Source: an uncultured Candidatus Saccharibacteria bacterium (lineage in GTDB: Bacteria; Patescibacteriota; Minisyncoccia; Phycocordibacterales; UBA2100). Taken from it: a DNA stretch of 64,000 bases. Shown here one piece after another: positions 1-64,000 of the stretch. How positions within the stretch are numbered: position 1 is the first letter of the stretch; every line of letters starts with the position of its first letter. The notes below the pieces were generated by a model. It saw only the letters and a program-made list of their open reading frames with translations, had not been told where the DNA came from and did no database searches. Location: contig CAZUVH010000002.1 of assembly GCA_964623775.1 (NCBI GenBank), positions 1,089 through 65,088 of the forward strand. The letters are read 5' to 3'. A program made the position numbers and the translations under genes.

Positions 1-428
1 CTGGCATTTCCGCCTCGCGTCACTTGCCGCTTGTGATGCAGAAGCTTGAGCCACTGAAAGAGAGGACGGTAGTCACCGTGTGCACGGGCGGAATCCGCTG
101 CGAGAAAATGGCGGCATATTTACAGTACAAAGGATTCAAAAAAGTCCGACAACTCGATGGCGGGATTCACACGTACATGGAAAAATTTCCAGGAAAGGAT
201 TTTCAGGGGACGCTCTATACATTTGATCAGCGCATGACCATGGATTTTGGCGGTCAAAGAGAGGTAATAGGGAAGTGCCACCGCTGCGGAGCTTCGACGG
301 AAAAATACGCCGATTGCGCACAGGATTCGTGCCACCTCCACTTCCTTGCGTGCGACGATTGCCGTGATTCCGAGGGCAGGGTGTACTGCAGCGATGATTG
401 CAAAGCATCGGTCGTGAGCCATTATTGA
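1..428 (+). CDS. trhO: rhodanese-domain protein, C-terminal part (TrhO/YceA-like tRNA U34 hydroxylase); 5' end outside window
   Basis: Rhodanese active-site loop CTGGIRCEK followed by Cys-rich C-terminus (CHRCG...C..C..C), as in YceA/TrhO. Open from the window edge in this frame. Confidence 0.6.
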   Translation, partial: GISASRHLPLVMQKLEPLKERTVVTVCTGGIRCEKMAAYLQYKGFKKVRQLDGGIHTYMEKFPGKDFQGTLYTFDQRMTMDFGGQREVIGKCHRCGASTEKYADCAQDSCHLHFLACDDCRDSEGRVYCSDDCKASVVSHY

Positions 429-520
429 CGCCGGATTAAAAAAGTTGTACCCATAAGATAGTTCATAGCGAACCCCTTCTCCACGCTTGAGGGAGATAGG
501 AACACAGAAGGAGTTGGTCC

Positions 521-1297
521 ATGAAGTGGCCGCTAATGTTATCAACCGTGCGACACGGTCAATCGGCGTACAATATTCTAAGGGGAATAAAGGAGAGAGA
601 TCCCCAGTACATCGCATTCAAGAAAGCGTATGCGAAGGACTATACGTCGGCAGACGCTCGCAACCTTGCAGCCTTGATGGCGGAAAAGTATGCGCTCAAA
701 ACGAGCGACTACGACACGCCTCTTTCCGAGGTCGGCTGGGAGCAAGCAGTCGCGACGGGAGAAAACATCACTACGTTTGAGCATTATACGCGTCCCGACA
801 TTGTACTGGTGTCACCGTATCGGCGTACGCTTGAGACTCTCGCAGGGATGCAGCAGGGCGGATTCGATACAGGCCCTGCAAAGATCGTGGTCGATGACCG
901 TATTCGCGAGCAAGAGCACGGGCTGTCGCTGCTCTACAGCGATTGGAGAATTTTCCATGTCTTTCATCCGGAGCAGAAAAAGCTACATGATCTAATGGGG
1001 CCATATTGGTACCAGTATCCCCAGGGTGAGAGTACCTCGCAGGTGCGCGAGCGGATACGTTCAGTCACCAACACGATCGTCCGCGAATATGCGGGTCTCA
1101 ATGTCTGGTTGATTACGCATCATCTGACAAAACTCTCAATCAGGGCCAACATGGAACGACTTTCGCCGGAAGAGTTCATGCGTCTTGATCGCGAGGAGAA
1201 GCCAATCAACTGTGGTGTGATGGTCTATCGCGGCAATCCGCGCAGAGGGTCGGAAGGGAAGCTGGAGCTCGCGTGTTACAACGCCAAATTCTATTGA
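521..1297 (+). CDS. histidine phosphatase family protein (phosphoglycerate mutase-like)
   Basis: N-terminal RHGQS motif (VRHGQSAYN) typical of the His-phosphatase superfamily; 258-aa ORF. Confidence 0.6.
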   Translation: MKWPLMLSTVRHGQSAYNILRGIKERDPQYIAFKKAYAKDYTSADARNLAALMAEKYALKTSDYDTPLSEVGWEQAVATGENITTFEHYTRPDIVLVSPYRRTLETLAGMQQGGFDTGPAKIVVDDRIREQEHGLSLLYSDWRIFHVFHPEQKKLHDLMGPYWYQYPQGESTSQVRERIRSVTNTIVREYAGLNVWLITHHLTKLSIRANMERLSPEEFMRLDREEKPINCGVMVYRGNPRRGSEGKLELACYNAKFY

Positions 1298-1303
1298 TTG
1301 CTG

Positions 1304-1340
1304 CAGGCTCGCACCATATCGTGCGAGCCTGTTTCTTTTC
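1304..1340 (+). terminator. rho-independent terminator after phosphatase gene
   Basis: caggctcgcac-catatc-gtgcgagcctg stem followed by tttcttttc. Confidence 0.6.
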
Positions 1341-1362
1341 AATGTGTATAATACTGCAGAGC

Positions 1363-1391
1363 TTGACAAGGATTATAGCGAGTCGCATAAT
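1363..1391 (+). promoter_or_regulatory. sigma70-like promoter (TTGACA-17-CATAAT)
   Basis: TTGACA at 1363-1368, 17-nt spacer, CATAAT at 1386-1391, about 40 nt upstream of the 1434 start. Confidence 0.5.
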
Positions 1392-1433
1392 GACACTAGT
1401 CTAAATCTCCTCTAGAAAGGGAAGGAGTGCGCA

Positions 1434-1829
1434 ATGAAACGTTTTATTATCGCGCTGGCACTGCTGCTCGCTGGATTGGAGGGCGCGGCAGCTCAGTCGC
1501 ACTTTAAGAAGGCGAATCTGCCGACTGGTGGGCATTACTACTATCCCACCGAGGCGTATTTTTCTGAGCTGAAAAGCACGAACTGCAAATTCGAGGAATT
1601 TTCACTCGAGCAAAGTTTGTGCATCTCTCACGTAGACGGCTCCAACGGTCTTCGACGCAGGTGGGAAGCGCTGGACTCGCTCGCGTATCAAATAAAGCTG
1701 AATCCGAGGGTGGCGACGCCCGAATATCTCAAAATGTTTCGAGATACACTTGAGCAACTCTGCATCGAGTCGGTAGAGTTCCCCGACATTCGAAAAAAGG
1801 CTGAGGACGACCGTAGCTTCGGAGGTTGA
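1434..1829 (+). CDS. secreted hypothetical protein
   Basis: N-terminal signal peptide MKRFIIALALLLAGLEGAAAQ; GGAAGGAG RBS upstream. Confidence 0.55.
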   Translation: MKRFIIALALLLAGLEGAAAQSHFKKANLPTGGHYYYPTEAYFSELKSTNCKFEEFSLEQSLCISHVDGSNGLRRRWEALDSLAYQIKLNPRVATPEYLKMFRDTLEQLCIESVEFPDIRKKAEDDRSFGG

Positions 1830-1900
1830 TCTTGTGGAAGCGCGCAGGTTTGCGCGCTTCTTCTTTTTGTAAAAGGCGCTGCATGATACACTCCATGTGT

Positions 1901-2323
1901 ATGAAAAAACGTGTAGCCACAGCAATAGCCGTCGCATTATTTGCAGGGCCGTTTGTGGCCGTGGCTGAATCGGCGGTGCAAAATAATTCGCAGATTACGA
2001 CGCTCTACGCACAGCTCATTGTGCTCCTGCAGAAAATCGCATCGCTCCAGAAGCAATCTGTCATTTCGGTCTCGCCCGATCACGGCGCAGCACCCCTCAC
2101 CGTCCAGTTTGCGATCAATAATCCGACGGGGACGGAGTCGATCATCTTTGGCGATGGCGGATACAGCGGTCAGACGTGCATAAAAAAGGCAAACGGCTGG
2201 TGTGATTTCTCAAAGCCGCTCGCTCACACATATGCGCTACCTGGTACGTACACGGTCAATGTCTACACTCACAACGGGGAAGCAAAGATCGTGAGCACGA
2301 GCACTGTCGTGGTCACCAAATAG
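1901..2323 (+). CDS. secreted PKD-domain protein
   Basis: Internal Met with signal peptide MKKRVATAIAVALFAGPFVAVA. PKD-like motifs PLTVQF...FGDGG...HTYALPGTYTV. Start taken at the ATG at 1901 rather than the ORF-track start. Confidence 0.55.
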   Translation: MKKRVATAIAVALFAGPFVAVAESAVQNNSQITTLYAQLIVLLQKIASLQKQSVISVSPDHGAAPLTVQFAINNPTGTESIIFGDGGYSGQTCIKKANGWCDFSKPLAHTYALPGTYTVNVYTHNGEAKIVSTSTVVVTK

Positions 2324-2375
2324 AAATTCTCACTTTTGGGGTGCATTTACGCATAGAGCGTGTATCGTATAGAGA

Positions 2376-3383
2376 ATGTCCCTCAGAAGCACGCAGGGGT
2401 TTTGGCCTGTCACGATTGCGATAGGCGGCAATCTCACGGTCACCATCATCAAATTCTTTGCTGCACTCGGCTCCGGTTCCAGTGTCCTTTTTTCGGAGGC
2501 CATTCACAGTTTTGCCGACACCCTCAATCAGGTGTTTCTCCTCGTGGGACTCAGACGATCACTCAAGAAGGCCGACGATACTTTTGCATACGGCTACGGC
2601 AATGAGCGCTTCTTCTGGGCGCTCATATCAGCGTGCGGAATATTTTTTATTGGTGCCGGTATTACCGCGGTCCGTGGCATTGAGTCGCTCACGCACCCAC
2701 ATGAAATAGAATTTAGTTATACGATTGCAGCCGTCCTTTTCGCGTCATTGTTGATTGAGCTCTACACGCTGCGTGTCGCTGCACAGCAACTCATACATGC
2801 GTATCCCGATCATTCGTGGCGCGAACGCATCGACCATGCCGATTCGGCGACGCTCGCGGTGCTCCTCGAAGACACCGTCGCCGTCGTTGGCGTCGTCATA
2901 GCGGCATTGGCGATCGGTGCGTCGTATCTTTCGGGCAACACAGTGTGGGACGCCCTCGGCTCCATCGTCATTTCCCTCATGCTTGCTGCCGTCGCCGTTA
3001 TTCTTATAGTCAAAAATAGATCGTACCTCCTCGGCAAGTCGATGCCGGAGGAGCTCGAGGTGGCGCTCATTGAAATGATCGAGGCCGAACCGGCAATAGA
3101 GAAAGTGGTCGATTTCAAATCGAGCGTAATAGGGCTCGGCATCTATCGCATCAAATGCGAAGTTGAATTCAATGGCTCGGCGCTTTTGCGCGATTCGTAT
3201 CGCGAGTCATCGCTCCGCGCGATGTACGAAAAAATTCATGACGATGTGGAGGAATTTAAGCGATTCATGGCCGATTATTCGGACCGTATACCGCGTCTTA
3301 TGGGCAAAAAAATCGATCAGATCGAGGAGAAACTCCGCAAAGAATATCCTGGAGTAAAACACATTGATATCGAAGTAAACTGA
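2376..3383 (+). CDS. cation diffusion facilitator (CDF) family metal efflux transporter
   Basis: TM-rich N-terminus with SEAIHSFADTLNQ (HxxxD metal site) and cytoplasmic C-terminal domain, the typical CDF arrangement. Confidence 0.8.
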   Translation: MSLRSTQGFWPVTIAIGGNLTVTIIKFFAALGSGSSVLFSEAIHSFADTLNQVFLLVGLRRSLKKADDTFAYGYGNERFFWALISACGIFFIGAGITAVRGIESLTHPHEIEFSYTIAAVLFASLLIELYTLRVAAQQLIHAYPDHSWRERIDHADSATLAVLLEDTVAVVGVVIAALAIGASYLSGNTVWDALGSIVISLMLAAVAVILIVKNRSYLLGKSMPEELEVALIEMIEAEPAIEKVVDFKSSVIGLGIYRIKCEVEFNGSALLRDSYRESSLRAMYEKIHDDVEEFKRFMADYSDRIPRLMGKKIDQIEEKLRKEYPGVKHIDIEVN

Positions 3384-3523
3384 GAAGGCGACCCCACATG
3401 TCGCATCGCTACTGCGACGCGCACGCAGGGCCCGCCTCGCGATCCCAAGTGTCGTCGCACTTGGGCCCCACGCTCCGGCCGCTTTTTTGTCTTTTCGAAC
3501 GCTTTGCGTTCTCAAAGCAAAAA

Positions 3524-3550
3524 AGCCCCGACTTTCGTCGGGGTTTTCTT
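3524..3550. terminator. bidirectional intrinsic terminator
   Basis: ccccgac-tttcg-tcgggg hairpin flanked by A-run upstream and T-run downstream; sits at the 3' end of the minus-strand gene 3550..3849. Confidence 0.55.
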
Positions 3551-3849
3551 CACATAAAAGGGCCGTCGTGCTTGCTCCGCTCATCCTCAATCGGCGGTCG
3601 CCATCCGATTGGTTTTGGGGGCTCCACATACGCCGGCACATGCAGCATGTACCAGGATGTGAGTAGTTCGATGACGACGCATATGCCGCATGTGACAATC
3701 ATCTCAAATTCAAAAATAGGCAATCCGCGCGAAGGGACTATGCCGCTTGCGCTTATGCCCCATGCGCCAATGCAGAGCATGATCACGCCGAGGGCGCTGC
3801 ATTTGATGAGCAGTACGATTATGATCGAAAAGCGGTTGAACGCTTCCAT
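3550..3849 (-). CDS. small membrane protein (hypothetical)
   Basis: 99-aa ORF with two to three hydrophobic helices; terminator immediately downstream. Confidence 0.4.
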   Translation of the reverse strand: MEAFNRFSIIIVLLIKCSALGVIMLCIGAWGISASGIVPSRGLPIFEFEMIVTCGICVVIELLTSWYMLHVPAYVEPPKPIGWRPPIEDERSKHDGPFM

Positions 3850-3936
3850 GGTTTTCTCCCTAAGGTAGTTTCTGAAATCACTCTACCCCCGGCCCGCCTG
3901 GAGCGCCAGCGTCTAAATTTAGTGTAAAATTATTGC

Positions 3937-5004
3937 ATGACGAAGCATCCGGTGTACGAAAAGCTGATCAAGCAGCACCTCAAAATCCTGAAAGGCCTTC
4001 AATACGAATCAGGACTCTTTGCGGCATCGAAAAAAGGGATTGAGACCGGGTACGACAAAGCGTGGCTTCGCGACAATTTCTACGAATGCCTCGCATTTGA
4101 AGTCTTGGAGGATTGGGACACCGTACAAAAGACGTATCGCGCGATTCTCAACATCCTAAAAAAGCACGAATACAAGATTGATCATGCGATCAGTAAAAAG
4201 CCGGAGCATACACATCAGTACATTCACCCACGCTATCATCCGGAGACATTCGACGAGTACTGGGAGGAGTGGGGCAACAAGCAAAACGATTCGATCGGGT
4301 GCATCCTTTTCAAGATAGGAGAACTCGAGAAGATTCGAAAGGGCATGATCGTTACCGATGACGACGACCGTCGTGTCTTGCAAAAGCTCGTGTGGTATCT
4401 CTCGACGCTCGAATACTGGCACGATCTTGACTCCGGTATGTGGGAAGAGAATCAGGAGATTCACGCCTCGTCGGTCGGCGCTTGTGTGGCAGGCCTCAAG
4501 ATGGCGCGGCACATCGACGGGATAGATGTGCCGAACGATCTTATCGCGCTCGGCGAGCAGATACTCCGCGCCATAATGCCTCGCGAATCCGAACAAAAGT
4601 TTGTCGACCTCGCACTCCTCTCGCTCATTTGGCCGTATGACGTCCTTACCGCAGAGGAGACCGCACTCGTACTCGACAATGTGGAATACCATCTTCTTCG
4701 CGAGCGCGGCGTGATCCGCTACAAGGGCGATCATTACTACAACAAAAATCCCGACGGGTGGTCCGAGGAGGCGGAATGGACTTTTGGCCTCTGCTGGCTC
4801 GCGATTATTTACGAGCAACTTGGTGATCATGAAAAGGCATCTGCCTTTGTGGAGCGCGCGAGAGCCGCAATGACGAAGAAGGGGTTGCCCGAGCTCTACT
4901 TTTCTAATTCCACAAAATACAACGACAATACACCACTCGGATGGAGTGAGAGCCTTTTTATCGTCGCACTCCACGACGTCAACGAGGGCTCACTAAAAAA
5001 ATAA
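3937..5004 (+). CDS. glycoside hydrolase family 15-like (glucoamylase/trehalase-like) protein
   Basis: AWLRDN motif near N-terminus and SGMWEENQ (the GH15 catalytic WEE motif), alpha/alpha-toroid-like length. Confidence 0.55.
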   Translation: MTKHPVYEKLIKQHLKILKGLQYESGLFAASKKGIETGYDKAWLRDNFYECLAFEVLEDWDTVQKTYRAILNILKKHEYKIDHAISKKPEHTHQYIHPRYHPETFDEYWEEWGNKQNDSIGCILFKIGELEKIRKGMIVTDDDDRRVLQKLVWYLSTLEYWHDLDSGMWEENQEIHASSVGACVAGLKMARHIDGIDVPNDLIALGEQILRAIMPRESEQKFVDLALLSLIWPYDVLTAEETALVLDNVEYHLLRERGVIRYKGDHYYNKNPDGWSEEAEWTFGLCWLAIIYEQLGDHEKASAFVERARAAMTKKGLPELYFSNSTKYNDNTPLGWSESLFIVALHDVNEGSLKK

Positions 5005-5006
5005 AA

Positions 5007-5026
5007 CCGCCCACAATTCGTGGGCG
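5007..5026 (-). terminator. intrinsic terminator (minus strand; possibly bidirectional)
   Basis: ccgcccac-aatt-gtgggcgg hairpin; T-run on the minus strand (A-run on plus). Confidence 0.55.
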
Positions 5027-5033
5027 GCACATT

Positions 5034-5327
5034 TCAGCTGTGGCATGAACCGCCGCAGCAGCTGTCTGTGGCATCGGTCGGCTGCAGTAGGGGATCGTCC
5101 TTCGTCTCGTCGTGGACCCAAGTCCACTCGCCACGCATCACTTCCACCTTGTAGCGAAGCTGCGGCACAGCAGAATTGTTTTTCCGATTCCTTCGAATCC
5201 ATTCCCGAGCTTCCTCAATGGCGGCCTCATTCGTATCCGCTGTCACTGTCTTTCTTGCACCTGCAGCGTACTCCAGTACTCCTGTCTCACTGAGGAAAAA
5301 GACACTCAGATTTACATGGTAGTCCAT
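5034..5327 (-). CDS. hypothetical small protein with C-terminal CCGGSCH motif
   Basis: 97-aa ORF ending directly at a terminator. Confidence 0.35.
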   Translation of the reverse strand: MDYHVNLSVFFLSETGVLEYAAGARKTVTADTNEAAIEEAREWIRRNRKNNSAVPQLRYKVEVMRGEWTWVHDETKDDPLLQPTDATDSCCGGSCHS

Positions 5328-5384
5328 CCAATATCTCCTTTTGATTCGCTGACATGACTATAACAAATAGAAGTTCAAAATGGC

Positions 5385-5420
5385 AACGAAAACCCCCTGT
5401 CGACTTTTCGGCAGGGGGTG
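5385..5420 (-). terminator. intrinsic terminator
   Basis: ccccctg-N-caggggg hairpin with T-run on the minus strand just 3' of gene 5425..5946. Confidence 0.55.
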
Positions 5421-5424
5421 AAGA

Positions 5425-5946
5425 TCAGTTCAGTTGTCGTTTGTTCTTCGGCGGCGAAGGGGCATCTGGCATGTCCCCAAGATCTTCGTCCTGCTGTCGC
5501 TGAACGAAAGTCATCACTTGTTCGGTCATCTGCTTCTCGGTGTCATACATCGTGATACACCATCCTTTTCGGACGAGGGGCATCTGCGATTGCAGCTGTG
5601 TCCAGATATTGGGATGAGTCGTCTTTGCGACGCGCTCGGCGACGCCGATCCAGAAAATCTGAAGAAGCATGTCGAGCTCGATCTGGAGCTCGAATAATCT
5701 ATTCACATACTCATCCTGCTCAGGAGGAGGAAGTGACGGCGTATCCTTGAACGCCTTGTGAATCACATCGTGTCGCTTCTGGATAAGACAAAAGAATTTG
5801 CGCTCACGGGGCTCAAGCGTCCCAAATACCTCCTCGTACTTGGTCGGTGCCTCAAGTTTGTCATTTGCGGCCGGATCTTCCACGGTGGCGTCGATGTCAC
5901 CCTCGAGCGTCTTCAGCATTTCGAAGATCGTTTTTTTCTCGGTCAT
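5425..5946 (-). CDS. hypothetical protein
   Basis: 173-aa ORF, no recognisable motifs. Confidence 0.45.
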   Translation of the reverse strand: MTEKKTIFEMLKTLEGDIDATVEDPAANDKLEAPTKYEEVFGTLEPRERKFFCLIQKRHDVIHKAFKDTPSLPPPEQDEYVNRLFELQIELDMLLQIFWIGVAERVAKTTHPNIWTQLQSQMPLVRKGWCITMYDTEKQMTEQVMTFVQRQQDEDLGDMPDAPSPPKNKRQLN

Positions 5947-6053
5947 TTCCCATTCCTTTCAAAGAGCGCCGTTTTTCTCGGCCATAGACTCCTTGCATAC
6001 TGACAAATGAAAAAAGGTTTGCAAGCTGTGAGAATGCGTTAGAATGGCACCTG

Positions 6054-7028
6054 ATGAAAAGGAAAACACCAAGTGATTCACTTCGTTATCTTGAGCACGC
6101 ACCACGGTCCGAGACCATTTCAATCGTTCCTATCCCATTTGATTGGGGAGCGGATCATGGAGACGACCTGGCAAAGGGTCCGCGCTATTTTATCGACAAT
6201 GGTATTGAGACTGTCTTTGAGACGGCTGGTATCAAGACAAATCTTCTTCCGGAACTCCGCGTATCAAAAAGCGATCGTAAAAAATTCCACGCAAAAACGG
6301 GCGACATAATTACCGACCTTCAGAAAGTCCTTGTAGACATACGCGATGTCGTCTCGGGTGAAGTGGGACGTAAACGCCCGATCATCGCGCTTGGCGGCGA
6401 TCATACGATTGCCATGGGCACGATTGCGGGAGCCGCAGCTGCATTGAAGGGAAACCTCGGTGTGATCTGGGTAGACATTCATCCTGATGCACATACGTAC
6501 GACACGTCGATAACGAAAAATCCGCACGGCATGCCGACGATGGTCGTGATGGGCGAAGGTGAAAAGAGACTCACGAGCATCGTGACACATCCGATCAAGA
6601 AGAAAAATTTCCTCTACATCGGTACGCGTGACGCCGATCAAGGCGAAATCGATAACATGCGTAAACATAAAGTTGAAAACATTACGATGATGGATATTGC
6701 CGAACACGGCATAGGTATTGCGCTCCGAGGCGTGGAGCGGCTCAATAAGAAAGTAAAAAATGTATGGATAAGTATCGATCTCGACTCGATCGATCACCAG
6801 GTTGCACCGGGTACGACGATGGCTACGCCCGGAAGTTTTACACATCGCGAGATCGTGACGCTCATGACCGCGATAGGGAAAACATGCAATGTGGTCGGCA
6901 TTGACCTCGTCGAGATGACTCCGGGCCGCGACATTGATCGCAAGACCGTACTCATTGCGCTCGAGATCGCCGCGGCATGCTTCGGCGCGAAATACAGTTG
7001 GTATACGAGGTACATGGAAGCGTACTAG
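6054..7028 (+). CDS. arginase/agmatinase/formiminoglutamase family ureohydrolase
   Basis: Mn-binding motifs GGDHTI, DIHPDAHTYD and SIDLDSID in canonical order. Confidence 0.8.
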   Translation: MKRKTPSDSLRYLEHAPRSETISIVPIPFDWGADHGDDLAKGPRYFIDNGIETVFETAGIKTNLLPELRVSKSDRKKFHAKTGDIITDLQKVLVDIRDVVSGEVGRKRPIIALGGDHTIAMGTIAGAAAALKGNLGVIWVDIHPDAHTYDTSITKNPHGMPTMVVMGEGEKRLTSIVTHPIKKKNFLYIGTRDADQGEIDNMRKHKVENITMMDIAEHGIGIALRGVERLNKKVKNVWISIDLDSIDHQVAPGTTMATPGSFTHREIVTLMTAIGKTCNVVGIDLVEMTPGRDIDRKTVLIALEIAAACFGAKYSWYTRYMEAY

Positions 7029-7030
7029 AA

Positions 7031-7058
7031 TTGACATTTGTGCATAAAATCGTATAAT
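7031..7058 (+). promoter_or_regulatory. consensus sigma70 promoter (TTGACA-16-TATAAT)
   Basis: Perfect -35 and -10 hexamers at 7031-7036 and 7053-7058. Confidence 0.6.
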
Positions 7059-7094
7059 TTAAATAGTAACGAATTCAACAACGGGGAAACGGAA

Positions 7095-7685
7095 ATGTCA
7101 GACATTAAGGATATTCGAGTCGAGGTGCGGGTCAAAAACAACCTGCTCTTGAGTGCAATGGATCAGAGGGGTATCACGACGGTCGCAGAATTGTGCCGCC
7201 AAATGGGCATCCCATCGAGTCAGAGCCATGTAGGGGACCTCGTCAATATGAAGTTGCCGGCGCGTAAGGCAAATGGCGACTGGTATCCACTGGTGATCAA
7301 GCTTTCAGATTTTTTTCAGTGCATGCCCGAGGATCTTTTCAGCGATCCTCAGCAGTACAACAAGCTCGAAAAGAATCGCGCGTACGCCGAGCTTGGTTTC
7401 GGTGAGATGCAGCGGGTGATCGGACAGGAGAGTCCGGCTACTCCGGAAAAGCAATTAGAGGCAGTGCAGTTGCAGGCGGCAATCGCGCAGGCACTTCAGA
7501 AGCTGAAGCCGAGAGAAGAGCGCGTACTTCGCCTGCGATTCGGAATCGACTGTAAAGAGATGACTCTGGAGGAGGTGAGCAAGATCTTCAGCTTAAGCAA
7601 GGAGCGCATACGAGGCATCGAATCATCCGCACTCAGAAAGCTCAGACGACCTGTGTATGCAAGACCGCTTCTTGCTGCTCGGTAG
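7095..7685 (+). CDS. sigma-70 region-4 domain protein (region 4 only; no region 2 detected)
   Basis: C-terminal EERVLRLRFGIDCKEMTLEEVSKIFSLSKERIRGIESSALRKLR matches sigma70 region 4 (HTH). N-terminal 130 aa lack region 2 motifs. Start at the ATG at 7095 with GGGGAAACGGAA RBS. Confidence 0.6.
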   Translation: MSDIKDIRVEVRVKNNLLLSAMDQRGITTVAELCRQMGIPSSQSHVGDLVNMKLPARKANGDWYPLVIKLSDFFQCMPEDLFSDPQQYNKLEKNRAYAELGFGEMQRVIGQESPATPEKQLEAVQLQAAIAQALQKLKPREERVLRLRFGIDCKEMTLEEVSKIFSLSKERIRGIESSALRKLRRPVYARPLLAAR

Positions 7686-7692
7686 ATATCGA

Positions 7693-7735
7693 AGCATCGA
7701 CCTTTTGGCCGGTGCTTCTTTTTTGTAGGGTATAA
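7693..7735 (+). terminator. probable intrinsic terminator
   Basis: gaagca...tgcttc stem followed by ttttttg. Confidence 0.4.
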
Positions 7736-7744
7736 TTCTGACGC

Positions 7745-8683
7745 ATGTCTAAAGTAATCGTCTCAGGCTCGCTCGCGTACGATCGGATCATGGATTATCC
7801 GGGTCTTTTTGCCGAGCACGTGCTACCGGAGAAGCAAAACAGCATCAATCTGAGTTTCAATGTCGACAAATTATCCGTGGAGTTCGGCGGCACGGCTGGC
7901 AATATCGCCTACAACCTGGCGCTTCTTGGTGAGAGCCCCGAGATCATTGCATCGGCCGGTCAGGATTTTGCTGCGTACAAATCCCACCTGCTGCTCGTCG
8001 GGATCAATGCGTCGACCGTTCGATTACTTGAAGGAGTACTTACGTCCTCGGCATTCGTTTTTACTGATAAGGAAGACAATCAAATCTCCGCTTTCTATCC
8101 TGGAGCGGGCGCATCAGCATACGATACGCCGGTCAACACCGATGGTCGTGCGCTCGCGATGGTCTCGGCTGGGTGCATACAAGACATGGTAGAGCTCCCA
8201 CAACAATACAAGCGTCAGAATTTGAAATATTTTTTTGATCCCGGGCACCAAATAGACGGGCTCACACCGGACCAATTGCGAGATGGTATTTCAGGAGCGC
8301 AGGCGCTTTTCGGTAGCGATTATGAGATTGGTCTCATCGCCCAGAAGACCGGGTGGACGGAAGATGCGATCCTTGAGCATGTGCCGGTCCTCATCGTGAC
8401 GTATGGGTCAAAAGGGTCACGCATACGCTCGAGTGGGGGCGACTGGCAGGTGCCAGCGGTGGTCCCCAGTGTCGTCGAAGATCCTACGGGGGCGGGAGAC
8501 GCGTTTCGCGCGGGCTTCATCAAGGGAATTATCGCGGGATTTACACTCGATCAGTGCGCGCGCCTCGGTAGCGTCGTGGCCTCCTTCAAATCCGAAAAGC
8601 ACGGTACCCAAAATCACACTTTTTCAATGGATCAGCTGAAATCCCGCTACAAAAATGCGTACAAAGAAGATTTGAAGCTGTAA
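7745..8683 (+). CDS. PfkB-family carbohydrate/nucleoside kinase
   Basis: N-terminal GS.AYD ribokinase-like motif and PfkB signature DPTGAGDAF near C-terminus. Confidence 0.75.
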   Translation: MSKVIVSGSLAYDRIMDYPGLFAEHVLPEKQNSINLSFNVDKLSVEFGGTAGNIAYNLALLGESPEIIASAGQDFAAYKSHLLLVGINASTVRLLEGVLTSSAFVFTDKEDNQISAFYPGAGASAYDTPVNTDGRALAMVSAGCIQDMVELPQQYKRQNLKYFFDPGHQIDGLTPDQLRDGISGAQALFGSDYEIGLIAQKTGWTEDAILEHVPVLIVTYGSKGSRIRSSGGDWQVPAVVPSVVEDPTGAGDAFRAGFIKGIIAGFTLDQCARLGSVVASFKSEKHGTQNHTFSMDQLKSRYKNAYKEDLKL

Positions 8684-8687
8684 CTGG

Positions 8688-9674
8688 TCATTTCTTTAAT
8701 TTTCGCAGCGCATACCCGCCATACTTTTTTGCAAGATCATGTTGTCCGAGCATGGTGCGGTATGCCCATTGGATGAGCGCTCCGTGCAGCGCGTACGCGT
8801 CTACGATATGCGATGGGATAGTGCCATACGCTTTTTCGCGCGCGTCGTGGACGCTCTTCGGGAGTGATGCATCGCCCAATACTTCCGCATCGACTGCGGT
8901 GCGTATAAGTGCAAAATGCGGATCGTTCACGCGCCAATGCTCGTTGGGAGGCATGATGTCGATAAAAGAAGCCTTACCTCCCAGCCAGAGAATATTGTCG
9001 GAATTCGTATCCTTCGCCACACGATAATCGTCGGAAGTAAATTCATTAAAGTACGGATCATTCGCGATCGTGTCAGAAAGCTTGCGTATCGCCTCACTGC
9101 GTACCTCAGCGGGTATTTCGGTGTGTAGCTCGGAGAGCCATTCGTCCAAATCCCGGAGCGATTGAATACGAAGATCTGTGTACGAGCGGTCGAAGATATG
9201 CGAAAGGGAATCGCGCTTTTCGCGAGTGAGATTCTCAAGATTTTCAATCATCGCCTCGGCTATTGCCGTCATTGTCTCTCCATCGATTGCCCCGGCAGGT
9301 AAGAGGCGAGTGAGATTTGACGAGGTGTCGATATTTTTCATCTCAATCGCCCAGTCGTGCGCGGTATCGAGATCCGTAAGAGAAAGAGTTTCGTCGAAGC
9401 CGTGTAGCTTTGTATATACTTGAGGAGCAGCGATGTTGTTCCAGGTAAAGTCTTCGATGTAAAAACGCTTACGGAATGACGGTTCAGCGTACTGATTTCG
9501 ATGCTTATAGACCTTAATCACTCGATCTCCAAAGAAAAAAAGCTTCGCAAGGACGGTCTCGATTATGCGGTCGGGCATTCCAAAAGAAGTCTGTCCTGAT
9601 TCTAGGGCCTCGATAAGCTTCATTTGATACAGTATACCCTCACACCAATAGTTCCGGTATGTCATATATCTCAA
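8688..9674 (-). CDS. hypothetical protein (possible kinase/APH-like phosphotransferase fold)
   Basis: 328 aa; SFIDIMPPNE...DPHFAL loosely resembles the IDxE...DPxxDLA segment of APH/CotS kinases. Weak. Confidence 0.4.
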   Translation of the reverse strand: MRYMTYRNYWCEGILYQMKLIEALESGQTSFGMPDRIIETVLAKLFFFGDRVIKVYKHRNQYAEPSFRKRFYIEDFTWNNIAAPQVYTKLHGFDETLSLTDLDTAHDWAIEMKNIDTSSNLTRLLPAGAIDGETMTAIAEAMIENLENLTREKRDSLSHIFDRSYTDLRIQSLRDLDEWLSELHTEIPAEVRSEAIRKLSDTIANDPYFNEFTSDDYRVAKDTNSDNILWLGGKASFIDIMPPNEHWRVNDPHFALIRTAVDAEVLGDASLPKSVHDAREKAYGTIPSHIVDAYALHGALIQWAYRTMLGQHDLAKKYGGYALRKLKK

Positions 9675-9784
9675 AAAACATTCGCAATTCGGATTTGACT
9701 TATTTTCGAAAAAATTCAGCTATTGGTGTCAGGGTATACAAAAAAGATCGAGCGCAGACGACTAATCGTCTGCGCTCGTTCCCA

Positions 9785-10339
9785 TCAAAGACCAAGCCTC
9801 TGTTTTTCCCAATTCAGCGTGTTTTTGAGATCGGTCACACCTCGATGTGTCGGGATGTACAAAGTCCCAGCCTTGTATAGTTCCCGCCCACGCCTGTACT
9901 GGTCGGGCTGAAACTCTACGGGCAAATCTTCATTCGTCTGCAGGTTGTTGTCGTAATCGGCGCACTCTATCTTGAGCGGCTCAACTTCGCCTTGTGCAGC
10001 TAGCGCGATGACTCTTCGGACCACTTCTTCAGAGCCCTCGCGCGTGTCGCCCAGCTTCGGATCATACGAGCATTGCTCGACAAGATATCTGACCCTCGCA
10101 TTGAAGAGTCGCTGGATCATTGTGGGGCTCATCGCCGTATCTTCGATCCCATCGTGAAAAAATCCAGCCACCACGGTCTCGAGATTGCAGCGATACCTTA
10201 TCAGGGCAAGTCCGACGCCGAGGGAGTGTGTGTACGTTGGTACGGGCACGGGCCCGCGACGTACCTGGTCGCCAAATGCGTTAATGACGTGGTCGATCGC
10301 CGCTGTGACGGCATCACCGTAGCTCATCCCATGTTTCAC
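9785..10339 (-). CDS. HD-domain protein, SpoT/RelA-type (p)ppGpp hydrolase-like (small alarmone hydrolase-like)
   Basis: H...FFHDGIEDT motif characteristic of the RSH hydrolase HD domain; no synthetase domain. Start assumed at the GTG with GGAGG RBS (the ORF track extends to 10351). Confidence 0.65.
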   Translation of the reverse strand: MKHGMSYGDAVTAAIDHVINAFGDQVRRGPVPVPTYTHSLGVGLALIRYRCNLETVVAGFFHDGIEDTAMSPTMIQRLFNARVRYLVEQCSYDPKLGDTREGSEEVVRRVIALAAQGEVEPLKIECADYDNNLQTNEDLPVEFQPDQYRRGRELYKAGTLYIPTHRGVTDLKNTLNWEKQRLGL

Positions 10340-10457
10340 CGCAGCCTCCAATTTTATGAATTTTATGCTGAAAATACTTTACTATAAAATACGGTTTTGT
10401 AAAGGTATAAAAAAACCGCGATGCGTTGCTCTGTTGAGCATTGCATCGCGGCCTGAA

Positions 10458-11081
10458 TCAGCAACCGGAGACCTCGTCTTCCTCGAGATCGTCCTCGTCT
10501 TCGAAGATATCGTCCTTGAGGGGGGTGGTCTTCAGATTGGTTCGCTGCGTGACGACATCCTTTTGGACGCCGACGTCGTACATCGACACAATCATCTCAT
10601 TTCCGCCTTCGAGGCGAGATGCAGCAGCTTCGAGGAGTCGCACGAGCGTCTCGCGACCGCTCGGAAGGTGACCGATGGTAACGATGCCTCGGTAAGCAAA
10701 CACATCATTTTCGTCTCCGCCGCGCTCCCTGATATCAAGATAGCGTACCTGGGCATCAAGGAGATTGAGAGCCGCATTGATCCGCGTGGAGTCCTTGCTT
10801 CCGGGCGAGTGCAGCATCATCACCACGACGTTACTCGTACCAAATGTGAATCGCTTCAACTTCACCTTGATCCCGAAATGCCGCACCGCTGCGCGATAGA
10901 TGTGCCCGATCGGGTCACAAATGACCGCTTCCTGGCTAAATACAGAGACGGGGTTGCCGGCGCGGTCCGTCGACAGGTTGTTGGTCGAATAATCTGCCGG
11001 ATTCTTGAGAGATTCGGCGGCCAAGAGGGCGATTGCCCTCAAATCCGAAGCGGGGATGTCTCTTGCGACGTACTGGTTCAT
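10458..11081 (-). CDS. hypothetical protein with acidic C-terminal tail
   Basis: 207-aa ORF with strong AAGGGAG RBS; tail DDIFEDEDDLEEDEVSGC; no confident family. Confidence 0.5.
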   Translation of the reverse strand: MNQYVARDIPASDLRAIALLAAESLKNPADYSTNNLSTDRAGNPVSVFSQEAVICDPIGHIYRAAVRHFGIKVKLKRFTFGTSNVVVMMLHSPGSKDSTRINAALNLLDAQVRYLDIRERGGDENDVFAYRGIVTIGHLPSGRETLVRLLEAAASRLEGGNEMIVSMYDVGVQKDVVTQRTNLKTTPLKDDIFEDEDDLEEDEVSGC

Positions 11082-11259
11082 GGGCGGCTCCCTTTCTGAC
11101 TTTGTTTGATGAATTTCGTCTGGTCGGATGTAATCACTTTAGGGGACAGCTGTCAAGCAAAAATGTATAATAATGGCTTAGTTGAGCCATTTTTACCTAT
11201 TGACAGTATACCTGCTCTGTGATAATATATATAAAGCAAGGAATTCAGACTTGCGTCAA

Positions 11260-11862
11260 ATGACATCAATCTTCAGTACGGCCCTCATGGGGCTTCTTCT
11301 TTTGCCAAGCGCCAGCACGACTATCCCGACAGCCCAGCCGTGGACAAAAGCAGCCCCCGTAGAGCCCACATATGTGACACACACCGTTTCCATGACGGGT
11401 TATAACGCTATTGCCGGCCAGACCGACGACACGCCTTTTATTACGTCGATTGGTCTCCGTGTAAACCCTGAAATCGGTGCCGCTGCATCGCGCGATCTCA
11501 TTAAAGGGGAGTTGCCGTACGGGACCGTGATCGAGCTCGTACCCGGTGCCGCAGAGATGGCAAGCGGCGGATGCGAATTACCTGCGGTGGAGGAGTATAT
11601 CCAGTACCGCGTCATTACCGACACAATGCACCAGCGTCATACCGAGCACGTGGACGTACTTTTTAGTCCGGAAGACAAGGTCAAAATCGGACGCAATACA
11701 CTGAGCGCTGCACGCGCGATCGGCTGGTGCAACGATGTGCAGATCCGCGTCGTGGGCCGTGTCGATATCAAAGAGGTGCCGGAAACTCAAAAGGAACTCA
11801 GGCAGATGGTTGCCCAGCAATTGGGGAAGAACATCAAGCAAGATATCGCCCTCGCCAAGTAA
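11260..11862 (+). CDS. secreted 3D-domain (MltA-like double-psi beta-barrel) protein
   Basis: Signal peptide MTSIFSTALMGLLLLPSAS. TGYNAIAGQTDDTPFITS ... VITDTM ... VDVLF resemble the three conserved Asp of 3D domains. Confidence 0.5.
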   Translation: MTSIFSTALMGLLLLPSASTTIPTAQPWTKAAPVEPTYVTHTVSMTGYNAIAGQTDDTPFITSIGLRVNPEIGAAASRDLIKGELPYGTVIELVPGAAEMASGGCELPAVEEYIQYRVITDTMHQRHTEHVDVLFSPEDKVKIGRNTLSAARAIGWCNDVQIRVVGRVDIKEVPETQKELRQMVAQQLGKNIKQDIALAK

Positions 11863-11891
11863 ACTCGTGGCGCACGGGGTATACTCATTCA

Positions 11892-12758
11892 ATGCGACCA
11901 TGTCACACCGTCGAAATACACACGCCCGAAGGCGTCGCGCTCAATGGATTGTGGTTCGGGCCAAAGCGGCCGAAGCGTGCCATTTTGTGGGTACATGGCT
12001 TAGGCAGCTCTACGTTTAGCAAGCTTTCAATCGTCGATCATCTTATCGACGCCAGTACCGCAGTCCTTACTTTCAATAATCGCGGATCGGCCAAAGTTTC
12101 GAGCTCCTCACTCTCTCGCAAGAAGCGCAATCGTGCAGGCGCGGCGCACGAAGTATTCACCGAATGCGTTGATGATATCGAGGGAGCGATTCGTTTCGCT
12201 AGAAAACAGGGCGCACAGGAAATCTATCTGGCAGGACACTCTACTGGCTGTCAGAAATCTGCATATTGGGCCGCGAAAAAAGGTCGTGGCGTGAAAGGGA
12301 TCATCCTGCTTGCGCCCGTGAGCGATTACGCTGCAGCAGTGCATCTCGATGGCAAAGCGAAAATCGCACGCGCGTTGTCTGAGGCGAGAAAACTAATCAA
12401 GGCAGGGAGGCCACATGAATTACTCACTGAAAAATATTGGCAGTGGTCGCAGCTCGCGGACGCGCAGCGATTCGTCAGCTTGTATTCGGGAGAGAGCGAA
12501 GAAGAGATTTTTACCTACTGGGATCCGAAAAGAAATCCAAAGACGCTTCGAGCGATCAAGCAGCCACTCCTCGTGATACTCGCAGAAAAGGATGAGTACG
12601 CTGATCGGCCTGCGGAAAAAATGCAGGACTGGTTTGCCGAGCATATGAAAGTGGGGGATGAAATCGAAATTATAAAAAAATCACCCCACGGTTTTCAGGG
12701 AGTCGAAAAGAAGGTGGCAAATGGAATAAAAAAATGGATTCTTGGAGGATCCAGTTAA
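11892..12758 (+). CDS. alpha/beta-fold hydrolase
   Basis: LWVHGLGSS oxyanion region and GHSTG nucleophile elbow; start taken at the ATG at 11892 in frame with the ORF-track entry. Confidence 0.65.
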   Translation: MRPCHTVEIHTPEGVALNGLWFGPKRPKRAILWVHGLGSSTFSKLSIVDHLIDASTAVLTFNNRGSAKVSSSSLSRKKRNRAGAAHEVFTECVDDIEGAIRFARKQGAQEIYLAGHSTGCQKSAYWAAKKGRGVKGIILLAPVSDYAAAVHLDGKAKIARALSEARKLIKAGRPHELLTEKYWQWSQLADAQRFVSLYSGESEEEIFTYWDPKRNPKTLRAIKQPLLVILAEKDEYADRPAEKMQDWFAEHMKVGDEIEIIKKSPHGFQGVEKKVANGIKKWILGGSS

Positions 12759-12761
12759 AAA

Positions 12762-12790
12762 AGCGGGTCCGAAGACCCGCTTTGCATGTG
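12762..12790. terminator. bidirectional intrinsic terminator
   Basis: agcgggtc-cgaa-gacccgct hairpin between convergent genes. Confidence 0.55.
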
Positions 12791-12799
12791 CTGAGTACG

Positions 12800-13357
12800 T
12801 TAATGTGGAATAAAATGGGATTTTTCGAATCCGTTCAGCGCTTCGTTACGATGAGCGATTGTCAGAATCTTTTTGTTGAAAGCTTCCTCAAAATATCGCT
12901 TGCCTCTGAAGACGGTGTAATTGTTGGGCAAATGGGCCGTGTGTTCTACCACGTGGCCGATAGCGTTGACGCTCAGATTGATCGTCCGAACGATCTGAGT
13001 GGCCCAGCACCTACCGTTTTCCGATGGAGGTATTTTTTTCAAGCTCCAAGTGAGAAGAGTGCCTTCACTTGTTGTGCGTAGGCATTCCGCCCATAACGAA
13101 AGCTTACTTGCCGGCTTTGCCTCCATACCGAGGAAGGTTTCGATAGGTCCAAGATCCTGGGTAATCGATATTTTGTCGAACTGCAGGTTCCACTCGTCTT
13201 TCACCTGATAAAGCCATGGCATCTCGCCTAGCTTTCGAAGATTTTCCTCCACAAGACGGTCGATCCCGATCCTAATTCTGGCAGCCTTATTCCAAAGACT
13301 CATCGTAATCTCCTGCGCATGCCGCGCTTTGAACCCATCCGGGTCTGGCTGGTGCAC
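12800..13357 (-). CDS. hypothetical protein
   Basis: 185-aa ORF; no motifs recognised. Confidence 0.4.
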   Translation of the reverse strand: MHQPDPDGFKARHAQEITMSLWNKAARIRIGIDRLVEENLRKLGEMPWLYQVKDEWNLQFDKISITQDLGPIETFLGMEAKPASKLSLWAECLRTTSEGTLLTWSLKKIPPSENGRCWATQIVRTINLSVNAIGHVVEHTAHLPNNYTVFRGKRYFEEAFNKKILTIAHRNEALNGFEKSHFIPH

Positions 13358-13447
13358 TATTACACCTCTGCCTTTTTACTCTAACTGAATGCAAAGTCAA
13401 TCGCGGCCTTCATCGGGAGCTAAAATATGGTACGATAGCCGCACTTT

Positions 13448-14269
13448 ATGACCGAAGCCGGACCTGTAATCGATGAACATGCTGCCGAGGCACTTGCTAC
13501 GACCGCAGAATCTGCGGCGCATTCTGATGGCGGCATACACGTATCGATCGCCGCTGAAAAACTTGGTGAATTCATAGGTATTCCGATCACCAATGCACTC
13601 GTCACGAGCTGGATCGTCATCGGACTCCTTGTGGTATTTGCATTCCTCCTGCGCAGCAGACTCTCGCTCATACCGGGGAAATTGCAGGTACTTATCGAAG
13701 ACGCTTTTTCATTTGTATACGACTATGTCGCCGAGACGCTTGAGAGCGCGGACATGGCGCGCCGTTTTTTCCCGCTGCTCATGACCATCTTCCTTTTTAT
13801 ATTTGTGGGCAACATGCTCCACTTCATTCCGGGTGTCGGGTCGCTCACGTACGACGGTCATCCATTTTTGCGTGCCCCCAATACCGATCTCACCGTACCA
13901 CTCGTGCTCGCGATCATCTCTTTTTTCGTCATCGAATTCACCGGCATCTTCGCAATCGGCGTGTGGAAGTACGGACAGAAGTTTCTCGTCAATCCCTTCC
14001 GTGATCCGATCGGCGCCATGGTTGGATTCATCGAGATCATCGGCGAACTCGTACGCGTCGTTTCGCTCTCGTTCCGACTCTTCGGCAACATTCTCGCCGG
14101 CGAAATCATTATCGCCGTAGCGATCTTTTTCGCGCCGTATTTGGGCCCGGTACCGCTCATGATGTTTGAGGTATTCATCGGATTCCTCCAGGCTGCTATC
14201 TTCGCGCTCCTCACGCTCTTTTTCATCAAACTCGCTATCGCAGAGCCCCACGGCGCCGAAGCGCATTAA
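13448..14269 (+). CDS. atpB: F0F1 ATP synthase subunit a
   Basis: Multi-TM protein ending LFGNILAGEII...PLMMFEVFIGFLQAAIFALLTLFFIKLAIAEPHGAEAH with the conserved essential Arg region (SLSFRLFGN). Confidence 0.9.
   Translation: MTEAGPVIDEHAAEALATTAESAAHSDGGIHVSIAAEKLGEFIGIPITNALVTSWIVIGLLVVFAFLLRSRLSLIPGKLQVLIEDAFSFVYDYVAETLESADMARRFFPLLMTIFLFIFVGNMLHFIPGVGSLTYDGHPFLRAPNTDLTVPLVLAIISFFVIEFTGIFAIGVWKYGQKFLVNPFRDPIGAMVGFIEIIGELVRVVSLSFRLFGNILAGEIIIAVAIFFAPYLGPVPLMMFEVFIGFLQAAIFALLTLFFIKLAIAEPHGAEAH
14153..14269 (+). repeat. direct repeat copy 1 (native 3' end of atpB)
   Basis: 117 bp, about 96% identical to 14885..15001. Confidence 0.85.
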
Positions 14270-14282
14270 GTACATAAAGAAA

Positions 14283-14308
14283 AAGACTCCGCGATTCATC
14301 GCAGAGCC
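14283..14308 (-). terminator. intrinsic terminator for cassette gene 14318..14797
   Basis: ctctgcga-tgaa-tcgcggag hairpin with T-run on the minus strand. Confidence 0.45.
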
Positions 14309-14317
14309 TTTGAGGTA

Positions 14318-14797
14318 TCAATTATGCATTCCGGCTTTTTTTGAGGGGAACAGGCGTACGAACGTACCCCAAATAACAAAGAGCAATAAGGTTCCGAATA
14401 TGATCGTCGTGATAGTAAATCCGATACCCGTCATATCTCCCGCAAAAAACCTCATCCAGATGTTGATGACAGCAGCTCCCAGCCACGATATCGCAAAAGG
14501 TGCTGCCCAGGGTGCAATTTTCTCACGATCTTCTGTAAGTTGTGCTGAGGCTACACCTACGCCGGTCATATTGAAGTAAATGCCGAGACAAAAAGCAACG
14601 GCAATAATTCCCACGAGTCCCCAAAAGAGTGTGACAATGATCTGAATTGCAGCCGTTATGCCCATTGAAAGCGGCATAAAATGCGGATTCAAATTATAAT
14701 CGACCGGAGGAATCAATGGGTAGAAGCCGGTGATTATCCAGATGAGAAGAAGACACATGGCCAGACTCTTCAGAAAATTCGTTGCGAACATCGTCAT
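14318..14797 (-). CDS. integral membrane protein (hypothetical), cassette inserted between atpB and atpE
   Basis: 159 aa with four to five TM helices; GGAG RBS; candidate TTGCAA-17-TATACC promoter upstream on the minus strand. Confidence 0.55.
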   Translation of the reverse strand: MTMFATNFLKSLAMCLLLIWIITGFYPLIPPVDYNLNPHFMPLSMGITAAIQIIVTLFWGLVGIIAVAFCLGIYFNMTGVGVASAQLTEDREKIAPWAAPFAISWLGAAVINIWMRFFAGDMTGIGFTITTIIFGTLLLFVIWGTFVRLFPSKKAGMHN

Positions 14798-14884
14798 TCT
14801 CCAATCGGTGAAGGGTTATTTCCTATAAAAGGTATACGTGGCACGTGTTCGTTTTGCAAGGCACATGGATGTGCATTAAAAAAG

Positions 14885-15001
14885 CCGCTCATGATGTTTG
14901 AGGTATTCATCGGATTCCTCCAGGCTGCCATCTTCGCGCTCCTCACGCTTTTCTTCATCAAGCTCGCTATCGCAGAGCCCCACGGCGCCGAAGCGCACTA
15001 A
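14885..15001 (+). repeat. direct repeat copy 2: displaced duplicate of atpB 3' end (last ~38 codons plus stop), remnant
   Basis: Encodes MMFEVFIGFLQAAIFALLTLFFIKLAIAEPHGAEAH*, identical in protein to the atpB C-terminus. All five nt differences are synonymous. Confidence 0.85.
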
Positions 15002-15013
15002 TACAAAGGCCGC

Positions 15014-15704
<691 letters not shown>

Positions 15705-15727
15705 TCAGGTGACTCATCGTTTTTCTT

Positions 15728-16174
15728 ATGAGCGAATTGTTCGCAGCGTTTGGTCTGAATTGGAAGCTCCTCTTAATCCAGGGGCTCAATTTCGGTGCAC
15801 TGCTCGCAATACTTTCGTACCTCCTCTACAAACCTGTCTTTCGTATGCTCGACGAACGCCAGAAGAAAATAGCCGAGGGAGTGAAGACGGCCGAAGCTGC
15901 GGCAGGTAAGCTCGAGAGCGCAAAACACGAGAGCGAAGCGATCGTGGGCAAGGCCGCTCGTGAAGCCGAGGAGCTCGTCTCAAACGCACGCTCGCATGCT
16001 CAAGATCGTGGCGACGAAATCGTACGCGCGGCTGAAGAGCGCGCAGCATCGACGCTCAAGGACGCTCAGATGAAAGCCGACGAAGCCAAACGCCAGGCGC
16101 TTCTCGAGAGTCAGAAAGATATCGCGCGCGCCGCAATGCTCGCCGCTGAGAAAATTCTTCGCGAAAAAGCATAA
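15728..16174 (+). CDS. atpF: F0F1 ATP synthase subunit b
   Basis: Single N-terminal TM then long charged helix; operon position. Confidence 0.85.
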   Translation: MSELFAAFGLNWKLLLIQGLNFGALLAILSYLLYKPVFRMLDERQKKIAEGVKTAEAAAGKLESAKHESEAIVGKAAREAEELVSNARSHAQDRGDEIVRAAEERAASTLKDAQMKADEAKRQALLESQKDIARAAMLAAEKILREKA

Positions 16175-16176
16175 GT

Positions 16177-16572
16177 ATGGAAACCGCCTACGCACAAGCA
16201 CTTTGGAAGATGATCGACGGTGGCATGGATCATGCCAAGGCCGTAAAATCCCTCCATCAAATTCTTGTCGCGAAGGGCCGCTCGGTTTTGATGCCTCGAA
16301 TCGCTCGGGCATTCGAGCGCATTGCTGCGCGGGAGATCGCGCGAAGCGGCATGACTCTCACCGTCGCCCATGCAAAAGACGAGCAGCATGCAAAGACCGC
16401 CGCAAAAAAGGCGCTCAGCGCATTGCATGCAGATATGCCGAAGCATTTGCATCTGAAGGTAGACGACAGTTTGATTGGCGGATGGAGGCTTGAAGGCGCC
16501 GGCCATCTCATAGACGCGAGTTATAAGAAACAACTGCTCTCGATTTACGGCGCAGCCACGAAAGCAGAATAA
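16177..16572 (+). CDS. atpH: F0F1 ATP synthase subunit delta (short, 131 aa)
   Basis: YAQALW start and C-terminal SLIGGWRLEGAGHLIDASYKKQL typical of OSCP/delta; operon position. Confidence 0.8.
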   Translation: METAYAQALWKMIDGGMDHAKAVKSLHQILVAKGRSVLMPRIARAFERIAAREIARSGMTLTVAHAKDEQHAKTAAKKALSALHADMPKHLHLKVDDSLIGGWRLEGAGHLIDASYKKQLLSIYGAATKAE

Positions 16573-16588
16573 TAATTAATTTTTTATC

Positions 16589-18187
16589 ATGGACTCATCA
16601 ACCGTAGCGAAGATCGTCAAAGAGATCGAACAGTTCAAGCCCGCGCACGAAAGTGCGCACGTCGGACGCGTGACGAGCGTCGGCGACGGCGTCGTCGCGA
16701 TCGACGGCCTCTCCAAGGCGGTGATGAGCGAAATCATTGTTTTTGAGGAATCTGTCGGTAAATCTCTCAAGGAAGCGATGTCCGCCCGAGGCGGATCCGC
16801 CGGGGGCGGACATGTCGAGGGAGAGCTCTTCGGACTCATTTTGAATCTCGAGGAAGACGGCGTCCGTGCGGCGGTGCTTGGCGACACGGCACGCGTAGCG
16901 GAAGGCATGACCGTAAAATCATCGGGCAGAATTCTTTCCGTCCCCTCTGGCGACGAGCTTCTCGGCCGCGTGGTCAACGCACTCGGCGAGCCAATCGACG
17001 GCAAAGGACCTTTCAAGAATGTCACCATGATGCCTGTCGAACGCGAAGCGTTTGGCGTCATCGATCGCAAATCAGTATCAGTGCCGATGGCCACAGGCAT
17101 CAAGGCAATCGACGCGATGGTCCCGATTGGTCGCGGCCAGCGCGAGCTCATCATCGGCGACCGTGGCACCGGCAAGACGACTATTGCAATCGACACCATC
17201 ATCAACCAGCGCAACGAACCCGCTGAGAAGCGCCCGATCTGTATCTATGTAGCGATCGGTCAGAAGGAATCGAAGACCGCGCGCATCATGCAGCAGCTTC
17301 GCGAAGAGCACGCACTCGACTACACGATTATCGTCGACGCGCCCGCATCAGCTCCCGCCGCGCTCCAATTCCTAGCTCCATTTTCTGGCGTCGCGATCGG
17401 TGAATATTTCATGGAGAAGGGCAGGGATGTACTCATCATCTACGACGACCTCTCCAAGCAGGCAGTCGCGTACCGCGAGCTCTCGCTCCTCCTTCGTCGT
17501 CCGCCGGGCCGCGAAGCGTATCCGGGCGACATCTTCTACCTCCACTCGCGCCTCCTCGAGCGCGCGGCGTGTCTCTCGAAAGAGAAGGGCGGCGGCTCGA
17601 TCACAGCGCTTCCGATCATCGAGACGCAAGATGGCGACGTGTCCGGCTATATTCCGACCAACGTAATCTCGATCACCGACGGTCAGATCTTCTTGATTCC
17701 CGAGCTCTTCAACAAAGGCATTCGCCCTGCGATTGATGTCGGTATCTCCGTCTCGCGTGTCGGCTCATCGGCGCAGACCAAGGCCACCAAGGCGGTCGCG
17801 GGCGGTCTCAAGCTCACGCTGGCGCAATTCCGCGATCTTGAAGCATTTATGCAGTTTGCCCAGGATCTCGACAAGGCGACGGCCGAGCAGATTGGTGTCG
17901 GTCAGCGCATGGTGGAACTCCTCAAGCAGAAAAATGGCGCACCGATCCCGATGGAAATGCAGGTGGCGATACTTTTTGCTGCAGGTCAGAAGCTCTTTGC
18001 CACCGTGCCCGTATCGCGCATCTCCGAAGCCGAGGCGAAGCTCACTGCGTTTCTCGACGGACAAGCTACAGAGACGCTCGCGGAGATCAAAAAGACCGCC
18101 GTGCTTTCCGATGAATTGAAAGCGAAACTCAACAAAGCATTCGAAGAATTCAAGCTCGCACACCCCGACCTCTTCGAGACGAAGTAA
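16589..18187 (+). CDS. atpA: F0F1 ATP synthase subunit alpha
   Basis: P-loop GDRGTGKTTIAIDTIINQ and alpha-specific conserved blocks; 532 aa. Confidence 0.95.
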   Translation: MDSSTVAKIVKEIEQFKPAHESAHVGRVTSVGDGVVAIDGLSKAVMSEIIVFEESVGKSLKEAMSARGGSAGGGHVEGELFGLILNLEEDGVRAAVLGDTARVAEGMTVKSSGRILSVPSGDELLGRVVNALGEPIDGKGPFKNVTMMPVEREAFGVIDRKSVSVPMATGIKAIDAMVPIGRGQRELIIGDRGTGKTTIAIDTIINQRNEPAEKRPICIYVAIGQKESKTARIMQQLREEHALDYTIIVDAPASAPAALQFLAPFSGVAIGEYFMEKGRDVLIIYDDLSKQAVAYRELSLLLRRPPGREAYPGDIFYLHSRLLERAACLSKEKGGGSITALPIIETQDGDVSGYIPTNVISITDGQIFLIPELFNKGIRPAIDVGISVSRVGSSAQTKATKAVAGGLKLTLAQFRDLEAFMQFAQDLDKATAEQIGVGQRMVELLKQKNGAPIPMEMQVAILFAAGQKLFATVPVSRISEAEAKLTAFLDGQATETLAEIKKTAVLSDELKAKLNKAFEEFKLAHPDLFETK

Positions 18188-18192
18188 AAACT

Positions 18193-18591
18193 ATGTTCGA
18201 GAGATTCCCCAAAAAACCCAAAGATGATGATGAGCATGACCCTGCGGAGGAATTGACCAACGAAGACCTTGAAAAAATTGCAGAGGAGGCCGCAAAGATG
18301 ACTCCTGACGAAAGGATGTATTTCACACGCGAAGAGATCGCTCAATCGCAAAATAAGATGCATTTTCAGCAGGAAAGAGTCGCACATCTGAACGCGCAGA
18401 TCGAAAACCTGAAGGAGCGCCTGCGATCACTAAGTGGGGCGGAAAAAGAATTTATTCAAAAACAACTCGATGAGAAAATCGCCCACCGCGACGAATACAG
18501 CGAAGCTATGGCGGAGCTTGAGGAAGATGTGGCTGAAGGTAAAGATGTTCTCGATAATCTCGAACAAAGCAACAAGAAGCATTTCAACTAA
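18193..18591 (+). CDS. acidic coiled-coil protein embedded in ATP synthase operon (hypothetical)
   Basis: 132 aa, starts 6 nt after the atpA stop and ends 3 nt before the atpG start; very acidic, heptad-like. Confidence 0.6.
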   Translation: MFERFPKKPKDDDEHDPAEELTNEDLEKIAEEAAKMTPDERMYFTREEIAQSQNKMHFQQERVAHLNAQIENLKERLRSLSGAEKEFIQKQLDEKIAHRDEYSEAMAELEEDVAEGKDVLDNLEQSNKKHFN

Positions 18592-18593
18592 CT

Positions 18594-19571
18594 ATGGCAT
18601 CGCTTAAAAACATAAAACTCAAGATTTACTCGTACAAGAAGACGGGGACTGTCACGCACGCCATGGAGGCAGTGTCTGCCGTAAAGATGCGCAAGGCACA
18701 GGAGCGGGCACTCTCGGGCCGCGCGTACGCTGCTGTAGGGCTCTCGGTGCTTGAGCGACTCTCTGGTACCGCCGATCTCAAGCGTCATGCACTCATGTCG
18801 GCCCAAGGCCGATCTCAACCCAAGGCTGATGAGCCTAGGGCTCACGCCTCGGGCGGACAGTATGCGGGAAAAACATGTTTTATTTTGGTTACATCCGATA
18901 AGGGTCTCGCAGGATCACTCAATAGCGGTGTTATACGCAAGCTCGAGCAAGAACTCATCGATCGCAACCTTGAGCAGAAAGATGTCGTTATGATCGGCAT
19001 TGGGCGTCGCGGTGCAGACTTTTTTGCAAATCGCGGATATGAAGTGCGTGCAAAGATCGAAAATGTCGCAGAGAGCATCTCTGAGCAGGATATACGCGAG
19101 GTCACCAACAGGGTGATCGAGTGGCATGCGAGTGGCGAGATAAGCCAGTGCGTCGTCGTGTACCAAAATTTCATATCAACATTCGAGCAGCACCCGAGCG
19201 TCCGCCAGCTCGTCCCGGTGACCACCGCCTCGATGCGCGACATGGTGAAGGGCATCCGTCCGGCCAAGGGTCGCTATGCGCCCGCGCAAGATACAGAGCT
19301 CAAAGAGGGGCCGGCCGCCTATACGATCGAGCCCGATGCCGATACCGTCCTTGCGCTCCTTTTGCCGCGCCTCCTCAATGTCGCCGTCTTCCATGCGGTC
19401 TTGGAGAATAAGGCTTCCGAGCACTCCGCGCGCATGGTCGCGATGAAAAGCGCGACGGATAAGGCGAAGGAGATGGCGCACAATCTGACGCGCAAGTTCA
19501 ACAAGGTGCGTCAGGCGGCGATCACACGCGAGGTATCGGAAATCACTTCCGGTATGGAAGCGATGAAGTAG
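18594..19571 (+). CDS. atpG: F0F1 ATP synthase subunit gamma
   Basis: MASLKNIKLKI...T..AMEAVSAVKMRKAQ N-terminus and C-terminal helix RQAAITREVSEI; 325 aa (longer than typical). Confidence 0.9.
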   Translation: MASLKNIKLKIYSYKKTGTVTHAMEAVSAVKMRKAQERALSGRAYAAVGLSVLERLSGTADLKRHALMSAQGRSQPKADEPRAHASGGQYAGKTCFILVTSDKGLAGSLNSGVIRKLEQELIDRNLEQKDVVMIGIGRRGADFFANRGYEVRAKIENVAESISEQDIREVTNRVIEWHASGEISQCVVVYQNFISTFEQHPSVRQLVPVTTASMRDMVKGIRPAKGRYAPAQDTELKEGPAAYTIEPDADTVLALLLPRLLNVAVFHAVLENKASEHSARMVAMKSATDKAKEMAHNLTRKFNKVRQAAITREVSEITSGMEAMK

Positions 19572-19573
19572 TT

Positions 19574-21354
<1,781 letters not shown>

Positions 21355-21421
21355 TTAGCAGTGAGCAGAAGATGCATTATCCAATACTGATAACTGGCAA
21401 CTGAAAACTATAAACTGACTT

Positions 21422-21673
21422 ATGGCTGAACACGGCACACTTCATCTCGTTATTGCATCCGTCGGCGCGACGCGCTTCGACGGCCCTGCGGTATCAGTGA
21501 CTCTTCCGGGAGAATCCGGCGAATTTACCGTGCTTGCCCATCACGAGCCGATCGTCACGACGCTCAAGCCCGGTAAGATCACAGTGAGAGAGCAGGGAGG
21601 CGAACACAAAGAATTTGAAGTCGAAAACGGCGTCGTCGAAGTGAGCAACAATCGCGCCGTCGTTCTCCTTTAG
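21422..21673 (+). CDS. atpC: F0F1 ATP synthase subunit epsilon (83 aa, beta-sandwich domain only)
   Basis: Sequence typical of the epsilon N-terminal domain; lacks the C-terminal helical hairpin. Confidence 0.8.
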   Translation: MAEHGTLHLVIASVGATRFDGPAVSVTLPGESGEFTVLAHHEPIVTTLKPGKITVREQGGEHKEFEVENGVVEVSNNRAVVLL

Positions 21674-21735
21674 CATTTTCCCCGTTTCTAAATTTTCCTC
21701 CTACGTATCGCGTGCTTCCGCGATATACTTTGCAT

Positions 21736-22836
21736 ATGCACAAACGCCTCGCTATCGGCGTCGCTTTCATCACGCTGCTCTCCGCAACAAGCGTACTTGC
21801 CGCCACCATGAATGAGGCGGTAATTGCAAAATTTGCGGAGGTGGAGCAGCAATACCAACTCCCACAAGGGATACTCGCAAAGATCGCGAAGATCGAAAGC
21901 AACGGTAATGTGCAGGCGCTCAATGGCTCCACGCAAGCAGGCGGCCTTTTCCAGTGGATACCGAGATATTGGTACGATGCGGCAAGTAAGGTGTACCCGC
22001 CAGGCTCCGGTGCTCTCAATCCGCAGTCGCGCTTCAATCCTTTTATCGCGACGGAGGTGACCGGGTACAGTCTAAGGCATGTCAAAAACGTGGTTGGGCC
22101 ACTCATTCAAGCGGCAAATGCCGATCTCTCCGTCGGGCTCTATATGGGCCATTTCCTCGGTGCCGGAGGCGCCTCAAAGTTTTTTGCAATTATGAAGGCA
22201 AATCCGCAAGGTTCAGCCTCGCAATATTTCCCGAAAGAAGCGCAATACAATAGTTCCGTCTTCAGCGGGCGCACAATTGCGGGAGTATATAACTTTTTTG
22301 CATCCAAAATGCAGGCGCCAGGGATCTCGGGTGTTTCCAACTACGATGGTTCTTATACCGGACCGATGACCGGCAGAATAATGGATGCTAGCGGGAATAC
22401 GGCGCTCCAACAATCGTATACCGCCATACCTCCTGCTGCGCCGTATAGGACGTACCCGACAACGTTTAATGCTGCGCAAGATTCGAGCTATGCCAATACA
22501 AACCTCCCGCCACAAACACCAAATACCACACCCCCACCTTCTTCGCCCGGACCAGGGAGTTCTTCAGTTGTTTTTCCACCGGCCAGCTTGATCATTGCGC
22601 AGCCGTCGGTTGTTACAAAAGGTGATGTCGTGGTGGTGTCGTGGACTTCGGTCGGGATGAATACGTCGACGCAGTGCGAGATCACTTCTGATGGGGGTAC
22701 ACAAACTGCGCGCAGCAACGAGGGCACTCTCTATGTCGACACGAGCACGATGTCGTCTATCGTTACGTTCACACAGCGCTGTACGTCAAAAGCGGGGGAT
22801 TTGATAGAGAAAACAGCAAGCGTTACACTCCGGTAA
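21736..22836 (+). CDS. secreted SLT-domain (lytic transglycosylase-like) protein with Pro/Ser-rich linker
   Basis: Signal peptide, then IAKIESNGNVQALNGSTQAGGLFQW resembling the SLT ES...GLMQ catalytic motif; PPQTPNTTPPPSSPGPGSS linker. Confidence 0.5.
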   Translation: MHKRLAIGVAFITLLSATSVLAATMNEAVIAKFAEVEQQYQLPQGILAKIAKIESNGNVQALNGSTQAGGLFQWIPRYWYDAASKVYPPGSGALNPQSRFNPFIATEVTGYSLRHVKNVVGPLIQAANADLSVGLYMGHFLGAGGASKFFAIMKANPQGSASQYFPKEAQYNSSVFSGRTIAGVYNFFASKMQAPGISGVSNYDGSYTGPMTGRIMDASGNTALQQSYTAIPPAAPYRTYPTTFNAAQDSSYANTNLPPQTPNTTPPPSSPGPGSSSVVFPPASLIIAQPSVVTKGDVVVVSWTSVGMNTSTQCEITSDGGTQTARSNEGTLYVDTSTMSSIVTFTQRCTSKAGDLIEKTASVTLR

Positions 22837-22837
22837 T

Positions 22838-23146
22838 ATGCCGGGCAAGAAATTCCAACGACGCGAAGAGGACTTCGTGTGCGAGCACTGCAAGACAAAG
22901 GTGGTCGGTGATGGTTATACAAATCACTGCCCCAAGTGCCTATGGAGCAAGCACGTGGACGTACATCCTGGGGACCGTGCGGAAGCGTGCGGCGGCATGA
23001 TGGAGCCGATCCGGGTGGAGGGCACGACGGATGCCTATCGACTCATCCATCGCTGCAAGCGCTGCGACATGGAGCGTAAAAATGACGTCGCGAAGAATGA
23101 CGATCCCGAAGCGCTCATTGCACTTGCGAGTAAAAGGAGGCTCTGA
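22838..23146 (+). CDS. RNHCP zinc-ribbon domain protein
   Basis: CEHC...YTNHCPKC...HRCKRCD Cys clusters including the eponymous NHCP motif. Confidence 0.6.
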   Translation: MPGKKFQRREEDFVCEHCKTKVVGDGYTNHCPKCLWSKHVDVHPGDRAEACGGMMEPIRVEGTTDAYRLIHRCKRCDMERKNDVAKNDDPEALIALASKRRL

Positions 23147-23153
23147 TCAATTT

Positions 23154-23300
23154 GCCCGGTTAGTAAAATTTCGGCTTGCCGAAGGCGAACGCTGAGAATC
23201 TAAAACGAAGTCACTTAGTTTATACTGCGTTGTCGACCTCGATGTACTCTGTGACGGCAAGAAGCAGGAGCCGAAATTATACTACCGGGTTTGCAGCATT
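23154..23300 (+). ncRNA. candidate structured RNA element / long attenuator-terminator hairpin
   Basis: Arms cccggttagtaaaatttcggc (23155-23175) and gccgaaattatactaccggg (23270-23289) pair over about 16 of 20 positions. An alternative local hairpin ttcggc-tt-gccgaa exists; T-run follows the 3' arm. Confidence 0.3.
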
Positions 23301-23468
23301 TTTTTGCCGTGTCATCATTGAGGGGTGCCTAATTTTGAAGATATTCTCGAAAAGATCATGAATGCTCTCGGAATCTGGGAGCCCATCCACGATGATGAGC
23401 ATAAACACGATGCGAGCGGAGTTCACAATGAAGTAGAAAGCGATACGTAAACATTAATTATTTTCAAC

Positions 23469-24059
23469 ATGCAAAAAAAGATTTTCTTACTCCTCGGTCA
23501 TCCAGATAAAAGCGGCATGTGCGGTAAATTGGCCGACGCATACGAAACGGGTGCGCGCGAGGGCGGTCATGAGATTCAGCGTCTCAACATCGGGGAAATG
23601 CAGTTTGATCCCATTTTGCACAAGGGTTATCGCGCGATGCAGGATTTGGAGCCGGATCTCAGGAAATTTCAGGAACTGGTGCAATGGGCGGATCACACGG
23701 TGATCATCTATCCTGTGTGGTGGGTCGGTATGCCGGCGCTTCTCAAAGGACTATTTGATCGCGCCTGGCTTCCGGGATCGGCATTTCGATATATCAAGAC
23801 CAAGGCGGGCAAGCGCACCATCTTCTGGCATCGCCTTTTCCGCGGCAAGACGGCACGCACGATCCTCACGAGCGGTACCGCTCCATTGCTCGTGCGTTTT
23901 TTGCCAGGCAACGTCAATGCGCAGCTTAAATGGGGGATTCTGTGGTTTGCGGGCTTTTCCGTACGCAGCCTCTGGCTCGGCCCCGCAGAAAACGTCCCCG
24001 AAGCAAAGTGCACCGCATGGTGCGATCGCGCCAAAGAATTGGGACGTAGAGCAAGATAA
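23469..24059 (+). CDS. flavodoxin-like fold NAD(P)H dehydrogenase (quinone) family protein
   Basis: LLGHPDKSGMCGKLADAY...HTVIIYPVWWVGMPALLKGLFDR matches the Flavodoxin_2/MdaB-KefF family. Confidence 0.65.
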   Translation: MQKKIFLLLGHPDKSGMCGKLADAYETGAREGGHEIQRLNIGEMQFDPILHKGYRAMQDLEPDLRKFQELVQWADHTVIIYPVWWVGMPALLKGLFDRAWLPGSAFRYIKTKAGKRTIFWHRLFRGKTARTILTSGTAPLLVRFLPGNVNAQLKWGILWFAGFSVRSLWLGPAENVPEAKCTAWCDRAKELGRRAR

Positions 24060-24067
24060 CAAAATAA

Positions 24068-24094
24068 AACGAGCGGTCGAAACCGCTCGTTTAT
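24068..24094 (+). terminator. intrinsic terminator
   Basis: acgagcggt-cgaaa-accgctcgt hairpin followed by ttta-tctt. Confidence 0.5.
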
Positions 24095-24099
24095 CTTGT

Positions 24100-24175
24100 G
24101 AGGATAGCGAGAGAAGTGAAAGTTTACTTTCACTTCCGAGCGACGCAGCAAGTAAAGGTTTATCCTTTCAGAATG
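24100..24175 (+). ncRNA. repeated structured element, copy A (two hairpins with TTTA loops flanking conserved CCGAGCGACGCAG)
   Basis: gaggatagcgagagaagtgaaag-ttta-ctttcacttc-cgagcgacgcag-caagtaaagg-ttta-tcctttc; paralogous copy at 33731..33805 with compensatory stem changes. Confidence 0.45.
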
Positions 24176-24371
24176 TGCGCACTTTTTTCCAGAGCATGAG
24201 ACTGCTTCGCCAGATTGCTGGAATGTACGACACGTAAAAGGTCGCTGAGGCGATGAGCCATGCGTACCATACCTCAATGAAGAAGCAGAGTACGGCAAGG
24301 ACAAGGGCCCAGACGATCCAGGGGAGTACCCAGAGGATCATGCGCCTCTCCTTTCTGACGAGACAATACAA
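24168..24371 (-). CDS. small membrane protein (hypothetical)
   Basis: 67 aa with two TM segments. Confidence 0.35.
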   Translation of the reverse strand: MYCLVRKERRMILWVLPWIVWALVLAVLCFFIEVWYAWLIASATFYVSYIPAIWRSSLMLWKKVRTF

Positions 24372-24400
24372 CGAAAATCCGTTATACTCAACCCTTAATT

Positions 24401-25495
24401 ATGAAAATCGGAATCGTCGGCCTCCCAAATGTTGGGAAATCAACGCTTTTTAACGCCCTTACTCGTAAGGGTGTCCTTGTAGCTAATTATCCATTTGCGA
24501 CCATCGACCCATCGGTTGGCGTTGTGGCGGTACCGGATTTTCGGCTCGATCGGCTCTCTGAAATGTCTCAAACGAAAAAGCGAGTGCCTGCAATCGTGGA
24601 ATTCGTGGATATCGCCGGATTGGTAAAGGGCGCTTCGGAAGGAGAGGGTCTGGGCAATCAATTCTTGCAGCACATTCGCGAAGTCGATGCGATCGCGGAA
24701 GTTGTCCGCATCTTTGATGACGAGGACGTGCATCATGTCGCCGGCTCAATCGATCCTCGCTACGATATCGAAATTATTGACCTCGAATTGGTGCAAGCTG
24801 ATTTGCAGTCGGCAGAAAAACGCCTCGATCGCGTGACGCGTGATTCGCGCGGTGGCGATAAGGATGCGCTTGCCGAAAAGGAGGTTCTCGAAAAGATCAT
24901 CCAGCCGCTCCGACAAGGAAAGGCGGCACGTACCGCGAACCTTACTGATGAGGAAAAAGCTATCGCGAAAGGTTTCCACTTCTTGACCATGAAGCCGATT
25001 CTCTACATCCTCAACCGCAAAAGCGGTGTCGTGAATATAGATGCTGAGAATGGCCAACGATGGCATGATTTGAAAAGTTTTCTAGACCAGAGCGACGCCA
25101 AGTACGTGGTCGTTGATGCGGGTGTAGAGAATGAGCTTGGCGATGTGCACGCTGATGAAAAAGCTGATTTCCGCCGCGAGCTTGGTGTCGCAGATGACGG
25201 CCTCGATGCACTCATCAAGGCTGGTTATGAGCTCCTTGATCTCATTTCCTTTTTCACGACAGGCGTAGAGGAGACACGCGCGTGGACGATTCATCGCGGC
25301 GACAAAGCACCGGATGCGGGTGCCGCGATCCACACGGATTTCAAAGATAAATTCATCCGGGCCGATACGATTCATTGGGACAAGCTGCTTGAAGTCGGTT
25401 CCTGGTCAAAGGCGCGAGAGAAGGGGATGGTCCGCTCGGAGGGTAAAGAATACGTCGTCCAAGACGGCGACGTCATGGAGTTTAAACACAGTTAA
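24401..25495 (+). CDS. ychF: ribosome-binding ATPase YchF (Obg-family GTPase)
   Basis: MKIGIVGLPNVGKSTLFNALT G1 motif, 364 aa, TGS-like C-terminus. Confidence 0.95.
   Translation: MKIGIVGLPNVGKSTLFNALTRKGVLVANYPFATIDPSVGVVAVPDFRLDRLSEMSQTKKRVPAIVEFVDIAGLVKGASEGEGLGNQFLQHIREVDAIAEVVRIFDDEDVHHVAGSIDPRYDIEIIDLELVQADLQSAEKRLDRVTRDSRGGDKDALAEKEVLEKIIQPLRQGKAARTANLTDEEKAIAKGFHFLTMKPILYILNRKSGVVNIDAENGQRWHDLKSFLDQSDAKYVVVDAGVENELGDVHADEKADFRRELGVADDGLDALIKAGYELLDLISFFTTGVEETRAWTIHRGDKAPDAGAAIHTDFKDKFIRADTIHWDKLLEVGSWSKAREKGMVRSEGKEYVVQDGDVMEFKHS
25405..25495 (+). repeat. direct repeat copy 1 (native 3' end of ychF)
   Basis: About 83-90 bp repeated at 25957..26045. Confidence 0.85.
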
Positions 25496-25502
25496 AAAAA
25501 CA

Positions 25503-25531
25503 GAGGCCTCCGTATGTATATACGGAGGCCA
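25503..25531. terminator. bidirectional intrinsic terminator shared by ychF and cassette gene
   Basis: gaggcctccgta-tgtata-tacggaggcc perfect hairpin flanked by A7 / T-rich runs. Confidence 0.65.
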
Positions 25532-25536
25532 TGGTG

Positions 25537-25881
25537 TTATTGGATCGGCACATGCTTGCCGTCGTCGATTCGCCAGGCTTTGTAGTGCCCATCGGCGTTG
25601 AGATCGTCGGCGTCAATGTAAATCGTCACGGACTCGAAATCATGGGCAACATACTTAGACGCTTTTTCTACCTTCTGATCTCGTCTTGCTAGAGCCATCT
25701 CCAGCGTGGCATGACGCTCGGGATCGATATGCCCACCCTTCCAAAGTAGGACTCGGTGGGCTGTCATGGTGCCCTTGGCAAACTCGATCATGCTGTTGAG
25801 CTGTTGCCCCCAGAATGTGTCTGCGATGTAGCTGCCATCAAGCTTCGTAACGACGAAGTATCGAGAATCAAGATCAAACAT
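25537..25881 (-). CDS. hypothetical soluble protein, cassette inserted after ychF
   Basis: 114-aa ORF; own promoter (TTGACT-16-TAAAAT on the minus strand) and terminator. Confidence 0.55.
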   Translation of the reverse strand: MFDLDSRYFVVTKLDGSYIADTFWGQQLNSMIEFAKGTMTAHRVLLWKGGHIDPERHATLEMALARRDQKVEKASKYVAHDFESVTIYIDADDLNADGHYKAWRIDDGKHVPIQ

Positions 25882-25914
25882 GCAGAGACCCTTTCGATGA
25901 GAAACTCTTTATGT

Positions 25915-25942
25915 ATTTTAGCACAAACATTCAATAAGTCAA
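25915..25942 (-). promoter_or_regulatory. sigma70-like promoter for cassette gene (TTGACT-16-TAAAAT)
   Basis: Reverse strand reads ttgact-tattgaatgtttgtgc-taaaat about 35 nt upstream of the ATG. Confidence 0.5.
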
Positions 25943-25956
25943 TTCATCGTCGTTGA

Positions 25957-26045
25957 CAAAAAAGCGAGAGAAGGGGATGGTCCGCTCGGAGGGTAAAGAA
26001 TACGTCGTCCAAGACGGCGATGTCATGGAGTTTAAGCATTCGTAG
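25957..26045 (+). repeat. direct repeat copy 2: displaced duplicate of ychF 3' end (last ~27 codons plus stop), remnant
   Basis: Encodes ...EKGMVRSEGKEYVVQDGDVMEFKHS*, identical in protein to the YchF C-terminus. Differences GAC/GAT, AAA/AAG, CAC/CAT, AGT/TCG, TAA/TAG are all synonymous. Confidence 0.85.
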
Positions 26046-26088
26046 TGTAGAATCCCGATAGTCAAAAATCAGCTGAAAGGACTGCCTG

Positions 26089-26757
26089 ATGCCCCGATCT
26101 GCGGATTATTGGATCAAGGAATATAGTAAACGCGATGCTCTGTGGATTCATGATGGAAATCCGAAGCGTCCTCACGCACTCCTTACCTCGGGGAACCACT
26201 CCAACGGCTTCTTCAATAGTAGACCGGTGATTTCCGACACCCATTTACTTACAGAGGCAGCCTTCTGTCTACTCGACCATTTCTATCAGCAGGCCAGTGG
26301 AAACGTGATCATCAATGCTGTCGTGGGTCCTCAGACAGGGGCTACAAAATTGGCCGAATTGATTTGCGACTTACTTGTGCTGGGGACGCGCTATGATTGC
26401 GTCCACGTTTCTCCCGCAAAATCCGAAGTAGACGGCAAGAAAGTAATGGTCTTCAGTGATACGGAAGAAATTGCTATGCGCGGTAGGGCTGCAATCCTTT
26501 GCGAAGATGTGCTGACGACGGGTGGCAGTGTGGATCTCACTGCAGCGGCGGTCGAAAAGGCGGGCGGCACCGTTTTGCCGTACGTGCTCGTGCTTGTGAA
26601 TCGATCAGGTCTCACCGAGGTCAACGGCAAAAAAATCGTTGCACTGATTGATCGAGCGATGCCCATCTGGGAGCCGCATGAGTGTCCGCTCTGCAAGCAG
26701 GGCTCGGAGGCGCTGCGCCCCAAAGACAATTGGGCGCGACTGAACGCAGATTATTAA
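26089..26757 (+). CDS. phosphoribosyltransferase-domain protein (orotate PRTase-like)
   Basis: PRPP-binding motif AILCEDVLTTGGSV. Confidence 0.6.
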   Translation: MPRSADYWIKEYSKRDALWIHDGNPKRPHALLTSGNHSNGFFNSRPVISDTHLLTEAAFCLLDHFYQQASGNVIINAVVGPQTGATKLAELICDLLVLGTRYDCVHVSPAKSEVDGKKVMVFSDTEEIAMRGRAAILCEDVLTTGGSVDLTAAAVEKAGGTVLPYVLVLVNRSGLTEVNGKKIVALIDRAMPIWEPHECPLCKQGSEALRPKDNWARLNADY

Positions 26758-26759
26758 AG

Positions 26760-26790
26760 TAAAGCGGCCCGAAATGGGCCGCTTTGTTTT
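26760..26790 (+). terminator. intrinsic terminator
   Basis: aagcggccc-gaaat-gggccgctt followed by tgttttta-tttt. Confidence 0.6.
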
Positions 26791-27203
26791 TATTTTCGCT
26801 CAAATTTTTGCATAAGGTCGCGCACAACGCCCCTATCTCTCTCAAGCTGATCGAGTTTGAGACGCTGTTCTTGAGACCACTGCACAAGATCCCTCCATGT
26901 CTTGCTGTCGACAAAGCCAATAGTTCCATTAGGACAGCCGTAACTGACCTCGTTGGAGCGATAGTCTACCAAGACTCGTCCACCATCTTCACCAATAGCT
27001 GTTAGCTCCGCGTGGCCCTCAGTGACACAGGTGTCACCATATTTCAGATTTTTGATGCCACCGGGGTTTCGCACAGCGATTGATATATTTGGCCTCGATG
27101 TGAGCTTTGTTCCTGGTGTGGCCACTCCCTGTTGCGAGTTCACCCCGTCTGTCACAAGGAATAAAAACAGGACGACTAGCAAGCCCAGCAAATATCTTTC
27201 CAT
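26790..27203 (-). CDS. secreted hypothetical protein
   Basis: Start assumed at the MERYLLGLLVVLFLFLVTDG signal peptide; the ORF extends to 27275. Confidence 0.45.
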   Translation of the reverse strand: MERYLLGLLVVLFLFLVTDGVNSQQGVATPGTKLTSRPNISIAVRNPGGIKNLKYGDTCVTEGHAELTAIGEDGGRVLVDYRSNEVSYGCPNGTIGFVDSKTWRDLVQWSQEQRLKLDQLERDRGVVRDLMQKFERK

Positions 27204-27307
27204 CGTAAAACCTCCGTGGATCCTGCTCTCAAGTGTATAGAAGCGGCGTATATACGCAAATGTCGCCAAAGACAAAAAGAGGACGCCCAGCGGGCGTCCT
27301 TTGATCT

Positions 27308-27841
27308 TTAGTCGTCGTCTTTCTCAATAGCAAGGCCCAGGCGCTTGTATGCATGTGCGCGAAGTTCTTTGTTCTGATCGTAGCCTTTGTAATCCGAGTG
27401 AGCACCGCGCATATTCGCCGGCAAATCTTTCATGCGATGAATGAATGCATCGGAAGCATACGGATGCTGGACGAGTAAAATATCGAGATACCACAGACCC
27501 TTTTGCTCAAGGTCGTGGATCACCCTCGCCGGAGTCTCGATATTGCTCGCGAGCGCTTGCCATACAGGCCACACCATCCCCTGGTCCTCAAACATATATT
27601 CGCGCGCAATTCGCTGAAGCGTCCTCGGGGTAGCCCGGGGCGATCTTGCGTCTACTGTGCGCAGGGCGGCAAGCATTGCGGCCCGCTTTTCAACGAGTGC
27701 CGCGCCCTTATGTCTCGGGTATTTCCAACCGTTTTCACCAGTAATCACTGTCATCGAGGCCTCCGTGTCTCGCATGGTTGTATCAAATTCTGAGGGAATA
27801 ACCAACCTGTCTTGAAGGGGCCAATATGTTATCCTATACAC
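27308..27841 (-). CDS. hypothetical protein
   Basis: 177-aa ORF; no motifs recognised. Confidence 0.4.
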   Translation of the reverse strand: MYRITYWPLQDRLVIPSEFDTTMRDTEASMTVITGENGWKYPRHKGAALVEKRAAMLAALRTVDARSPRATPRTLQRIAREYMFEDQGMVWPVWQALASNIETPARVIHDLEQKGLWYLDILLVQHPYASDAFIHRMKDLPANMRGAHSDYKGYDQNKELRAHAYKRLGLAIEKDDD

Positions 27842-28801
27842 ATGGACAAACCAAAAATAACACCCAAGGATTTCTTCCTCTGGGCGATGGCAATGATAGC
27901 CCTTTATTCAAGTATTTTCGCCCTTATCACGCTTCTCTTTGGATATATAGATTACGCGTTTCCCGATGCGCTCAATAGCTATATCGATCCCTACAGTAGC
28001 GGCATGCGCTACCAGATCGCGACGCTCCTCGTGATGTTCCCGCTCTTCCTCGTGGTCATGCGCTTTATCCGCAAGGACATCGTGCGCGATCCGACACGAA
28101 GCGATATCTGGATTCGTCGCTGGGCACTCTACCTCACCGTCTTCCTCGCTGGACTCACGATGGTCATCGATCTTATTGTGCTCGTTAATTCATTTCTTGG
28201 CGGGGAGATAACGACACGATTCGTCCTTAAAGTGCTCGTAGTCCTCGGCATCGCTGGGGTCGCATTTATGCACTTCCTTGCAGATATCTGGGGGTATTGG
28301 AGCCAATATCCTTCCCGTGCCCGCTCGGTAGGATGGGGAGTGGGCGCACTCGTACTGGTCGCTATCGGGGCAGGATTCTTCATCATGGGCTCTCCTTCGC
28401 AGATTCGTCTCTATCGCTTTGACGACACCAAGGTCTCTGACCTCCAAAATATCCAATGGCAAGTCGTTAATTATTGGCAGCAGAAGCAATCGCTCCCGAC
28501 GACTCTTGGCGATATCCAGGATCCGATCAGTGGGTATGTGATCCCGAAAGATCCGCAGACCGGAGAAATGTACAAATACGAGGCGACCGGTCCGATGACA
28601 TTCAAGCTCTGCGCGACGTTTAACGCAGAGACTCAGCTGAATTCGATGAATAACAACATGTATGCACGACCGATCGGGATCGAAGGGAAAGATCCGATGG
28701 GCGAGACGTGGCAGCATGGCGTAGGGGAGACCTGTTTCGAGCGCACAATCGATCCCGAGCGCTATCCTCCGTACAACAAGCAGCCCGCAAAAGTCATCTA
28801 A
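27842..28801 (+). CDS. integral membrane protein with C-terminal soluble domain (hypothetical)
   Basis: Start taken at the MDKPKITP Met; five to six TM helices followed by a soluble region. Confidence 0.5.
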   Translation: MDKPKITPKDFFLWAMAMIALYSSIFALITLLFGYIDYAFPDALNSYIDPYSSGMRYQIATLLVMFPLFLVVMRFIRKDIVRDPTRSDIWIRRWALYLTVFLAGLTMVIDLIVLVNSFLGGEITTRFVLKVLVVLGIAGVAFMHFLADIWGYWSQYPSRARSVGWGVGALVLVAIGAGFFIMGSPSQIRLYRFDDTKVSDLQNIQWQVVNYWQQKQSLPTTLGDIQDPISGYVIPKDPQTGEMYKYEATGPMTFKLCATFNAETQLNSMNNNMYARPIGIEGKDPMGETWQHGVGETCFERTIDPERYPPYNKQPAKVI

Positions 28802-28809
28802 AAGAAAAA

Positions 28810-28832
28810 GGACCCTGAAAAGGGTCCTTTCG
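28810..28832. terminator. bidirectional intrinsic terminator
   Basis: aggaccc-tgaaaa-gggtcct between convergent genes. Confidence 0.6.
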
Positions 28833-28834
28833 AA

Positions 28835-29104
28835 TCACAGTAGCCACAAACTATTGTAGCCATCGATTTGCCATCGTTGCCACCCGAGGACAATCCACTG
28901 CACAGTGTTAATCCCCATAAAAAAGGCACTCCAATACTGCTCAAGGGCAGCATCAGCCACCACCATAAGTATCATCCCAATTGTGACACCGACGGATGTG
29001 AGGAGCGCGGGCTTTGAATCACTGCGGTGAACTGTCGGGATCATTGTGATGATGAAAATAATATTTGCGACCATCATCGCGGCATCTTGCCAGGTGATCT
29101 CCAT
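28835..29104 (-). CDS. small three-TM membrane protein (hypothetical)
   Basis: 89 aa, three hydrophobic helices. Confidence 0.4.
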   Translation of the reverse strand: MEITWQDAAMMVANIIFIITMIPTVHRSDSKPALLTSVGVTIGMILMVVADAALEQYWSAFFMGINTVQWIVLGWQRWQIDGYNSLWLL

Positions 29105-29170
29105 TATCGAGGCCTCCTTTTACTGAAGAAAATAGTATCACCACTGAGGCTGATATGGTACCTTATTTCA

Positions 29171-32100
29171 ATGGAGGGTTACGATCATAAAAAGATAGAA
29201 AAGAAGAGGCGGGATGCGTGGAGGAAGTCTGATCTCTACAAAGCTGCAGATTCTGTGAAAGGGAAGGACAACTTCTTCCTTCTGACAGAATTTCCGTATC
29301 CATCGGGCAATCTCCACGTCGGTCACTGGTACGCCTTTGCGCTCCCCGACATCCTCGCGCGCTACATGCGCATGAAGGGCAAAAATGTCCTTTTCCCAAT
29401 GGGATTCGACGCTTTTGGTCTGCCCGCAGAAAATGCCGCGATCAAAAATAAATTGAATCCGCGCAGATGGACCGAAAAAAACATCGAGTACATGAAGCAG
29501 CAGATCGCATCGATGGGTGCATCGTTCGACTGGTCGCGAGAAGTGCAGACGATCGACCCGGCGTACTACAAATGGACGCAGTGGCAATTCCTCCAATTTT
29601 TCAAAAAGGGTTTGGTGTATCAGAAGGACACGGCTGTCAATTGGTGCCCCAAAGACAAGACAGTGCTCGCCAACGAGCAGGTGGTGGATGGTAAATGCGA
29701 ACGCTGCGATAGTGTCGTCGAGCAGAAGCTGATGCTCCAATGGAATATCAAAATCACCGAGTACGCCGATCGTCTGATCGATGATCTCGAGCCACTCGAT
29801 TGGCCGCAGGAGATTAAAGAGTCGCAAAAAAATTGGATCGGAAGAAGCGAGGGTGCAGAGATTGACTTCCCGCTTGTACTAGACGCCGATAAGAAAAAGT
29901 ACACGTACTTGTATTTACATGGGTACAAAAGCCAGGCGGACCGGCCGCGAAGCCATTGGTATCGCGCGGGGCTTGAAGCCCTCGGCCACACGGTTGTGAT
30001 TCCTCAGCTACCTGGCACCGAACACCCCATTGAGAGCGAACAAGTGGAGACAGCGCTCAGTGCGACCGAATGGAATGAGAATACTATTGTTGTAGGACAC
30101 AGTCTCGGAGCGATCGTGGCGATGAAGGCACTCCTCAAGTCAGGTAAAAAGATCGGCGGGCTAATATTGGTGGCCCCGGCATTAGACCCGGAATCGGCTG
30201 CGAAAGCACCGAGAACTGGCTTGAATAAGGAATTTAAAAAACCATTTCACGAGACTTTCGATTGGAATATTGATTACGAGAAAATAAAAACCCTCACTGA
30301 TCGTCGCGTCATACTCTCTGATCTTAAAGAGGATCATCGCGTGGAGTATCTGAGAGAACTTTCTAAGAAGATTGACGGTCAGCTCGTGGAGACTACTGCC
30401 GTAGAAGAGCATTTTACAGGGGATACGGAGCCCGACGTACTTATGTGGCTTCGACCAACCGCGCGGGTTTTCACCACACGCCCGGATACGCTCTTTGGCG
30501 CAACGTATCTCGTGCTGTCGCCCGAGCATCTCTGGGTGCAGCTCGCGCTCAAGCATAGGACGGTGCTCAAGAATAACGATGCTGTGCAGAAGTATGTCGA
30601 TGATGCAAAGAGGAAATCAGACATGGATCGTCAGACGAGTAAGGAGAAAACAGGGGTACAACTCGAGGGTGTGTACGCGATCAATCCAGCAAATGGCGAG
30701 AAGATCCCCCTGTATGTCGCGGATTATGTGCTCGCTACCTACGGCACGGGTGCGATCATGGCAGTGCCTGCCCACGACGAGCGCGACTACGAATTTGCGC
30801 AGAAATTCAATATTCCTATCACGCGTGTCGTTGACCCGGTGCTTACACAAACATCCGGCTCGTCTGCATTTAAAGAGGGGGAAGAATACCAAGACAGCGA
30901 TGGTGTTATCGCGGTTGTAAAGCATTGGGCTGAAGATAAGTATCTCGGCCTCAAGTGGAAGGGCACGGACTGGGTAACGCTTCTCACGGGCGGTATCGAC
31001 GACGGATACACCGCGGAACAAACTGTGCTCAAGGAAATTTCGGAAGAGACTGGCTACAAGAATGCAAAAGTAGCGCGGCAGCTCGCGACAATCCACAGCA
31101 AGTATTTTCATGTGCCGAAAGACAAAAACCGTTTCGGACATGCGCCGACGTTCTATGTGCAACTTACCGATGGCGAGCGTGAGGAAATTTCCGCCGAAGA
31201 GGAATCGAAGCACGAGCTTGTTTGGCTTACGCCAGCCGAGATGGCCTCGGCTCTTACGGCTGTGTCACACAGGGAAGCGCTCTCGATACTCAAAACCGGT
31301 GTCTATACCGGTGCGGGGATGCTCACTAATTCGGGGGAATTCGACGGCATGATGTCTGGTGAGGCCAAGGCAAAAATAACCGAGAAATTTGGAAGAAAAA
31401 AAACGACTTATAAACTGCGCGATTGGATTGTCTCGCGCCAGCGCTACTGGGGTGTGCCGATTCCGATCATCCACTGCGAGAAATGCGGTCCGGTAGCAGT
31501 GCCCGACAAGGACTTGCCGGTGAAATTGCCCGACGTCGAAGATTATCTCCCGACGGGCGACGGTAAATCGCCGCTCGCCAAGGTTGAATCTTTTGTGAAC
31601 GTTGAGTGTCCCAACTGTAAGAAGCCTGCGAAAAGGGAAACAGACACGCTCGATACGTTTGTCGATTCATCGTGGTATTTCCTGCGTTACACCGATCCGA
31701 AAAATAAAAAGGAGTTTGCCGATCGCGAAAGCCAGGATCATTGGATGCCTATAGATCTCTATTCTGGCGGCGCTGAGCACACCACCATGCACCTCCTCTA
31801 CAGTCGCTTCTGGCACAAAGCGCTCTACGATCTCGGACTCGTAAAAGATCCCGAGCCGTACAAAAAACGCATGAACAGGAGCCTCATCATGGGCCCCGAT
31901 GGTCAGAAAATGAGTAAATCGCGCGGCAATGTAATCGATCCTGACGAGGTCGTCGATCGACTCGGCGCCGATACGGTACGCATGTATCTCGCGTTTATCG
32001 GTCCGTACAATGAAGTATCCAACTATCCGTGGAATCCCGATGGCGTCGTGGGCGTGCGCCGATTCCTTGAGCGCATATTCCGACTGCAAGAAATCGTGCA

Positions 32101-32575
32101 AAAAGACGACGTGCCAGAGCTCAATGCCGCGCTTCACCGAACAATCAAAAAGGTGGGGGATGATATAGAGGTGCTGAAATTCAATACCGCAATCAGCTCT
32201 CTTATGATATTCCTCAACAAAGTCGAAAAGAAAAAATCGATCGGCGAGCGTCAGTGGGCGTTCCTTTTGAAGTTGCTCGAACCTTTTGCGCCATTCATTG
32301 CCGACGAGCTGTGGAGCCGATCCGGTCACAAGAGCGATCTTCTTGAGGAAGAGTGGCCGCAGTACGACGAAGGACAAATGCGCGAGCAAACAATCACGAT
32401 CGCGGTGCAGGTCAATGGCAAGACTCGCGCGCAGATCCAGGTACCCTCCGACGCCGATAAGGCGGCAGTGGAAACGCAGGCAAAAGAAGCCATAGCGACC
32501 CGCATCCTCGGCAAAAAGATCGAGAAGACCATTGTCGTCCCGAACCGTCTCGTCAATTTCGTCGTTGAGGCCTAG
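29171..32575 (+). CDS. leuS: leucyl-tRNA synthetase carrying two inserted hydrolase domains (alpha/beta serine hydrolase and Nudix)
   Basis: PYPSGNLHVGH (HIGH), TTRPDTLFGATY (CP1 editing domain), KMSKSRGN (KMSKS), C-terminal tRNA-binding domain. About 1134 aa versus ~800-860 for typical LeuRS. Confidence 0.9.
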   Translation: MEGYDHKKIEKKRRDAWRKSDLYKAADSVKGKDNFFLLTEFPYPSGNLHVGHWYAFALPDILARYMRMKGKNVLFPMGFDAFGLPAENAAIKNKLNPRRWTEKNIEYMKQQIASMGASFDWSREVQTIDPAYYKWTQWQFLQFFKKGLVYQKDTAVNWCPKDKTVLANEQVVDGKCERCDSVVEQKLMLQWNIKITEYADRLIDDLEPLDWPQEIKESQKNWIGRSEGAEIDFPLVLDADKKKYTYLYLHGYKSQADRPRSHWYRAGLEALGHTVVIPQLPGTEHPIESEQVETALSATEWNENTIVVGHSLGAIVAMKALLKSGKKIGGLILVAPALDPESAAKAPRTGLNKEFKKPFHETFDWNIDYEKIKTLTDRRVILSDLKEDHRVEYLRELSKKIDGQLVETTAVEEHFTGDTEPDVLMWLRPTARVFTTRPDTLFGATYLVLSPEHLWVQLALKHRTVLKNNDAVQKYVDDAKRKSDMDRQTSKEKTGVQLEGVYAINPANGEKIPLYVADYVLATYGTGAIMAVPAHDERDYEFAQKFNIPITRVVDPVLTQTSGSSAFKEGEEYQDSDGVIAVVKHWAEDKYLGLKWKGTDWVTLLTGGIDDGYTAEQTVLKEISEETGYKNAKVARQLATIHSKYFHVPKDKNRFGHAPTFYVQLTDGEREEISAEEESKHELVWLTPAEMASALTAVSHREALSILKTGVYTGAGMLTNSGEFDGMMSGEAKAKITEKFGRKKTTYKLRDWIVSRQRYWGVPIPIIHCEKCGPVAVPDKDLPVKLPDVEDYLPTGDGKSPLAKVESFVNVECPNCKKPAKRETDTLDTFVDSSWYFLRYTDPKNKKEFADRESQDHWMPIDLYSGGAEHTTMHLLYSRFWHKALYDLGLVKDPEPYKKRMNRSLIMGPDGQKMSKSRGNVIDPDEVVDRLGADTVRMYLAFIGPYNEVSNYPWNPDGVVGVRRFLERIFRLQEIVQKDDVPELNAALHRTIKKVGDDIEVLKFNTAISSLMIFLNKVEKKKSIGERQWAFLLKLLEPFAPFIADELWSRSGHKSDLLEEEWPQYDEGQMREQTITIAVQVNGKTRAQIQVPSDADKAAVETQAKEAIATRILGKKIEKTIVVPNRLVNFVVEA

Positions 32576-32620
32576 TTTTTTTGGTACAGCAAAGTGCTGG
32601 AGAAGTGGTAGGATTTTCGT

Positions 32621-32968
32621 ATGGATACACACAACAAGATTGAAGAGGGGATGGTCACGACGGCTTTTGGAATTGAGGGATATAGAGTGGTGAAAAATTT
32701 CGGGGTAACGCGCGGGATTATCGTCCGATCGCGATCGATTTTCGGGACCATTGCCGGCGGCCTGCAGACGATCGTAGGCGGCAATATCACGATGTTTACA
32801 TCACTTTGCGAGCGTACACGCAAAGACGCTTTTGAATTAATGCTCCAACATGCGGCCGAAATGGGCGCCAATGCGGTTATTGGCTTTCGATACGACGCGA
32901 CCGAGATTGGCGGGGGAGTGACGGAGGTACTCGCATACGGCACCGCCGTGCAGCTCGAGAAAATCTAA
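32621..32968 (+). CDS. YbjQ/UPF0145 family protein
   Basis: [24 protein letters not shown]...[10 protein letters not shown], the family hallmark. Confidence 0.7.
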
Positions 32969-33030
32969 GACTTTCCCACGGAAAAGAGATAGTGTAAAGT
33001 GCCTAGAGAAAAAAATGAAAGGAGAGTCAA

Positions 33031-33675
33031 ATGAGACGGCTCGTCTTCATTTGGGCGGTCTTTTGGTGCGTTATTGGCGCCTCTACTGCGGCCTTGGCGC
33101 AAGGAGACAGGAGGCCCGTTGTCGTGTTTATCGGCTCGTCGTCGATAGCGCAATGGCACAATCTACAGAAGGATTTCCCGTCCTATCGGACGGTCAATCT
33201 GGGAGTCAACGGTAGCGCAGAGCTCCCTGGCGGCCAGGTCTTGCCGCGAATGATCGAAATGATCGACACGGATGTGGTCCCGCTTCGGCCGGCAGCGGTC
33301 GTTGTGTACGGAGGTGAAAACGATCTCTGGGGCAACGACGATGTGTCCAAGAGGAAATCACCAAAAGAGGTAGTGGAGCTCCTGAGTGCGTTTAGAAAAA
33401 GGCTTCACGCGCATATGCCCAATGCACGTATCGTGTTTATCTCGATCAAACCGAGCCCTTCACGATGGAAAATTGAGAACGATCTTATCGTTACAAATTT
33501 TCTGATGAAGCTGATGGTCCTGAAGCACCCGAATCTCCGCTTTGTCGATATCTATATCCCGATGCTCAACGATAGAGGCGAGCCTGATTCGAGCTTCTAT
33601 TCTCCGGACAGTCTGCACATGAGTGAAGCCGGCTATACGCTCTGGAAAAATGCGGTCACCAAAGCTCTCAAATAA
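33031..33675 (+). CDS. secreted SGNH/GDSL-family hydrolase
   Basis: Signal peptide; block I FIGSSS, block III GGEND, block V DSLHMS. Confidence 0.65.
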   Translation: MRRLVFIWAVFWCVIGASTAALAQGDRRPVVVFIGSSSIAQWHNLQKDFPSYRTVNLGVNGSAELPGGQVLPRMIEMIDTDVVPLRPAAVVVYGGENDLWGNDDVSKRKSPKEVVELLSAFRKRLHAHMPNARIVFISIKPSPSRWKIENDLIVTNFLMKLMVLKHPNLRFVDIYIPMLNDRGEPDSSFYSPDSLHMSEAGYTLWKNAVTKALK

Positions 33676-33681
33676 AACTAA

Positions 33682-33712
33682 CCCTTACCTCAAACGTGAG
33701 GGTTTTTGTTTT
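33682..33712 (+). terminator. intrinsic terminator
   Basis: cccttac-ctcaaac-gtgaggg followed by tttttgtttt. Confidence 0.6.
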
Positions 33713-33730
33713 GCTTACCGTTTTTCTAAC

Positions 33731-33805
33731 GAGGATAGTGAGGGAAATGAATACGTGTTTTCATTTCCGAGCGACGCAGTCAGCAAGAGGTTTACCTCTT
33801 GAATA
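33731..33805 (+). ncRNA. repeated structured element, copy B
   Basis: gaggatagtgagggaaatgaa-tacgtgtt-ttcatttcc-gagcgacgcagt-cagcaagagg-ttta-cctcttg; shares conserved linker and hairpin architecture with copy A. Confidence 0.45.
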
Positions 33806-35297
33806 CTTTTGCGCCATCAGGTGAGTCTTCGAGTGTGTAGCCGAGATCGGTGATTTCATTGCGTATGGCATCGGCGCGTGTCCAATCCTTTTCCGCGCGC
33901 GCCTTTTCACGACGCTCCACCAATTCTCTTATTTCAATAGGTAGCTCACTTTGTGTTATTTCGACAGTGGAGTATGGCTGTGCCAATTTCTTTGCCAGCT
34001 CATCAGGCTCTCTCAGATTGAGACCAAGCACACGGTCGAAATCGAGAATGGTCGCAAGAAGGTCTGCGGGCTCGATACTCTCGTCCTTCGTCATTTCCCA
34101 CAGTACGGCGAGGGCGCCCGGCGTATCGAGATCATCCTGAATCTTGCCCATGAATCTCGCGTGCCACCTGTGTACGATCGTTCCGCCCGTCTGTGATCGA
34201 AGCTCCTCGCAGATCGCAATAAGCTTGCTGTAGGCTGTCTGGGCAGCGGTGAGCGCCTCCCAGGTAAAATTCATCGGCGTGCGGTAGTGCGCTCCTAGAA
34301 AGAGGTAACGCAATGAGAGCGGATGATATCCGCGCTCGGTGATATCAGAGAGATAGACTACGGTGCCCTCTGATTTGGCGATCTTGCCACCATCGATCTG
34401 GATATGATTGCGGTGAAGCCAGAATCTGGAAAAGGGCTTTTTTCCCGAGGACGCCTCCGACTGTGCGATCTCGTTGTTGTGGTGTATCGCGATGTGTTCG
34501 ATACCGCCCGTATGGATGTCGAGCTGCTCACCGAGCGTCGCCCTCGCCATCGCCGAGCACTCGATATGCCACCCGGGGAAGCCGCGACCCCACGGCGATT
34601 CCCAGCCCATTTTTGCTGCGCCGCGCTTGGCCTCAGGCGTGAATTTCCAAAGAATAAAATCTTGAGGATTGCGCTTGGAGCTCTTTACATCGACACGCGC
34701 GCCTTCTTTCTGACCTTCAAGATTGATATTGCCCAAGCACCCGTACGCAGGGAAACGGGAGATGTCGTAGTAGATGCCATCTTCTCCCTTGTATGCATAG
34801 CCCTTTTCCTCAAGTGTGCGGATGATCGCAATCTGCGCATCGATGTATTCGCTCGCGCGTGGAAAACTGACAGAATCCACTTCCACATTGAGTGTGCGGA
34901 TATCCTCAAGAAAGATATTGGTATATTTCTCCGCCAAGACTTTCATGTTGGCCATTGAGGGGCGCAACTTCTCTCGTTTGAGACCTTTGAGCATCTTGTC
35001 CTCGCCCTCATCTGCGTCAGAGGTGAGATGACCGAAATCGGTGATGTTGATCGTCTGTTTTACGGCAAGACCTGAGTACTCAAGCGTGCGACGTAGGATA
35101 TCGGTGAATACAAACATCGAGAGATTCCCGATATGCTGGCGACCATAGACGGTGGGGCCGCAATTGTACATGCGCACATATTTCATGCCGGGCGCAAGCG
35201 AAAATTCCTGCTTTTCTTTCGCCAGAGTGTTGTAAAAACGAGGCATCAGGGCCTTCGAGGGGGCATTCCTATTGAAGAGAGAATCAAGAAATCCCAT
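33792..35297 (-). CDS. cysS: cysteinyl-tRNA synthetase
   Basis: MYNCGPTVYGRQHIGN (HIGH region), GWHIECSAM zinc-binding motif, KIAKSEG (KMSKS-like); 501 aa. Confidence 0.9.
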   Translation of the reverse strand: MGFLDSLFNRNAPSKALMPRFYNTLAKEKQEFSLAPGMKYVRMYNCGPTVYGRQHIGNLSMFVFTDILRRTLEYSGLAVKQTINITDFGHLTSDADEGEDKMLKGLKREKLRPSMANMKVLAEKYTNIFLEDIRTLNVEVDSVSFPRASEYIDAQIAIIRTLEEKGYAYKGEDGIYYDISRFPAYGCLGNINLEGQKEGARVDVKSSKRNPQDFILWKFTPEAKRGAAKMGWESPWGRGFPGWHIECSAMARATLGEQLDIHTGGIEHIAIHHNNEIAQSEASSGKKPFSRFWLHRNHIQIDGGKIAKSEGTVVYLSDITERGYHPLSLRYLFLGAHYRTPMNFTWEALTAAQTAYSKLIAICEELRSQTGGTIVHRWHARFMGKIQDDLDTPGALAVLWEMTKDESIEPADLLATILDFDRVLGLNLREPDELAKKLAQPYSTVEITQSELPIEIRELVERREKARAEKDWTRADAIRNEITDLGYTLEDSPDGAKVFKR

Positions 35298-35315
35298 ACG
35301 TGGAGAGGTTGTATA

Positions 35316-36221
35316 TTATAGCCATTTCTTGTGTTTGAAGAACCACAACATGGAGGCTCCCGTAGCGACTACCGCTGTAAGGACAAACCAAAAGCCAGCA
35401 TGCTTCAGTGGATTGTCATCCATGTGCAGGTCGGAAATCGCTACGAAGAGGGCGAGAGGGAAGGTGAGGAGGGCCATAATGGTCAATACACGCATGGTCT
35501 CATTTTGCTTGGTTGTGAGGAGCGAATTGTTGGTCTCGCGCAGCTCGTGAAGTGTCTCGGTGTTGCGCATAATGTGATTGTGGACACGATAATATTCGTG
35601 AGAAATCGCTTGTGCGTACGAGCGGAATTCATCTCCAAAAAAGCGCGGGCCCTCGGTCTCGAAATCCTGGAGCACCTCGCGATGGGGCTCTATAGTCTGC
35701 CTCAGATTCAATAGGTCGCGTGCATTGCGAGAGATGGCCTCAACCATCGCGACTTCGAGGCCGGCAAAAATGTCACTTTCGATACGCGCGAGCTCCTGTC
35801 GCACAAAATCCACCTCGTGCTCGACGGCTTTGTACATTTTTTTCAAAATGAAAAAAAGGAGATGCCCCGCGTGCTCGCCGACCGGATTTTTCTGTAGCGT
35901 CGAATTTACCTCGATGATCTTTGAAAATTTATGAAGCGCGTCAATGGTCTCGTAATGAGTGGTTATGAGAAAATCCTTACCAAATACAAAATCCACCTCC
36001 TGCTCTTTTTTGTTGTGTGAATGCCGGAGGGCAGGGAAGTGCATAATCATATAGAAATAATCACCGTGTCTCTCGACACGCGGCTTTGTAGAGGGGAGCA
36101 TCAGCTCCTCCGTGATCATTCTGTTTAATCCGTATTCGAGCGCTACACTTGCGACCTCATCGCGAGAAGGATTCTCGAGATCGATCCAGACGATACCTCC
36201 GTGAGAAAATCGTGAAATCAT
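35316..36221 (-). CDS. CorA-like divalent cation transporter
   Basis: N-terminal VWIDLENPSRDE...ITEELML CorA signature; two C-terminal TM helices, loop motif altered (no GMN). Start taken at the MISRF Met; the ORF track extends to a TTG at 36422. Confidence 0.6.
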   Translation of the reverse strand: MISRFSHGGIVWIDLENPSRDEVASVALEYGLNRMITEELMLPSTKPRVERHGDYFYMIMHFPALRHSHNKKEQEVDFVFGKDFLITTHYETIDALHKFSKIIEVNSTLQKNPVGEHAGHLLFFILKKMYKAVEHEVDFVRQELARIESDIFAGLEVAMVEAISRNARDLLNLRQTIEPHREVLQDFETEGPRFFGDEFRSYAQAISHEYYRVHNHIMRNTETLHELRETNNSLLTTKQNETMRVLTIMALLTFPLALFVAISDLHMDDNPLKHAGFWFVLTAVVATGASMLWFFKHKKWL

Positions 36222-36245
36222 TCGTTTTATTATAACGCGTATAAC

Positions 36246-37529
36246 GTGCGGGCAGACCCCGCATGTGAGATAATCGAATCCATGTTCCCTGAGCAGGTCA
36301 AGAGTACATTTCAAATGCGCAGCGCGATTGTCGCCGGAATCCTCATGCTCGCGTGTGGCTTTGCGGTCGGTGTGTTTGTCGGCCAGCGTTCCGCTACCGG
36401 AATCGCTTTTGCAGAGCGGCAAGCGCCGGAAGGAGTCGACATGTCTCCCGTATGGAAAGCGTGGCAGGTGATCGATGAGAAATTCGTCCCCGCTGCCGTT
36501 GCCACTTCCACCAAGATCTCCACCTCGACTGCTGAGATCAATGAAGAACGCGTCTACGGGATGATCCAGGGGCTCGCAGGATCACTCAATGATCCGTACA
36601 CATTCTTCCTGCCGCCGGTCGAGAACGAAATGTTCTCATCCGATATGAGCGGAAGCTTCGAGGGTGTGGGCATGGAAATTGCGATCAAAAACAACGTCCT
36701 TACGGTCGTGTCTCCTCTCAAGGGATCGCCCGCAGAGGCTGCGGGCATACAAAGTGGTGATTTGATACTTAAGATCGACGGCATCGATACAAAAGGCATG
36801 GATGTAAGTTCTGCAGTGCAGAAGATCCGAGGAAAAGGCGGGACGTACGTAAAGCTCAATCTGATGCGCGAAGGATGGGGTGAGCCGAAAGATTTCTCTG
36901 TCAAGCGCGATGTCATCAATGTACCGATTGTCACTACCAAAAAGATGGAAGGCGGCGTATTTGTGATCGAAGTGCGCTCGTTTACATCTTCTTCGCCACA
37001 TCTTTTTCGTGAGGCGCTGCGCGAATTCATAGAGTCTGGCAATACGAAACTCGCGCTCGATTTGCGTGGCAATCCGGGCGGCTACCTCGACGCCGCTGTC
37101 GCTATGGCGAGCTGGTTTTTGCCGTCGGGCGCGGTGATCGTGAGCGAGGATTATGCAGGACACGAACCGACGGTCGCACACCGCTCGCTCGGCTACGATA
37201 TTTTCAATAAAAATCTCAGGATGGTCGTCCTCGTCGATAGGGGCAGTGCCTCGGCCTCGGAAATTCTCGCCGATGCGCTGCGCCACTACGGTATCGCAAA
37301 GCTCGTTGGTACCAACACATTTGGTAAGGGCTCTGTGCAGGAGCTCGTCGACATAACGCCCACGACGGCTCTCAAGATTACCGTCGCGAGGTGGCTCGGG
37401 CCGGATGGGGAACAGATCCCGCTCACCGGTATCGCTCCGGATGTCGAGGTCAAAATGGATGAAGAGGACGTAAAAGAAAAACGTGATCCGCAGATGGATA
37501 AGGCACTCGAAGTTTTGAAGAGTCTCTAA
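36246..37529 (+). CDS. S41-family C-terminal processing peptidase with PDZ domain
   Basis: [23 protein letters not shown]; catalytic Ser in [15 protein letters not shown] and Lys in TFGKGSVQ. Confidence 0.85.
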
Positions 37530-37566
37530 TCTTGCGCACACCCCGGTGTTGGGATACAAAGAGTGC

Positions 37567-38001
37567 ATGAAAGTTATTTTTCTCAAAGATGTCGGCGGGG
37601 TAGGGCAGAAGGGGACCGTCAAAGAGGTTTCTGATGGCTATGCGTTCAATCACCTCATTCCCAACGGTCTTGCCAAGCAGGCAACTCCCGAGGCGATGGC
37701 AGATTTCAACAGGCAAAAAGCGATCAATGAAAAGGTGAATGCCGAAAAAAATGCCGTGGTCGCATCGAATCTCAAAGCGATTGACGGTAAAGAATTTACA
37801 CTAAAAGCACGCGCCAACGACAACGGACATCTCTTTAAAGGAATCGGAAAGGCTGATGTCGTGAAAACAATCGGTCATGCTATTACCGCAGAAATGATTG
37901 CGGATATCGGTACGATCAAGGAAGTGGGCGGCTACCAAATCAAATTCGCCGCAGCAAATGCCGCGGCGACCGTGAAATTGAATATTGTAAAGGAGGACTA
38001 A
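37567..38001 (+). CDS. rplI: 50S ribosomal protein L9
   Basis: [36 protein letters not shown] canonical L9 N-domain. Confidence 0.9.
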
Positions 38002-38270
38002 ATTACATCCACCACGCGGCGGCGGGTCTGAGTGCCGTCGAAGTTGACCTTGCGAGCCGAGCGGAATTTGACTACACCTGCAGCAAGCGCGAAGAGTGTG
38101 TGGTCCTTGCCGATTCCGATGTTTTTGCCGGCCATGATCGCAGTACCGCGCTGGCGGACAATGATTTCTCCCGTATTTACCTTGGTACCGTCACCGCGCT
38201 TTACGCCGAGATACTTCGGATTTGAGTCGCGTAGGTTTTTAGTTGTTCCGCCTGCTTTTGTATGTGCCAT
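37998..38270 (-). CDS. rpmA: 50S ribosomal protein L27
   Basis: [12 protein letters not shown]...[16 protein letters not shown] canonical L27; convergent with rplI and overlapping it by 4 nt. Confidence 0.9.
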
Positions 38271-38327
38271 AGGTTAAGTATCAAGTAGCAGGTATCAAGT
38301 ATCAAATAAATACTGTAATATGCCCGC

Positions 38328-38696
38328 GTGAAGAATATACAGGAAATAGCAGGGTTTTGCAAGGGCATACTCGACGACTTCTTGAGGGATAAGGGCCTCT
38401 TTATAGCCGTATTTTTGGCCATTTTAGCCTCTTTTGGCCTGGGGAGGCTCTCTGCCCTGGAGGCCTCGAAACAGCCTATTTCCATCCGCCAGGCGGCCTC
38501 TGCAGCTGCCGCAGTACGTATGGAATTAGGGGGCCAGTATGTGGCCTCCCGCGGCGGCTCCGTCTATTACTTCCCTTGGTGCGGAGGTGCGGGCGCTATC
38601 GACTCTCAAAATCAGATCTGGTTCAAATCAGAAGAAGCTGCGAGGAGGGCAGGGTATTCTCCAGCCAAGAATTGCAAAGGCTTGGGAACCAAGTAA
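38328..38696 (+). CDS. membrane-anchored hypothetical protein with C-terminal Cys pair
   Basis: GTG start; TM helix LFIAVFLAILASFGLG; C-terminal YYFPWCGG...AKNC. Confidence 0.4.
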   Translation: MKNIQEIAGFCKGILDDFLRDKGLFIAVFLAILASFGLGRLSALEASKQPISIRQAASAAAAVRMELGGQYVASRGGSVYYFPWCGGAGAIDSQNQIWFKSEEAARRAGYSPAKNCKGLGTK

Positions 38697-38716
38697 TTAC
38701 GGGCTAAAATAGATGT

Positions 38717-39313
38717 ATGTTGGTTCTCGACATTGAAGCCTCCGGCGTAGAGGCGCACAAACACTCGATCGTCTCGATCGGGGCGCTTGATCTAGATAAC
38801 CCGAAGAATCGTTTCTACATGGAATGCCACGTGTGGGACGGCGCCCATATCATGGATGACGCCCTCGCGGTCAATGGATTTACGAAAGAGCAGATCACCG
38901 ACAAAAGTAAGCCGAGCGAGGCGGATCTTGTCCATGCTTTCAAGGAGTGGAGCGAGAGCGTGCAGAATCGCACGATTGCCGGCCAGAATCCCTCATTCGA
39001 TCGCGACTTTCTGAAATACGCTGCAGAGCGTGCTGGCCACACCGACTGGCCTTTTGCGCATCGCACACTCGACACGCACACGATGGCCTACATGCACATG
39101 ATCAATCGCGGCATGCAGCCGCCTGTAAAAAATAACCGCTCCGCGCTCAATCTCGATGCGGTGCTCGAGTATTGCGGTATTCCCGATGAGCCATCTCCGC
39201 ACAATGCGCTCACCGGCGCGCTTTCTCACGCCGAAGTCATCGCCCGATTGCTCTACGGTCGCAAACTCCTCCCCGAATTCGAACAATTTGATATTCCGTG
39301 GAGTGCGAGATAG
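38717..39313 (+). CDS. DEDDh 3'-5' exonuclease (DnaQ-like)
   Basis: Exo I LVLDIEASG, Exo II QNPSFDRDFL, Exo III HNALTGALSHAEV. Confidence 0.75.
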   Translation: MLVLDIEASGVEAHKHSIVSIGALDLDNPKNRFYMECHVWDGAHIMDDALAVNGFTKEQITDKSKPSEADLVHAFKEWSESVQNRTIAGQNPSFDRDFLKYAAERAGHTDWPFAHRTLDTHTMAYMHMINRGMQPPVKNNRSALNLDAVLEYCGIPDEPSPHNALTGALSHAEVIARLLYGRKLLPEFEQFDIPWSAR

Positions 39314-39316
39314 CTC

Positions 39317-39826
39317 ATGGAACCTAATCTAGAGTTTGTGCGTCTATCGCCCGATGAATGGGAGAAGGCGAAGGAATTTCGCATACGAGCAGTCACCGAC
39401 CAGCCACGAGCTTTCGGCTCTACACCTGAAGAAGATAACGAAATTCCCGAAGAAGAATGGCGACGCAGACTGACAGAAAAATCATCACTGTACGCACAAG
39501 AAGAGGGTAAGTTGCTCGGCACAGTTGCTGTCGTGCCAGAAAAAGATACAAAATCGAGACATATCGCAAATATATGGAGCGTCTATGTCGTTCCCGAGTC
39601 TCGCGGAAAAGGTATTGCGAGAGAGTTACTTACTCGCGCTATGCGCGCGGCCGTAGAGACGCATCCCGACCTGGTTAAGTTCAGGCTCACGGTGACCGTG
39701 ACACAGCAAGAGGCATTGAAGCTTTATGAAAGTCTCGGATTCGAGCGTGTCGGACTTTTCAAGAAAGAACTTCTGGCAAATGGAGAATTCATTGACGAGA
39801 TCGTCATGGAGAAGTATTTGAGCTAG
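39317..39826 (+). CDS. GNAT-family N-acetyltransferase
   Basis: Acetyl-CoA binding VVPESRGKGIARELL motif. Confidence 0.7.
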   Translation: MEPNLEFVRLSPDEWEKAKEFRIRAVTDQPRAFGSTPEEDNEIPEEEWRRRLTEKSSLYAQEEGKLLGTVAVVPEKDTKSRHIANIWSVYVVPESRGKGIARELLTRAMRAAVETHPDLVKFRLTVTVTQQEALKLYESLGFERVGLFKKELLANGEFIDEIVMEKYLS

Positions 39827-39834
39827 CGCTTCGT

Positions 39835-40305
39835 ATGAATGTTCTAAAAAGAGTTGGTTATTTCATTTCGCTGATAACGATCTATTTCGCGAACAGTGCA
39901 CGGTCAATTATTTCGCCGGGCAGCATGAGCGGTGCCCGCATAATCTTGTTGCAGGAAGACCGGGTACTTTTGGTCAATCATTATCATGCGCCGTGGGTCT
40001 GGACGCTTCCGGGCGGCGGCATTGAGAAGGATGAATCGCCGGAGGCCGCGGCGATCCGTGAAGTAAAAGAAGAAACGGGGCTGGATCTCCTATCAATGAC
40101 TAAGATCGGCGCCTTTTTAAACACGCGAAAAGGGGAGACCCATGTCTTCTATTCCACCCGCTTTGAAGGGGTCATTTCCCCCACCGTCAAATTTGAAATA
40201 ATGGAGTGCAAATGGTTTCCGCTCGATCAACTTCCTGAAGAATTTTTTGAGATCGATCGCGCGCACGTAGAAAATTATCTCAATCTCACTTCCCCAAAAG
40301 TCTGA
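39835..40305 (+). CDS. Nudix hydrolase
   Basis: Nudix box GGGIEKDESPEAAAIREVKEETGL. Confidence 0.75.
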   Translation: MNVLKRVGYFISLITIYFANSARSIISPGSMSGARIILLQEDRVLLVNHYHAPWVWTLPGGGIEKDESPEAAAIREVKEETGLDLLSMTKIGAFLNTRKGETHVFYSTRFEGVISPTVKFEIMECKWFPLDQLPEEFFEIDRAHVENYLNLTSPKV

Positions 40306-40325
40306 TTTTTTGACCGATCCCCCGA

Positions 40326-40350
40326 TTGGGGTAGGGGAAGTAACCCCTTT
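40326..40350 (+). terminator. intrinsic terminator
   Basis: gggg-aagtaa-cccc followed by ttttag. Confidence 0.45.
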
Positions 40351-40963
40351 TAGCTGGCCTGGAAAAAAATCGATGGAAAATTTCTGATAGTAATTGTATT
40401 GCGAATAAATCTTAATTGAAAAAATAATTTTGCGACACATAGCCCATCCGAGGTAGGGGTGTGGATAACTTGACGGCTTCATGTTGTAATATTAGTCTAA
40501 CGTCGCACAATATATCTTTTGCGACGCTTATGCCTAGAGAAAAGGCCTGCGCGCGACCCGTCCGCTCCCTGGCCTTCCGCTCACGCGTATCGTATGTCGA
40601 TCTATGACGTGAGTGCATGAGTGCCCCATCGCCTCTTTGTATTTATTGCTGCATCCTGGGCGCTCGGTTTCCCTCGACATTTGATCGGTCACTTTTTTCC
40701 GAGCTCGCCAATGTATCGGCCACACTTGGGCCAACTGGGCTTTCCGAGCCCTTAAAAATGGTCCAAATCGGGGGAGTCGGCCGTACCCAGATACCTATAG
40801 AAGCCCTCAAAATGTCGTTTTGGAGGCCCTTGAGTCCCCCAATTTTGCCCCCTTAAAGGGGAGTCGCGTTTGGAAAATATTTACGTAATTTTTTTCAACC
40901 ATACTTCCCTGCCTCGAGTAAAATTTTTTGTAGAATTTTTTAAAATAAGTTTTCAAAAATATT

Positions 40964-41251
40964 TTACATTTCAAATAGAAACAAAGTCACGAGCGGCACA
41001 AGCGCGGCTACGATCTGGAGCAGAATGATCAAAATGGTCTGTGCCGGATACCTGAAAATCCATTTAAATCCAAAAAAAGCGATTATCGGAGCCTGGGCAA
41101 TCATGAGAAGCTGGAAAATGCGAGCCGCAGTCCCCTCGTCTTCTTGCTGCGCTGTGCCGAAGAGTACCACGTATCCGAGCAGTACCGTGAGCGCAAAAAA
41201 AGACATCATCATCGGCACCCAAGCACTCGGCTTCCTGAGCAACCCAATCAT
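40964..41251 (-). CDS. small three-TM membrane protein (hypothetical)
   Basis: 95 aa, hydrophobic. Confidence 0.4.
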   Translation of the reverse strand: MIGLLRKPSAWVPMMMSFFALTVLLGYVVLFGTAQQEDEGTAARIFQLLMIAQAPIIAFFGFKWIFRYPAQTILIILLQIVAALVPLVTLFLFEM

Positions 41252-41386
41252 CTATAAATAGTACCTCAAAAAAATGTTTGTCTTTCCCAGGTGGTTTTGT
41301 ATAGTCGTATCAGCAACAGTGGAGGAATGGCCCTTGCACGTGTTGCTAGGGCTGCTTTTTTAGGCAGCCAAACGTATAATGCCACC

Positions 41387-42037
41387 ATGCGATACGCCGA
41401 TCGGATCAAGAAAATTCTATCCCCTGCCGAGCGGAAATTTTTTCAAAAGTTGAATACTCCGCAAAAGATACAGAACTATCTGGATACAATTCCGGTCAAT
41501 TTCGAGGAAGTCGGCGAGACGTACATGTCTCCGAGGCGCACGATCGTCGCAAAAAAGGCGCACTGTCTTGAGGCGGCGCTCCTGGCGGCGGCAGCGCTTG
41601 CATATCATGGTCAGCGACCGCTTCTCATGGACCTACAGACCATCCCTGATTCCGACGACCAGGATCACGTCGTGACACTTTTTCAAATACATGGATATTG
41701 GGGCGCGATCAGTAAGACCAATCATGCGGTGCTCCGCTATCGCGATCCGGTCTATCGCTCGGTACGCGAGCTGGCGCTCTCGTATTTCCACGAATATTTC
41801 ATGGATGACGGCCTCAAGTCGCTTCGCAAATATTCAAAACCCTTTGATCTCTCCAAGTACGCGCCGGAAAAATGGATAACGGCAGGGGACGACCTCTTTT
41901 GGCTTATCGAGCCGCTCGACTCCTCTCCCCACTTCCCTCTCGTGCCGAAGAAAAATTTGCGACAGCTTCGCCACGCGACACAGGCAGAGCTCGATGCGAC
42001 GGATTACATCGAATGGAAGCGGCCGGTAAAAAAATAG
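41387..42037 (+). CDS. hypothetical protein (possible Cys/His hydrolase fold)
   Basis: Start assumed at the MRYADRIKK Met; CLEAALLAAAALAYHG followed by D/H-rich segment; weak. Confidence 0.4.
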   Translation: MRYADRIKKILSPAERKFFQKLNTPQKIQNYLDTIPVNFEEVGETYMSPRRTIVAKKAHCLEAALLAAAALAYHGQRPLLMDLQTIPDSDDQDHVVTLFQIHGYWGAISKTNHAVLRYRDPVYRSVRELALSYFHEYFMDDGLKSLRKYSKPFDLSKYAPEKWITAGDDLFWLIEPLDSSPHFPLVPKKNLRQLRHATQAELDATDYIEWKRPVKK

Positions 42038-42039
42038 AA

Positions 42040-42062
42040 CCCCGACATTGTCGGGGTTCTGC
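42040..42062. terminator. bidirectional intrinsic terminator
   Basis: aaccccgac-attg-tcggggtt; strong T-run on the minus strand. Confidence 0.6.
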
Positions 42063-42614
42063 TCATACGGCTCTCGGGTAAATCCTGAGTGCGTCTCGGT
42101 ATGCGAGCTCAAAGACCATGTCCAGAAATCCGCTAACCCCGTTGCATTCTTTCGCGATTGCAGCTGCACCTTTGACGTAATCGGTGCATTTCTGATAATC
42201 CCAATCGAGCGGAGGGTCACGAGTGACCAGGTATGTATTGGATGTCTGGTCGGATTTTTTGATCCGCTTTACTCCGGGGCTCTTGCACCGGATGCGTTCG
42301 GCTTGTTTCAGTTTCCGCTCGAGTAGCGGGAGATTCGCAAATTCGGGCGGATCAGTGAGGCCATCGACCAATTCTGCAACTTCAGGACCGAAGATTTCCT
42401 TGATCTCTTCGAGTGTGGTCTCAGTGTCTTCTACGGAGTCATGGAGCCATGCGGCGGCGACTTCTTCATACGAGCCGCCGGAATGTTCGACGAGTCTCGC
42501 AACTTCTTCGAGGTGCATCCAGATCGGATCTTGCTTCTTGTTGGGCCGTGTATGACCCGCGTGCCGCTCTATGGCAAAGGCGCGGGCCATCTCGACTAAT
42601 AATGTGCCATCCAT
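42063..42614 (-). CDS. HD-domain protein, SpoT/RelA-type (p)ppGpp hydrolase-like (paralog of 9785..10339)
   Basis: ERHAGHTR...AAAWLHDSVEDT motif. Confidence 0.65.
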   Translation of the reverse strand: MDGTLLVEMARAFAIERHAGHTRPNKKQDPIWMHLEEVARLVEHSGGSYEEVAAAWLHDSVEDTETTLEEIKEIFGPEVAELVDGLTDPPEFANLPLLERKLKQAERIRCKSPGVKRIKKSDQTSNTYLVTRDPPLDWDYQKCTDYVKGAAAIAKECNGVSGFLDMVFELAYRDALRIYPRAV

Positions 42615-42666
42615 TTTCGTATCCCTTTTGTGTCTGGAGGCACACTACCAGAGCCCAAAAAAATGA

Positions 42667-42697
42667 AAAGCCTCGGCAGCATGTGTGCCGAGGCTTT
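42667..42697 (-). terminator. intrinsic terminator
   Basis: gcctcggca-gcatgtg-tgccgaggc; minus strand followed by ttttcattttttt. Confidence 0.65.
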
Positions 42698-42707
42698 GTG
42701 AGTCGCT

Positions 42708-43058
42708 TCAGCGACTCTGGTGGGGTCTGGGACGGATCTCGAGGATACGCTTGTCGGCCTCGAGGGCTACCATGAGAGCGTCGGCCCTATTGATGGCTCG
42801 CCGAGCGTTCTTTATGGTTTTCCCGGTGCGCTCAGCCATCTCCTTTTCGGACCGTCGGCAGAGCTCGATCACCTCCGCTTCGGGGATGCCGTGCGCGACG
42901 ACCTCGTAGTCCTTGTGACCTGCTCTCTTGCACCGTCTCAGCCAGGCCTTGAATTCTTCCGCACTCTCGAACCTGTGCTTCGTGACCAGGCCCCTGTAAT
43001 CAGGGCCAGTATGATTGGTGTAGCGGAGCGCGACATGGTACCCAGCGTCGTTTTTCAT
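42708..43058 (-). CDS. hypothetical protein
   Basis: 116-aa basic protein, no motifs. Confidence 0.4.
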   Translation of the reverse strand: MKNDAGYHVALRYTNHTGPDYRGLVTKHRFESAEEFKAWLRRCKRAGHKDYEVVAHGIPEAEVIELCRRSEKEMAERTGKTIKNARRAINRADALMVALEADKRILEIRPRPHQSR

Positions 43059-43154
43059 GGCCAGTATCCTCTGGTTTGTTGACCAGTTAATATTTTAACA
43101 CGACCGGTAATCCTGTCAAGATTATTTAACACCGTTTTTGACAAAAGGACGTAA

Positions 43155-43646
43155 ATGTCATATTTTGCAGATAGAAAATCTAAACGATTGGAGGTTCAGA
43201 TGTCAGCGAAGACGAGGCCCAAAGTCCTTTTAGTAAGGCGCAGTTTTGTGCGCCGAGAGGAGGACGGCCAATTACTGCTCATTAGGCGCTCACCGGACGA
43301 TGTGAGTAATGCGGGTCTCTGGGAAGCCCCCGGCGGGAAGGTCGAGATCGGTCAGGATCTCGTGGAAGCGCTCGAGATCGAAGTGCGCCAAGAGACTGGG
43401 TACCTGATTCAGGTCACACATCCCCTTTGCACTGTCGAATCACGCATGATTCCGTCCGGAAAATATCGCGGACATCTGTATCTCGCACTCTTCAGTGTTT
43501 CGAGGATCGTCGGCGGTACCTTTGCTCTCAGTCACGAGCACTCAGAGCACGCATGGGTCACGTACAAGCAGATGCTCTCTGGGAAACGCGAGCTCACTCA
43601 GGAAGTCTGGAAAGCGGCGATCACGATGGAGAAGTATCTTCAATAG
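43155..43646 (+). CDS. Nudix hydrolase
   Basis: Nudix box PGGKVEIGQDLVEALEIEVRQETGY. Confidence 0.7.
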   Translation: MSYFADRKSKRLEVQMSAKTRPKVLLVRRSFVRREEDGQLLLIRRSPDDVSNAGLWEAPGGKVEIGQDLVEALEIEVRQETGYLIQVTHPLCTVESRMIPSGKYRGHLYLALFSVSRIVGGTFALSHEHSEHAWVTYKQMLSGKRELTQEVWKAAITMEKYLQ

Positions 43647-43684
43647 AAACACTCGGACTGTCTCTTCGGAGGCAGTCTTCTTTT

Positions 43685-44965
43685 TTATAAGTAATTGAGC
43701 GGATTCAGGTAGCCGCCGAGTGACTGAGTGACCGGCATCACCACGTTGGCACATGGTGTACTCTTGGATTGCGTAGCCTCGCCGAGCTTGATGATTTGCG
43801 TGTTGGAGGTGACATATACGCCGAAGTGCAGGTGTGGGCCTGTGGCGTAGCCGGTCTCGCCGCTATAGCCGATGATTTGACCGGTGCTGACCGATTGACC
43901 GGGCACAGCCTTTATTTGCGAGAGGTGCGAATACATAGTGGAGAGGCCGTTGGAGTGTTTGATCATCACCCATTTTCCAAAGGAATAGCATCTGCCCACG
44001 TCGGTGTCTCCCGTCCCGATGACCACGCCCGAGAGTGCTGCTTTGAGCGGAGTGCCGATCGGTGCAGCGAGGTCGATACCATTGTGTCCCTTGCCGTTGT
44101 ATGCCCCCGATGCAGCAAACTGCGTATTACCGAAATACTGTGTAATGCGCACGTTGTCGACCGGCCACGAAAGGATTCCCTTGCCGGCTGTCGGGATTTT
44201 CGAAGGATCGATTGCTTGTTGGAATTTTGCATTGAGATCAAGAAGGGCCGCCTCGAATCCCGCCTTTGCCGCCTGCTTTTGGGCGAGGATGTCCTGGAAT
44301 GTCGATTCCTGTGCCCGCGTTTTTTTCAGGAGGTCGGTCTGCGCGACCTTTACGGCACTGAGCGATCCCTGTTGCGCTATGAGATCGTTTTGCTGACGCA
44401 CGAGCTTTGCTTTAGCCTCTTCCGTCTTTTTCTTTGTGTCTTCAAGCGATTGTTTTTCCTGCGCGAGTATCTCGATCTTTTCTCGGACAGCGTCTTGTAG
44501 AGTGCGCAGATCGTTGGTCTCTTGCCAGATAGCCGATACATTTCGTGAAGAGAGTACCTGCAACACGAGCGGAGCCGACTCCATTTCGGCGAGCTTGCGC
44601 AAAGATTCGCCCACGCCCTCCATGCCTTGTCCTATGGAATCTTCCTTGCCTGCGATATTCGTGGAGAGTTGCTGGATCGTAAGCTGAGTCGTCTTGATCT
44701 GATTTTTCGTCTTTGTGATTGAGGCGTTGAGCTTTTTGATCTGCAAATTGAGCCCGTCGATCGTGTTTTGGAGGGTCTTCTTTTGGGTAGAGACGGTATC
44801 AAGTTGCTTTTGATACTGGTCAATCTCAGCATCGAGCGCCTTGAGTTTCTCATTCTGGCTCTTTATCTCAAGCAAGATTTCGTCCGCGGACTGCGCAATA
44901 GAGATGATTGGAAAGAGGGCGACGAGAGCGAAGCAGGCAGCAATAAAAGACGTAGCATTCTTCAT
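43685..44965 (-). CDS. M23-family metallopeptidase with N-terminal coiled coil (EnvC/LytM-like)
   Basis: Signal peptide, about 250 aa coiled coil, C-terminal M23 motifs HNGIDLAAPIGTP and HLHFGV. Start taken at the MKNATSF Met. Confidence 0.8.
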   Translation of the reverse strand: MKNATSFIAACFALVALFPIISIAQSADEILLEIKSQNEKLKALDAEIDQYQKQLDTVSTQKKTLQNTIDGLNLQIKKLNASITKTKNQIKTTQLTIQQLSTNIAGKEDSIGQGMEGVGESLRKLAEMESAPLVLQVLSSRNVSAIWQETNDLRTLQDAVREKIEILAQEKQSLEDTKKKTEEAKAKLVRQQNDLIAQQGSLSAVKVAQTDLLKKTRAQESTFQDILAQKQAAKAGFEAALLDLNAKFQQAIDPSKIPTAGKGILSWPVDNVRITQYFGNTQFAASGAYNGKGHNGIDLAAPIGTPLKAALSGVVIGTGDTDVGRCYSFGKWVMIKHSNGLSTMYSHLSQIKAVPGQSVSTGQIIGYSGETGYATGPHLHFGVYVTSNTQIIKLGEATQSKSTPCANVVMPVTQSLGGYLNPLNYL

Positions 44966-46308
44966 GACATAAGAGCCCCTATAGCTGATTTGACGCGTCT
45001 GAGGGTGGACTCTTTCCCAATAATTGATGCAATTACAAATGGGTCGGGGGATTTTGCACGACCGGAGAGTGAAAAGCGCAAGGGCCAAAGCACCTCTCCA
45101 CGACCTTTTTCTGTGGCGTAGTCCCAGAGGAGTGCCTTTATCTGATCGGGGGATTCAAACTGCGCATCCGACGCCTTTTCAAGGATTTCGGCCACCTGTC
45201 CTAGGTGTAGGGAAGCCACTTCCCTGCCACTCCCCTTCTGAGGGATATCACCTGCGGCCGGTTGTGGATCTTTGAAGAAATAGCCAAAATCTCCTGCTTC
45301 GACGAGGTTCTTTATGTCCTGCCATACATAAATATGTTCCATCACGATGGGCAGCACCTTTTTTCCAACAAGCTCATCCCAGTCATGACCATGCCTCTCA
45401 AGGGCCTCGTGTAGAAGTCCTAATGCGTAACTTGTCTCTCCCGATGCTACAACCTTATTTATGTACTGCTTATTGAACCACTGAAGTTTTTCGATATCAA
45501 AAACTGCGCCGCTTTTGTGCAGATCCTTGAGTTCAAATTCATCAATCATTTCGCCGAGCGATAAGATTTCTTTTCCGGAAGGCGGTGTCCATCCGAGGAC
45601 TGCAATGTAGTTGAGCAGTGCCTCAGAGAGGTATCCTTTCTCGCGATATGAGTGTACCGACACGTCGCCGGTTCTTTTTGAAAGTTTTGATTTGTCCGCA
45701 CCGAGATGCAGTGGGTAATGGGCGTATATGGGACGCGAGTACCCAAGCGCTTCTTGGATAAGAATTTGGCGGGGTGTGTTGGAGATGTGATCTTCGCCAC
45801 GGATGACATGTGTAATTCCCTGGAGAGCATCGTCGACAACGACTGCGAGATGGTACAAAGGATCGTCGATTGCTCGGCCGATTGCGAAGTCTTGAAGCTC
45901 TGTCGTGTCGAATGTGATGTCTCCGCGGATCTCGTCATGAAAGGTGATAACTTTTCCTGGATTCCTGAGCCGAATGACCTCAACCATTTTTCCGGGCTCT
46001 TTCTTACTCTCCTCCTTGGATACGTATGCCTTGTCAGAATTCACCAGGTCAAGCATCGCCTTCTTATGGTTTTCGACAAGCTCTGTTGTGCGATAGAATT
46101 CGTCCCAATCGAGCCCGAGCCATTTGAGTTGTTCTATAATGTCCTCCTCAAACTCTCGCTTACTTCGCTCTTTGTCAGTGTCTTCGCTTCGGAAAATTAT
46201 TTTGCCGCTATTTTTGCGCGCAAACAGGTAATTCAAAATCGCCATTCGGGCAGTGCCGACATGACAATACCCTGTAGGGCTGGGCGGAAAACGTACTTTT
46301 ATATTCAT
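44962..46308 (-). CDS. gltX: glutamyl-tRNA synthetase
   Basis: RFPPSPTGYCHVGTARMAI (HIGH), KLSKRTG (KMSKS), 448 aa. Confidence 0.9.
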   Translation of the reverse strand: MNIKVRFPPSPTGYCHVGTARMAILNYLFARKNSGKIIFRSEDTDKERSKREFEEDIIEQLKWLGLDWDEFYRTTELVENHKKAMLDLVNSDKAYVSKEESKKEPGKMVEVIRLRNPGKVITFHDEIRGDITFDTTELQDFAIGRAIDDPLYHLAVVVDDALQGITHVIRGEDHISNTPRQILIQEALGYSRPIYAHYPLHLGADKSKLSKRTGDVSVHSYREKGYLSEALLNYIAVLGWTPPSGKEILSLGEMIDEFELKDLHKSGAVFDIEKLQWFNKQYINKVVASGETSYALGLLHEALERHGHDWDELVGKKVLPIVMEHIYVWQDIKNLVEAGDFGYFFKDPQPAAGDIPQKGSGREVASLHLGQVAEILEKASDAQFESPDQIKALLWDYATEKGRGEVLWPLRFSLSGRAKSPDPFVIASIIGKESTLRRVKSAIGALMS

Positions 46309-47447
46309 ATAGGTTCATGCGAGATGGCCACATCGAGAAGTATCTTGGCAATTTTACGTGCGGCATCGGGTCTTGCAAATGTGTGGGCAGCCTCGATCAT
46401 TTTCTTCTTGAGATCTGGGCTGTTCATGATGCGATCGATTTCTGAGATGAGGACATGCGGCGTGAGATTCTGCTGCTCTATCACGATTGCGCCACCCATG
46501 CGTGCATATGAAAAAGCGTTTTCAATCTGATCGTGCGAGACCTCTTCGGGGATCGGAATGAGAATCGCGGGGATGCCCCAGCTTGCGATCTCGAAGATCG
46601 TACCGCTGCCGGCGCGTGCAACGACGAGCGAGGACACGCCTGCCGCCATTCGCAGTGCAAGTGTATTGAGCAGACCGTAGGCTTTGTAGCGATCCTTATA
46701 TTGCGACTCTTTCAGAACGACAGATGCTATCTGACTCGCCTCCAGGACATTTTTTGATCCGCACTGATGGACCACGTTGTAGCGAGTCACGAGATCCTGC
46801 AGCGCGTCGAGCACCGTACCATTGATCGCTTGCGCACCCTGCGATCCGCCGGTAATAAAGACCACGGGAACGGTCGGATCAAGTTTCAAAAATTCATATC
46901 CGCCTTCCGGCGCCGGATGCTCGATCTCTTTGCGGATTGGATGGCCGATACGTGCAATCTTGTCTCTGTATTTGGGCGAGAAATTTTGCGCTGCTTCCGG
47001 ATGTGCGAGGCCAATCCAGCGAGCGAATTTTGATGACCAGAGCGAGACGCGGCCCGGGGTGGCGTCGGCGTCGTATATGACGACGGGGATATTGAGGAGG
47101 CGCGCGGCGTAGAGTGTCGGGAAGGCCGCATAGCCGCCCGTAGAAAATATGACATCCGGATAGAGCGCAAAGAGCTGGAATATGGATTTGATGATACCTG
47201 CCGCTGTCTTAAACAGGTCGAGGAAATTGAGGATACTCGGATAGCGTCGTATGCGACCGGCAGGACTTGGCTTGTACTCGATATCATGCTCTTGGAGGGC
47301 GATGGCATCAAAAGGCGGTGGGCCGATGTAGTAGAGCTCAGGCTCGAGCAGAGCACGCTCTTTGCAGATGTCTTCCATCGCCTCTGCGACGGCAATCAGC
47401 GGGTAGAAATGCCCGCCCGTGCCACCTCCTGTGAGCCCAATACGCAT
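46305..47447 (-). CDS. murG: undecaprenyldiphospho-muramoylpentapeptide beta-N-acetylglucosaminyltransferase MurG
   Basis: MRIGLTGGGTGGHFYPLIAVAEAM N-terminus; GT28 C-terminal domain. Confidence 0.9.
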   Translation of the reverse strand: MRIGLTGGGTGGHFYPLIAVAEAMEDICKERALLEPELYYIGPPPFDAIALQEHDIEYKPSPAGRIRRYPSILNFLDLFKTAAGIIKSIFQLFALYPDVIFSTGGYAAFPTLYAARLLNIPVVIYDADATPGRVSLWSSKFARWIGLAHPEAAQNFSPKYRDKIARIGHPIRKEIEHPAPEGGYEFLKLDPTVPVVFITGGSQGAQAINGTVLDALQDLVTRYNVVHQCGSKNVLEASQIASVVLKESQYKDRYKAYGLLNTLALRMAAGVSSLVVARAGSGTIFEIASWGIPAILIPIPEEVSHDQIENAFSYARMGGAIVIEQQNLTPHVLISEIDRIMNSPDLKKKMIEAAHTFARPDAARKIAKILLDVAISHEPI

Positions 47448-47518
47448 CCTGTTATTCTATCAAAAAAATTGAGGCCCACCTTGGTAGATGGGCCTCATGA
47501 CAGTGCCTGTGCGCGTCT

Positions 47519-47791
47519 CTATTTTAGCTTCAGAATACCAGCAAGATTTCCGCAAGGAACCAAGACTGTACTCGGCGTATTGAGTCCACCCGTCTGTAGG
47601 CTCGGAAGTTGAGCAAAGCACAGATCAGTGCGATCGTCCTTCAGGTATACAATATGCGCTGGCTCAAGGATTCTGTACGGGGTTGGCGCCTTGGCCTGAA
47701 CCGATGCCCTCGTTGCGAGCACAACAATCACCGCAACACCTAAAAGGAGGAGCACCACAGCACCCAAAAGATACTTATTCGTTGCAGTCAC
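47519..47791 (-). CDS. small single-TM protein (hypothetical) within dcw-like cluster
   Basis: 90 aa with one N-terminal TM. Confidence 0.35.
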   Translation of the reverse strand: MTATNKYLLGAVVLLLLGVAVIVVLATRASVQAKAPTPYRILEPAHIVYLKDDRTDLCFAQLPSLQTGGLNTPSTVLVPCGNLAGILKLK

Positions 47792-47854
47792 TTTTCAACC
47801 TCCAATGTTGGCTTGACTACAGCAACTTATACCTTAAATCGAGGGTCAAGTATA

Positions 47855-48970
47855 CTAACGCTTTACAGCGCGATGGCGCGAGACACTGAGGAGGATTCCG
47901 GCGGCAGCGAGCGAGGCGAGCATGGCTGAGCCACCCTGGCTTATAAAGGTGAGCGGGATACCGGTGAGAGGCGCGACGCCGAGCATCGCTGCGATATTGA
48001 TGAATGCTTCGATCGATAGATAGGTCGCAATACCGACCCCCAAAAGCGCGCCAAATGGATCGGACGATCGTGTGGAGATCGCAAATCCTCGTAGCGCAAA
48101 AGCGAGGAAAAGGAATATGAGTACAACTGATCCGACAAAGCCAAGCTCTTCGGCAGCAACGGCAAAAATCGAATCCCCCATCGGCTCAGGTAGATAGGTG
48201 AATTTTTGCACACCTTGGCCAAAACCTCTCCCTGTCAGTCCACCAGAGCCGATCGCGATCAAGGATTGCCGTATCTGATAACTCTCGGCCTGTTGACCCT
48301 GAGCAGGATTGATAAAGGTCATGACTCGATCGCGCATATACGGCCGTGCCATGGTGAGGACACTGAGGGCTAATAGCCCGAGGCAGATTGCCGTTGCTAT
48401 GTGTTGCCAGCGCGCACCTGCCGCAAAATAGACGGCAAAGAGCGAAATCGTAATGATGCCCAGTGTGCCAATATCTGGCTGCAACACCATGATGATCACT
48501 GGCGCGGCAAGTATTCCCAAGAAGCCGCCAAGCCCGTATTTCCATGTCGAAATGAATGAATGCATCGATGCAAAGTACGCAGCGCCCATCACGATCACGG
48601 CAATCTTGAGAAATTCAGACGGCTGTACCGAGACACCGAAAAGATCGAGCCACCGCTTGCCGCCGCCGTGTTCCATGCCGATTTGTGGCACAAAAACGAG
48701 CGACGTGAAAACGAGTGCAAGCACGTAGAGATACGGCGCGAACCGTCGCCAGTATTTGTAATCGATATACATGGCAATGACGAGTGCGATCACGCCAAGT
48801 CCAATGCCGAGCACAAGATGATTGAAAACAACCGATGAGATCACCGTGGAGCCGCGTGCGACGAGTCCAAATGCGGCAGACGCGAAAATCATCGCTCCAG
48901 CCACAACGAGCGCTCCAATTAGAAAAGCCAGTATTTTGTCGATATGACCGCTGCGCCTGAACACACTCAT
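47855..48970 (-). CDS. ftsW: SEDS-family peptidoglycan glycosyltransferase FtsW/RodA
   Basis: Ten-TM SEDS architecture, conserved GGLTGRGFGQG...PEPMGDSIF block. Confidence 0.85.
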   Translation of the reverse strand: MSVFRRSGHIDKILAFLIGALVVAGAMIFASAAFGLVARGSTVISSVVFNHLVLGIGLGVIALVIAMYIDYKYWRRFAPYLYVLALVFTSLVFVPQIGMEHGGGKRWLDLFGVSVQPSEFLKIAVIVMGAAYFASMHSFISTWKYGLGGFLGILAAPVIIMVLQPDIGTLGIITISLFAVYFAAGARWQHIATAICLGLLALSVLTMARPYMRDRVMTFINPAQGQQAESYQIRQSLIAIGSGGLTGRGFGQGVQKFTYLPEPMGDSIFAVAAEELGFVGSVVLIFLFLAFALRGFAISTRSSDPFGALLGVGIATYLSIEAFINIAAMLGVAPLTGIPLTFISQGGSAMLASLAAAGILLSVSRHRAVKR

Positions 48971-49060
48971 ATTATATACGGCTTATACACCCGCCGTACT
49001 CATGAATATTTCACCCGCCGCAGACTACCCTCATACATATTTTGAGTAAATCAATACCGT

Positions 49061-50008
49061 ATGAGTCTTCGTCGCCTTTGTGCATCCATTCTTTTCATTG
49101 CAGCACTTTTTATTCTCGTCACGAGCAGTTTTGCGATGATAGTAGAGTCGAATGAACGAGTGATCCAAAGCGGGGAACCCCCGGCCTCTCAAGAACCAGC
49201 ACCATTTTCAATCGCTGACCAAGCTGATCGCGCAGGTATTATGAAGCAGAGCGATCGCCCTCATACGGCAGTACTCCCCGCCCCCTCCCCTCTCGTAGAT
49301 ATACGCGATGCTTCTACGTCCGCTGACAAGAGACCATCTGTGCAATATTCCGAGGGTCCCTGGATCTCGTTTAATTTTGATGACGGATTCGAATCGTCGT
49401 ACCTGCATGCGCTGCCGATTATGGATGCCGCCGGATTCAAGACAACACAGTACATCGTCACGGGAAGTATTGGGTACAAGAATTACATCTCACTCGCGCA
49501 ATTACAAAAAATCTACTCAGCAGGCCATGAGATCGGGGCGCACACGCGTACACATCCACGTCTCGACACACTGCCACTTGAGCAGGCGCAGAGCGAGATC
49601 GTCGGCTCAAAGGAAGATCTACTCAAGCTTGGTATAACTCCTGTGACCTTTGCATATCCGCATGGAAGTCATAGTCCAGCGATCGTTGACATGGTACGCA
49701 AGGCAGGGTTTATGGGCGCGCGGATCACGAGACCGGGATTCAACGATACTTCTACCGATCCGTACCTCCTGTGGTATTACGGCATCAATGCGAGCACCAC
49801 ACTACCGGTGCTTCAGGAGGTAATTGATCAAGCGGTGATCAACAAAAAATGGCTCATTTTTGTACTTCATCGCGTGGACGGTCAAAGCAGCGATTACGAG
49901 AATGTCTCACCGAAGCTGATTCAGCAGCTCGTCGATTATGTGAAGCAGCAAAATATTCGTGTCGTCACGAATGCCGAGGGTCTGCAAATGCTGGAGCAGG
50001 TGCGATGA
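49061..50008 (+). CDS. polysaccharide deacetylase (NodB homology domain) protein
   Basis: ISFNFDDG (motif 1), HEIGAHTRTHPRL (motif 2), signal/anchor N-terminus. Confidence 0.8.
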   Translation: MSLRRLCASILFIAALFILVTSSFAMIVESNERVIQSGEPPASQEPAPFSIADQADRAGIMKQSDRPHTAVLPAPSPLVDIRDASTSADKRPSVQYSEGPWISFNFDDGFESSYLHALPIMDAAGFKTTQYIVTGSIGYKNYISLAQLQKIYSAGHEIGAHTRTHPRLDTLPLEQAQSEIVGSKEDLLKLGITPVTFAYPHGSHSPAIVDMVRKAGFMGARITRPGFNDTSTDPYLLWYYGINASTTLPVLQEVIDQAVINKKWLIFVLHRVDGQSSDYENVSPKLIQQLVDYVKQQNIRVVTNAEGLQMLEQVR

Positions 50009-50044
50009 TTCGCTAGGGTACCAAAAGTGCCCGCAAATATATTG

Positions 50045-50962
50045 CTATTGCTGCACGCCTGCCGCTGCCTGCTGTGATTTGAGTTCAGCAATTTTTGCAA
50101 GAAGCAGTTGCACCTGCGCCATAAGCGTTTTAATCAGCTCGGCCTTTGCCGAGTCAGAAAGTGTCGGCGTCGCAGAGCTGTTGAGAATTGCACGCGTCTT
50201 CGGGCCCACGTTGCCGACCTGATCGAGACCATTATCCTTTTGATACAGCTTTACGGCCGCTGCGGTGAGCCCGCCGAAGAATCCGGTAGGCGCTGAAACT
50301 TTCAAATATCCTTTTGCGATGAGAATCTTTTGTAATTCCGTAACATCGTTCCCAGATGAACCTGTCTGTAGATTACGGGTGAAATTGAATATAGTCGTAC
50401 CCAAAACCTGACCTTGAGGAGTGGCAATGGTCGACGCTGAAATTGGTGCAGTGGATGTTGCTCGCGTAGTCGTCGCGATAACTGGAGTCACGGGTGTGGG
50501 TGTCGGTACGATTGAGCCACCTCCTCCCCCACCTCCACCTCCACCACCGCTTGCTGGCGGAGGAGTGGGTGAAGGCACGGCAATAGTGAATGCTAGATCT
50601 TTTTGAGTAGTGTTTCCTGCGATGAATCCTGAATGAGTGATCGCGCTCGTGCCCCCGGTTTCCGCTCCGCCATTAAATCCCGAAGCTACAACCTTGAAGG
50701 TCAATTCCCCCGCACCTTCGGCAACAACCAACTTTTGTTTCGTCAGCTCCGTATAGCCGTAGACGCCCGCGTCTTGCACTGTGACTTCGCCCGCAAGAGT
50801 CGATCCGTAGTAGACGCGCACAACAGTGCCGACCGGCGCAGCTGTGCCGTTTATTGTCACATTTCCCCAAAAAGCCATCGGGAATGCCGGAATGGTTTGC
50901 GCCGCCGCAAAAAACGGCGTAACGACAAGAAGTGCCAATGTGTATGTCAGTAATCGCTGCAT
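50045..50962 (-). CDS. secreted protein with peptidoglycan-binding (PG_binding_1) domain and poly-Gly linker
   Basis: Signal peptide; G12 run; SSGNDVTELQKILIAKGYL...LTAAAVKLYQKDNGLDQ. Confidence 0.6.
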   Translation of the reverse strand: MQRLLTYTLALLVVTPFFAAAQTIPAFPMAFWGNVTINGTAAPVGTVVRVYYGSTLAGEVTVQDAGVYGYTELTKQKLVVAEGAGELTFKVVASGFNGGAETGGTSAITHSGFIAGNTTQKDLAFTIAVPSPTPPPASGGGGGGGGGGGSIVPTPTPVTPVIATTTRATSTAPISASTIATPQGQVLGTTIFNFTRNLQTGSSGNDVTELQKILIAKGYLKVSAPTGFFGGLTAAAVKLYQKDNGLDQVGNVGPKTRAILNSSATPTLSDSAKAELIKTLMAQVQLLLAKIAELKSQQAAAGVQQ

Positions 50963-50968
50963 AAATCC

Positions 50969-53197
50969 TTAGTTACTTCGGGTTTGAATGAGACCACTGG
51001 AAGGCAAGCCGGTGAGGCCATACCCGTTCGTCCAATCAGAATCCGTCGTTACCGATGTTGAAAGCGTGTTCGGCGACCATATGAGATTACCGGTAACACC
51101 CGTAGCGGTGCCCATTCCATCGAAGGACGAATCGCCCAAGACTTTCGTCACAGCAGATGAGCCGCTTGTCACGCCTGAGACGGAACCTCTGAGTTCAAAG
51201 TAGTATGTGCTGCCTGCGGGCACCTGAACCGGATTAGAAGTCGGGTTGATAGTGAAGGGCACATCGGTCGTAATACTCGATACGGTTGAACCAATTTGTC
51301 CTCCCGCGCCCTGACCGGAGATAGCCGAAGAGTAGGACGAATCCGTGTACGCGAACAACTGCAAATCAGCGATTGAAAGCGATGTCATTGCAGATGAAAA
51401 TGTGAACTCATTGAGGCCGATTGCGCCGCTGCTATTTGATGTAACCTTGAAGCGAATCAAGCGGCCGTCAGCGACACCTGTTGAGGATAATGTGTCGAGC
51501 GTAAGTGTTGGGTATGACTTAACAATGCGCACACCAGCGACTCCCGCTGTTGCGCCCTGAGAATTTATTGTGGATCCAGAAGACACGCCTGTACCTTCTG
51601 CATTTGCGGGGTCCATCTTAAGCAGTGATCCGCTCACAGTTGGCTGTGTAAGATCGGCCCTCACCGTGATGAGAACATCGGTATCACTCGCGAGTGATAG
51701 CGGTGTGGACAGTGTCGATGTCGCATATGTATCACTCCCCATAAATGAGGCCGTGCCAATTAGCGTCGCGCCGTTGTAAAGATTTATTTGAGAGAAGTCG
51801 GTATTTTGTCCACTCGTGCGAGCAAGACCCAATTTAGTAAGCAAGACTGACTCGCTGGTCGCGCGGAGCTTAATAACACCCAATGTGACATTTGTCGCGC
51901 CGCCTGCGACAAGTGCATATGACGGTGAAGATGCATCCACCGTTAACGACAAAGATGCAGCTGCGACTGTCATTGTGCCGCCTGACTGGTTCCCAAATGT
52001 CTCGGTGACATTAAACCCCGATGTCACACCGGTGGAGCCCCACGTGTCGTTGTCACTGATACTCCACGTGAATGTGCCCGCTGCGGACCCTGAGACACCG
52101 CACTTCAAAGACAATGTTTTTATTGTGCCTTGTGAGACGATCAGAGAATTATCTAGGATGAAATTGTTCGGTGTCGTACCTGAATTTATTGAGTTGAGCA
52201 CGTTACTTCCGGTATTTAGCGCAGTCCCTCCGTCCCAAAGTTGGCACGAGTTCAAATGACCTGCGAGAGCTCCATTACTCAGCGCCAGTCTAGTCGGTAT
52301 TGTAGAGATGCGTACGTTTTCTTGCGATCCAACCGCACTAAGCAAAATATTTGCTAAATGGATTCCCGTACCAGCTGTAATGTTTTGTGATGCCGGACTT
52401 GCAGACATGCTCACAGACAGCGTTGGAACAAGGACTACATTAAACTCATCCGAATCATTGCCATTTACACAACCCACATCGCTCAAGTCAGTGCTGCCGT
52501 CACTGTCGTTATCAAGTCCGTCATTGCAAACAGGAACAGAATCATTCTGAAAACCAGTATAGAGTGCTGAGGAATCGGTAATGTAAACTGCGTACGCTTT
52601 CGTCTCACGAAAATCATTAAGTGTGTTCACGTTCGGTTGCGTGTGCATATCCCACGTCTGACCGATGGCAAGAGAGTCGGGATCAGTAGCATACGAGTCC
52701 GGGGTGAAATCCACCGCCTGACTCAATTTTGTTCCCAACGTGAATAGAACATCGTTAACATTATTTGAGTCAACAGATGACGCGCCGCGTTCGAGAGCGT
52801 ATGTGGGATTAGCAACACCGATCGAGTACCAACCCGTTTGGGTAAATGAGCGACTGAACAGACGTTCGTTCGGAGTCGTACTCGCTTTGTAATTGAATGT
52901 GAGCGTTTGATTAATTCCCGTTTTGTTGTTTACAAAATATCCATAGAGCGGGGTAAATTCAGCTTGACCCATGCCCGCCATAGTCGACCAAGTTGAACCA
53001 TTGAGGACATAGACATCAAAATTTGCCGATGTCTCGGCTGCCGAAAATGAGTGACTATCAAGGACTCGCGGGGTCGAAACGATATTCCAACCCGCAGAAA
53101 GAGTGACGTCCTCGCTATAGAGTGTTGCGGCGTACGCCGGTGAGGCGATAAAAATGACGGCACTGAGTACGGAACCCAAAATCGGGTAGATTTTCAT
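50969..53197 (-). CDS. large secreted Ser/Thr-rich surface protein with CNDGLDNDSDG...GC motif
   Basis: 742 aa, signal peptide MKIYPILGSVLSAVIFIASPAYA; repetitive beta-rich composition. Confidence 0.6.
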   Translation of the reverse strand: MKIYPILGSVLSAVIFIASPAYAATLYSEDVTLSAGWNIVSTPRVLDSHSFSAAETSANFDVYVLNGSTWSTMAGMGQAEFTPLYGYFVNNKTGINQTLTFNYKASTTPNERLFSRSFTQTGWYSIGVANPTYALERGASSVDSNNVNDVLFTLGTKLSQAVDFTPDSYATDPDSLAIGQTWDMHTQPNVNTLNDFRETKAYAVYITDSSALYTGFQNDSVPVCNDGLDNDSDGSTDLSDVGCVNGNDSDEFNVVLVPTLSVSMSASPASQNITAGTGIHLANILLSAVGSQENVRISTIPTRLALSNGALAGHLNSCQLWDGGTALNTGSNVLNSINSGTTPNNFILDNSLIVSQGTIKTLSLKCGVSGSAAGTFTWSISDNDTWGSTGVTSGFNVTETFGNQSGGTMTVAAASLSLTVDASSPSYALVAGGATNVTLGVIKLRATSESVLLTKLGLARTSGQNTDFSQINLYNGATLIGTASFMGSDTYATSTLSTPLSLASDTDVLITVRADLTQPTVSGSLLKMDPANAEGTGVSSGSTINSQGATAGVAGVRIVKSYPTLTLDTLSSTGVADGRLIRFKVTSNSSGAIGLNEFTFSSAMTSLSIADLQLFAYTDSSYSSAISGQGAGGQIGSTVSSITTDVPFTINPTSNPVQVPAGSTYYFELRGSVSGVTSGSSAVTKVLGDSSFDGMGTATGVTGNLIWSPNTLSTSVTTDSDWTNGYGLTGLPSSGLIQTRSN

Positions 53198-53298
53198 ATT
53201 TTATAATTATACCATATTATTATTGTTAATGCAAGTCCTGAAGAGACAGTGACTGAGTGTAAATCGTGTTCTACGGTACAGGGTTGATTATAGAAATA

Positions 53299-54375
53299 TC
53301 AAAGCGCTGAGAGGGCAAGAATGATGCCGGCGGAGGCGAAGACGACAGAGAGAATCCAGTAGCGCATCACGACTTTGTAGCCAGGCCAACCGAGCGCCTC
53401 AAAATGATGATGCAAGGGGGCAATACGAAACAATTTTTGCCCAAAAAATTTCTTCCACGTGACCTGAAGTATATCGGAGGCGACTGTCACCACAAGAAGA
53501 AAGCCAATGATCGGTAAGACGGCTATACCGATGCCGCCGCCAAGATTGTCTGTCATAAACGCGACGACGGCGACGGTGAGTGTGAGGCCCATTGTGCCCG
53601 TGTCCGACATATAGAATCGCGCTGGAGGGACGTTGAACCACAAGAACGCGAGGATACCGCCGACGACTGCCGCACAAAATGTGGCGAGGTCGACCTGGTT
53701 TTGCATGAAGGCGATTACGGCATATGCCGCGAATATCGAGGCGAATACGCCACCGGAGAGGCCGTCGATACCGTCGATAACGCCCGATGCGTAGAGTGCG
53801 AGTGATGTGAGAATGAAAAACGGGATAATGAGCCAGCCGATCTCAAGGGGCGCGTGGAATGGCACGTTGATCGCGATTATGTCGAGTTTGTACCAGAACC
53901 AGATGCCGATAAAGAGCGCGAGAAGCACGACAGTGATGAGGCGGGATCGAAGGCGAAGCCCTTTTCCGCCCTCGCGAATAACAAGGAGATCGTCGATCAT
54001 CCCCACGATTGCGCCCACGAGGAGTGTCGCGAGCGGAATCCATGTTTGATTACGACTGAGGAAGCTGAATTGTTCTACAATTGTGCCGTTTCCGATCAAT
54101 GAGAAAAGCGCAAGAAGGAGTGCGGTCAAAAGGACGCTCCCCCATATCACGATGCCGCCCATACGCGGCGCGCGCACCTCGTGGACCTCGTGCAAGCGGT
54201 TGAATTCTGATGCGTTCGTACCGTCGAGACCGATCTTGCCGGGGGCCTTTTTCCAAGCCTTGTATTTATAGAGAAAATGCGTCAGAACCGGGGTCATGGC
54301 AATACCGATCGCAAACGCAATTCCGGATGGTACAAGCACCCGCACGATTTCAGGAATCATCAGCATATTGTACAC
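53299..54375 (-). CDS. mraY: phospho-N-acetylmuramoyl-pentapeptide transferase MraY
   Basis: GT4-family motifs IDGIDGLSGG and NVPPARFYMSDTG. Confidence 0.9.
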   Translation of the reverse strand: MYNMLMIPEIVRVLVPSGIAFAIGIAMTPVLTHFLYKYKAWKKAPGKIGLDGTNASEFNRLHEVHEVRAPRMGGIVIWGSVLLTALLLALFSLIGNGTIVEQFSFLSRNQTWIPLATLLVGAIVGMIDDLLVIREGGKGLRLRSRLITVVLLALFIGIWFWYKLDIIAINVPFHAPLEIGWLIIPFFILTSLALYASGVIDGIDGLSGGVFASIFAAYAVIAFMQNQVDLATFCAAVVGGILAFLWFNVPPARFYMSDTGTMGLTLTVAVVAFMTDNLGGGIGIAVLPIIGFLLVVTVASDILQVTWKKFFGQKLFRIAPLHHHFEALGWPGYKVVMRYWILSVVFASAGIILALSAL

Positions 54376-54398
54376 GGGAAATGTATTTTGCAGCCAAG

Positions 54399-54602
54399 CT
54401 AATTCTGGCTCTCGTGCTCGTGCGCCTGCGACTCAAAACCCTTGAATTTGGGCGATGCGGCGCGCCTTTTGTCTCGCTCAATACGCAGGCGCTCTCTGCG
54501 CCGAGCCGCTATCCTATCGATTGCCGCGGCGATACTTGCTCCCAGGAGCATTGATCCTAGATATATGCCTATTCTCACAAGAATTGCGATAAATGCAGGC
54601 AT
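54399..54602 (-). CDS. small single-TM protein (hypothetical)
   Basis: 67 aa; one TM then basic tail. Confidence 0.35.
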   Translation of the reverse strand: MPAFIAILVRIGIYLGSMLLGASIAAAIDRIAARRRERLRIERDKRRAASPKFKGFESQAHEHESQN

Positions 54603-54608
54603 ATCTCG

Positions 54609-55613
54609 CTAGTTTTCCTGAGCTACCGCTGCGTACGTAGCTGAAATGATTTTCTTCATATCCTCAAAGCGGCCGTCCTGGGTGGATCCAAGGACGACAG
54701 CTACGACCGGGTGCGCAAGACCGACGTCAAAAACAATCGCGAGATTGCCACCCGCAAGATCAGTGAGACCTGTCTTGCCCATAATGAGGCCCGAGATGGA
54801 CCCGAGGGCGTTGTTGGTGTTGTTGGCCGAGGTGGTGTCGCCGCGCACAGAGGTCAGAAGTAAACCGTCTTTTGTTGTGCCCGCAAAAACAGCCGGCCAC
54901 TCTTTTGAGGCATACGCAAAAAGTATTGCTACATCGCGTGCGGAGCCATACGATCCTGCCTGTGTGACACTCTCATCAAGCCCGCTTACATTAAGAAAAT
55001 ACGTATTATTGAGGCCGAGTTCGCGTGCGAGGCTGTTCATGCGCCACAAAGTTGCGCGACTTTTCGGCGCTGCCGCATGTGCGGCACTGATCAGGGGGTC
55101 GGCCGTTTCTGCCAAAATGTCGGCTCCGTCATTGGATGATCCAATGAGCGTAAAGTCGAGAATGTCTTTGATGCGCCAGACGTCTCCCGTGGCGAGGTGT
55201 TCTGCGGTGCCATTTTGAGCGGATGTATAGCGCGGGATCTTGATTGCCGCGTCGGGTGAGAGCACTTCCGATACGACGATGGCGAGCGGGACTTTTGTCA
55301 GCGAGGCGAGTGGCAACTGAGCATCTGCGTTTTTTGCGTATAAGACTTTATTGGTTTTCAAATCGAGGACGTACGACGATCGCGCAAGAATTTCAATACC
55401 CGCAAATGGATCGACGACGGTCGTTGCTGCGGCGGTCTGTGCAGCACGATTCGTAAAAGTCGCCTTAAGTACTGCTTCCTCGGCCAATAAGCCGATAGCC
55501 GCCATCGTGATGCCGCCAAGAATAAGCCCGATAACCTTGGGCCGAAGAAAATAGTTAGCTCTGGCTTTCCGGTGCGCCAGTACCATTGAGTGCGTTATCG
55601 GAGGAGCTTCCAT
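54609..55613 (-). CDS. serine-type D-Ala-D-Ala carboxypeptidase (S11, PBP5-like)
   Basis: SLTK (SxxK), SSND (SxN), KTGLT (KTG) in canonical order. Confidence 0.8.
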   Translation of the reverse strand: MEAPPITHSMVLAHRKARANYFLRPKVIGLILGGITMAAIGLLAEEAVLKATFTNRAAQTAAATTVVDPFAGIEILARSSYVLDLKTNKVLYAKNADAQLPLASLTKVPLAIVVSEVLSPDAAIKIPRYTSAQNGTAEHLATGDVWRIKDILDFTLIGSSNDGADILAETADPLISAAHAAAPKSRATLWRMNSLARELGLNNTYFLNVSGLDESVTQAGSYGSARDVAILFAYASKEWPAVFAGTTKDGLLLTSVRGDTTSANNTNNALGSISGLIMGKTGLTDLAGGNLAIVFDVGLAHPVVAVVLGSTQDGRFEDMKKIISATYAAVAQEN

Positions 55614-56202
55614 TGTCTTTAAAAGGGCTGGCCTCCTCTTCGAAGGTCTTCAGCTCATTGGAAATAGTACCATAATCGGGCAATTCTTCGGCTTTATGAA
55701 TACCGAGATGCGCAAGGAGTTCGACAGTCGGTCGATACAAGTATTCGCGTGCATCATCGGGATTTCCGATGCGTTCGAGGAGTCCGCGAGAGAGCAAATT
55801 GCGGATGGTCGAGCTCGTATTTACTCCGCGGATGTAATCGATCTGCGCGCGCGTGGAAGGACCACGATAGAGCACAATAGAGAGCACTTCGAGACCCGCA
55901 TCGCCGATCTCGCGGCCCAATTCGCGCTGATATGCGTCGCGGATTTCCTGCGATGTCTCTTTGGAGAGCACGAGCGAAGCCTCGGTAGCTGTATGCACGA
56001 GGGTGATCCCGCGATCCTTGAGACGCGACTCGAGCTCGAGTAGTGCGGGTGTAAGATCCGCGTCCTTCATGTCTAATAACTGCGCGAGTTTCTTGAGAGA
56101 CAGCGATCCGCCTTCCGAAAAAAGGAAAGCTTCGATGCGCGACGAAAGATCAGCCTTTTTCAAATCTATTTTTTTATCGTCATCCATACCGTGGTGCGCC
56201 AA
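55555..56202 (-). CDS. scpB: segregation and condensation protein B
   Basis: Tandem winged-helix ScpB pattern (IEAFLF...LSIVLYRGPSTRAQIDYIRGVN). Confidence 0.8.
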   Translation of the reverse strand: MAHHGMDDDKKIDLKKADLSSRIEAFLFSEGGSLSLKKLAQLLDMKDADLTPALLELESRLKDRGITLVHTATEASLVLSKETSQEIRDAYQRELGREIGDAGLEVLSIVLYRGPSTRAQIDYIRGVNTSSTIRNLLSRGLLERIGNPDDAREYLYRPTVELLAHLGIHKAEELPDYGTISNELKTFEEEASPFKDNGSSSDNALNGTGAPESQS

Positions 56203-56902
56203 TTATATCGTTCTCTATGGTAATTTCTTCAAAAAGCCGCTCCTGGGTGATACTCGCCGAGCCAGAACGCACAAGCTCGAGCATCGCGAGGAAATACACA
56301 ATGGTCTCGTGTTTGTCGGAGTTCTTCGTGAGGTCACTGAACCGCGCCTTGAATGCGGTCGAGAGGCGCTGCTTTAGATTTACGATCACGTCTTCGAGCG
56401 CAAGGACAGGCGCGACAGCGGCACGGGCGAGCGCCTCAGGCTTCGGCAAAAGGCTCGCGAGCTTACGTGCAGCCGCGGCGATAGTCGGAATACTTGCCTC
56501 AGCCGGTGTAAACACCGACTCGCGAAGCGGCGCGCGGCGAGCAAAAAGGAGGGGGTGAGTCCCCCACTCTTTTCGCAAGAGCTTTGCCGCCTTGCGAAAA
56601 ATGGCGTAGCGGGCGAGGCGTCGTTCAAGCTCTTCGACACTCTCCTTCTCCTCATCTGAAAGCTCGAGCGACGGAAGGAGTGTGCGGGATTTGATGAGGA
56701 GTAGTGTGCTCGCCACGAGGATGAATTGCGCCGTCTCGCCAAGCGGCATCTCCGGCAACTTCTCCACATACGCCAGATATGCGTCACATACATCAGAAAG
56801 CGAGACTTCAGAGACAGAAAGCTTACGCTCCTCGATCAAATTCAAAAGTGCCTCAAGCGGGCCTTGAAATTTCTCGGTCGCAAGCGTGAACGTGTCTCCC
56901 AT
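56180..56902 (-). CDS. scpA: segregation and condensation protein A
   Basis: FQGPLEALLNLIEERKL N-terminus typical of ScpA; adjacent to scpB. Confidence 0.8.
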   Translation of the reverse strand: MGDTFTLATEKFQGPLEALLNLIEERKLSVSEVSLSDVCDAYLAYVEKLPEMPLGETAQFILVASTLLLIKSRTLLPSLELSDEEKESVEELERRLARYAIFRKAAKLLRKEWGTHPLLFARRAPLRESVFTPAEASIPTIAAAARKLASLLPKPEALARAAVAPVLALEDVIVNLKQRLSTAFKARFSDLTKNSDKHETIVYFLAMLELVRSGSASITQERLFEEITIENDIIGAPRYG

Positions 56903-56916
56903 CCCACTATTTTACC

Positions 56917-58251
56917 TTACTTCACCTCAGGATCGACCTCGGAAAGACGCACGTCAATGCGATTCATGTCGCGGGGGAACATCGTCGCTTCACGGATATT
57001 TTTGAGCCCCAAGATCTGCATGGTCATGCGCTCTGCGCCAAAAGCGAATCCGCCTTCTGGTGGAGCGCCGTATCGAAATGCTTCGAGGAACATCTCGATC
57101 TTTGATGGATCCATTTTCCACTCGTTCACATGGTCCATGAGCTGTTGGTAGTCATTGATACGACGACCACCAGAGAGCCATTCAACGCCACGGCAAAGGA
57201 GATCCATGCCTTCATTCACATCCGGATTCTCCGGATTTGGATATACATAGAAGGGCTTCTGACGCGTCGGGTATCCGTATACGTAAACGAAATCCGAACC
57301 CGTCTCTTCTTTGATGACTTCACAGATCCGGCGCTCTTGTTCTGGATTCAGATCTTTGTCGGCGGGGACGCCAAGCTTTTCAAATACTTCTGCAAGCGAA
57401 AGGGTTGGTGTTTTGTCGATCATAGCGGGAAGCGTCGCACCGAGGAATTCGAGCTCTTTGGCACATTTCTCTTCAAGTGCCTTCAAAATGAATCGGACAG
57501 TGGCTTCCGACATGTCGCGCACATCCGTCCACGAGTCGATAAATGCCATTTCCGCGTCGAGCGAGACGATTTCAGTGAGGTGCCGCGTCGTCGTGCTTGG
57601 CTCAGCGCGAAATACTTTGTTGACCGAAAAGACACGCTCAAAAGCGGTCATCACGATCTGCTTATAGAGCTGCGGTGACTGGGTAAGAAATGCAGAATGT
57701 TCAAAGTACTTTACCTGGAAGACTTCTGCGCCGCCCTCAGCTGTCGCTGGTGTGATCGTGGGTGCCTGGAATTCAAAAAAGCCCTGCGATTTCATGTATT
57801 CACGAAACGCGTCGATTATGACTGCCTGCACTTTAAATACCGCCTGCGATTTCGGATGACGGAGCGTGAGGGCGCGATGATCGAGCTCTGTGGTGAGGTC
57901 GACGTTGTAGCCGCTTTCAGACATATCAAAGGGAAGCGGCTCGGCCTTGGCGAGCACCGTGAGGCCGGTCACCTCGAGCTCAATATCGCCATTTTGCACT
58001 TTGGCATTACGATTTTTCTCGGGGCGCTCGTTGACCTTGCCAGTGACTTCCACGACGTATTCGATCTTTATCTCCTTTGCGGTCTCGATAGCTTCGGATT
58101 TCGGTAAAACGACACCCTGTACGGTGCCCGAGCGATCGCGGAAATCAAAAAAAACCATCTTGCCCTGATCGCGACGCACGGATACCCAGCCCTTAATGAG
58201 AGCAGTTTCCCCCACCTTTGTATTCAAATCCCCTATCATTGTCCGCTCCAT
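56917..58251 (-). CDS. aspS: class IIb aminoacyl-tRNA synthetase, archaeal/eukaryotic-type aspartyl- (or asparaginyl-) tRNA synthetase
   Basis: N-terminal OB fold, motif 2 FRAE, motif 3 GFAFGAERM; 444 aa. Confidence 0.7.
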   Translation of the reverse strand: MERTMIGDLNTKVGETALIKGWVSVRRDQGKMVFFDFRDRSGTVQGVVLPKSEAIETAKEIKIEYVVEVTGKVNERPEKNRNAKVQNGDIELEVTGLTVLAKAEPLPFDMSESGYNVDLTTELDHRALTLRHPKSQAVFKVQAVIIDAFREYMKSQGFFEFQAPTITPATAEGGAEVFQVKYFEHSAFLTQSPQLYKQIVMTAFERVFSVNKVFRAEPSTTTRHLTEIVSLDAEMAFIDSWTDVRDMSEATVRFILKALEEKCAKELEFLGATLPAMIDKTPTLSLAEVFEKLGVPADKDLNPEQERRICEVIKEETGSDFVYVYGYPTRQKPFYVYPNPENPDVNEGMDLLCRGVEWLSGGRRINDYQQLMDHVNEWKMDPSKIEMFLEAFRYGAPPEGGFAFGAERMTMQILGLKNIREATMFPRDMNRIDVRLSEVDPEVK

Positions 58252-58302
58252 ATGGCACTAGTGTAGCAGAAATTGCTGGCCGTAGTGAAATTTTGCGGCG
58301 AT

Positions 58303-58330
58303 TGACAAAAGATCGTTTCGCATGTATAAT
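58303..58330 (+). promoter_or_regulatory. perfect consensus sigma70 promoter (TTGACA-16-TATAAT)
   Basis: TTGACA 58303-58308, TATAAT 58325-58330; drives the small-peptide genes. Confidence 0.6.
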
Positions 58331-58405
58331 TACATTAGTCGGTGCCGATTGCCGTTAAGCCAACCTTCTGGGCTCATCCACCCCCACATCTCAAGGAGAA
58401 AACGT

Positions 58406-58507
58406 ATGCTGAAACTTTCAAGAATCGAATGTGTGCTGATCGCTCCGATTGGCGCCAGTATCTTGATTGCTCTCGTGGGACTTGCCCTTGTCCTCAATGG
58501 CATGTAG
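58406..58507 (+). CDS. 33-aa hydrophobic peptide (hypothetical)
   Basis: AAGGAG RBS 8 nt upstream; MLKLSRIECVLIAPIGASILIALVGLALVLNGM*. Confidence 0.45.
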   Translation: MLKLSRIECVLIAPIGASILIALVGLALVLNGM

Positions 58508-58555
58508 GTGTGGTCACATTCCGCATCACAGGTCTTTTCTGCAAAAGGAGGCTCC

Positions 58556-58711
58556 ATGAAACTCCCAACAATTTTGACGTTGCTCGCTATCGCTATTCTC
58601 GCCGCGCTTCTCCTCGTCAATGGGGCCGGATATGGTAGCGGAATCGGATACATTCTGATTACGACCAGTGTCTCGTGTGTGGTCATCGCTGCCGTCGTCG
58701 CTGTCGACTGA
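58556..58711 (+). CDS. 51-aa hydrophobic peptide (hypothetical, paralog of preceding peptide)
   Basis: AAGGAGG RBS; MKLPTILTLLAIAILAALLLVNGAGYGSGIGYILITTSVSCVVIAAVVAVD*. Confidence 0.45.
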   Translation: MKLPTILTLLAIAILAALLLVNGAGYGSGIGYILITTSVSCVVIAAVVAVD

Positions 58712-58728
58712 TGTAATGGCTGCTGCCA

Positions 58729-58765
58729 TAGAAGACCTGTCTTTATTGGCAGGTCTTTTCTTTTT
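58729..58765 (+). terminator. intrinsic terminator after peptide pair
   Basis: aagacctg-tctttattgg-caggtctt followed by ttctttttat. Confidence 0.6.
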
Positions 58766-59699
58766 ATATTGTTACTCCGACCTTCGTGCGGACGTCTTTC
58801 ATTTTGAGCTCTGCAATTGCACGAGCCTTTTCGCTCCCCGCCCTCAATATCTGTTCAACGTCTCCATCAGTGATACTCGCTCGCCTCTCACGCATCGGGG
58901 CTACTACAGCTTCGATATCCGCGATGAGCGCCTCTTTGCTCGCCTTGAAATTGCCCTTATTCGCAGTGTAAATCGGCGAGAGTTCCTCGCGGGATTTAAA
59001 AAGGAGGTGCATGTTGTACACATTCTCCGGGCTCTCGCCGGTTGAATTGGTGACGATACTCATCACCGCTTTTGCGATTTCATCTTTGCTACCAAAAAGC
59101 GGGATGGTGTTGCCATAGCTCTTGCTCATCTTCTTGCCATCGGTACCAGGTACGATTGCGACACTCTTCAGGATCGCCTCTTTAGGCTCCTTGAACGTCA
59201 CGCCGTATGCATTATTGAATTTTGCGGCCGCCTCACGTGCGTATTCGAGGTGCTGACGCTGATCCTCTCCGACTGGCACCACCTCTGTGTCGTAAAGTAA
59301 TATGTCTGCCGCCATAAGCATTGGGTAATTGAAAAGCCCGGCATTTGCTTCCATACCTTTCGCCACCTTGTCCTTATACGCATGCGCGAGCTCGAGGAAC
59401 GGTACGGTGACGAGACATTCAAACATCCACGCAAGCTCCGTGTGCTCGGGAATGCGCGACTGCTGGAAAATCACGGCCTTTTTAGGATCGACTCCAGCGG
59501 CTACGTAATCGCGGACGATGTCGCGGATGTATCCGCGCAACTGCTCGGGATTCTTGAGCGAGGTGAGCGCATGATAATCCGCCACCATGAGGAAGCTCTC
59601 GTACTTGTCGTACATATCGACAAACGGCTTGAGCGCGCCAAAATAGTTGCCAATGTGCAGCGCGCCCGAGGGCTGTAATCCTGTGAGAAGCCGAGCCAT
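58764..59699 (-). CDS. trpS: tryptophanyl-tRNA synthetase
   Basis: LTGLQPSGALHIGNYFGA (HIGH) and KMSKSYGN (KMSKS); 311 aa. Confidence 0.9.
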   Translation of the reverse strand: MARLLTGLQPSGALHIGNYFGALKPFVDMYDKYESFLMVADYHALTSLKNPEQLRGYIRDIVRDYVAAGVDPKKAVIFQQSRIPEHTELAWMFECLVTVPFLELAHAYKDKVAKGMEANAGLFNYPMLMAADILLYDTEVVPVGEDQRQHLEYAREAAAKFNNAYGVTFKEPKEAILKSVAIVPGTDGKKMSKSYGNTIPLFGSKDEIAKAVMSIVTNSTGESPENVYNMHLLFKSREELSPIYTANKGNFKASKEALIADIEAVVAPMRERRASITDGDVEQILRAGSEKARAIAELKMKDVRTKVGVTI

Positions 59700-59757
59700 G
59701 ATTTGCTGATTGTACCAAAATAAAACCGCCTCGCGAACATCGCGAGGCGGTAAAATC

Positions 59758-60387
59758 TTACAAGGCTACTTCGTCAACGCCGGATTTCGCAGGTGTTGCC
59801 GTCTTCGGAAGATACTGCTTCCAGCCGCCCTTCAAAGTGGCATGCAGCCGGAAACGTGTGCCGAGATCGAACATCTCATTTATCTCGGAAACAGCACGTG
59901 CGCCGTCAGGTGTTCCCACCGCACTCTGGACATACACTCCAAGACGTCTCATCGCCGCGTAATATACCTCGGCAATCGTCTGCGGATCGCTGCCGCTGCG
60001 CAAGATTCCCGACGCGAATCGATGAAGCTGAAGAACATCGTGACCAAAACCATCCTCAAAAGCCCTTCGTATTCGACGATATCGAATCTGCTCGGGCGTC
60101 GCGGCCAGCACAATCAGTGCATATCCTACGAGTGTGATGATAAGAGTCGCCCACGGTTCTCCACCTTCACGCGCGTACTCGAGGGAGACAAATGTGGCAC
60201 AGAGAGGAGTTAGAACAGCCAGCGCGATTAGCGGTGCCATACAGGATTCGCCCAAGAAGGCAACTTGACGCGCCTCATGAACGGGATCACCTCCGACAGT
60301 CTTCATCCACCCTGACTTGAGCTTGTGAGGGATGAGGCCGTTGCGTTCCAAAAACAAGACTTCCTTGGCAGAAAACGAGTTTGCCAT
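59758..60387 (-). CDS. integral membrane protein (hypothetical)
   Basis: Start taken at the MANSFSAKEV Met; three to four TM helices. Confidence 0.45.
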   Translation of the reverse strand: MANSFSAKEVLFLERNGLIPHKLKSGWMKTVGGDPVHEARQVAFLGESCMAPLIALAVLTPLCATFVSLEYAREGGEPWATLIITLVGYALIVLAATPEQIRYRRIRRAFEDGFGHDVLQLHRFASGILRSGSDPQTIAEVYYAAMRRLGVYVQSAVGTPDGARAVSEINEMFDLGTRFRLHATLKGGWKQYLPKTATPAKSGVDEVAL

Positions 60388-60550
60388 TGTAGTTACTCCG
60401 ACCTCGTATATCGTCCGAAGCGGACAAGCGCAGGGGGCTTCCGGCCCGTCCCGAGATGACAACTGGTCACTCGGAGATACTCCTGCACCCTTTCCTCCCG
60501 AGGCTCAAAGAGGACTGGCAGCATCCTACAATAAATTACTATAACGTAAA

Positions 60551-60589
60551 GACCCGTCCCACTCACGTGGAAACGGGTCATTTGATCAA
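60551..60589 (-). terminator. intrinsic terminator
   Basis: gacccgt...acgggtc hairpin; minus strand followed by tttacgtt. Confidence 0.45.
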
Positions 60590-60792
60590 GAAGGTCTGGG
60601 TCGCGGAGGCCAATTGCCGGCGTCCTTGGCTCTCATCTTGGCTGCATCGATCCTGTCGGCGAGGTTGTCTCTCATGCGATCATATGCCGCGTCAGCGGTC
60701 TTTTCATATGCCTCCGCCTCGGTCGCGCCAGGGTTCTTTTTGAGATATTCAGCGATCAGCTCCTCATGAGCTGCCATAAATAGGTCCTTCAT
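60586..60792 (-). CDS. small hypothetical protein
   Basis: Start assumed at the MKDLFMAAHEEL Met. Confidence 0.35.
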   Translation of the reverse strand: MKDLFMAAHEELIAEYLKKNPGATEAEAYEKTADAAYDRMRDNLADRIDAAKMRAKDAGNWPPRPRPS

Positions 60793-60845
60793 TCCCGTCC
60801 TCCTGACTAAAACCAGGAGGACATTACAACATAAAACGCGTCTCG

Positions 60846-62426
60846 TCAAACTATGGGAAATTCGAGAATAAATCGGGAGCCCTTGTCTCTCCCATCGCTT
60901 TCAGCCCAGATGCGGCCGCCCATCGCCTCGGTAATATTCTTTGCGAGATAGAGTCCGATACCCGTGCCGAGGATGTTGACCTTCTGCGCATCGGCGCGCG
61001 AGAATTTTCGGAAAAGATGCGGGATGGTCTCGGGGGGAATCCCTACACCCGTGTCGGCTATCGTGACACGCGCATGCACTCCGTGTCTGTGCGTGGAGAC
61101 GGTAATGGATCCGTGTGGGGTGTACTTGAGAGAATTGTCGATGATATTGCCCACCACTTCCTTCACGCGCGCCACATCCGCCTTGATCTTCAAATGCTCA
61201 TTCGCATCGACATCGCATATGAGTTTCAACCCTTTTTGGTCTGTATGCGGTCGATATCCTTCGACTACGGTACAGACGGCTTCGCCAAGTTCAAATTCCG
61301 TTATCGTGTATGACATCATGCCGAGCTCGAGCTTTGATTTATTGAGGTATTCAGAGATGAGGAGCAGTACTTCATTGCCGAGGACGAGGATTTTCTGCGC
61401 GGTGTCTTTGACGGGTGGAGGGACATCTCCGAGCGTCCCGTCGGTAATAAGAGATGCATAGCCGCGCATCGCCGTAAGTGGATTCCTGATCTCATGCGAG
61501 GCAAAGGTCATAAATTCCGATTTTTCCGCGCTCAATTTTTCGATCTCCTCGCGTTGCGCCACCTCTCGCTGCACGCTTTTCACGAGGAAATAGCCAAAAA
61601 CAACGACGAACGAGAGAAGGAGGAAGTCTACGATGCGGGCATCAGTCGATGTTTCCCCAAAAATGCGCGCAAAAAGCACGAGGCAGATCGTGAGTGTAAG
61701 CGTCTGCGCCAACAGTACCTTAATTTCGAAGAGCTGATATTTTGTGATCGCATACGCGGTCATACCAAGAAATGCGAGCGTGTAGAGCGGGGCAAGCCAT
61801 ATGGCTGGTGAGGCGTTGAAGAAAGCAATGGGAATCATGATTGTTGCAATAATTGAGATGAGCATTATGCATATGCCGATCAAGACCAGTTGAAATTGTT
61901 TCCGAGCGACCCCGGTTGATATAAGGTATTTCTTAACAAGAAAATACACTGCAAGAACGCTGAAGATTGTCGAGGCGACGGAAAACGGCAGCATTCCTAT
62001 GCCCGCTTGAAGCCGCATGACGCCGTCGATTACCGTAACTCCCACAAATGCGTAGGGTGAAATATTGATAAGCATTATGGTCGCCGTTAGGCCGATTAAG
62101 GCATAGAGGTATCGGCGATTTATTTTCATTTCGTCAGAAGGCATGTTGTAACCGAGCAAGAAAAACAAAAAGGCCTGTGGTGCCGCAAAAAATATACCGA
62201 GACGGTGAATCGGCAACCACTCCTGAAATGCTGGCAGGCCGGCAACATACGTGTCGACGACCCAAAGCATAGTGAAGATAGAGAGGAGTGAAAAGATTCT
62301 GTTGGTGGCACTCTTTGGGTTGCTGCGATATACCGCGATCGCAAGGAATATATCAATCGCGATCGCGATGACAAAAATAACAAGCTCAAGCGACGGGCTA
62401 TAGAATTCTGCAATGAGAGGTGTCAT
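60846..62426 (-). CDS. membrane sensor histidine kinase (multi-TM sensor, HisKA, HATPase_c)
   Basis: H-box FASHEIRNPLTAM; N/G1/G2 boxes (NIIDNSLKYT, DTGVGIP, GTGIGLYLAKNI); about seven to eight N-terminal TM helices. Confidence 0.85.
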   Translation of the reverse strand: MTPLIAEFYSPSLELVIFVIAIAIDIFLAIAVYRSNPKSATNRIFSLLSIFTMLWVVDTYVAGLPAFQEWLPIHRLGIFFAAPQAFLFFLLGYNMPSDEMKINRRYLYALIGLTATIMLINISPYAFVGVTVIDGVMRLQAGIGMLPFSVASTIFSVLAVYFLVKKYLISTGVARKQFQLVLIGICIMLISIIATIMIPIAFFNASPAIWLAPLYTLAFLGMTAYAITKYQLFEIKVLLAQTLTLTICLVLFARIFGETSTDARIVDFLLLSFVVVFGYFLVKSVQREVAQREEIEKLSAEKSEFMTFASHEIRNPLTAMRGYASLITDGTLGDVPPPVKDTAQKILVLGNEVLLLISEYLNKSKLELGMMSYTITEFELGEAVCTVVEGYRPHTDQKGLKLICDVDANEHLKIKADVARVKEVVGNIIDNSLKYTPHGSITVSTHRHGVHARVTIADTGVGIPPETIPHLFRKFSRADAQKVNILGTGIGLYLAKNITEAMGGRIWAESDGRDKGSRFILEFPIV

Positions 62427-63523
62427 GAGGCGTCTTTGTATTCAACAATAGGAGGCAATTTGTGCGAAGAAGCGGTTGGCTTGGGACCGCGGCCTATCCT
62501 GAAGACCATTGCAATATGCTGTTCTTCGCGACGAATCGTGAAAGCGCGCATCATTATGGCGTACGCACTTCGTATCAAAGTGCGGTGCTCTTCGGTAAAC
62601 ATTTCCGACCCCCCTGCCTCAATGCGATCTCTCAAATACGGTATGGCGGTGATTGGTTGCATCGAGAGTCCGTTGGTGGTGGCCGTGAGCCACACGCGCT
62701 GAAGGACTCTGCCCGCGTCCATATACGCCCGATCAGCGTCTGATTCGATGATCAGGGCTCCGATTGCAGAGGATGATTCATAGAGAGCGGCACTTTGTTT
62801 GGCGATCGATTTTGAAAACCCGATCAAATTGAGCACCCTCAGGGCCGACCAATTCGAAACGATGTATTTGAGAATGAGGCGTACAGGCGGCGGGAATTCC
62901 ATTGTTTTGATAAAGAGACCGGGCGATCTCTGTTCATCGCGGATGGACCAGCGAATCATACTGAAAAGAAAATCATGAAGTCCCCGATTCTCCATGAGGA
63001 CGCGCTCGTTTGTGGAGACGGCCCCTGCGAGCGCTCTAATTACATCTCTGTCCTCCACGAGGGTGAGCGAGACGTTTGCGTGTCCTACCGCCTCCTGAAG
63101 AGTGTTTAGGTCGCGAGGTCCCAGCGGAGATCTGTCATACGGCTTGCGATTACATGATCTGACCCGAATGGACTTGTAGAGCGGGTGCTCATTTTTGGTA
63201 CCCTGTCGCAGATCGATTCGTGCAGTGCAGAGTGCTGGCCCCGGAAAATAGAATACCGAGGTGTCAAAACCCTCTTCAGAGGCAGCGATCACGATGTTTT
63301 CAACAAGCGCACCGTGACCCACATACGAGCCGCGTTGACGGAAGTTGTAGAGCGTCGCATCACGATCAGGTATGTTGTAGATAAAAATCGCGTCATTTTC
63401 GTACACAAATCGCCATGGCTGAGCATTGTCTCCCGAGGGGGCATACACCGCCGTCTCAAGGATTCGCTGTATAACCGCCCTTTGAACCATGCTGTCTAGT
63501 ATAATATGACTCGTGGCAGACAA
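62423..63523 (-). CDS. nitroreductase-family protein (two-domain, 366 aa)
   Basis: APSGDNAQPWRF FMN-binding motif at N-terminus. Confidence 0.65.
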   Translation of the reverse strand: MSATSHIILDSMVQRAVIQRILETAVYAPSGDNAQPWRFVYENDAIFIYNIPDRDATLYNFRQRGSYVGHGALVENIVIAASEEGFDTSVFYFPGPALCTARIDLRQGTKNEHPLYKSIRVRSCNRKPYDRSPLGPRDLNTLQEAVGHANVSLTLVEDRDVIRALAGAVSTNERVLMENRGLHDFLFSMIRWSIRDEQRSPGLFIKTMEFPPPVRLILKYIVSNWSALRVLNLIGFSKSIAKQSAALYESSSAIGALIIESDADRAYMDAGRVLQRVWLTATTNGLSMQPITAIPYLRDRIEAGGSEMFTEEHRTLIRSAYAIMMRAFTIRREEQHIAMVFRIGRGPKPTASSHKLPPIVEYKDAS

Positions 63524-63525
63524 TT

Positions 63526-64000
63526 ATGGCCAATTCTAACAATAAGAAGCAGGATAAGCTTGAGACGATGCCCCATTCTCCCGGGGCGCATACTGATGAG
63601 CGAGCGTTTAAAGTCGCCCTTGATTTATTTCACAACGCCGCGCGGCGTGTCCCCGCATATGCGGATTTTCTCAAAAAAAACGGTGTTGATCCAAAAAAGA
63701 TCCGTGACTGCGCCGACTTCGCACACATACCGCTCACCAATAAGCAATATTTTTCTGACTACAGCCTCAAAGAGCTCAATTGGGACGGCGTGCTCGACAA
63801 TTCGCTCTACGTATCGACGAGCTCCGGCTCAACCGGCGTACCTTTTTTCTGGCCGCGCGGACGAGAGCAAGACATCGCATCGGGAACCATTTTCAAGCAT
63901 ATTTACGAAGATATTTTTGAGTCGAAAAAGGGGTCCACGCTTGTGATCAATTCTTTCGCGCTCGGTACGTGGATCGCGGGATTTGAATTCTATAATGCTG
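63526..64000 (+). CDS. phenylacetate-CoA ligase / F390 synthetase-like adenylate-forming enzyme; 3' end outside window
   Basis: Reading from the ATG at 63526 gives MANSNNKK... with AMP-binding motif STSSGSTGVPFFWPR; TATAAT at about 63500. Not in the ORF track because no stop lies inside the window. Confidence 0.5.
   Translation, partial: MANSNNKKQDKLETMPHSPGAHTDERAFKVALDLFHNAARRVPAYADFLKKNGVDPKKIRDCADFAHIPLTNKQYFSDYSLKELNWDGVLDNSLYVSTSSGSTGVPFFWPRGREQDIASGTIFKHIYEDIFESKKGSTLVINSFALGTWIAGFEFYNA

Follow-up and report, generated by a model that had tools for sequence, protein, structure and literature searches.

Duplicated ends of atpB and ychF around orphan gene cassettes suggest displacement of gene 3' ends in a Kaiserbacteria-like genome

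Repeats and cassettes at atpB and ychF

We analysed a stretch of DNA of 64,000 nucleotides (the window) from a Kaiserbacteria-like genome of the CPR. Within it, the 3' end of an intact atpB recurs behind an inserted cassette that carries a single minus-strand gene, cas159 (Table 1). The original prediction had claimed a 117-nt duplication with five exclusively synonymous differences, and both a repeat search (direct repeat with 96% identity) and an alignment of the copies with 60-nt flanks confirmed it. Similarity begins abruptly at CCGCTCATG, keeps the register throughout and stops at the stop codon, and the flanks are unrelated. Local alignment of the atpB end with the atpB-atpE spacer scored 209, compared with 18.0 +/- 1.9 and a maximum of 25 for shuffled sequences. 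The copies differ at 5 of 117 nucleotides (GCT/GCC, CTC/CTT, TTT/TTC, AAA/AAG and CAT/CAC), and each encodes the peptide PLMMFEVFIGFLQAAIFALLTLFFIKLAIAEPHGAEAH up to its stop. The first 43 nt are identical, every difference lies distal to them, and third-position identity between the copies is 0.87.

Table 1. Features of the atpB and ychF loci (positions within the window)
Feature	Position	Strand	Basis and remarks
atpB (ATP synthase subunit a), intact, 273 aa	13448..14269	+	PF00119, E = 8e-43; ORF
Proximal atpB 3'-end copy (last 38 codons and TAA), functional end of atpB	14153..14269	+	Repeat, alignment
Cassette insert of 615 nt; single gene with a candidate promoter and terminator of its own	14270..14884	-	Sequence, alignment
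Terminator-like hairpin and T-run for cas159	14282..14311	-	13 pairs, 6 G-C; tail TTCTTTATGT
cas159, orphan, 159 aa, four predicted helices	14318..14797	-	ORF; likely start is the second ATG, 14791
Weak candidate promoter for cas159, TTGCAA-17-TATACC	14831..14859	-	Read from sequence; fails promoter consensus scan
Distal, displaced atpB 3'-end copy, stop codon kept, without any atpB body attached	14885..15001	+	Repeat, alignment
Strong terminator 3' of distal atpB copy	15005..15039 (hairpin 15005-15029 and T-run)	+	11 pairs, 7 G-C; tail TTTCTTTCTC
mem111, second orphan gene, 111 aa, two hydrophobic segments	15014..15349	-	ORF; segments judged by eye from sequence
mem111 promoter, TTGACT-16-TAGAGT	15402-15375	-	
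atpE with own extended -10 promoter, TGgTATTAT (15425-15433)	15477..15704	+	Sequence
ychF, intact, 364 aa	24401..25495	+	PF01926, PF06071
Proximal ychF 3'-end copy (...AAA CAC AGT TAA)	25414..25495	+	Repeat, alignment
Second cassette, 468 nt	25496..25963	-	Sequence, alignment
Terminator in ychF cassette	25530-25505	-	Hairpin scan
cas114, orphan, 114 aa	25537-25881	-	ORF
cas114 promoter, TTGACT-16-TAAAAT with TG	25942-25915	-	Promoter scan
Distal, displaced ychF 3'-end copy (...AAG CAT TCG TAG)	25964..26045	+	Directly before conserved spacer and PRTase gene (26089-26757)

The atpB cassette has a G+C content of 44.7% compared with 51.7% for the window and ends on the plus strand in AAAAAAG. A minus-strand gene with its own promoter and terminator had been proposed between the copies, followed behind the second copy by a terminator, a further minus-strand gene and an atpE with an extended -10 promoter. 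All of these are present; the sequence proposed as cas159 promoter exists too, but it does not pass the scan for promoter consensus. The right-hand junction of the distal copy with the terminator, mem111 and atpE is found at 100% identity in the Logan contigs L001 and L002, which come from two other read sets, and the atpE promoter TGCTAGAAT is kept in relatives.

The proteins encoded by cas159, mem111 and cas114 are small membrane or soluble orphans. In a single-sequence AF2 model of low confidence (pLDDT 61), cas159 is predicted to be a hydrophobic protein of four long helices at residues 2-24, 41-78, 87-118 and 123-149; a second single-sequence AlphaFold model of a cargo protein was also of low confidence (pLDDT 55). 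No Pfam, PHROG or PADLOC match was obtained for cas159. A search of 5.8 billion proteins returned only cas159 itself and all related atpB loci examined are devoid of it, which supports the view that it is no ancestral member of the atp operon. The homologue search for mem111 likewise yielded only a self-match, as did that for cas114 among 1.84e9 representatives, the candidate relative P0127 being a weak and uninformative match. The cargo genes matched neither viral contigs nor any toxin or immunity family in Pfam, PHROGs and PADLOC.

The architecture recurs at ychF as had been predicted: the last 82 nt of the gene are found again on the far side of a minus-strand 114-aa ORF. Here, 7 of 82 nucleotides differ (GAC/GAT, AAA/AAG, CAC/CAT, AGT/TCG, which both encode serine, and TAA/TAG). 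The first 56 nt are identical, every difference is distal, and third-position identity is 0.81. The ychF cassette has no sequence in common with the atpB cassette and ends on the plus strand in the same AAAAAAG; the probability of sharing this heptamer at both distal joints by chance is roughly 1e-3. A protein-level scan detected no further terminal duplications within the window.

Neither insert contains a match to an integrase or transposase (Pfam, PHROG, PADLOC), each holds a single ORF, and no recombinase was seen among the window genes examined near them. Terminal or flanking inverted repeats were absent in the repeat search. Inserts without inverted repeats or transposase and with duplications of 117, 82 and, in a third case described below, ~48 nt do not resemble transposons or IS elements. 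Nor do they resemble integron cassettes, as all hairpins are terminators with T-runs and the neighbours examined include no integrase. Signatures of LAGLIDADG, GIY-YIG or HNH homing endonucleases were not found in cas159 and cas114 (Pfam, PHROG), nor were Rfam families in the region or tRNA genes in the window. A synthetic, recoded origin was dropped, given the context of an ordinary Kaiserbacteria chromosome.

Empty sites in relatives and a third case at atpG

Related loci uphold the earlier view that the cassettes are insertions. In L004, L008, L014, L017, L018, L020 and L031-33, atpE starts 69-104 nt after atpB, and BLAST revealed no cas159 or mem111 segment between the two genes in L046-L054, nine contigs that share an identical AtpE with our genome at a DNA identity of only 77-84%. 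The ychF site is empty in L044, where the PRTase gene lies 40 nt after ychF. In about half of ~28 relatives, the atpB-atpE spacer holds one small unrelated minus-strand ORF; the spacer is a swap hot spot, and a donor in which atpB is followed by a convergent small gene would thus represent a normal arrangement in this clade. No significant decayed second atpB end was detected in nine occupied spacers and two shorter ones; a targeted test there on the conserved 75-nt leader gave collinear similarity that is no more than suggestive (P = 0.03-0.08), and we base no claim on it. Among about 45 related loci, no further occupant of these sites comes with a duplicated gene end. Beyond atpG of L020 and a scaffold artefact in L009, whose second atpB end adjoins a run of N and was discarded, ~308 kb of related loci contained no C-terminal duplications.

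The searches revealed neither a donor nor a near-identical genome free of the cassette. No contig matched cas159 or atpB in look-ups of the exact proteins, scans of genomes and metagenomes revealed no AtpB closer than ~87% amino-acid identity, and codon choices in 23 relatives did not discriminate the native atpB copy. P0103 was considered as ychF donor, since its C-terminus is identical in protein, but it was rejected at a DNA identity of only ~85%.

An independent third case is the atpG end of L020, which has been displaced by ~1 kb through an insert of 1022 nt with a TM protein and a MntA/HepT toxin-antitoxin pair, in which no recombinase was found. The repeat comprises ~48 nt. Its copies differ along their whole length, with identity blocks of at most 17 nt. 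The proximal copy (ATA ACA AGT..AAA TAA) is like atpG of L009 and the distal copy (ATC ACC TCC..CGA) like that of L032, L033 and L026; both allele types are functional gene ends in these relatives. The distal copy lacks a stop codon, as expected of a relic, and is by synteny contiguous with the ancestral downstream flank. The AAAAAAG heptamer is absent at this joint.

Origin of the two copies

If copy 2 of atpB were in neutral decay, five silent changes out of five would be expected with P ~1e-3. Significance is only weak for atpB taken by itself (P ~0.10) under a mixed model that assigns half of the changes to the constrained copy. For ychF, three silent codon changes and the stop-codon switch give P = 2.6e-3 under neutral decay, with the serine switch uncounted. 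Because the differences are silent only and include a switch of serine codon family and of stop codon, the copies must descend from two functional alleles, as the original prediction had argued against a decaying random duplicate, and the two allele types at L020 atpG agree with this reading. Each copy would have been the working end of a functional allele until recently, since the copies differ at silent sites only. Together, the restriction of the differences to silent sites and the allele types in L020 point to a donor origin of one copy of each repeat. The second allele would have come from a lineage much closer than L003, the nearest ychF relative: third-position identity is 0.87 and 0.81 between the copies of atpB and ychF, but ~0.55 between this genome and L003. 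A sliding-window analysis of identity to L003 revealed no recombination breakpoint in ychF.

The sequence that follows the distal ychF copy and that which follows ychF in L044 and L003 are orthologous. Judged by this synteny, the distal copy evidently marks the ancestral position of the gene end, as in these two relatives. In both ychF and L020 atpG, the distal copy adjoins the ancestral downstream flank, so that the incoming copy is most likely the proximal one, to which the cassette is attached. By analogy, the proximal copy of atpB is probably incoming as well. The suggestion that the distal copy came from a related donor genome is therefore retained in part: the allele of a related donor holds, whereas the assignment of the copies was probably reversed.

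With modest confidence, we favour the view that both loci carry the scar of a 3'-end displacement, in which the gene 3' end of a closely related lineage and its strain-specific neighbour were added by homology-anchored recombination. A fragment from a related Kaiserbacteria donor, comprising the last part of atpB (and, separately, of ychF) and the donor's convergent downstream gene, would pair with the resident gene via the shared coding sequence. Donor gene end and cargo would be added, not swapped, with the far end of the fragment joined to the resident gene at a point 117 nt (atpB) or 82 nt (ychF) short of the stop codon. This join could be illegitimate, after one-sided homologous recombination (HFIR-like), or one crossover with a fragment that had circularised could have produced it. 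In the L020 repeat, no identity block exceeds 17 nt, so that a crossover within it is unlikely; this favours an upstream anchor with an illegitimate join. The gene would stay intact and now end in the incoming tail, and the resident tail with its followers, at atpB the terminator and mem111, would be pushed downstream as a non-functional relic. On this model, mem111 would be the earlier occupant of the atpB-atpE spacer. We infer the donor, the uptake by natural transformation and the type of join; the direct repeats should also allow a clean RecA-mediated loss of the cassettes. Patescibacteria carry genes for competence and for homologous recombination, and Saccharibacteria can take up DNA by natural transformation (PMC10633639, PMC12455944). 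HFIR or circular intermediates have been invoked to explain the same product at T6SS and Rhs loci (PMC5361080, PMC2935791).

Some observations speak against the displacement model. HFIR is reported to be orders of magnitude rarer than ordinary recombination (PMC5361080), yet two fresh events lie in one 64-kb window; roughly 300 kb of related loci provided one event and one remnant. The AAAAAAG at both window joints could point to an enzymatic signature. Moreover, all three cargo proteins are orphans, so that no homologue places them beside atpB or ychF in another lineage.

Alternatives, known systems and implications

As a further option, the original prediction had named a site-specific element by which the 3' end of the target gene is restored. 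Such cassettes could be miniature integrase-less elements (cis-mobilisable relics) that carry a replacement gene end and are moved by a tyrosine or serine recombinase encoded elsewhere. Two events in one window and the heptamer common to both window joints would suit this explanation, and the signature matches that of e14 at icd. However, a recombinase was found neither in the inserts, with their single ORFs devoid of family matches, nor among the window genes examined; neither a sequence nor an inverted repeat common to the cassettes offers a possible shared site, the targets atpB, ychF and atpG are unrelated in sequence, the joint in L020 lacks the heptamer, and ~45 related loci harbour no other occupant with a duplicated end. 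With no positive support for it, we regard site-specific integration as unlikely. We hold it for decidedly unlikely that a true long target duplication gave rise to initially identical copies, one of which was later overwritten by homologous recombination with a related allele. Such duplications are documented for restriction-modification units without mobility genes (PMC2853133), and the identical first 43 nt (atpB) and 56 nt (ychF) with all differences distal lend the repeats a mosaic look. Yet this scenario requires two events at each of three loci, and an overwrite confined to the repeat needs a tract that ends within tens of nucleotides of the cassette; besides, the L020 copies differ throughout and represent two allele types.

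An assembly artefact, in which two strain haplotypes downstream of atpB (and ychF) were set in tandem, appears very improbable. The contig is metagenome-derived, the relative L009 has exactly such a false tandem beside its run of N, cas159 is not on record from the read sets of L001 and L002, and both of these Logan contigs break inside the repeat. They do so at 14968, 30 nt into a 35-nt stretch common to the copies, which is the expected break for a real repeat: we take Logan to be a 31-mer assembly, so that an overlap of 30 nt corresponds to k-1. The window sites contain no N, the joint of AAAAAAG to CCGCTCATG links non-atpB sequence to the middle of the atpB end and is absent from any simple pair of haplotypes, and the contig shows the architecture at two loci, with one further instance in an unrelated assembly (L020).

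The e14 and phage 21 elements at icd share with our cases an element within the 3' end of an essential gene that supplies a replacement end and leaves the old end as a relic on the far side. Between the final 165 nt of icd and the icdC relic, E. coli K-12 has 12 nucleotide differences (synonymous in 9 codons, Asp-to-Glu in 2), compared with 5/117 for atpB and 7/82 for ychF. However, e14 is a 15.2-kb prophage with intE and xisE, whereas the inserts described here comprise 615, 468 and, in L020, 1022 nt without a recombinase, and no related elements recurred at the same attachment site in the related loci examined. CIMEs at the 3' end of Streptococcus thermophilus fda are short integrase-less units with attL- and attR-like repeats. 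Their origin lies in ICEs that occupy the same locus, carry an integrase and have att sites in common with them. In contrast, no integrase-bearing partner element was found here.

Insertions with long target duplication (Nobusato et al. 2000; Furuta, Abe and Kobayashi 2010) have long variable duplications of 30-420 bp and involve restriction-modification units, mostly in naturally competent species; repeat identities are, for example, 44/46 and 417/423, and the mechanism has been left open (PMC2853133). Common to them and to our cases are a short gene unit that is absent from relatives, direct repeats of >30 bp that match a single-copy target and sometimes overlap a gene 3' end, and an insert of <20 kb (here 615 and 468 nt) without transposase or integrase. 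They differ in cargo, which is restriction-modification there and consists of orphan small genes here (in L020 also MntA/HepT), in the host, here a CPR bacterium, and in that the repeats are treated as duplicated target there, whereas here one copy is indicated to be incoming. Displacement in Rhs and Vibrio T6SS loci also combines an incoming piece of a conserved gene and new downstream gene(s) with a distal shift of the old 3' piece and its partner (PMC2935791, PMC5361080). In those arrays the newest unit is proximal, and the order here is copy 1, cas159, copy 2, mem111. The tips there are different toxin domains with immunity partners, whereas both tips here encode an identical AtpB or YchF housekeeping peptide, so that the neighbouring gene is the sole gain. 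In fungal mitochondria, atp6, the gene of subunit a, and cob are followed by mobile ORFs and a partial C-terminal duplicate (PMC6279837). Those ORFs encode GIY-YIG or LAGLIDADG endonucleases, unlike cas159 and cas114.

A more speculative reading, to which we give little credence, is that the cassettes are recombinase-independent, "homology-addressed" mobile units in which one accessory gene travels together with the final 50-120 nt of an essential gene, these serving as its address label. A small circle (732 or 550 nt) would be released when the repeats recombine, which would re-enter related cells by natural transformation and integrate at the same gene end, each integration recreating the duplication and leaving the target undamaged. 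If true, repeated rounds would build lineage-specific arrays of small genes in conserved CPR operons, and the "long target duplication" by which restriction-modification genes insert, so far unexplained, would gain a mechanism.

The gene-transfer scar is genuine and belongs to a known kind; no recombinase gene was found with it here. A probably donor-derived copy among repeats that have been viewed as duplicated target provides a testable clue to the mechanism of long target duplication. In metagenome-assembled genomes, such repeats can serve as markers of very recent horizontal acquisition; they are also points at which contigs break during assembly. Although small and poor in recognisable mobile elements, CPR/Patescibacteria genomes contain many lineage-specific orphan genes. 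Under the displacement reading, these scars would catch gene gain in the act: the accessory gene of a neighbour is placed behind an undisrupted essential gene whose coding sequence serves as the recombination anchor.

Duplicated ends of atpB and ychF

A repeat search of the window returned a single 117-nt direct repeat (96% identity), formed by the 3' end still joined to atpB (proximal copy) and a detached end beyond a gene cassette (distal copy). Similarity begins abruptly at CCGCTCATG and ends with the stop codon, and in an alignment with 60-nt flanks the sequences on both sides are unrelated; the atpB end aligned with its own downstream spacer at a score of 209, compared to 18.0 ± 1.9 for shuffled sequences. 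Either copy encodes the last 38 residues of AtpB and the stop, and the five differences between them (GCT/GCC, CTC/CTT, TTT/TTC, AAA/AAG and CAT/CAC) are all synonymous, in agreement with the original prediction. The copies are separated by 615 nt, in which the predicted minus-strand gene (cas159) is the sole ORF and is followed by a terminator-like hairpin. The promoter proposed for it, TTGCAA-17-TATACC, is present in the sequence but is weak and falls below the criteria of the promoter scan. The strong terminator and second minus-strand gene (mem111) expected beyond the distal copy were located, as was atpE, which lies downstream of mem111 with its own extended -10.

Features of the window at and around the two duplicated gene ends
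Feature	Position	Strand	Basis or remark
atpB 3' end, proximal copy	14153-14269
atpB 3' end, distal copy	14885-15001
cas159 ORF, 159 aa	14318-14797	minus	ORF call
Terminator-like hairpin, 3' of cas159	14311-14282	minus	terminator scan
Strong terminator after distal atpB copy	15005-15029	plus	terminator scan
mem111 ORF, 111 aa	15014-15349	minus	ORF call; promoter TTGACT-16-TAGAGT
ychF 3' end, proximal copy	25414-25495
ychF 3' end, distal copy	25964-26045
AAAAAAG before distal atpB copy	14878-14884	plus
AAAAAAG before distal ychF copy	25957-25963	plus
Potential 36-aa ORF, displaced atpB copy	14891-15001
Potential 22-aa ORF, displaced ychF copy	25977-26045
167-aa ORF, hydrolase gene - atpB interval	12800-13303	minus	no family match
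132-aa ORF between atpA and atpG	18193-18591	plus	no convincing family match
123-aa ORF between atpG and atpD	19574-19945	plus	no convincing family match
79-nt repeat, first copy	24088-24166
79-nt repeat, second copy	33719-33797

The same architecture had been proposed for ychF and was recovered there: the last 82 nt of the gene are repeated around a minus-strand 114-aa ORF (cas114) with its own terminator and promoter (TTGACT-16-TAAAAT with TG). The ychF copies differ by GAC/GAT, AAA/AAG, CAC/CAT, AGT/TCG and TAA/TAG, the serine being kept in AGT/TCG with all three bases changed. A protein-level scan of all ORF termini detected no further terminal duplication in the window. In both displaced copies an in-frame ATG a few bases in opens a potential ORF, the one from atpB corresponding, judged from its sequence, to the last transmembrane helix of subunit a; neither has a convincing ribosome-binding site, and both are probably due to chance. 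Separately, a 79-nt repeat (72% identity) with an internal hairpin GAAGTGAAAGTTTACTTTCACTTC has one copy upstream of ychF; an Rfam search of a region that covered the first copy gave no match for it.

Occupied and empty sites in relatives

In gene content (atp operon, ychF, aminoacyl-tRNA synthetases and cell-wall genes among others) the window matches an ordinary CPR chromosome, and the genome collection yielded AtpB relatives at 72-81% identity from MAGs of Candidatus Kaiserbacteria and other Parcubacteria. Among about 28 related atpB loci from genome and metagenome collections, atpE follows atpB after 69-104 nt in about nine, and ten further lineages have a spacer of 400-630 nt, each with one small minus-strand ORF; these ORFs differ and are mutually unrelated. 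The DNA of cas159 and mem111 is absent between atpB and atpE in nine more contigs with identical AtpE. Downstream of ychF, the related contig L044 (89% protein identity) continues after 40 nt with the PRTase gene, and L043 carries a different minus-strand gene. Searches against protein sets of 5.8 billion or 1.84 billion entries and against viral contigs returned no homologue of cas159, mem111 or cas114, and Pfam, PHROG and PADLOC gave no match. Cassette-free atpB and ychF loci thus exist in relatives, and the 159-aa gene is not an ancestral member of the atp operon. Since related sites are empty or differently occupied and the cargo is orphan, the sequence comparison identifies the window cassettes as insertions and the atpB-atpE and ychF downstream spacers as hot spots, where small lineage-specific convergent genes, none ancestral to the operon, are gained and lost.

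Further ORFs occupy the atp region of the window. At the sites of the 132-aa and 123-aa ORFs no displaced gene end was detected; in relatives the atpA-atpG gap measures 7-120 nt and contains no ORF, and the atpG-atpD spacer ranges from 43 to 970 nt. In a syntenic JGI contig (sample 3300071358, known from its gene listing) the run of genes from the hydrolase through atpB and atpE to atpG is uninterrupted, so that this contig lacks the 167-aa ORF, cas159, mem111 and the 132-aa ORF.

Two functional alleles and their probable polarity

In a duplicate undergoing decay, as the distal copy might be, about 75% of changes should alter the protein. Five silent changes out of five, as in atpB, would then have a probability of 1e-3, and for ychF the value is 2.6e-3 for three silent codon changes and the stop-codon switch, with the serine family switch not counted. 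A mixed model with half of the changes in a constrained copy gives P of about 0.10 for atpB alone, and the case therefore rests on three loci together. The third, independent case emerged when about 308 kb from related loci were scanned for duplicated ends: contig L020 (Ga0209542_10012356, 9515-10632) has an atpG end, a 1022-nt insert and a second atpG end TREVSEITSGIEAM whose stop codon has been lost. The insert encodes a 107-aa membrane protein, an MntA-like nucleotidyltransferase and a HepT ribonuclease (PF18765/PF01909, PF01934), MntA/HepT being a toxin-antitoxin pair. The proximal copy (ATA ACA AGT ... AAA TAA) matches the working atpG of contig L009, the distal copy (ATC ACC TCC ... CGA) matches that of L032, L033 and L026, and the flank beyond the distal copy matches the post-atpG flank of L032 and L009. 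As the copies match different working types and the distal flank is ancestral, L020 holds descendants of two functional alleles, the resident one displaced. Taken together, the three loci bear out the earlier claim of two functional alleles behind the divergence. At third codon positions the copies are far more alike (identity 0.87 for atpB, 0.81 for ychF) than this genome is to its closest ychF relative (about 0.55); the second allele therefore derives from a close relative, probably a member of the same species or genus.

The original prediction had also assigned the distal copy to the donor, and this polarity is probably reversed. Beyond the distal ychF copy lies a spacer whose orthologues follow the working ychF end in L044 and, in L003, a decayed remnant of a ychF end (P < 0.001 compared with shuffled sequences). 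This places the distal copy in the ancestral position, as in L020; the ychF cassette adjoins the proximal copy. The remnant itself (GCGAAGCAGTGGAATTTAAGCATTCC, L003 2477-2537, Logan ERR15087765) lies 32 nt beyond the working ychF stop, ahead of the conserved spacer, and is either a relic of an earlier displacement with its cassette lost or a small tandem duplication.

Other relatives show related features. Seven contigs (L005, L006, L016, L019, L023, L025 and L028) have a conserved leader ~80 nt upstream of the atpE promoter, before unrelated minus-strand ORFs, with a hairpin GAAGCTC-CGC-GAGCTTC and compensatory variants (GAAGTTT/AAACTTC, GAAGTCT/AGACTTC); its alignment to the atpB 3' end is collinear and weak (consensus P = 0.03), and the leader may derive from an atpB end displaced long ago. 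In L015 (894-1039) a perfect 12-bp-stem hairpin TCCCGCCCTTTC...GAAAGGGCGGGA directly follows the atpB stop, and roughly the last 18 nt of atpB are repeated past it, before the conserved atpE promoter. A 34-nt hairpin-containing direct repeat ACACTCTCGGTTTCTTAGGAACGTGAGAGTATG surrounds a 96-aa ORF, helix-turn-helix-like by eye, in L026 (1297-1330 / 1625-1658); it may represent a regulatory or terminator element present twice, or else mark a further cassette boundary. A second atpB end in L009 (883-1100) was rejected as a scaffolding artefact: a tandem of partial atpE and atpB end adjoins a run of 10 N, and the false duplication joins two strain variants.

Possible routes of insertion

Neither a recombinase nor a transposase is encoded in the inserts, and inverted repeats do not flank them; the two window cassettes have no sequence in common, and the three targets (atpB, ychF, atpG) are unrelated. 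Homology-anchored additive recombination is the simplest account and the one towards which we lean. A fragment from a related cell would bring a gene end together with that cell's own convergent neighbour, the normal arrangement in the clade. It would pair with the resident gene, and its far end would be joined inside that gene and not in the next conserved gene, either through one-sided homologous recombination with an illegitimate join (HFIR) or, had the fragment been circularised, through a single crossover. For T6SS and Rhs loci, each of these routes has been put forward to explain the same product (PMC5361080, PMC2935791). The atpG copies of L020 share no perfect block longer than 17 nt, which speaks for an anchor upstream and against a crossover within the repeat; the window repeats start with 43 nt (atpB) or 56 nt (ychF) that are identical between copies, so that either route is possible there. 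Genes for competence and recombination are present in Patescibacteria, and natural transformation occurs in Saccharibacteria (PMC12455944, PMC10633639). Selection accounts for the finding of duplicative joints alone, as a joint further downstream would remove the atpE promoter or the gene that follows.

An integrase acting in trans would leave the same signature, as exemplified by the e14 prophage in icd of E. coli K-12, where 12 of 165 nt differ between the icd end and the relic icdC, in 9 synonymous and 2 Asp-to-Glu codons. The one enzymatic hint is AAAAAAG directly before the distal repeat at both window joints, for which coincidence has a probability of roughly 1e-3 given 25 occurrences in 64 kb. 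However, the motif is missing at the L020 joint and may be the promoters' upstream A/T tract, and e14 has intE and xisE, to which nothing comparable was found in the window inserts or at these sites in relatives. We regard such an integrase as unlikely; the site-specific element restoring the 3' end of its target, as originally suggested, gained no positive support, no recombinase gene being found in or near the inserts. A true target duplication followed by allele replacement would require two events per locus and seems less probable still. An assembly artefact is unlikely, and we give it very little credence: two simple haplotypes cannot yield non-atpB sequence joined to the middle of the atpB end, and the pattern is present twice in the window contig as well as once in a separate assembly. 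A pair of Logan contigs that match 14968-17161 at 100% identity terminate at 14968, where they overlap a 35-nt stretch common to both atpB copies by 30 nt, an overlap equal to k-1 if Logan assemblies use 31-mers.

Among described classes, 'insertion with long target duplication' comes closest: restriction-modification units without mobility genes lie between direct repeats of 30-420 bp, mostly in competent species and sometimes overlapping gene 3' ends (PMC2853133). The window has the structure of this class but differs in cargo, host and the evidence for one donor-derived repeat. Displacement of C-terminal ends in Rhs and T6SS loci works alike, but the window is not a member of that group since both tips encode the same housekeeping peptide. 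The atp6 C-terminal duplications beside homing endonucleases in fungal mitochondria (PMC6279837) are similar, whereas the window has no endonuclease. On present evidence, these loci carry an insertion scar of a known kind, here in a CPR genome, at essential genes and with small orphan cargo, and do not represent a new kind of system. The scar offers a view of how CPR bacteria gain genes and a clue to how insertions of this kind arise.

Follow-up and report, generated by a model that had tools for sequence, protein, structure and literature searches.

Hairpin-recognising systems of single-strand transposition and recombination, namely REP/RAYT, IS200/IS605 and integron attC, appear to offer the closest analogy to the element described here. 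REP and REPIN sequences carry a GTAG-type head and occur in tens to hundreds of copies in genomes that contain a RAYT (Y1 HUH) gene. The element resembles them as a short, non-autonomous intergenic hairpin repeat with conserved unpaired (head) nucleotides and covarying stems, located mostly at gene 3′ ends and presumably recognised as a folded single strand. It differs in lacking the GTAG head and the two paired inverted units, in its much larger conserved internal loop, in its apparently low copy number and in its conservation across a superphylum rather than a species group. Like the element, the IS200/IS605-derived PATEs have no terminal inverted repeats or target duplication, carry a strand-specific subterminal hairpin at each end and can be removed precisely; they insert 3′ of a short T-rich sequence, which the T-rich 5′ flank of the element partly matches. 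However, the two end hairpins of the element (HP-I and HP-II) are dissimilar, whereas IS200/IS605 ends resemble each other, and they abut the element ends and leave no room for guide tetranucleotides. Copy orientation is not significantly biased with respect to GC skew (44:32, p = 0.2) or the coding strand, whereas lagging-strand single-strand transposition would predict a strand bias, and no TnpA was found near any copy. The dissimilar hairpins and the lack of strand bias both count against mobility.

Integron attC sites and the CTX phage attP are likewise recognised by structure, with few conserved nucleotides on variable, covarying stems. attC sites also share strand-specific folds and central parts of variable length with the element, which forms tandem arrays in its tRNA-linked form. 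Unlike attC, the element has no RYYYAAC/GTTRRRY core sites, cassette ORFs or nearby integrase, and its conserved part is a side-arm internal loop rather than the recombination point. An attC identity was rejected, as the boxes are absent from both copies studied here and from the family consensus. To our knowledge, almost no non-coding or repetitive elements have been described in the tiny, streamlined genomes of Patescibacteria.

The window (the whole 64-kb stretch of DNA that was analysed) contains two copies of the element on the + strand, copy A (24090–24171) and copy B (33720–33804), and no others. The two look-alike stretches of ~75 nt that an earlier note had located at these positions are thus real. 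A covariance model run over the whole window with filters off scored copies A and B at 78.7 and 72.1 bits, respectively, and the next match at 10 bits. Perfect matches (0 mismatches) to the strings GAGGATAGYGAGRGAA and CCGAGCGACGCAG number exactly two each in the window; further occurrences of either require 2–3 mismatches and lie within shuffle expectation. Copy B is identical in three Logan contigs from the same organism. Across the family, the element measures 75–190 nt, and the window copies are minimal members (class 1).

Each copy consists of HP-I (a core of helix P1, an internal loop and helix P2) followed by HP-II. Copy A, delimited by the family boundaries, begins with the T-rich sequence TTTAT and ends with ..TTTCAG. 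Its P1 5′ strand (CTTGT, 24095–24099) pairs with GCAAG (24148–24152), one of the pairs being U·G; this helix is also supported by covariation. The 5′ strand of the internal loop (GAGGATAGCGAG plus A, 24100–24112) leads into the P2 hairpin (GAAGTGAAAG/TTTA/CTTTCACTTC, 24113–24136), which is followed by the 3′ strand of the loop (CGAGCGACGCA, 24137–24147). HP-II of copy A (AAAGG/TTTAT/CCTTT, 24154–24168) agrees with the HP-II covariation of the family. In copy B, the P1 strands CTAAC (33726–33730) and GTCAG (33779–33783) pair with one A·C mismatch. The internal loop is formed by GAGGATAGTGAG plus G (33731–33743) and CGAGCGACGCA (33768–33778), and encloses the P2 hairpin GAAATGAA/TACGTGTT/TTCATTTC (33744–33767). 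Both P2 hairpins are identified from the sequence, the computed fold and P2 covariation. HP-II of copy B (CAAGAGG/TTTA/CCTCTTG, 33784–33801) also scores as terminator-like on the + strand.

P1, a 5-bp closing helix in both copies, had been overlooked in the earlier note, which described an invariant linker. Because P1 closes the loop, the proposed linker (in copy A, CGAGCGACGCA plus C24136 and G24148) is one strand of a large conserved internal loop and not a spacer. The order of parts in the family is P1, GAGGAUAGYGAGN, the P2 hairpin, CGAGCGACGCA, P1′ and then HP-II, a hairpin of very variable length. An extended closing helix between TTTAT and AAAG was considered and rejected: merely 58% of the cells pair, and the 5′ T-run stays as it is where the HP-II strand differs, as in L040 (ATGAG).

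The structure was evaluated in an alignment of 53 sequences that had been chosen solely by the two conserved loop blocks, so that P1 and P2 lay outside the search pattern. In this alignment, P1 is 94% paired with four of its five pairs covarying, and P2 is 89% paired with nine of ten pairs covarying. When the strands were slid as controls, pairing fell to 39–50%. The compensatory stem changes noticed earlier between the two window copies are borne out by these relatives, in which double changes occur in 13 of the 15 P1 and P2 pairs and the covariation score is reached by none of 500 shuffles. This signal is among the clearest possible for an unannotated motif. HP-II also covaries across the family (AAAGG/CCTTT, ATGAG/CTCAT, AAATG/CATTT, AAGAGG/CCTCTT and others). 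At fixed offsets in 90 distinct copies, 1034 Watson–Crick, 53 G·U and 18 A·C pairs are found; the excess of G·U over A·C pairs identifies the + strand as the folding strand. Single-sequence folds of the copies are modestly better than those of shuffled sequences (z scores between −2.7 and −3.5).

The most strongly conserved part of the element is the internal loop, whose ~24 nucleotides (5′ GAGGAUAGYGAGN and 3′ CGAGCGACGCA) are almost invariant across phyla. The proposal that selection acts on structure rather than on sequence therefore holds for its first half and fails for its second. The probable fold of the loop is an inner GCGAG/CGAGC helix, with sheared G·A pairs in tandem and a purine-rich bulge, and a compensation between U21 and A64 within the loop in L008 and L127 supports the GCGAG/CGAGC pairing. 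Near-invariance of ~24 nucleotides exceeds that of usual transposon ends, which weighs against a mobile element, and fits a catalytic RNA or the site of a universal cellular partner just as well.

In one pattern scan, 52 genome loci and 63 metagenome loci were found, nearly all of them in Patescibacteria. They occur in Saccharibacteria, Kaiser-, Falkow-, Uhr-, Adler-, Nomura-, Portnoy- and Spechtbacteria, Peregrinibacteria and Gracilibacteria. The element had 0 matches in viral contigs or in the records of phages and plasmids, and a phage or plasmid origin was rejected on this result. The Rfam 15 search of the whole window at the gathering threshold returned 0 matches, and the search around copies A and B at E ≤ 10 placed nothing on the element. 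Among 18 related loci, Rfam recognised flanking tRNAs and one unrelated group I intron and nothing else; full-length class-1 and class-2 elements gave chance hairpin matches and nothing more. A tRNA or tmRNA identity was rejected: ARAGORN and Rfam called genuine neighbouring tRNAs but never the element, and the Rfam search of the window gave no tRNA match. Literature searches with the loop strings and for RNA motifs of the candidate phyla radiation (CPR) retrieved unrelated primers and nothing relevant. The earlier note had named two outcomes that would speak against its finding, namely no further copies or membership of a known family; >115 further loci and no Rfam family were found. The element is real, small, strongly structured and previously uncatalogued, and it occurs across the ultra-small CPR bacteria. 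Its copy number looks modest, with 2 copies in 64 kb and ~10 extra copies in ~800 kb of flanks.

Protein coding was also considered. The spacing of the conserved blocks (45–60 nt) has no 3-nt periodicity, and copy A contains in-frame stops on both strands. A minus-strand ORF, framed by ATGAAAGG...GATAA in long relatives, was rejected as a coding sequence on account of the stops in copy A and of block distances that do not follow multiples of 3.

The element has discrete ends. The left end reads approximately (T)n-(A/G)TCTG... and the right end ...TT(C)AT, with conservation starting 10 nt before the core and ending directly after ...TTTCAT or ...TTTAT. Paralogues in the same genome align solely from TTAT(C/T)TG to TT(C)AT and have unrelated flanks, and the duplicated segment is the element alone. 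Moreover, the variable P2 sequences are more similar within genomes (0.77) than between genomes (0.53; p ≤ 0.0005). The ends TTAT(C/T)TG... and ...TT(C)AT are not inverted repeats, and no terminal inverted repeats were found; direct repeats flanking class-1 copies do not rise above background (control maximum, 12). The absence of terminal inverted repeats and of a clear target duplication in class 1 is an observation against mobility, and a classical MITE was rejected for the lack of such repeats and of a target-site duplication of fixed length.

Presence and absence of the element differ between orthologous sites. In the nearest relative for which DNA was available (CysS and YchF identities of 79% and 89%, respectively), neither of the window sites carries the element. 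In the rpoB leader, the element is present in L047, L040, L063 and L041, and exactly the element segment is missing in L123, whose RpoB is 97% identical, and in L124–L126. Some copies, at least, are stably inherited, given that four diverged genomes have kept the element at a shared rpoB-leader position. A different subfamily occupies the equivalent spot in L127. Filled and empty sites could reflect precise deletions rather than active excision, and this, like the modest copy number and the stable rpoB-leader retention in four genomes, tells against mobility.

With a probability of roughly 55%, the element is a non-autonomous, structure-recognised mobile element, a tiny insertion rather than a gene-specific regulator. 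Among the three identities offered in the earlier note (a small RNA, a REP/MITE-like repeat and a protein-binding boundary element), the REP/MITE-like repeat fits best, with discrete ends, multi-copy genomes and precisely empty sites. The + strand would fold, and a mobilising activity encoded at another place in the genome would recognise the conserved loop presented on covarying stems. By analogy with the hairpin-recognising systems, movement would be carried out by a putative structure-specific enzyme on the folded single strand. Insertion, and precise removal, would take place at T-rich tracts that often follow terminator-like hairpins, and a related form is built into a four-way junction directly after tRNA genes. 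The enrichment of strong hairpins directly 5′ of class-1 copies counts in favour of this reading as a target preference, as do the tRNA-linked form and the lack of a shared neighbour, of a conserved promoter and of a fixed orientation relative to neighbouring genes. None of the copies has a linked transposase, integrase or reverse transcriptase, and the mobilising enzyme is therefore hypothetical. The IS110 bridge RNA, which has two internal-loop domains and is encoded at the end of an element with a DEDD recombinase, was rejected as a model: no recombinase lies beside any copy, and the element has one conserved internal loop that is invariant and not target-specific.

If the family is mobile, it represents a CPR-wide element with an unusual structured recognition core and a tRNA-embedded form reproducing precisely the final 18 nt of the tRNA. 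If it is a functional RNA or a ribozyme, it would constitute a new and broadly distributed class. In either case, a family that occurs in many Patescibacteria phyla, is absent from Rfam and provides pairs of insertion and empty sites yields a searchable model (P1, loop, P2 and HP-II) for CPR genome annotation and a testable handle on DNA gain and loss in reduced genomes.

The surroundings of the window copies bear on whether the element acts in cis. The flavodoxin-like gene, the GDSL/SGNH hydrolase gene and cysS, named in the earlier note as neighbours of the copies, were confirmed in identity, and the genes adjoining the copies are housekeeping genes. A terminator had also been proposed upstream of each copy, and a hairpin with a T-tract was indeed found directly upstream of both. 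A GC-rich hairpin with A/T tracts on both sides (24067–24092) lies directly 5′ of copy A and was scored on the minus strand in the terminator scan. This hairpin constitutes a bidirectional terminator whose T-tract runs into the 5′ end of copy A. The terminator of the GDSL/SGNH hydrolase gene (33680–33704, + strand) lies ~20 nt 5′ of copy B. The copies sit at the 3′ ends of convergent minus-strand genes, as proposed, and contain the stop codons of these genes: the TGA of a 67-aa minus-strand ORF (24168–24170) falls at the end of HP-II of copy A, and the minus-strand TAA of cysS (33792–33794) falls inside the HP-II loop of copy B. The 3′ strand of this HP-II forms the last part of the cysS coding sequence. 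In these convergent intergenic regions, the two copies appear to be passive residents.

Such positions recall a repeated cis-acting intergenic device, such as a terminator, an insulator or a 3′-UTR stabiliser comparable to the REP elements of enterobacterial operons. Both window copies lie between convergent genes and beside terminators, the right end of the element frequently overlaps the stop codon of a convergently transcribed gene, and strong hairpins are found directly 5′ of 15 of 68 class-1 copies versus 2 of 68 control windows. HP-II can also resemble a terminator; the description suits HP-II in copy B and in subfamily 1b, but neither HP-II of copy A nor HP-I of either copy. However, orientation relative to the two neighbouring genes is random (−−, 13; ++, 8; +−, 7; −+, 5), some copies lie in 5′ leaders (rpoB) or beside gene starts, and relatives manage without the element at the same sites. 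Moreover, a plain terminator or stabiliser needs no ~24 loop nucleotides that are invariant across phyla, and a cis-acting device is accordingly given only a slim chance. The boundary element of the earlier note, tied to gene orientation, is unsupported because orientation relative to the neighbours is random.

All-against-all BLAST of the flanking ORFs of 54 and then 99 loci revealed no shared neighbouring protein. A riboswitch or cis-regulatory leader was rejected on the absence of a shared neighbour in the 99 loci and on the mixed orientations; both window copies, furthermore, face the 3′ end of a convergent gene. Group IIC introns share with the element a preference for sites just downstream of intrinsic-terminator hairpins and a precise insertion with no duplication. 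They differ from it in length (>600 nt versus 75–190 nt), and the element lacks domains V and VI, a GUGYG 5′ end, a reverse transcriptase and an Rfam match.

The conservation of the loop and the fold of one strand could also be explained by a functional non-coding RNA domain, a protein-binding or sponge-type small RNA in a small multigene family whose mobility would be incidental. The loop, with its tandem G·A pairs and a sarcin–ricin-like stack of U·A and A·G, would then be a putative binding site for a conserved CPR factor and HP-II a terminator, and the tRNA-linked copies, set in a tRNA-like scaffold, would be co-transcribed and processed with tRNAs. Consistent with an RNA, the fold is strand-specific by the G·U to A·C count (53 versus 18), the tandem G·A geometry works on the + strand alone, the loop is extremely conserved across phyla, and HP-II with a U-run resembles an intrinsic terminator in subfamily 1b and copy B. 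The rpoB-leader copy retained in four genomes points the same way, as do the tRNA-linked units, which are always co-oriented with the upstream tRNA and whose cloverleaf-like four-way junction ends in the ..NCCA tail of the tRNA itself. However, upstream conservation stops at 10 nt, with no positional conservation upstream of −12 that would mark a promoter, and the discrete small RNA gene envisaged in the earlier note finds no support in this region. For approximately half of the class-1 copies, there is no + strand gene upstream from which read-through could come. The window copies both follow closely on terminators of + strand genes, and poor transcription of their folding strand would be expected. 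Orthologous sites in close relatives lack copies, and several copies with differing stems coexist in one genome. An RNA function of this type is therefore considered unlikely.

Class-2 units constitute the tRNA-linked form. They are located directly after tRNA genes and are bracketed by a direct repeat of the last 17–18 nt of the tRNA (positions 59–76), with a repeat spacing of 169–189 nt and repeat lengths of 17–55 nt across units. Tandem class-2 units occur in L008, L043 and L091. The computed folds of class-2 units form a four-way junction. Genes for restriction-modification, Fic and Schlafen-type proteins adjoin these units. With the tRNA they share merely a T-loop remnant, the 3′ half of the T-stem, the 3′ strand of the acceptor stem and CCA. 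The window copies have no tRNA nearby and no tRNA repeat.

Insertions by integrases at the 3′ ends of tRNA genes, as in genomic islands and in CIME-like elements that have no integrase of their own, resemble class 2 in the duplication of the tRNA end, in tandem accretion and in island-type cargo alongside. Class 2 differs in that the bracketed unit is ~175 nt and gene-free, and in that one of its strands pairs with the duplicated tRNA segment to close the four-way junction. A third, more distant copy of the tRNA repeat, the mark of a large island, was not found within up to 7 kb. Integrase-mediated tRNA insertion was rejected because class 2 has the repeat but no integrase in or beside the unit.

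A further alternative is a new small ribozyme or guide-like RNA that would process or insert itself, by cleavage similar to that of twister or hatchet or by target pairing. Such an RNA would account for invariant loops on variable stems, for scattered multi-copy spread and for the inclusion of flanking sequence in the fold. The small self-cleaving ribozymes (twister, twister-sister, hatchet and pistol) have invariant loop nucleotides and covarying stems, and they are scattered, multi-copy and phylogenetically wide, occurring in either orientation with no fixed gene partner, a pattern that the element reproduces. Helix S1 of the tRNA-linked form is made by a strand of the element and tRNA-derived sequence, and it covaries with the identity of the neighbouring tRNA (CCAGCUGGAAGU/ACUUCCAGCUGG in L008, GAGGAU/AUCCUC in L023 and GGGGGUG/CAUCCCC in L017). 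Furthermore, the loop sequence GAGGAUAG shows complementarity to CUAUCC(UC), which lies at the tRNA-derived junction of L003, L008 and L091, and insertion and loss of the element are precise. Against such an RNA, no Rfam ribozyme or intron family matches even at E ≤ 10, no cleavage site can be deduced, the target complementarity is short (4–8 nt) and not universal, and no reverse transcriptase or recombinase is linked. The likeness is one of pattern throughout, and the element, unlike these ribozymes, shows presence and absence at the DNA level as a unit; a ribozyme or guide-like RNA is thus regarded as very improbable. The hammerhead-like GAUGAG...GAAC of class 2, a kink-turn and group II/III intron ends were inspected in the sequences and do not fit.

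In a bolder and quite doubtful combination of these features, the loop would be an active centre or guide, and the small RNA or folded strand would direct its own precise insertion and excision. Its targets would be hairpin-plus-T-tract sites and tRNA T-loops, and the CCA-ended tRNA-linked form would be the expressed 'master'. The family would then amount to a ribozyme- or guide-based insertion system confined to Patescibacteria and conserved throughout them.

The two copies of the ~75-nt structured element lie on the plus strand of the window, where the earlier note had placed them. Copy A (24090-24171) begins in the T-tract of a bidirectional terminator hairpin (24067-24092) and ends at the stop codon of a minus-strand 67-aa ORF. 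Copy B (33720-33804) is located ~20 nt past the terminator of the GDSL-hydrolase gene; in its second hairpin, the last cysS codons make up the 3′ strand and the cysS stop codon occupies the loop. In the 64-kb window, GAGGATAGYGAGRGAA and CCGAGCGACGCAG each occur exactly twice without mismatches, and further matches require 2-3 mismatches, within shuffle expectation. Pairwise alignment of the copies gives 77% identity across the element, which collapses outside. The hairpin at 24067-24092, previously assigned as the terminator of the flavodoxin-like gene, is indeed present 3′ of that gene, but a consensus scan scores it on the minus strand only (tail TATTTTGTTA). Copy A thus belongs to the 3′ UTR of the 67-aa ORF on the minus strand and does not simply follow a plus-strand terminator. 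Because upstream terminators shield both window copies, transcription of their folding strand is probably poor. The surroundings of the two window copies encode no transposase, integrase or reverse transcriptase, and both copies look like resident, currently passive units.

In aligned relatives, the 4-5 nt immediately 5′ of GAGGATAG are always paired with the stretch immediately 3′ of CGACGCA (a G plus 4 nt), and the core is thus closed by a helix, P1, that had been overlooked. On the plus strand, P1 pairs CTTGT (24095-24099) with GCAAG (24148-24152) in copy A and CTAAC (33726-33730) with GTCAG (33779-33783) in copy B, the latter with one A·C mismatch. The core hairpin (HP-I) is arranged in the order P1, a 13-nt 5′ loop strand (GAGGAUAGYGAG+N), P2, an 11-nt 3′ loop strand (CGAGCGACGCA) and P1′. 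P2 is the first hairpin of the earlier note, and the variable hairpin HP-II, one nucleotide after HP-I, is its second; the supposed invariant linker is actually one side of the internal loop closed by P1. The loop segments 5′-GCGAG-3′ and 5′-CGAGC-3′ could form a short helix with two tandem G·A pairs. Two copies from relatives, not chosen by exact pattern (L008:138-212 and L127:1075-1149; locus, then positions within it), carry U at the Y position and, opposite it, A in place of G, as a compensatory exchange would produce if C21 and G64 truly pair. The opposite strand would have tandem U·C mismatches instead of G·A at the same loop positions.

The two window copies alone are weak evidence for structure, since single-copy folds gain only modestly over shuffled sequence (z -2.7 to -3.5). 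The stems were absent from the family search pattern and therefore provide a fair test. In 53 sequences, pairing is observed in 94% of P1 cells and 89% of P2 cells, double-sided changes occur in 13 of 15 pairs, and the covariation score is reached by 0 of 500 shuffles. Sliding the partner strand by 1-3 columns lowers pairing to 39-50%. Among 90 distinct copies compared at fixed offsets, independently of alignment, 1034 Watson-Crick, 53 G·U and 18 A·C pairs were counted, and the ratio of G·U to A·C identifies the plus strand as the folding strand. The element therefore has a strand-specific fold around an invariant loop, which confirms and much strengthens the original observation of two structured copies. 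HP-II also covaries family-wide (AAAGG/CCUUU, AUGAG/CUCAU, AAAUG/CAUUU, AAAGU/ACUUU, AAUGG/CCAUU, AAGAGG/CCUCUU in copy B, and AAGUCCGG/CCGGACUU) and ranges from a 4-nt loop in the window copies to a ~100-nt multi-hairpin extension. The cysS C-terminus (last four residues VFKR, then stop) is identical in an element-less relative (window 33784-33804; L058:1640-1700) with different codons, AAGAGG in the window and AAACGT in the relative. The window codons complete the 7-bp HP-II stem of copy B, and the coding end and HP-II hence share sequence. A coding element was ruled out, as the spacing of the loop blocks lacks 3-nt periodicity.

A scan for the two loop blocks separated by 18-45 nt retrieved 52 loci in a set of one genome per species and 63 loci in metagenomes. 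No matching family was found in Rfam 15 at gathering thresholds, nor with the cutoff relaxed to E≤10 for copies or long relatives, and full-text literature searches yielded no description. The further loci and the lack of a family match both favor the element on the points that the earlier note had set against it, a lack of further copies or membership in a known family. Named records are almost all Patescibacteria, including Saccharibacteria, Kaiser-, Falkow-, Uhr-, Adler-, Nomura-, Portnoy- and Spechtbacteria, Peregrinibacteria, Gracilibacteria and Paceibacterota; CysS, YchF and RpoB relatives place the window's organism as a patescibacterium near Kaiserbacteria. A few MAGs (L011, L023, L024, L030, L036 and L043) are labelled uncultured Gammaproteobacteria, and their copies are of a type near-identical to those of Falkowbacteria and other Patescibacteria (e.g. 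L016 versus L023, L024 and L089); these labels may be wrong or the bins contaminated. There were no matches among viral contigs, phage records or plasmid records. A core covariance model recovers diverged copies with loops differing at a few positions (e.g. TCGAGCGTCGCAG, CGAACGACGCAG and CCGAACGCCGCAG) and weaker variants in L019, L071 and L095, so the true family is wider than the exact pattern.

Several independent lines of evidence show the element to be a discrete unit subject to gain and loss rather than a regulator tied to its locus. Its ends are discrete: positional conservation begins 10-12 nt 5′ of the core (a T-run, (A/G)TC, then P1) with no apparent conserved promoter upstream, and stops abruptly past ...CCTTTCAT or ...CCCTTTAT. 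In paralogues aligned with their flanks, identity spans TTAT(C/T)TG to TT(C)AT between unrelated flanks, indicating that the element alone was copied. Same-genome copies share a lineage-specific P2 (mean identity 0.77 within versus 0.53 between genomes; permutation p≤0.0005). Both window sites are empty in GCA_025450795.1, the closest relative with fetchable DNA (CysS 79% and YchF 89% identical), where a plain terminator closes cysS, a different ORF lies in the flavodoxin-ychF interval and the covariance model found nothing. No neighbor protein recurs among 99 non-redundant loci, and orientation relative to the two neighbors is random (--13, ++8, +-7, -+5). A purely cis-acting terminator or insulator is the least likely explanation, given this random orientation and the close relatives that manage without the element. 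Strong hairpins are found directly 5′ of 15/68 copies versus 2/68 control windows, so insertion just behind terminator-like hairpins seems favored; both window copies occupy such positions.

The clearest pair of orthologous filled and empty sites is the rpoB leader. In L047, L040, L063 and L041, the element is located between a leader hairpin with a T-tract and rpoB. L123, whose RpoB is 97% identical to that of L047 and whose leader is nearly identical, lacks exactly the element segment, and L124 (the leader-sister of L041), L125 and L126 are also empty. With junctions marked by slashes, the filled site of L041 reads ...gatgcattt/GTTCTGCC..GTCTCAT/atatacgaaaatttaataac and the empty site of L124 ...gatgcgtttt/gatacgaaaatttaataac. 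In the more distant L127, the equivalent place is occupied by a copy from a different subfamily, preceded by another hairpin with a T-tract. The leader itself (~200 nt upstream of rpoB) is strongly conserved in these Kaiserbacteria-like genomes (L047, L040, L063, L041 and L123-L126) and contains a TTGACA..TATACT promoter-like pair, a conserved block (GACATTTGC..GAGCTGATTGAGTTGCGGTTGCGCTTTT) and the hairpin with T-tract; it resembles an attenuator and is independent of the element.

A variant that duplicates a tRNA end (class 2) accounts for about one-third of the loci. Here the core is one arm of a four-way junction whose other arms are a closing helix (S1), a GAACC..GGUUC consensus hairpin and an HP-II homologue. 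Each unit follows a tRNA gene (Ser, Tyr, Lys, Gly, Gln or Val) at a distance of ~75 nt, past its terminator and always co-oriented with it, and terminates with a direct repeat of the 17-18 nt at the 3′ end of that tRNA (positions 59-76, CCA included), with a repeat spacing of 169-189 nt. The duplicated segment is almost always exactly this stretch (L003-L006, L008, L012, L017, L023, L036, L043, L045 and L048); retroviral primer-binding sites complement the same tRNA stretch. Its duplication may reflect either crossover within the T-loop or priming by the tRNA. In S1, an element strand pairs with the tRNA-derived strand, and its sequence varies with the tRNA. In the simplest cases (L028 and L030), core and HP-II look as if inserted into the T-loop of a 3′ tRNA fragment, with compensatory changes preserving its T-stem. 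Class-2 units are in tandem in L008, L043 and L091; arrays of at least two units of ~175-190 nt span L091:1700-2043, L043:3190-3570, L008:95-420 and L027:1700-1990. In L008 the distal tRNA copy shows decay, which serial insertion would predict, and the L043 assembly breaks into Ns inside its array. Neighboring genes include a type I methylase, another DNA methylase, Fic and a Schlafen/AlbA_2 protein, which suggests that class-2 sites are integration hot spots. No integrase is found inside or beside class-2 units and no third tRNA repeat within 7 kb; both window copies lack the tRNA-linked features.

The element is, with a probability of roughly 55%, a mobile, non-autonomous structured element. 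A trans-acting activity would recognize the conserved loop on the covarying stems of the folded single strand, and would insert the unit and precisely remove it; REP/RAYT, IS200/IS605 ends and integron attC sites are likewise recognized on a folded single strand. Several points speak against naming an enzyme: no such gene is genetically linked to the copies, the two end hairpins are unlike each other and there is no significant replication-strand bias (44:32). Loop conservation across phyla also exceeds that usual for transposon ends, and this keeps alive two rival readings, an RNA domain that binds protein and a small RNA acting as ribozyme or guide; the tRNA-scaffolded, CCA-ended form suits both well. 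Of the options first offered, the REP/MITE-like repeat is the best supported, with its architecture corrected. The element is akin in kind to structure-recognized small repeats but is set apart by its internal-loop core, whole-superphylum distribution, lack of inverted repeats or target duplication, and tRNA-embedded variant.

A group I intron (L010:654-893, minus strand, 102 bits) lies ~4.4 kb from an element in a MAG with two class-2 units, with no apparent relation to it. In the window, a weak PrrB/RsmZ-like Rfam match (23965-24096, plus strand; 19 bits versus a gathering score of 44, E=0.023) runs from the end of the flavodoxin-like gene through its terminator, whose hairpin most likely accounts for the match. 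The leucyl-tRNA synthetase (29027-32575, plus strand; 1182 aa) is interrupted by two inserted domains, an α/β-hydrolase (Ser_hydrolase/Abhydrolase_6, residues ~295-414) and a NUDIX domain (residues ~630-749), an architecture shared by relatives.

Follow-up and report, generated by a model that had tools for sequence, protein, structure and literature searches.

Duplicated 3' ends of ychF and atpB bound small orphan-gene cassettes in a Candidatus Saccharibacteria genome and suggest gene ends supplied by a related lineage

In the 64,000-nucleotide stretch of DNA analysed here (the window), the 3' end of the ychF gene is present twice, and a small cassette with one convergent gene lies between the two copies. 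The features of this locus are as follows.

24401..25495, plus strand: ychF, the target gene, intact, 364 aa (Pfam YchF-GTPase_C, 2.5e-33; MMR_HSR1, 2.7e-23)
25414..25495, plus strand: tail copy A, the working ychF end (attL-like), whose last 25 nt are unlike copy B
25505..25530: hairpin terminator of 11 bp with 7 G-C pairs (terminator scan; T-run on the minus strand)
25537..25881, minus strand: cargo gene ORF114, 114 aa, soluble, an orphan with host-like codon usage
25915..25942, minus strand: predicted ORF114 promoter, TTGACT-16-(TG)TAAAAT, with a TG extension and 10/12 matches
25964..26045, plus strand: tail copy B (attR-like), a ychF end that was displaced and survives as a non-coding relic
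26089..27754: older variable DNA of the same hotspot, absent beside ychF in relatives
26089..26757, plus strand: phosphoribosyltransferase-like (PRT-like) gene, absent beside ychF in relatives
26790..27203 and 27308..27754, minus strand: two orphan ORFs as called in Logan contigs, absent beside ychF in relatives
27842..28801, plus strand: DUF5671 gene, which directly follows ychF in the ancestral arrangement

The minus-strand ORF and its promoter, both placed between the copies by the first-pass annotation, were found again at the same positions, and a ribosome-binding site (AAGGG) lies 8 nt ahead of the ATG. The hairpin was recovered as well, but its earlier description as a perfect bidirectional terminator was generous, because it scored as an intrinsic terminator on the minus strand only and the plus strand has no clean T-run. 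Since a T-run follows on the minus strand, the hairpin is assigned to ORF114; judging from the sequence, it probably also ends the ychF transcript. The GC content of the cassette is not distinct from that of its flanks, no inverted repeats were detected at its ends, and Rfam gave no matches in the window. The single-sequence AlphaFold model of ORF114 was uninformative (pLDDT 55).

The two tail copies form a direct repeat of 82 nt with a spacing of 550 nt. The repeat had first been drawn from about 25957 to 26045; the repeat itself is confirmed, and its extent is corrected to 25964..26045, as the 14 nt upstream match at only 8/14 positions. The structure of the repeat is a mosaic, in which the 57 nt at the 5' side form a block of perfect identity and the remaining end is diverged by 28%. 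The seven base differences (at 25471, 25486, 25489-25492 and 25495) sit in the same five codons that had been reported before (GAC/GAT, AAA/AAG, CAC/CAT, AGT/TCG and TAA/TAG), and all of them are silent. The A-type end reads GAC GTC ATG GAG TTT AAA CAC AGT TAA. All five changed codons fall within the last nine of the 27 codons (P = 0.0016). When seven random substitutions were placed in the ychF tail, all of them were silent in 3 of 400,000 trials. For the final Ser, both AGY and TCN codons are present in real ychF genes of relatives, and the tail codons RSEGKEYVVQDGDVM represent the 45 nt of highest nucleotide conservation in ychF (153 genes). No convincing duplicate of the 5' head of ychF was detected upstream of the gene.

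A second locus of the window, at atpB, shows the same architecture, in agreement with the first-pass annotation.

13448..14269, plus strand: atpB (ATP synthase subunit a), the second target gene, intact (Pfam)
14153..14269, plus strand: atpB tail copy A
14282..14311, minus strand: intrinsic terminator of ORF159
14318..14797, minus strand: cargo gene ORF159, 159 aa, an orphan with 4-5 predicted transmembrane segments
14885..15001, plus strand: atpB tail copy B, a relic
15005..15029, plus strand: terminator of atpB copy B, directly downstream
15014..15388, minus strand: ORF124, another small membrane ORF in convergent orientation, located between atpB and atpE
15402..15704, plus strand: atpE, the ancestral downstream neighbour of atpB

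The atpB repeat comprises 117 nt with a perfect identity block of 44 nt, and its five differences are all silent and at third positions; the probability that five random substitutions in this tail are all silent is 5e-4. The cargo genes of the two loci are unrelated to each other, so that the mode of integration is what the loci share, as had been proposed. Both proteins are orphans: a search among 5.8 billion proteins gave no homologue of either except for one short repeat-motif match (P0002), and neither has a Pfam, PADLOC or PHROG match. Like ORF114, ORF159 has host-like codon usage. By eye, the ychF and atpB tails have only the hexamer CCGCTC in common, and about two shared hexamers are expected by chance in a rough count; a shared core was rejected on this basis.

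We then compared both sites with those of relatives, in which ychF and atpB are each present once and border directly on the neighbour gene. Among 39 relatives, about 15 have a gap of 0-80 bp between ychF and DUF5671 and the others one of 0.2-1.7 kb, compared with 2.3 kb here, and the gap between atpB and atpE is 1,132 nt here versus 67-70 nt in three relatives (80-83% identity). Since ychF adjoins DUF5671 and atpB adjoins atpE in relatives, both inserts are derived, and the empty sites that the first-pass annotation proposed to seek in sister genomes do exist. The closest atpB relative (86%) contains a different convergent gene, so that three relatives have nothing in the atpB/atpE slot, a fourth has other contents and the window has two inserts there. 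ORF124, which the relatives do not have, is probably an older insert without a scar, as far as the sequence can tell. The contents of the ychF/DUF5671 slot are likewise unrelated among genomes, with 87 Pfam families in 104 representative downstream ORFs. In four relatives (L002, L007, L014 and L018), a terminator and a single unrelated convergent ORF lie right after ychF, and this layout is plausible as a donor arrangement.

Copies of the ychF tail downstream of the gene are also present in four other genomes (L037, L045, L029 and L131), whose YchF proteins are 47-62% identical, and these copies stand at z = 9-33 against shuffles. They arose independently, and their cargo is unrelated, consisting of an ABC transporter, two toxin-antitoxin pairs (L131) or nothing. 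Thus, the recurrent mechanism that had been suspected from the two loci of the window gains support from the same scar at ychF with other cargo. L037 contains three extra tail copies, and the three gene-less spacers between successive copies are about 90-210 bp long. Hammerhead-like motifs in an L037 spacer were rejected, as Rfam gave only spurious sub-threshold matches to microRNA models, two of which are a repeated palindrome. The downstream copy of L045 is frameshifted and has changes that are not silent, and the repeat of this genome continues 14 nt beyond the stop codon. Of about 200 ychF genes, 4 had tail copies, compared with a single case in about 1,280 other ORFs (Fisher P = 0.0015), indicating a target bias. 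Over all events the duplicated tail measures 26-117 nt, and its left end lies at about -33 to -43 nt in four events and about -55 to -59 nt in two.

These repeats could have been produced by a local duplication that involves no foreign DNA, namely a long target-site duplication, or a tandem ychF paralog that lost its 5' part. Taken alone, L045 is compatible with this explanation, since its frameshift, non-silent changes and longer repeat would fit a duplication of its own sequence followed by decay. In the window, by contrast, 10 of the 10 changed codons in the ychF and atpB tails are silent, including the AGT/TCG change, and the probability of this pattern is about 3e-5 if the copies were identical at birth and the non-coding copy decayed neutrally. 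Chance is no explanation of the silent-only pattern, and a duplication identical at birth with neutral decay is rejected on the same value. The partly deleted tandem paralog that had been named in advance as the case against the first reading was not seen in relatives, where both genes are single-copy. In addition, the sole apparent tail match at another gene (L146) was discarded as a tail duplication because it is a true, complete tandem paralog, and it looks quite different from the scars. Based on these results, we consider a purely local duplication extremely improbable.

An ambiguity of the assembly would be another source of such a structure, if an uninterrupted chromosome (a B-type ychF end followed by the PRT-like gene) and a small circle or strain variant had been threaded together through the 57-nt core. 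At k=31, the graph of a circle plus an empty site is the same as that of the integrated form, and the Logan unitigs do break at the core and carry no linkage across it. The k=31 unitigs of three sequencing runs stop exactly 30 nt inside the shared cores on every side (L081 starts at 25991, L084 ends at 25443 and L087 starts at 14968); this independently supports the repeats, as the two tail versions and the two left-hand contexts are thereby present together in every run. The 57-nt core is shorter than ordinary reads and than the large k-mers of MAG assembly, a replicon of 550 bp is implausible, and the same architecture occurs at atpB and in the independent assemblies of L037, L045, L029 and L131, which come from other studies. 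Moreover, the cassette on a circle would still carry a ychF tail, as an excised form does, and the biology would be unchanged. We therefore regard an assembly origin as very improbable. Exact-protein look-ups for a donor or a strain-level empty site returned the same strain only, in three Logan runs, and a scan of a single metagenome gave 120 ychF loci, the closest about 80% identical in nucleotides, with neither a donor nor an empty-site strain among them. The searches revealed no circular form of the cassette, and no ychF tail pattern on viral contigs, where an attP on a virus was sought.

A junction with a known history gives a similar pattern. When we measured the two copies at the e14/icd junction of E. 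coli, they comprised 165 nt with 12 nucleotide differences and 11 changed codons, of which nine were silent and two were Asp-to-Glu. Judged from the silent-only divergence and by analogy with this junction, the tail pairs of the window each come from two functional genes. This conclusion agrees with the earlier proposal that the copies diverged within functional genes of different lineages, as does the use of both AGY and TCN codons in relatives. It is highly probable, in our judgement, that reciprocal or one-sided recombination took place inside the tail with a gene end supplied by a donor.

We suggest the following course of events. A compact unit comprising a replacement ychF end, the terminator, convergent ORF114 and its promoter would already have been located directly 3' of ychF in a related lineage, and would have recombined into the recipient ychF via the highly conserved last ~80 nt. 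Within the tail, one joint would fall near 25470, at the end of the identity block, and the other would be at 25963/25964; the first position fits the confinement of the changed codons to the last nine of 27. By this process ychF would remain intact yet finish in donor-derived codons, and the native end of the recipient would persist 550 nt downstream as a non-coding relic. The newcomer would take the gene-proximal position, and the older inserts (the PRT-like gene and the two orphan ORFs) would be shifted distally. The same process may have operated at atpB. A closely related donor is suggested by the host-like codon usage of the cargo and by the divergence of only 4-9% between copies A and B across the two loci. 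A codon-usage test for the native copy gave log2 LR values of -1.5 and +0.4, with too few sites, and copy A agrees with relatives at 2-4 more of the 82 positions than copy B, the relatives being too distant to polarise the change.

The joints would most likely have been made by host homologous recombination after DNA uptake, either by a single crossover that integrated a (re)circularised fragment, or through a one-sided homologous anchor with a second joint nearby. Competence genes are reported to be prevalent in Patescibacteria (PMC12455944), and a relaxase homologue was present in only 103 Patescibacteria genomes, which makes conjugative potential rare (PMC12102498). The tails of 26-117 nt are near or under the length that RecA uses efficiently, which weakens the case for host homologous recombination, and the recombinase-free view is further weakened by a footprint that cannot be told apart from integrase junctions like that of e14/icd. 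We are evenly balanced on whether the recombinase-free version of tail recombination applies. That the ychF and atpB inserts are insertion-duplication scars of cassettes from a related lineage, probably made by host recombination, is in our view about as probable as its opposite. The anatomy of the loci, the origin of the copies in two lineages, the derived state, the recurrence with its target bias and the lack of a linked recombinase are shown by the data; we infer how the donor was arranged, whether the intermediate was circular or one-sided, which enzyme acted, and the transfer of the orphan cargo genes between genomes.

Here, we need to consider the main rival of this proposal, a trans-acting integrase. 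The tails would then be attL and attR, and the cassette would be a small element that used a tyrosine or serine recombinase in trans, or the remnant of an integrase-bearing element, comparable to a solo CIME. The signature is identical to that of e14 in icd, and CIMEs and microCIMEs have been described at gene 3' ends (PMC7563491). The perfect blocks of 57 and 44 nt resemble att cores, the left boundaries of the tails cluster and thereby hint at fixed crossover sites, and the gene-less spacers of L037 resemble microCIMEs. The toxin-antitoxin cargo of L131 is typical of mobile elements, and serial proximal insertion is also known from tycheposon arrays. Against this, no recombinase was found by Pfam on 40 ORFs of the window, including the one orphan ORF of each cassette, and none of the tyrosine or serine type by home-made profiles on ORFs of at least 100 aa, which may miss divergent enzymes. 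With such profiles, none was found downstream of ychF in about 200 loci either (4,249 ORFs in all; flanks of 4-10 kb), whereas streptococcal sites have integrase-bearing elements about as often as CIMEs; nor was a recombinase family present among the 25 listed of the 87 Pfam families downstream of ychF (104 representative ORFs). The profiles replaced a first screen by single-seed phmmer (lambda Int, P2 Int and XerD), which was insensitive and gave the genuine L079 integrase only E = 0.02. No transposase accompanies the cassettes. In this genome the search covered 64 kb of a 235-kb contig, and an integrase could lie elsewhere in the genome. As the two targets in this genome have no core in common, two specificities would be required, the duplicated length is variable, and the compact promoter-ORF-terminator units without pseudogene debris are odd for deletion remnants. 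Taken together, site-specific integration appears to us a serious candidate, though a somewhat doubtful one.

The genomes of Patescibacteria are tiny, contain many orphan genes and are poor in classical mobile elements, and gene gain in this group is poorly understood. The scars would record the entry of single genes inside the end of a conserved core gene, from a related lineage and with the gene end rebuilt; at atpB, the insert puts two convergent genes and terminators within the ATP synthase operon. If the process is recombinase-free, it would offer competent bacteria a simple and widely applicable route to new genes beside conserved anchors, and duplicates of gene tails would be a signature to mine in all genomes, by which recent gene gains can be dated and mapped. 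As a bolder and rather unlikely extension, the most conserved 3' ends of core genes (here ychF and atpB) might serve ultra-small bacteria that are competent and integrase-poor as portable homology arms for single-gene promoter-ORF-terminator cassettes. Joined to a copy of the gene tail, the cassettes would pass from one lineage to another, enter by host recombination without a dedicated recombinase, stack proximal-first and possibly be excised via the same repeats. Such a system would explain much of the orphan-gene turnover beside core genes in Patescibacteria. If instead an integrase acts in trans, ychF and atpB would be new attachment sites and the CIME concept would be extended to this phylum, for which the literature searched gave no description of CIMEs.

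The architecture of the scar is not new: insertions into gene 3' ends classically leave this footprint, as is known from prophage e14 and from CIMEs. Prophage e14, and also phage 21, supplies a replacement 3' end in icd so that the host gene stays intact and the native end is left as the icdC pseudogene, and the window tails are alike in this respect. However, e14 is 15 kb long with its own integrase and excisionase (intE and xisE), while the cassettes of the window measure 0.55 and 0.73 kb, with one orphan gene each and no recombinase nearby. In general, integrase-encoding elements leave direct repeats of the target 3' end with a working proximal copy, as found here (82 and 117 nt), but they carry their own tyrosine or serine recombinase beside the att site, unlike the window cassettes.

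Streptococcal CIMEs are 1.2-13 kb long with cargo, gene-less microCIMEs are 130-220 bp long, and both have been described at the 3' ends of rpmG, rpsI, fda and rplL, where the elements farthest from the target gene are the most decayed (PMC7563491). These inserts lack a recombinase, are flanked by att sites and lie in tandem at the 3' ends of conserved protein-coding genes, the oldest being distal, and the window cassettes are likewise flanked by att-like repeats and recombinase-less. By definition, however, CIMEs have decayed from ICEs or IMEs, which use the same site and make them mobile by accretion, whereas no integrase-bearing partner was detected at the ychF tails in about 200 loci. In the tycheposon arrays of Prochlorococcus islands, repeated integration at one site pushes older elements outward and leaves partial target copies (bioRxiv 10.1101/2020.12.28.424599). 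L037 and the layered inserts of the window look alike, although tycheposons target tRNA genes and encode tyrosine recombinases, while the window cassettes lie at ychF and atpB without a recombinase.

Transposons and insertion sequences produce duplications of 2-15 bp that are identical at birth, with terminal inverted repeats and a transposase, and the cassettes with their repeats of 82 and 117 nt show none of these features. Integron cassettes depend on attC and IntI/attI; the window has no tyrosine recombinase, and its repeats are direct coding tails, not attC hairpins. Phage morons are autonomous promoter-ORF-terminator units between two genes of a conserved block. Unlike the window cassettes, they are defined in phage genomes and are not known to be linked to duplicated gene ends.

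The minimal mobile elements of Neisseria (Saunders & Snyder 2002, cited in PMC1797815) are, in the account given there, alternative cassettes of up to three genes in one syntenic slot, which carry no transposase or integrase and whose spread is ascribed to transformation and homologous recombination (PMC1797815). The ychF/DUF5671 and atpB/atpE slots behave likewise, with different small cassettes and no mobility genes. To our knowledge, the minimal mobile element concept involves no flanking duplications. A double crossover in both flanking genes leaves no repeats, whereas the newest inserts here are bounded by duplicated tails.

Insertion-duplication mutagenesis is a routine laboratory method that uses a single (Campbell-type) crossover. 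It is known from plasmid constructs under selection and not as a natural chromosomal gene gain, and the natural repeats here, at 26-117 nt, are shorter. In E. coli, single-crossover integration of recircularised DNA with a partial gene end gave end duplications of 109-950 bp in 56/60 clones (PMC3240628). Campbell-type integration leaves the insert between two hybrid copies of donor and recipient sequence without a dedicated recombinase, and the window loci correspond to it in both their architecture and their mosaic.

The window belongs to a Kaiserbacteria-like member of the Paceibacterota (Patescibacteria). Its ychF gene is intact, and the best match to the YchF protein in a set of 185,579 species representatives shares 77% identity with it. 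The end of ychF recurs downstream around a small cassette gene (ORF114), and the end of atpB around another (ORF159). In the following list, copy A is the functional end of the gene and copy B is the displaced relic of its tail.

14153..14269, plus strand, atpB tail copy A, last 117 nt of the gene
14318..14797, minus strand, ORF159, a 159-aa membrane ORF with its own terminator, between the atpB tails
14885..15001, plus strand, atpB tail copy B, five third-position differences, silent
24401..25495, plus strand, ychF, intact, YchF-GTPase_C and MMR_HSR1 domains
25414..25495, plus strand, ychF tail copy A, last 82 nt of the gene
25505..25530, 11-bp hairpin between the ychF tails, terminator score on the minus strand
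25537..25881, minus strand, ORF114, 114 aa, between the ychF tails
25942..25915, minus strand, strong ORF114 promoter (TTGACT-16-TGcTAAAAT; ribosome-binding site AAGGG)
25964..26045, plus strand, ychF tail copy B, recurrence of the 82-nt tail

From their start, the ychF tails run for 57 nt without a mismatch, and the last 25 nt contain seven differences in five codons (stop included), silent throughout; the final Ser codon is AGT in one copy and TCG in the other. The sister locus at atpB, pointed out in the first-pass annotation, proved to be real: the 117-nt tail is duplicated around ORF159 with five silent differences, and a plus-strand terminator is still present on copy B. A window-wide repeat search revealed no third tail duplication. 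When seven random substitutions were placed in the ychF tail, a silent-only outcome arose in 3 of 400,000 trials, and for five in the atpB tail its probability was 5e-4. If the copies had been identical at birth and had decayed neutrally downstream, one would expect about 35% of fixed differences to be silent, and the observed 10 silent codons out of 10 would have P ~3e-5. This upholds the earlier proposal that the copies derive from functional genes, and such silent-only divergence shows that each tail pair descends from two of them. In three Logan runs, k=31 unitigs end exactly 30 nt inside the shared cores on each side at both loci, indicating that all four junction contexts are present in three independent data sets; these unitigs report junction contexts only, linkage across the core being beyond their reach.

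Two further features were observed around ychF. A 79-nt element occurs twice with 72% identity, in the gap between the flavodoxin gene and ychF (24088..24166) and after a GDSL-lipase gene (33719..33797); its predicted hairpin keeps three pairs despite changes on both sides, it has no match in Rfam, and it may represent either a structured small RNA or a repeat of the terminator type. The leucyl-tRNA synthetase (29027..32575, plus strand, 1,182 aa) carries what look like two domain insertions, one an alpha/beta-hydrolase (Ser_hydrolase/Abhydrolase, aa 295-414) and the other a NUDIX domain (aa 630-749), and copies of the gene in Logan give the same domain matches.

Compared with relatives, both cassettes are insertions. 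Of 39 relatives keeping DUF5671 behind ychF, about 15 have a gap of 0-80 bp between the two and the rest one of 0.2-1.7 kb. In the window the gap spans 2.3 kb and is occupied by the ORF114 cassette and tail copy B, together with a phosphoribosyltransferase-like gene and two orphan ORFs on the minus strand; no homologues of these contents were found adjoining ychF in other loci. In three relatives with 80-83% identical AtpB, atpE lies 67-70 nt behind atpB, compared with 1,132 nt and two convergent membrane ORFs in the window, and the relatives' conserved intergenic sequence (…catgctagaatgccggcatac…) is not recognisable there. The closest AtpB relative (86% identical; JGI sample 3300078620) has another convergent gene in this slot. 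On the 2,752-nt contig of that sample that carries protein P0006, an opposite-strand gene of at least 262 aa overlaps the atpB end by 4 nt. In the window, the ATP synthase operon is split at 14270..15401 by the two minus-strand ORFs, with terminators on both strands, so that atpE and the downstream genes would need a new promoter. In each locus, the insert closest to the target gene is the one with the scar. This, together with the terminator on atpB copy B, fits serial, proximal-first insertion, the newest cassette being proximal.

Neither ORF114 nor ORF159 has a homologue among 5.8 billion proteins or a family, defence-system or phage match. For ORF114, whose structure model is unreliable, 1.8 billion cluster representatives were also searched exhaustively, with no homologue found. 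Since both ORFs resemble the host in codon usage and come with a full set of expression signals (promoter, ribosome-binding site and terminator), we treat them as real genes from a compositionally similar source.

A total of 200 loci, from 80 genomes and 120 metagenome contigs, were searched for further copies of each ychF tail in the DNA behind it. Extra tail copies were clear in four (z = 9-33 against shuffles) and marginal in about five more. Locus L037 has three extra tail copies with gene-free spacers of ~90-210 bp; L045 has a 614-aa ABC transporter between copies, a repeat extending 14 nt beyond the stop and a decaying distal copy; L029 has a 32-nt copy 110 nt downstream; and L131, whose YchF is just 47% identical, carries Phd/ParE and MNT/HEPN toxin-antitoxin pairs. 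The mode of insertion thus recurs with other or no cargo, as had been anticipated. When the identical test was applied to all ORFs of at least 150 aa in 1.5 Mb, matches were confined to ychF, the window atpB and one tandem paralog, which was discarded. Tail duplication was found at 4 of ~200 ychF genes versus 1 of ~1,280 other ORFs, a count including some shadow ORFs (Fisher P = 0.0015). In a comparison of 153 ychF genes, no other 45-nt stretch was as conserved at the nucleotide level as the targeted one (codons RSEGKEYVVQDGDVM).

Just past copy B of L131 (6912..7488, raw coordinates) lies a third toxin-antitoxin-like pair, a ParE-like toxin (Pfam 3.7e-5) with a small ORF upstream; it adjoins the relic tail distally, indicating a layered, toxin-antitoxin-rich islet at the ychF 3' flank. 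Beside the L037 array, two copies of a ~63-nt palindromic element lie 700 nt from each other (5635..5697 and 6328..6390); Rfam gave only a spurious sub-threshold microRNA-model match, and the element may be REP- or MITE-like.

Two routes could leave this footprint, and the enzyme that we infer would belong either to a site-specific system acting on att sites or to host homologous recombination. We consider it very probable that recombination took place inside the gene tail, with the donor supplying the replacement gene end; that it proceeded by a recombinase-free, homology-driven route is an even call. In favour of that route, first, the ychF repeat is a mosaic: 57 nt are identical, after which the end diverges by 28% (clustering P = 0.0016), as expected from joints at ~25470 in the tail and at 25963/25964. 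Second, no part of the gene is better conserved than the target, and the donors appear to be close relatives (tail divergence 4-9%). Third, the ychF and atpB tails of one genome were used without a common core, and repeat length varies from 26 to 117 nt. Finally, when recircularised DNA with a partial gene end integrated by single crossover in E. coli, 56 of 60 clones carried 109-950-bp duplications of that end (PMC3240628). Competence genes are reported to be prevalent in Patescibacteria (PMC12455944), where relaxase homologues, and with them the potential for conjugation, are rare (PMC12102498).

A recombinase acting in trans is a less probable source of the duplications, roughly a one-in-three prospect by our judgement. 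Pfam identified no recombinase among 40 window ORFs, and a profile search of 4,249 ORFs (window and 200 loci), superseding a too insensitive single-seed screen, gave none in the cassettes, in the window or downstream of any ychF. The 104 representative ORFs downstream of ychF fall into 87 unrelated families, and no ychF tail was found on viral contigs. These results disfavour a cassette- or locus-encoded enzyme; however, the search covered 64 kb of the 235-kb contig, the repeats are short, their left boundaries fall into two clusters, the footprint equals that of e14, the E. coli prophage in the icd 3' end, and the L037 arrays and L131 cargo resemble the accretion of cis-mobilizable elements (CIMEs) and microCIMEs and tycheposon arrays.

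At the other end of ychF, large serine recombinases (Resolvase, Recombinase and Zn_ribbon_recom domains, 543-577 aa) lie directly upstream, their 3' ends overlapping the ychF start, in three independent Paceibacterota loci (L006 2320..4053, L079 2407..4038 and L118 2..826, plus strand). Between L006 and L079, these large enzymes share 50% identity. The L079 locus encodes a tyrosine integrase (898..2025) as well, and a small resolvase is encoded in L006 (1514..2086). This arrangement suggests an element family targeting the ychF 5' end; a search of the 4-kb flanks for a duplicated ychF head gave none.

The architecture is of a known kind, integration at a gene 3' end that restores the gene. The first-pass annotation was accurate in its description and inferences and lacked this link to the classical footprint. 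In e14, we measured a 165-nt duplication with 11 differing codons, 9 silent and 2 Asp-to-Glu, the same signature as in the window tails. Recombinase-less att-flanked cassettes are already described as CIMEs, whose accretion is known from rpsI, rpmG and fda of streptococci (PMC7563491), tycheposon arrays resemble those of L037 (bioRxiv 10.1101/2020.12.28.424599), and syntenic cassette slots are described too, as the minimal mobile elements of Neisseria (PMC1797815). The present cases differ in the apparent absence of an integrase-bearing partner, in their minimal single-orphan-gene cassettes, in the phylum, in the use of ychF across very distant lineages, and in the targeting of atpB within the ATP synthase operon.
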